DNA of 12,086 nt from a bacterium (GTDB lineage: Bacteria > Zhuqueibacterota > Zhuqueibacteria > Oceanimicrobiales > Oceanimicrobiaceae), in contig JBHHXT010000148.1 of NCBI GenBank assembly GCA_046757165.1, positions 1 to 12,086 of the forward strand, in the 5' to 3' direction. Below are positions 1-12,086 of this stretch, in pieces. The notes under the pieces were generated by a model. That model worked only from the letters and a program-made list of their open reading frames with translations. It was not told the DNA's origin and made no database searches. Each line of letters begins with the position of its first letter. Position 1 is the stretch's first letter. The translations under genes were made by a program, and so were the position numbers.

Positions 1-105
1 TTTCACCAATGTGGTTTTCCCGGATTGACGAGGCCCCATGAGCGCCACTACCGGAAATTGTTTTGCTGCCTGGAGCAGCTTCTTGGAAAGTCTGCGACGA
101 ATCAT
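1..105 (-). CDS. ATP-binding protein, AAA_14/DUF4143-like family (5' part only; runs off the window edge)
   Basis: Manual translation of the minus strand from ATG at 105: MIRRRLSKKLLQAAKQFPVVALMGPRQSGKTTLVK. It has a Walker A motif (GPRQSGKT) after an 'MIxR..L......FPVVxLxGPRQ' N-terminus typical of AAA_14+DUF4143 ATPases. Not in the ORF track because it is truncated. Confidence 0.88.
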   Translation of the reverse strand, partial: MIRRRLSKKLLQAAKQFPVVALMGPRQSGKTTLVK

Positions 106-111
106 GGGTGG

Positions 112-140
112 AAGATAGCAAAAATTGGCCAAACTGTCAA
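112..140 (-). promoter_or_regulatory. sigma70-type promoter of the AAA ATPase gene (probably leaderless transcript)
   Basis: Minus strand reads TTGACA (140-135), 17-nt spacer, TATCTT (117-112), CCACCC, then ATG (105). The -35 is perfect, the spacing canonical, and there is no Shine-Dalgarno. Confidence 0.72.
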
Positions 141-163
141 TCTGATTTACAGTTTGGCCAATT
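123..163. repeat. 41-bp near-perfect palindrome (candidate operator and/or czc operon terminator)
   Basis: AATTGGCCAAACTGT (123-137) and ACAGTTTGGCCAATT (149-163) are perfect 15-bp inverted repeats with an inner AATC-T-GATT pair. It lies 35 nt downstream of the czcA stop. On the minus strand the right arm runs into a short T tract (TTTTT). Confidence 0.85.
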
Positions 164-198
164 AGCTGCTCGAGTACAGGTTCCGCCGGTGAGCTGGG

Positions 199-3100
199 TC
201 ATAGAGCGTTTCCCACATCAACCTCAATCGCAAACCATTTATACAGCGCCGGAATGACCACCAGCGTTAAAGCGGTTGAAGTGACTAATCCTCCGACGAC
301 CACCGTTGCCAACGGGCGTTGCACTTCGCTACCGATGCCTGTGGAAAACAACAACGGAATCATACCCAACGCTGCGGCTAATGCCGTCATCAGTACCGGA
401 CGCAGCCTCAAGCTGGCACCTTTTATAGACGCCTCATCAATTGAGAGTCCTTCCTGCCGAAGCTGATTCAGATAGGTGACTAAAACGATGCCATTTAGCA
501 AAGCAATGCCAAATAATGCGATAAATCCCACGGAAGCCGGCACTGATAGATTTTGGCCCGAGAGCCACAACCCCACCACGCCGCCTACCAGCGCTAAGGG
601 AATATTCAACAAAATCAAAAGCGAGTTTTTCAACGAATTGAAACTAGAAAATAGCAGCAGAAAGATGATCAGCAGAGTGATGGGAACAACCACGGATAAT
701 CGTTTGTTGGCTTCTTGTTGCAGCCGAAACTGGCCGCCCCATGTGACCAGATAGCCCGGCGGCAACTCGACATTGGCTTCAATCGCTTCCTGCGCCTCTT
801 CCACAAAAGAGCCGATGTCTCTTCCCGTTACGTTGCACTGCACGGTGATGAAGCGCTGATTGTTTTCTCGAGTGATCTGGCGGGGGCCGACCAGTTCTGT
901 AACTTCAGCCAACTGGACTAAAGGTACTTTGCTGCCATTGGGAGCGGTGATCAAGATCTCACTGATCGCTTCCGGCGTATCGCGATACGCTTTTTCAAAG
1001 CGCACCAAAATGTCAAAACGCCGAATACCTTCAAAAACTTGACCGGCGGTTTCACCGCCGACTGCCGCGCGGACGACCTCCTGGACCTCTGAAATGTTGA
1101 TACCATAGCGGGCAATGGCTTCCCGGTTCACCTTAATCAATAGTTGTGGCGTACCGGTAACCTGATCGGCCTGAACATCGGCCGCGCCCGCGACTCTCTG
1201 AATGACCTGCGCAATTTCGTCCGCTTTTTCCTTCAGTGTTCCGATTTCATCGCCAAAGACTTTAGCGGCGAGTTCTGCGCGTACGCCCTCCAACAGCTCA
1301 TCGACGGTCATCGCGATGGGCTGGGTAAAGTTGGTCAACACCCCCGGCACGTCGCCCACTTCTTTGCGAATGACTTCCTGCAATTCTTCCTGTGTGCGGG
1401 CGGTGCGCCATTCTTCTTTCGGTTTCAACAAGATATACATTTCCGCACTGTTGACCGGGTCGGTATGGGCGCCTACTTCACCGCGGCCAATACGGGTGAC
1501 GGCACCGGTGATTTCAGGGATGTCCATGAGTCGGCGCTCCACAATCATGGTGACGCGCTTACTTTCATTGAGCGAAATGGAAGGCGCCATCGTTAAGCGA
1601 AGAACCAGCGTGCCCTCTTGCAGGGTTGGTGTAAATTCCGAACCCAATTGTGGAAATATGATTGCTCCAACCAGGATAAGTGCCAGTGCCAGCGCTACCG
1701 CCAGTGGACGCCGTTTGACAAAAAACGTGACAACGGGACGGTAGATCCTTAATAACATTCTCAGCACCCAGATTTGATGTTCCTGATTTTTCTTGCCGGG
1801 ATTATCGGGTTTTGGCCGCCGCATAAAGAGGTTTGCCAGCACCGGCACCAGAAACATGGCAAAGAGCAGGGAACCGGTCATAGCCAAAGCAATGGTGTAT
1901 GCCAACGGTCGGAACGTCTTGCCTTCCACTCCCTGTAGAGTGAACAGGGGCAGGAAAACGATGATGATAATGGAAACCGCGAAGACGATGGGCCGAACCA
2001 CCTCAACGCAAGCCCGGGAAACGACACGAATCCGTGGTTCATTCGGGCCGGATTCTCGCAGCAAACGATCAACGTTTTCGACGAAGACCACGCTGCCGTC
2101 GACGATCATACCAATGGCGATAGCGAGACCGCCGAACGACATCAAGTTGGCTGAGATACCAAGAAGCTTCATACCGATCATGGCAAACAGCACAGAAAAA
2201 GGGATCGCGATCGCCACGACCAGGCTGGGACGAAAGGCTCCTAAAAAGACCATCAAAATGATAATGACTAAAATAATTCCCTCCAGTAGGGCATCGGTCA
2301 CAGTTTTGACGCAGGCCTCCACCAGCGACTTTTGTTCATAGTAGGGGACGATTTTGATGCCATCGGGCAGGATGTTGTTGATTTCTTTCATTCGCTGCTC
2401 CACCTGTCCAATGACGGTAGATGAATTAGTCCCGAATAGCTTAACGACCATTCCGGCGACCACTTCTTCGATGCCATTACGGGTTTGGATGCCGCGGCGA
2501 ATCGCCCCGCCAATTTCAACGTTCGCCAATTGCTTGAGATAGACCGGCGTGCCATCCTCGGATTTGATGATGATGTTCTCGATATCTTCGATGTTAGACG
2601 CCAGACCCACCGAGCGAACGATAAACTCCTCAGCATTCTTCTCGATAAACTGGGCTCCGACGTTCAGGTTGTTGGCTTTGATTTTTTCGATGAGTTCCTG
2701 AATCGTCACATCATAGCGCAGCAAGGAGGAAGGGTCAAGCACAACATGATACTGTTTTTCGTAGCCACCGATTCCAAGCACCTCGGTCACACCCGGGACG
2801 GTCTGCAGGTTGAATTTGATCAGCCAATCCTGAATGGTGCGCAGCTCTTCCAGGGTGTATTGGCCGGTCTCGTCCTCCAGGTAGTAAAACAGGATCAATC
2901 CCATGCCGGTAGAAATGGGTCCCATCGCCGGTTCGCCGAACCCTTCCGGGATGTTTTCGCGGGCTTCCTGTAAACGTTCGTTGACCAACTGCCGGCAAAA
3001 ATAGATGTCGGCGCCGTCTTCGAAATAGATATTCACCACCGACAGGCCGAAATTCGACACCGAGCGAATGTTCTCGAGATTCGGCAGCCCGTTCATGGCC

Positions 3101-3309
3101 ACTTCAACCGGGTAAGTGACGTATTTTTCAACTTCTTCCGGGGCCAATCCTTCTGTTTCCGTGAAGACCTGTACCAGGTTTGGTGAAACATCGGGAAAGG
3201 CGTCGATGGGCAGTTGCTTATAACTGTAAAACCCGGCAGCAAGCACCAAAGCACCCAACACCACTATCAGCAGTTGGCTGCGGAGAGAAAATTCGATCAG
3301 GTTTTTCAT
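199..3309 (-). CDS. czcA: Heavy-metal efflux RND transporter permease, CzcA/CusA (HME) family
   Basis: 1036 aa. N-terminal TM then LPIDAFPDVS; PEEVEKYVTYPVE; RSVSNFGLSVV; TM4 motif AIGMIVDGSVVFVEN; GVEGKTFRPLA; GSEFTPTLQEG; RLRPVLMTA; GSEVQRPLATVVVGGL. Follows czcC and czcB homologues. The symbol is family-level; the substrate is not established. Confidence 0.96.
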   Translation of the reverse strand: MKNLIEFSLRSQLLIVVLGALVLAAGFYSYKQLPIDAFPDVSPNLVQVFTETEGLAPEEVEKYVTYPVEVAMNGLPNLENIRSVSNFGLSVVNIYFEDGADIYFCRQLVNERLQEARENIPEGFGEPAMGPISTGMGLILFYYLEDETGQYTLEELRTIQDWLIKFNLQTVPGVTEVLGIGGYEKQYHVVLDPSSLLRYDVTIQELIEKIKANNLNVGAQFIEKNAEEFIVRSVGLASNIEDIENIIIKSEDGTPVYLKQLANVEIGGAIRRGIQTRNGIEEVVAGMVVKLFGTNSSTVIGQVEQRMKEINNILPDGIKIVPYYEQKSLVEACVKTVTDALLEGIILVIIILMVFLGAFRPSLVVAIAIPFSVLFAMIGMKLLGISANLMSFGGLAIAIGMIVDGSVVFVENVDRLLRESGPNEPRIRVVSRACVEVVRPIVFAVSIIIIVFLPLFTLQGVEGKTFRPLAYTIALAMTGSLLFAMFLVPVLANLFMRRPKPDNPGKKNQEHQIWVLRMLLRIYRPVVTFFVKRRPLAVALALALILVGAIIFPQLGSEFTPTLQEGTLVLRLTMAPSISLNESKRVTMIVERRLMDIPEITGAVTRIGRGEVGAHTDPVNSAEMYILLKPKEEWRTARTQEELQEVIRKEVGDVPGVLTNFTQPIAMTVDELLEGVRAELAAKVFGDEIGTLKEKADEIAQVIQRVAGAADVQADQVTGTPQLLIKVNREAIARYGINISEVQEVVRAAVGGETAGQVFEGIRRFDILVRFEKAYRDTPEAISEILITAPNGSKVPLVQLAEVTELVGPRQITRENNQRFITVQCNVTGRDIGSFVEEAQEAIEANVELPPGYLVTWGGQFRLQQEANKRLSVVVPITLLIIFLLLFSSFNSLKNSLLILLNIPLALVGGVVGLWLSGQNLSVPASVGFIALFGIALLNGIVLVTYLNQLRQEGLSIDEASIKGASLRLRPVLMTALAAALGMIPLLFSTGIGSEVQRPLATVVVGGLVTSTALTLVVIPALYKWFAIEVDVGNAL

Positions 3310-3346
3310 GATTCTATGTCCCTTCTTATGTCAAATCCCAGGAGAT

Positions 3347-3412
3347 GTTATTTCGAACCCGATGAAATCTGGTTTCGTACACTTACAGATTTCTTATTCC
3401 GTTCGAAATGAC
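3347..3412. repeat. REP-like nested palindromic element in the czcB-czcA spacer
   Basis: Outer arms GTTATTTCGAAC (3347-3358) and GTTCGAAATGAC (3401-3412) are 11/12 complementary. Inner arms GAAATCTG (3364-3371) and CAGATTTC (3386-3393) are perfectly complementary. Confidence 0.7.
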
Positions 3413-3422
3413 CATTCATGTT

Positions 3423-4385
3423 CTAATGTACATGACCGGATTCAAAAGAACTCTTGGCCAACTCCGCTTTCAAGGTAAAGCCGCCTTTGCTGACATATGT
3501 TTGCCCGGCCGTCAATCCGGCAAGAATCTCCACGTGCGTTGTCGACCTTTTGCCGATAGTCACCGGCTGGGGGATGAACCCGTCATCAGTTTGCACGAAA
3601 ACGACCGTTTGCTCTTCGATAGTTTCCAGGGCCGTCCGTGGCACCACAATCGCCGCTCCGACTGAATCGACTTGCACGTAGCCGGTGACGAACAATCCGG
3701 GGCGCCATTGTTTGTCAGGATTGGGAAGGACCACTCGGGCGATGGCTGTGCGAGTTGTTTCATCGAGCAGGGGGCTGATGTAGGAGATCGTGCCGGTAGC
3801 TTCAGGCATGTTCGGCCCCGCCGAGATGACCACCTTCTGCCCGATTTTCACGTAGGGCAAATCCTTTTGGTAAACGCTGAGATTGGCCCAGACCGAACTG
3901 AGATCGGTGATCGTGAAAGCATGGGAATCATCGGTAATCACTTCGCCCAGCGTAAGATGCTTATCCGTAACGGTTCCGGCAATCAGGGATTTGACTTCGT
4001 AGGGCGCCAGGCTTTCATTACTTTCGATCACCGCAAGGACTTCTCCTTTTCGGACGTGGTCACCAATATGCTTGCGCACGTCTTTCACGATCCCCGGAAA
4101 ACGGGGAATGATGTGGGCCAGACGGTCCGGCTCGATGACGATTTCTCCTGAAAGCTTTCTTTGAATCTCCAAATGGCCCGGTCCGACTTCTCCAATCTCA
4201 ATGCCGAATTCCTTTAATTGTTCGGCGCTAAGGCGTACAAGTTGTTCTTGGTCGTATTCATCATGTTCTGTGGATTCTTCATATTCCGGCGTCTTATCGT
4301 TTGAGCAGGCGGAAACCAGAACACTTGCCATTGCGAGCACAAACAACTTGTAAAAAAATGTGATGAATTTGTATCTGATGTTCAT
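3423..4385 (-). CDS. czcB: RND efflux periplasmic adaptor (membrane fusion) lipoprotein, CzcB family, short form
   Basis: Lipobox VLVSAC, lipoyl motifs PRFPGIV..GDHVRKGEVLAVIES and VKSLIAGTV, DLSSVWA, DETTRTAIARVVLPNPDKQWRPGLFV, EILAGLTAG, and C-terminal GHVH. Start moved to ATG 4385 (320 aa) because SD AGGAG overlaps the czcC stop TAG and ends 7 nt upstream of it. Confidence 0.93.
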   Translation of the reverse strand: MNIRYKFITFFYKLFVLAMASVLVSACSNDKTPEYEESTEHDEYDQEQLVRLSAEQLKEFGIEIGEVGPGHLEIQRKLSGEIVIEPDRLAHIIPRFPGIVKDVRKHIGDHVRKGEVLAVIESNESLAPYEVKSLIAGTVTDKHLTLGEVITDDSHAFTITDLSSVWANLSVYQKDLPYVKIGQKVVISAGPNMPEATGTISYISPLLDETTRTAIARVVLPNPDKQWRPGLFVTGYVQVDSVGAAIVVPRTALETIEEQTVVFVQTDDGFIPQPVTIGKRSTTHVEILAGLTAGQTYVSKGGFTLKAELAKSSFESGHVH

Positions 4386-4395
4386 TGAATATCTC

Positions 4396-5760
4396 CTATT
4401 GAATTGAAACAAGGCTTTGCCCGATTAGTCTTTCTAAGTCGGCAGTGGCTTTGTGGTAATCCCTCAGGGCACGCAAATACTGCCCACGCGAGTCGAAAAG
4501 GGTTCGTTGTGCATCCAGCACATCCAGAAAGCCAAATTTCCCTTGTTTGTAGCCATCGCTGATGGTATCGAAAGCTTTCTGGGCTTCCGGCAAAACGGAG
4601 GTTTGCAAGGTAGAAGCTTCGTCGAACGCGCTTGAAAGGGCTCGATAAGCTTCGGCTACAGAAGTCTTTATGCGTAATTCAGTTGCCTGACGTTCGAACT
4701 CGGCTTTATTTGAACGCAAGCGAGCTTCGCTAGCAGCTCCTTGATTCCGGTTGAAGATGGGGATAGGAATAGCTAATCCGAGGACAAAGGCGTTGTCATC
4801 ACTTTCAGCTAATCGGCGGAACCCGCCTCCAATTGCAGGATCGGGGATTTTTTGAGCTTCTTGCAACTCAACCACGGCCCGGCGTCGTTGCATTTCTACA
4901 CCCCAGCGGGCGATTTCCGGATTTTGGGAAATAAGCTCGAGCAATTCATCTATCGCCGGGATGCTTTGAGATAAGCCAAAAGTTCCTGTTACTTGTTGAA
5001 ATTGTGGCGTCAAACTGCCCCAGGTAGCAGCCAAACGTTTGCGAGCGCTTTCAAGCTCTCGTTGAGATCGTCCCAATTCAATCTGGGCATTGGACAGGGC
5101 AACGCGTGCCCTCGATTCTTCGGCTGGCGCGGTCCTTCCAGCCTGCACTCGCTGCGAAACGATGTCCACAAATTCCGCTGCCAGCTGAACCAGCTCTATG
5201 TCTAATGCCAGGCGACCCTGTGCAGACTGGACATCAAGAAAAGCTTGTGTTACGTCTGTGAGGATATCCAGGCGTTTAATTTCGAAAACCCAGGCAGCCA
5301 GGTCGCTTTCCAATGCCGCCACGCGAGTGCGTTTTCGCCGTTTGCCCCCCAATTCAATGAGTTGGCTTAAAAGGATTGTCGATTCTGTTTGTTCAAAGCC
5401 GCTCACATCCCCTGAACCACCAAAGTTCTCTAGTTCAACCTCGATCTCCGGATTAGGAAGCAGCGATGCTTGTATGGCGCGCGCTTCCCTTGCTCTCACT
5501 TCCCAGGAGAAGGCCGCCAATTCCGGGTTTCTTAACAACGCTAAGGATAGAGCCTGTCTTAACGTGAGTGTTCCTACCGGTTCCTCTACTTGAAGTAAAG
5601 ATGTATCTTCTTGAGGTATCTCTGCCGGTGCCTGATACGTTTTGTAATCTTTACCCAGTGAACGCGGCTCAGGATAGTTGGCTGCCGTGCGATAGCCAGC
5701 ACAATTAGTGATTGAGAATAACGCTGTGATTCCAAACAGCAGAGGCGCTTTCAATTGCAT
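4396..5760 (-). CDS. czcC: Outer-membrane factor (TolC/CzcC family) of the RND system, probable lipoprotein
   Basis: 454 aa. LTLRQALSLALLRNPEL, LLPNPEI, LSQLIELGGKRRKR, IPIPIFNRNQG and YKQGKFGFLDVLDAQRTL are CzcC-type OEP motifs. Signal peptide ends at SITNC. SD GGAGG at 5769-5765. Confidence 0.94.
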   Translation of the reverse strand: MQLKAPLLFGITALFSITNCAGYRTAANYPEPRSLGKDYKTYQAPAEIPQEDTSLLQVEEPVGTLTLRQALSLALLRNPELAAFSWEVRAREARAIQASLLPNPEIEVELENFGGSGDVSGFEQTESTILLSQLIELGGKRRKRTRVAALESDLAAWVFEIKRLDILTDVTQAFLDVQSAQGRLALDIELVQLAAEFVDIVSQRVQAGRTAPAEESRARVALSNAQIELGRSQRELESARKRLAATWGSLTPQFQQVTGTFGLSQSIPAIDELLELISQNPEIARWGVEMQRRRAVVELQEAQKIPDPAIGGGFRRLAESDDNAFVLGLAIPIPIFNRNQGAASEARLRSNKAEFERQATELRIKTSVAEAYRALSSAFDEASTLQTSVLPEAQKAFDTISDGYKQGKFGFLDVLDAQRTLFDSRGQYLRALRDYHKATADLERLIGQSLVSIQ

Positions 5761-5764
5761 GGTA

Positions 5765-5909
5765 CCTCCAAATCAGTCAATATTGGATTGAGCTATGTAG
5801 GAAGTCAAACAACAGCTTGACTTCCTGTGAGAACAACTCAGAAACGATGTTCTATTCGAGTTGTTCAGTCGGAAATAGTTTGCCAAATGCTCTGACTTCT
5901 TCAAGCCGA
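5765..5909. promoter_or_regulatory. Structured intergenic leader upstream of czcC (tandem hairpins plus a possible SD-sequestering stem)
   Basis: IR1 AGGAAGTCAA/TTGACTTCCT (5799-5808/5817-5826, perfect 10 bp). IR2 GAACAACTC/GAGTTGTTC (5831-5839/5858-5866, perfect 9 bp). IR3 AGTCGGA/TCTGACT (5867-5873/5891-5897, 6/7). On the mRNA strand, TCCAA...TTGGA (5787-5783 with 5771-5767) overlaps the GGAGG SD. Function is inferred. Confidence 0.5.
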
Positions 5910-5954
5910 GTGGTTAGAATAAGACATTGTCCAAAAATGAAAGCTAGCTAAGCT

Positions 5955-6320
5955 CTAGGAGAAAGATTTTGGAGGGTGAAAAATGTGGCCTGCAGACCAG
6001 CTTACAGCCTGCGGTTTTTGTAAGGTTAGAATGGTGAGAAGTGATATGTTGCTGTCAAAAGTAAAGTAAGAGGCGAGCATATTCACGCCAGAAACGCAGC
6101 ACGCACACAAAGTGCAACTGTCAGGGGGTTGTGGCTGATGCTCAGTCTGCTGGGGGTTATGGAAATGAGTTTCAGCGTTCGTTTTGCTCTCGGTGAGTTG
6201 AGAGTGAACGCCTGAGGCAAACAGTTCCACGACGTCCCAAATCGCAAGGGCGTCGAACGCAAACATGAAGAGCAGAAGACAAGTAATTACTTTTGTTGTC
6301 ATCTTAGTATGAGTAGGCAT
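5955..6320 (-). CDS. Small exported His/Cys-rich protein upstream of czcC (CzcI/DUF2946/DUF6660-like; candidate leader/arrest peptide)
   Basis: 121 aa: hydrophobic N-terminus (KVITCLLLFMFAFDALA), His-rich segment THFHNPQQTEH, Cys cluster CTLCACC and C-terminal IFHPPK. It occupies the czcI position. The start could be the second Met (MTTKV). Confidence 0.78.
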   Translation of the reverse strand: MPTHTKMTTKVITCLLLFMFAFDALAIWDVVELFASGVHSQLTESKTNAETHFHNPQQTEHQPQPPDSCTLCACCVSGVNMLASYFTFDSNISLLTILTLQKPQAVSWSAGHIFHPPKSFS

Positions 6321-6369
6321 AATAATTCAATTGTCATTAAACGATCCGTAGCGTCTCGAGTTCCACATG

Positions 6370-6443
6370 ACCTGTTGTGGCGAACGTTCAAAATAAGCAG
6401 AAATCCCGCCCTTTCCGGTCTGCAAACGTCCCCCTCAACAGGT
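6370..6443. repeat. 74-bp element with imperfect 19-bp terminal inverted repeats in the divergent promoter region
   Basis: ACCTGTTGTGGCGAACGTT (6370-6388) matches the reverse complement of 6425-6443 (ACCTGTTGAGGGGGACGTT) at 16/19 positions without gaps. Inner pair GCAGA (6397-6401)/TCTGC (6419-6423). Confidence 0.6.
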
Positions 6444-6448
6444 ATAAA
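6420..6448 (+). promoter_or_regulatory. Possible sigma70 promoter for the large secreted protein gene
   Basis: CTGCAA (6420-6425), 17-nt spacer, TATAAA (6443-6448), ending 15 nt before ATG 6464. The -35 match is weak. Confidence 0.3.
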
Positions 6449-6463
6449 TAAATAGCGACAGAT

Positions 6464-9400
6464 ATGGTTTTACGCGACTGCCTACGGACGGTTGGTCATG
6501 CATCTTTGGAGAAACTTGAATTGGCATCTAGGAATTCGCATCAGTCTGGCAAGAGTACGTTGCGCAAAGGGACCCCGTTAGGTCTTTTCGGCCTGCTCTT
6601 TTCACTTGTTCTGGCCTCGTCGGTCTTTTCTCAGCCGACCTTCACACGGCATACGATTGACAATAATCTGCGGGGGGCATACTGGGTTTATGCCAAAGAC
6701 ATCGACAAAGATGGCGACATCGATCTGGTGTCGGCCTCTTTTGACGGCACGGAGTGGTGGGAAAACGATGGCACAGAAACGTTTAGCAAGCACTTCCTGG
6801 GAACGCTGCAGGGCTCCTGGGGGGCACACGCCGACGATATAGACAACGACGGGGACGTCGACATCTTAGGCTGCTCTCCGGCTGAAGATATCACGATTTT
6901 GTATCGCAACAAAGGAGCGCAGACGTTCAGCAAGATCATCGTCGACGACCGCGGCCTGGACCCCGAGCGGGTGTTTACGGCTGACATCGACGGGGATGGC
7001 GATAAAGATATTTTGGTCCCGGTCTGGGAAAACCGCGATCTGGTGTGGTATGAGAACAGAGGTGACGCGTTTCGGAAACATACGATCGACGGCAACCTGG
7101 CTGGCGCTCATTCCATCTACGCCGCAGACTTTGACGGCGATGGTGAGCTGGATGTGGTCGGGTCAGGGTCCTCGAAGACGCGATGGTACCGGAACAACGG
7201 AGGGGGCAGTTTTACCGGCTTTACCATCGATTTCGATGGCGGCTGGAGCGTCAATGCGGCCGATATCGACCACGACGGCGATATGGATTTTGTGCGCACC
7301 CAGCGCGACAACGGCGACGTCGATTGGTACGAAAACGACGGTGACGGCACCTTCATACAACACAACATCGAGCAGGATTATGGCCAGTGCTGGTCTGCCG
7401 TGGCTGGAGACATTGATGGCGACGGGGATCTAGACGTGGCTGCCGCAGGCTTTGACGCCAACAACATCAAGGTGTGGTTCAATCTCGGTGACGGCAGCTT
7501 CGGCACCGGTATTGTGGTTCAGACTGTGAATACGCCGCGGGCCGTTTTTATCCAGGATTTGGACGGCGACGGCGACGGCGACATCGCCGCTGCCATCCGC
7601 GGGGACCGGGACCTGGTCTGGTACGAGGTGGACGGCGTTCCCCCGCCCATCGGGACGATTGCAGTGACCAGCCCAAACGGAGGAGAGACGCTTACAGACG
7701 GTCAGACGGCCAACATCACCTGGAGCTCAACCGGCCCGTTCGCTAACGTCGCTATCGATTTGTCCGTCGACAACGGCAGCACCTGGACCTCTGTTGCAAG
7801 CAATACGAGCAACGATGGCAGCATGTCCTGGACGGTCCCAGGCACGGTCTCGAATACGTGTTTGATCAAGATCTACGATGCGGCGGATGGCTTCCCTTCT
7901 GATACCAGCGATGATGTTTTCGCGATTCAGGGCGCGTCCACCCCCATGCCGGAGATTACCGCTTTTACGCCAACCAGCGGGGCGCCCGGAGCTGAAGTCA
8001 CTGTTTTCGGCAACAACTTGAGTGGGGTGACCAGCGTTCAGTTCAACGGCACTGCGGCGAGCTTTGGAGTGCAGTCAGACGGTGAAATTCTGGCCGTTGT
8101 GCCGGTCGGCGCAACCACCGGCAAGCTGAGTGTCAGCGGTAGCGCCGGTACCGGCCAGAGCGCGAACGATTTTGCGGTGACCTCCGGCAACGGCGGCACC
8201 TTGTCGACCTTCCTTCCCATCGAAGACGCCAGGGTCAAGGCGAGCCGACCGGACAACAATTATGGCTCCAGTACCAAATTGTATGTGGAACAAGGCCAGT
8301 TCAAGAGCTACTTGAAGTTTGATGTGCAGGGAGTGAGCGGCAGAGTCACACGCGCAGTTTTGCGTCTCAGGGTAGACAATGCGAGTGACGACGGGGGCAC
8401 CATTTACCTGGCTTCGAACAATTACGCCGGTACCAACGATACATGGGACGAAAAAAATCTGACGTACAACAATTCCCCGGAGATCATCAGTGCCGGATTG
8501 AGCAGCATTGGCGCTGTTGTGGTCGGCCAGCAGATCGAGTTCGATGTTACCGCGGTTGTGGCGGGAAATGGCCTTTACAGCTTTTGTCTCGCGAACACCT
8601 CCACCAACAAAGTGAATTACTTTTCCAAAGAAGGGAGCGTTACACCACAGCTCGTCATTGAAACCGACGACACGGGTGGCCCAGCTCAATATAGCTTGAC
8701 GGTTGGCGAGCAAGGCGCGGGGAGCGTGGCTCTGGACCCGGCCGGCGGAACTTATGATGAGAATACCGTCGTGCGGCTCACCGCGACTGCGGACGCCGGG
8801 TGGCAGTTTAGTGGCTGGAGTGGCGATTTGAACGGAAGTCAGAACCCGGCCACGCTTTTGATGGACGGCAACAAAACCGTCACAGCCATTTTTACCGAAA
8901 GTGGCGGCTCGCAAGCCCTTTCCTTTTCTGCGCGACATGACGGCCAGGTGAAGCTCACCGATGCCGGCGCCAACTATGGCACGAAAAGCACCACAAAGGT
9001 TGAAGTCAACAAGTTTGTTTCTTATTTCAAATTTGATGTTTCCGGATTGACGGGATCGGTACAGTCGGCCCGGTTGCGGCTCTATGTCACCGGTGCCAGC
9101 GTCGATGGGGGCGAGATTTACGCGGTCTCGAACCACTACTTGAACACGACCACGCCCTGGGAAGAATCCTTGCTGACCTCCGGCAACGCCCCTCGAGTTT
9201 CCGGTGCACCGCTGGCGAGTTTAGGCAAGGTGACCGCAAACCAGTTTGTGGAAGTGAAAGTCACAAGTGGTGTGCCCGGAAACGGGACATTCAGCTTCGC
9301 CATCAAGAACAATTCGAAGGACCTGGCAAAGTTCTACACCAAAGAAGGTGCCTTCCCGCCTGAGCTGATCGTTGAAACAGGAACGGGAGGCGGTACGACA

Positions 9401-11482
9401 CAGACGTTGTCTGTCTCGACTCAGGGGGCCGGAACCGTTACGCTCAACCCGGCCGGCGGGGTTTACGACCAGGGCACGCCGGTGCAGTTGACCGCCACTC
9501 CGGATGCCGGCTGGCAGTTTAGCGGCTGGAGCGGCGATTTGAGCGGTGCAGCCAACCCGGCTTCCATCACCATGGATGCCGACAAACAGGTCACGGCAAC
9601 GTTTACTGAAGTGAGTGCGCCACAATATACCCTGACCGTGACGACACAAGGCTCGGGCAGCGTTGCGCTCGACCCTGCGGGAGGGGTGTATGATGACGGC
9701 ACACAGGTACAGTTGACCGCACTGCCGGCGGCGGGCTGGCAATTTAATAGTTGGAATGGTGACCTGACAGGTACAGAAACGGTCAAGACAGTGAGCATGA
9801 CCTCGCACAAGAATGTCAGTGCCACGTTTACAGAACAAAGCGGGGGCGGCAACGCGATCACTTTCACTCCCATCGAGGATTCGCAAGTCAAGTCCACCAG
9901 GCCCACGCGAAGCTACGGCGGAGAACCTGTCATCCGGGTTCGGAAGGGCAGTCCGACTTACATGTCTTATTTGAAGTTTGATGTCAGCGGATTGCCGGGT
10001 CCTGTCACCCGTGCGACAATTCGGCTCTATGTTTTGGATGAGGGGCCGGATGGGGGCTCAGTTTATTCTGTGTCTAACCATTATAAGGGAACGAATGCGC
10101 CGTGGGATGAAGATGGATTGGTCTGGGATAACGCGCCTGTCATAGATGGTGCTGGGCTCAGTAGCGCAGGCCCGGTTCAGCTTGGGACCTGGATTGAGCT
10201 GGATGTGACCCAGGCCGTTGTGGGAAACGGCGTCGTCAGTTTCGGCATGTTGAACAATGCCTCGAACAGCGTCAAGTACAGCTCGAGCGAAGGGGACCAC
10301 AAACCCGAGCTGGTGGTTGCGTCGGATGCAGGAAGCGGCGCCGAAAACAGCCCGCCTGTGGCTGTCGATGATAACGAAACAATCGAACCGGGCCTCGCTG
10401 TGGTCACGAGCGTGGCTGAGAATGATTTCGATCCGGACGGAACGGTCGATGTGACTACGATCACGATCATCGACCAGCCTGCGGACGGTTCTGTTTCTGT
10501 CAATCCCTTTTCAGGGCTCGTGACGTATCTTCCCGGCAGCAATTTTTCTGGCAGCGATAGCTTCACCTACACCATCAGGGATAATGACGGCGCGACCTCG
10601 AACATTGCGACCGTCACGGTTCAAGCGGCCGGCGGCGGTGGCACGGTGACACTCACCTTCGGGGCAACCGAAGACAGTCAGGTGAAGGTGACCGAACCGG
10701 GCAGAAACTACGGAGCGAAGACGACGACAAAAGTCGAGAAAAATATGTTCCGCTCTTATTTCAAGTTTGACCTGACGGGCATCACCGGGCCGGTTCAAAA
10801 TGCCAGGCTTCGCTTGTTTGTCACGGGCGCAAGTGTGGACGGCGGCTCGGTTTATCAGGTATCCAACCAGTTCTTCAACTCAACGACCCCCTGGCAGGAG
10901 GAGACTCTGACCGCCGGGAACGCCCCCCAGATTTCCGGGGCGCCAATCTCCACCCTGGGGGCAGTCCCCCTGGATACGTTTGTGGAATGTGATGTGACAG
11001 CGGCCGTCGATGGCAACGGCGTGGTTAGCTTTGCCGTTGCGAGCACCACCACCGACCAGGCCCGGTACAGCACCAGGGAAGGCCTTCATCCCCCCAAGCT
11101 TATCGTGGACTTCAGCACGACATCTTCTCCGGTGTCAAAGGAGACGGAGGATGGAATCACTCTGCAGCGGCCATCGGGAAACAGCACGGCCCCGGTTTTG
11201 CCCGACAGGGTGAGCCTCAGTCAGAACTATCCCAATCCCTTCAACGCCGGGACTACCATCGAGTATGCGCTGCCGCAGCGCACGCATGTCAAGATTATCA
11301 TCTACAATCTCCTGGGCCAGCAGGTCCGCATCCTGGTCGATGGCGTGCAAGCGGCCGGGTTCAAAAAGGTTCAGTGGAATGGCAGAAACAAGGCCGGCCA
11401 CGACGTTGGGACGGGCGTTTATTTCGTCCGCTTGGTCGTCGGTGAGCGGAAGTTGATTCGGAAGATTACTTTGCAGAAATAA
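6464..11482 (+). CDS. Large secreted multidomain protein: FG-GAP/VCBS beta-propeller, Ig-like, IPT/TIG, 4x DNRLRE/CBM96-like, 3x InlB-B-repeat-like, Big_9-like, and C-terminal T9SS-type/FlgD-Ig sorting domain
   Basis: 1672-aa ORF. Signal-like LGLFGLLFSLVLASSVFS-QP; seven DxDxDG(D/E)xD motifs; VTSPNGGE domain; ITAFTPTSGAPGAEVTVFG (IPT); four 'D..V......NYG....SY.KFD.SG..G.V..A.LRL.V' modules; three 'G.G.V.L.PAGG.YD..T.V.LTA....GWQF..W.GDL' modules; NSPPVAVDD..DSFTYTIRDNDGATSN; LSQNYPNPFN..IYNLLGQQVR..WNGRN..G..VGTGVYF. The true start may be downstream (e.g. TTG 6560). Confidence 0.92.
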   Translation: MVLRDCLRTVGHASLEKLELASRNSHQSGKSTLRKGTPLGLFGLLFSLVLASSVFSQPTFTRHTIDNNLRGAYWVYAKDIDKDGDIDLVSASFDGTEWWENDGTETFSKHFLGTLQGSWGAHADDIDNDGDVDILGCSPAEDITILYRNKGAQTFSKIIVDDRGLDPERVFTADIDGDGDKDILVPVWENRDLVWYENRGDAFRKHTIDGNLAGAHSIYAADFDGDGELDVVGSGSSKTRWYRNNGGGSFTGFTIDFDGGWSVNAADIDHDGDMDFVRTQRDNGDVDWYENDGDGTFIQHNIEQDYGQCWSAVAGDIDGDGDLDVAAAGFDANNIKVWFNLGDGSFGTGIVVQTVNTPRAVFIQDLDGDGDGDIAAAIRGDRDLVWYEVDGVPPPIGTIAVTSPNGGETLTDGQTANITWSSTGPFANVAIDLSVDNGSTWTSVASNTSNDGSMSWTVPGTVSNTCLIKIYDAADGFPSDTSDDVFAIQGASTPMPEITAFTPTSGAPGAEVTVFGNNLSGVTSVQFNGTAASFGVQSDGEILAVVPVGATTGKLSVSGSAGTGQSANDFAVTSGNGGTLSTFLPIEDARVKASRPDNNYGSSTKLYVEQGQFKSYLKFDVQGVSGRVTRAVLRLRVDNASDDGGTIYLASNNYAGTNDTWDEKNLTYNNSPEIISAGLSSIGAVVVGQQIEFDVTAVVAGNGLYSFCLANTSTNKVNYFSKEGSVTPQLVIETDDTGGPAQYSLTVGEQGAGSVALDPAGGTYDENTVVRLTATADAGWQFSGWSGDLNGSQNPATLLMDGNKTVTAIFTESGGSQALSFSARHDGQVKLTDAGANYGTKSTTKVEVNKFVSYFKFDVSGLTGSVQSARLRLYVTGASVDGGEIYAVSNHYLNTTTPWEESLLTSGNAPRVSGAPLASLGKVTANQFVEVKVTSGVPGNGTFSFAIKNNSKDLAKFYTKEGAFPPELIVETGTGGGTTQTLSVSTQGAGTVTLNPAGGVYDQGTPVQLTATPDAGWQFSGWSGDLSGAANPASITMDADKQVTATFTEVSAPQYTLTVTTQGSGSVALDPAGGVYDDGTQVQLTALPAAGWQFNSWNGDLTGTETVKTVSMTSHKNVSATFTEQSGGGNAITFTPIEDSQVKSTRPTRSYGGEPVIRVRKGSPTYMSYLKFDVSGLPGPVTRATIRLYVLDEGPDGGSVYSVSNHYKGTNAPWDEDGLVWDNAPVIDGAGLSSAGPVQLGTWIELDVTQAVVGNGVVSFGMLNNASNSVKYSSSEGDHKPELVVASDAGSGAENSPPVAVDDNETIEPGLAVVTSVAENDFDPDGTVDVTTITIIDQPADGSVSVNPFSGLVTYLPGSNFSGSDSFTYTIRDNDGATSNIATVTVQAAGGGGTVTLTFGATEDSQVKVTEPGRNYGAKTTTKVEKNMFRSYFKFDLTGITGPVQNARLRLFVTGASVDGGSVYQVSNQFFNSTTPWQEETLTAGNAPQISGAPISTLGAVPLDTFVECDVTAAVDGNGVVSFAVASTTTDQARYSTREGLHPPKLIVDFSTTSSPVSKETEDGITLQRPSGNSTAPVLPDRVSLSQNYPNPFNAGTTIEYALPQRTHVKIIIYNLLGQQVRILVDGVQAAGFKKVQWNGRNKAGHDVGTGVYFVRLVVGERKLIRKITLQK
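6632..7636 (+). repeat. Seven FG-GAP/VCBS-like Ca-binding repeats (predicted 7-bladed beta-propeller)
   Basis: DIDKDGDID, DIDNDGDVD, DIDGDGDKD, DFDGDGELD, DIDHDGDMD, DIDGDGDLD and DLDGDGDGD, each followed by a W/Y-Y/W-E/R-N type motif at roughly 47-49 aa periodicity. Confidence 0.85.
8210..11112 (+). repeat. Interleaved intragenic domain repeats: DNRLRE/CBM96-like (~8210-8665, ~8924-9380, ~9863-10320, ~10658-11112) and InlB-B-repeat-like (~8690-8899, ~9404-9610, ~9626-9835)
   Basis: Self-similarity in the translation (YFKFDVSGLTGSVQSARLRLYVTGASVDGG vs YFKFDLTGITGPVQNARLRLFVTGASVDGG) and in the DNA (TGGCAGTTTAGTGGCTGGAGTGGCGATTTG vs TGGCAGTTTAGCGGCTGGAGCGGCGATTTG). Boundaries are approximate. 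Confidence 0.82.
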
Positions 11483-11483
11483 G

Positions 11484-11903
11484 CTATTTTGCTGTGATCA
11501 AAATAGCTCCCCCTTCGTGTCCCATCCCGAAACGTTGCGTGGCTTGCCAGCTTTTCAGGTATTCGACTTTCCCGACTTGATGGTAGGAGATATTGTAAAG
11601 CTCATTGATCCTGCCGAATCGGACCCCGTTGACGTAGACGATGGGCTCGGCCTGGATGACGCCTTTTGCGACCGAGTGCTGGGACCGGGGTCTGAGATAG
11701 TGCGGCCGCAGAAATTGGATGAGCTCGAAGGCATTTTGCATGGGCCGTTTCTCCAGGGCAGCAATGATTTCCTCATGGGAGATGACGTTGTACCCTTCAG
11801 AGGGCTCCTGCCCGCCTTTGGTTGAAGCGCAGGCGCACAGGCTTGCGCTCAGACAGAGAAGGACAAAGGTGAGGCCGTCCGGCCTCCTGACACGATCTAA
11901 CAT
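11484..11903 (-). CDS. Lipoprotein consisting of a stand-alone TonB-dependent receptor plug-like domain
   Basis: 139 aa. Lipobox SLCAC; VISHEEI; NAFELIQFLRP; PIVYVNGV; 'L..I....V..VEYLK...AT.RFG....GGAILITAK' matches the plug-domain pattern 'I..IEVLK...A...YG....GGVI.I.TK'. SD-like AAGGTGAG lies just upstream. Confidence 0.8.
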   Translation of the reverse strand: MLDRVRRPDGLTFVLLCLSASLCACASTKGGQEPSEGYNVISHEEIIAALEKRPMQNAFELIQFLRPHYLRPRSQHSVAKGVIQAEPIVYVNGVRFGRINELYNISYHQVGKVEYLKSWQATQRFGMGHEGGAILITAK

Positions 11904-11925
11904 CGCTCACCTTTTCTTCAACGGA

Positions 11926-12001
11926 TTCAGGTGTTCAGAGTTTAGGTGTTCACGCTTTAGCGTGTTTTCTCCCCTCCCCAGCAAGCTGAAGCTTGAACAC
12001 C
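11926..12001. repeat. Short degenerate direct repeats (GGTGTTCA) with one inverted copy
   Basis: GGTGTTCA at 11930-11937 and 11945-11952 (15-nt period), a degenerate CGTGTTTT at 11961-11968, and an inverted TGAACACC at 11994-12001. Confidence 0.45.
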
Positions 12002-12045
12002 GTTCCCCCCCCGGTCTCCCGGTCAGGAGCAGCTCAGCTTAGCGC

Positions 12046-12083
12046 ATAACCTTGCGAAGGTTTGGAAACCTTCGCAAGGTTAT
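12046..12083. repeat. Perfect 38-bp palindrome, REP-like element
   Basis: ATAACCTTGCGAAGGTTT-GG-AAACCTTCGCAAGGTTAT has 18-bp perfect arms. Each arm holds an internal AACCTT-4nt-AAGGTT mini-palindrome, the doublet layout typical of REP/REPIN elements. Confidence 0.8.
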
Positions 12084-12086
12084 CAG

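Follow-up and report, generated by a model that had tools for sequence, protein, structure and literature searches.

Exported leaders that respond to metals are already in print. CutF-like proteins have been defined by four features, namely their length, an export signal, a gene close by and a Pro-Pro motif in the C-terminal 15 residues (Ozturk 2023, 10.1101/2022.11.11.516240, PMC9973294). The accessible text of that study counts 5,334 of them, most often next to OEP (CusC/CzcC) genes and mostly with gaps under 100 nt, and discusses a 45-residue motif distance and the SecY vestibule, with 30 + 17 residues to span. For CutF itself, from Rhodobacter capsulatus, Cu-induced stalling at PPP is described in the available part of a preprint (10.1101/2025.02.05.636593). 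CruR of Bordetella pertussis, a DUF2946 (PF11162) protein, combines a conserved spacing with Rho control and a gap of 162 nt, according to the accessible portion of Roy 2022 (PMC9426467). CutF and CruR, the two characterised leaders, are both copper sensors in Proteobacteria.

We analysed a stretch of 12,086 nt from a bacterium of the phylum Zhuqueibacterota (the window), in which a short open reading frame precedes genes for a metal pump on the same strand. The 'czc' names used here are labels only and imply no Zn, Co or Cd assignment. The leader and pump features are as follows.

5955–6320, reverse strand: leader open reading frame, 121 residues, unnamed CutF-like family (open reading frame call, coding signal and alignment)
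6243–6320, reverse strand: predicted Sec signal peptide, residues 1–26, ending in A-L-A as judged by eye (hydropathy, helix and Ala26)
6138–6206, reverse strand: His-containing linker, residues 39–61, four His, low model confidence, variable in length
6096–6116, reverse strand: Cys cluster CTLCACC, residues 69–75, putative metal site (family D-x-C-x-x-C-x-C-C)
5970–5984, reverse strand: IFHPP, residues 113–117, putative pause motif (family [IVF][FY][HR]PP)
4396–5760, reverse strand: outer-membrane factor, CzcC-like, PF02321
3423–4412, reverse strand: periplasmic adaptor, CzcB-like, PF16576
199–3309, reverse strand: RND permease for heavy metals, scoring above the TIGR00914 cut-off (ZneA is its closest solved structure)

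The leader is a real coding gene: in all six pairwise comparisons among four genomes, third codon positions were the least conserved (0.33–0.50 compared with 0.45–0.73). An alternative start lies at Met7 (6302), and the stop codon is separated from the czcC-like gene by 194 nt. The original prediction had described an N-terminal export or transmembrane segment, which was borne out: the mean Kyte-Doolittle hydropathy over 19 residues reaches 1.98 at residues 10–28, Ala26 is kept in at least 90% of 18 aligned family members, and an AlphaFold model computed from these 18 sequences contains one confident helix (residues 3–41) and no globular fold (pTM 0.31), so that a signal peptide is predicted. 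It had also placed the Cys cluster at 6096–6116 and IFHPP at 5970–5984, with exactly 40 codons between the last Cys and Pro-Pro, and we confirmed these positions and the distance (residues 76–115, between Cys75 and Pro116). Two of its descriptions needed tempering, since the 'terminal' IFHPP is followed by four more codons (KSFS) before the stop, and the 'His-rich stretch' is present but modest.

Relatives of the leader were collected by phmmer with the window protein against 1.84 billion representatives. This search gave 18 hits; one (P0019, a 306-residue repeat protein, E 4e-4) was dropped, and the remaining 17 were aligned with the query to give 18 members, which share 20–50% pairwise identity. 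D67, C69, C72, C75, P116 and P117 are invariant, [HR]PP is found in every member and RAPP in none, and Pro-Pro lies 4–8 codons from the stop throughout. The distance from the last Cys to Pro-Pro was 40 in all 18 members and in both of two later hits (20/20), whereas the control segment from D29 to C69 in the same alignment came in seven lengths, from 36 to 45. The control segment has an identity similar to that of the spacer (0.20 against 0.24), and a query-based search is biased towards ungapped relatives, a bias to which both segments are subject. The conservation of CxxCxCC, Pro-Pro and their spacing that the original prediction presupposed is therefore present, with a motif that, as it had proposed, is not RAPP. 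The fixed 40-residue distance throughout the relatives makes nascent-chain metal sensing likely.

A strong family match was found in 4 of 167 genomes of the phylum, with weak matches containing an internal stop in two more, and scans of genomes and metagenomes yielded the G011 and G022 loci and no others. DNA was thus at hand for four family loci, in the window genome (G000), G011, G012 and G022. No Pfam or NCBIfam family matched the window leader over cut-off, and a joint profile of 28 sequences retrieved 24 proteins, none of which carried a Pfam domain. In the Atlas, the leader lies near clusters labelled DUF2946 and DUF6660, with scores of 0.95–0.96 that are a lead only; one cluster, 94% of which is DUF6660, reaches 0.95 on features. 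Judged by its sequence, the leader family is new and unnamed, within a class that is already described.

By length (121 residues, under the limit of 150), by the position of Pro-Pro (116–117 of 121, and within the last 15 residues in 18/18 members) and by a same-strand neighbour within 1000 nt at 4/4 loci (gaps of 194, 111, 330 and 159 nt), the leader agrees with the published definition of CutF-like proteins; its hydropathy, helix and A-L-A site, judged by eye, are compatible with a Sec signal. Like CutF, it is small, has a predicted Sec signal, a Cys motif, Pro-Pro near the C terminus, a structure that would cover a Shine-Dalgarno (SD) sequence and a detoxifying gene downstream. Unlike CutF, which has CxxxC and PPP, it carries CxxCxCC and HPP, together with the 194-nt gap, an anti-SD predicted within the Pro-Pro codons and an ECF-type promoter, and it has no sequence match to the family models. 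An HPP cluster may already be among the leaders of Ozturk 2023. The locus does not represent a new kind of system: in that study, exported leaders that end in Pro-Pro stand most often in front of genes for RND outer-membrane factors.

With CruR, the leader shares the position of an upstream open reading frame, an export signal, a CXXC (C69-x-x-C72) at conserved spacing from the arrest motif, a long gap and a tract with more C than G. It differs from CruR in having FHPP rather than RAPP, 42 residues from CxxC to HPP compared with 45 to RAPP, and an exporter downstream instead of a TonB importer. DUF6660 (PF20365) proteins, on which our literature search found no paper, also combine a signal, an acidic/His linker and a Cys cluster, and end in IW-QPP; the DUF6660 genes of the phylum (L043–L045) precede, by eye, TonB-dependent-receptor-like genes and not pumps. 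Membership of DUF2946 or DUF6660, raised in the original prediction, was not found, the window leader being below cut-off in both: PF11162 did not match it and matched 1/18 members (E 0.022), and PF20365 matched 0/18 members and nothing in G000. Comparison with DUF6660 by hhalign, from three sequences only, gave a probability of 5%, with the last nine columns alone aligning. On present evidence, the leader is outside PF11162 and PF20365 by HMM, yet appears to work like them. The CopL family (NF033807), which acts in cis, and Cupriavidus CzcI are likewise small exported proteins before metal-resistance genes; NF033807 gave nothing for the window protein and weak matches in 2/18 members (best E 3e-4).

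The neighbours of the leader are metal export genes at 4/4 family loci, with a czcC-like gene directly after it at three. At the fourth, in G022, the leader is followed by an RND cluster in fragments (L042:5995-7455; a 107-residue czcC-like piece and two czcA pieces), together with genes for P-II and for a heavy-metal ATPase; the leader, P-II and ATPase genes are intact. The window permease matches the structure of ZneA best (744 bits), followed by CusA (680 bits). R, S and E align to the three periplasmic methionines of CusA, which we take to be the mark of a Cu/Ag pump, and the methionines of this CusA-type test are absent. The fourth transmembrane segment (TM4) reads AIAIGMIVDGS, compared with AIDFGIIVDG in ZneA, and so lacks the DFG that is presumably the signature of CzcA/ZneA-type divalent pumps. 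The G022 ATPase carries SPC and HEGST, which we assume to denote the Co/Zn/Cd subtype. As far as these residues tell, the substrate is likely to be a divalent metal. The accessible part of PMC7060636 divides the pumps into classes by TM4 and assigns monovalent cations to one class.

The absence of a flanking regulator, also part of the original prediction, holds upstream; downstream, the contig stops 198 nt past the czcA-like permease gene. No CsoR/RcnR gene was found in G000, and none of the 123 matches to the CusR/CzcR family was over cut-off. Elsewhere in G000 (C431), a second czcBA copy, 83–88% identical to that of the window, is cut by contig ends, and the assembly lacks the region upstream of it.

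The leader is most likely, on these features, a nascent-chain metal sensor of the known class. By analogy with CutF, it would be exported co-translationally and pause at HPP with its His linker in the periplasm and its Cys cluster at the SecY exit, and metal bound by the leader would lengthen the pause. The original prediction had put the Cys cluster simply outside the ribosome; with 30 + 17 residues to span, and if export is co-translational, residues 41–47 from the active site would instead sit inside the SecY channel or where it opens into the periplasm. HPP was unreported as an arrest motif in the literature we searched, and the accessible part of PMC10987492 makes no mention of it. The output of such a pause could lie in the RNA between the two genes, which has the following features.

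5765–5769, reverse strand: SD sequence GGAGG of the czcC-like gene, read from the sequence
5968–5975, reverse strand: anti-SD 1, CCUCCAAA, in the Pro-Pro-Lys codons, complement of 5772–5765 (8-bp helix; inverted repeat I11)
5871–5877, reverse strand: anti-SD 2 (UAUUUCC), a back-up stem that becomes the SD partner once anti-SD 1 is masked
5831–5866, reverse strand: hairpin 1, with a 9-bp stem at its base and without a U tract
5799–5826, reverse strand: hairpin 2, of 12 bp and without a U tract

The original prediction had proposed a stem over the czcC SD and overlooked the anti-SD in the Pro-Pro codons. Either of two stems is predicted to pair the SD, the helix with anti-SD 1 having a mean pair probability of 0.78. 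Because the Pro-Pro codons are predicted to pair with the SD, a ribosome paused there would mask the anti-SD: it would cover CCUCCAAA and czcCBA would be translated, and without metal the leader would be released and then degraded. We consider the chances about even that the leader is a CutF-like nascent-chain metal sensor whose pause at HPP frees the czcC SD from anti-SD 1. In favour of this reading are the invariant spacing, the 39- and 38-residue spacings of related leaders described below, the metal-export context, the missing globular fold and the published precedent of CutF. A duplex between Pro-Pro codons and SD was also predicted at 4/4 loci (−10.4 to −12.8 kcal/mol), with CCT as the first Pro codon at all four. 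Synonymous recoding equalled the observed pairing in 14%, 12%, 27% and 3% of 2000 trials. The SD of G022 differs, and its best partner is its own leader (−11.9 against −7.0); across the four loci, two SDs have their own leader as best partner, for one SD it is tied, and for one (G012) it is the worst, the last of which speaks against the pairing. Masking the ribosome footprint made the SD cheaper to open by 2.3, 2.4, −0.2 and 2.5 kcal/mol, gains that are small and not significant in any single locus (8–76% of 25 shuffles were as large). The back-up stem still pairs the window SD, so support for an anti-SD is modest, and the 194-nt gap exceeds most CutF-like gaps. In a sister family with an HPP end, masking had no effect on SD opening at the 11 loci computed, and the own pairing stood at −6.1 against −6.5 for cross pairing (n = 18); an SD-opening cost was obtained for 15 of 30 loci, three more lacking a start. 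Overall, the models lend modest support to the view that the Pro-Pro codons sequester the ribosome-binding site of czcC.

The tandem hairpins of the original prediction form with a pair probability of about 1.0, but they are not a conserved RNA element. The intergenic fold is better than that of shuffled sequences (z −3.0, 3/200 as good), as is the region 5740–5990 (z −3.8, 0/200 as good); in the three relatives, the gap showed no sequence conservation and folding z values of −1.3, −1.3 and −1.7. Five Rfam covariance-model matches in 5600–6600 were all far below the gathering score. We rejected the hairpins as a genomic repeat (best other match 15–19 nt, E 0.87) and as intrinsic terminators.

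The main rival explanation is Rho-dependent attenuation of the CruR kind, which we regard as possible but doubtful. Here the pause would hide a C-rich Rho site at and after the Pro-Pro codons, the hairpins would pause RNA polymerase, and metal-induced pausing would let transcription enter czcCBA. The gap is long, like that of CruR, and contains no intrinsic terminator. C exceeds G in the 50 nt past the stop in 29 of 30 leaders of the HPP, QPP or RPP type, with a mean C/G skew of 0.38 compared with −0.01 in 894 control gaps of G000. Of 29 leaders, 28 use CCT or CCC for the first Pro of the motif, compared with 34% in long open reading frames of the same loci and 57% at other leader prolines. 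However, these leaders are related to one another, the control comes from a single genome, the window tract is weak (12 C and 8 G; 18% of controls are as skewed), and the pyrimidine tracts could equally be anti-SDs. Moreover, metal ends the stall of CruR and turns its genes off, the opposite sign to that expected for a pump. For the window family, we rank anti-SD release ahead of Rho attenuation as the output.

Transcription of the leader may be under separate control, by an element that the original prediction had also missed.

6337–6364, reverse strand: predicted ECF-sigma promoter, −35 GGAACT at 6364–6359, N16, −10 GTTTAA at 6342–6337

The −10 element ends 16 nt before the leader ATG, with no SD in between. 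In three of the four genomes (G000, G012 and G022), GGAACT-N16-GTT(T/A)AA stands 7–16 nt ahead of the leader start in upstream regions that have otherwise diverged among the four loci; the motif is degenerate in G011. GGAAC with cGTT is the consensus of ECF sigma H/E promoters in the accessible text of PMC10012870. Within G000, GGAACT-N16-GTTNAA occurs twice, before the leader and before an ECF sigma gene that is found in 40/41 genomes, and a GGAAC-N17/18-GTT site is present at 22 of 30 ECF sigma loci. A matrix built from 13 sites before this sigma gene in other genomes scored the leader sites at 12.8 (window), 13.2 and 11.0, scores reached by 9, 6 and 31 of 5098 regions upstream of open reading frames in G000, and at 0.7 in G011. 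Genome-wide counts of the strict pattern were at chance (9 matches, 4 of them inside open reading frames, compared with 16 for the reversed control in three genomes), so the promoter claim rests on position and conservation. The ECF-type promoter is predicted to drive the leader transcript. Since it lies just upstream, there is probably a further control besides the leader. The core of the original prediction, a cis-acting nascent-chain sensor like CutF and CruR, has strong comparative support from the invariant Cys, Pro-Pro and spacing. The sigma gene of G000 (C31:11448-14002, L090) is followed by putative anti-sigma and trypsin-PDZ (HtrA-like) protease genes, and a conserved GGAACTTT-GGTTGAA site is found at this gene (L090, L092–L121). 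A similar site precedes an open reading frame, TolQ/ExbB-like as judged by eye, in G000 (C24) and G022 (C392). Of three look-alike promoter hits first taken for sigma-gene promoters, two proved not to be. G012 has an ECF sigma/zf-HC2 pair about 5 kb upstream, to which we drew no link from the promoter.

This promoter could also explain regulation if the leader were a free periplasmic protein that binds metal or modulates the pump in trans, as CzcI might, with transcriptional control through the ECF or an internal promoter. The predicted cleavable signal and the Cys and His ligands would suit such a protein, and CzcI precedes czcCBA and, unlike the window leader, has no Pro-Pro motif. We consider this improbable, because it leaves the fixed, unstructured 40-residue spacer, the invariant near-terminal Pro-Pro and the biased Pro codons unexplained. 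The independent promoter in 5761–5954 that would have told against the sensor comes down to a weak sigma70-like site at 5808–5779 (9/12) that overlaps hairpin 2, and such sites in the gap are at chance level (three found, 1.1 ± 1.0 expected). Least probable, to a point where we give it very little credence, is a SecM-like pause that reads envelope export or disulfide capacity, with Cys disulfides pulling the chain and metal acting indirectly: the promoter does match that of a sigma gene with a putative anti-sigma and a trypsin-PDZ protease, and disulfide pulling is proposed in the accessible part of the CutF preprint (10.1101/2025.02.05.636593), but the contexts are metal export at 4/4 loci and Sec, YidC or Dsb at none.

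Returning to the nascent-chain sensor, an envelope-stress ECF sigma factor would supply transcription and so give the system two inputs. We think it rather unlikely that every element of such a two-input gate is right, namely a near-leaderless ECF-sigma mRNA, an HPP arrest peptide, a 40-residue ruler, a non-copper metal and stall codons that double as the anti-SD. If true, it would mean that nascent-chain metal sensing also serves RND pumps, uses a new arrest motif, reads a metal besides copper and is tied to a stress regulon. A literature search pairing CutF or CruR with ECF, leaderless, uORF or zinc found no paper. With a spacer free of indels in 20 sequences, an HPP end and a pump without the CusA methionines, the family is an unusually sharp test set for two questions, whether leaders of this class sense metals besides copper and whether the site is set at the SecY exit by the ruler; the anti-SD in the stall codons and the ECF promoter are two testable extras.

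Related leaders occur elsewhere in the phylum. From 61 genomes we took the 30 best czcC-like loci and classed them by eye: 12 have an exported leader of the Pro-Pro type, 10 an exported open reading frame with a hydrophobic end (LLI, YLI, LRI or LLL), 2 (L014 and L026, one of them confirmed) a CsoR/RcnR-type repressor in the leader's place, and 6 no leader or a contig end. As short exported open reading frames precede 22 of the 30 czcC-like genes sampled, leaders may be the phylum's usual control of metal export. The sister family, CxCxCH...HPP, aligned with the window family by hhalign (89%, E 2e-6) and is present in 25/167 genomes. Its spacing was 39 in 21 of the 22 sequences extracted from 27 loci (five were missed by the pattern), and among database hits it was 39 in 19 of 22, 37 in two and 27 in one; in three DUF6660 members from the phylum it was 38. 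Spacings of 40, 39 and 38 across three families suggest that a ruler of 38–40 residues is kept with different Cys motifs. At 10 of 21 sister-family loci (L046–L069), a sigma70-like −35/−10 pair ends 4–9 nt before the leader start, compared with 84 of 3456 control genes; by this prediction, the mRNAs of these loci are near-leaderless.

A second class consists of small exported Cys/His-rich open reading frames before metal RND outer-membrane genes, mostly without a terminal Pro-Pro and ending in LLI, YLI, FLI, LII or LRI at the stop (L004, L005, L007, L017, L020–L023, L028 and L030). No Pfam or NCBIfam family was found in the eight tested. They could be termination-arrest leaders, or their ends could be degradation tags. 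The window genome has its own examples (G000 C481:2159-1665, C91:17108-16719 and C40:9399-9812).

Upstream of the leader and divergent from it, the window encodes on the forward strand (6464–11482) a secreted-type protein of 1672 residues with FG-GAP repeats, four CBM96 modules, InlB-like and Ig repeats and an FlgD-like C terminus. The divergent region shared by the two genes contains a 19-nt inverted repeat (6370–6388 and 6425–6443).
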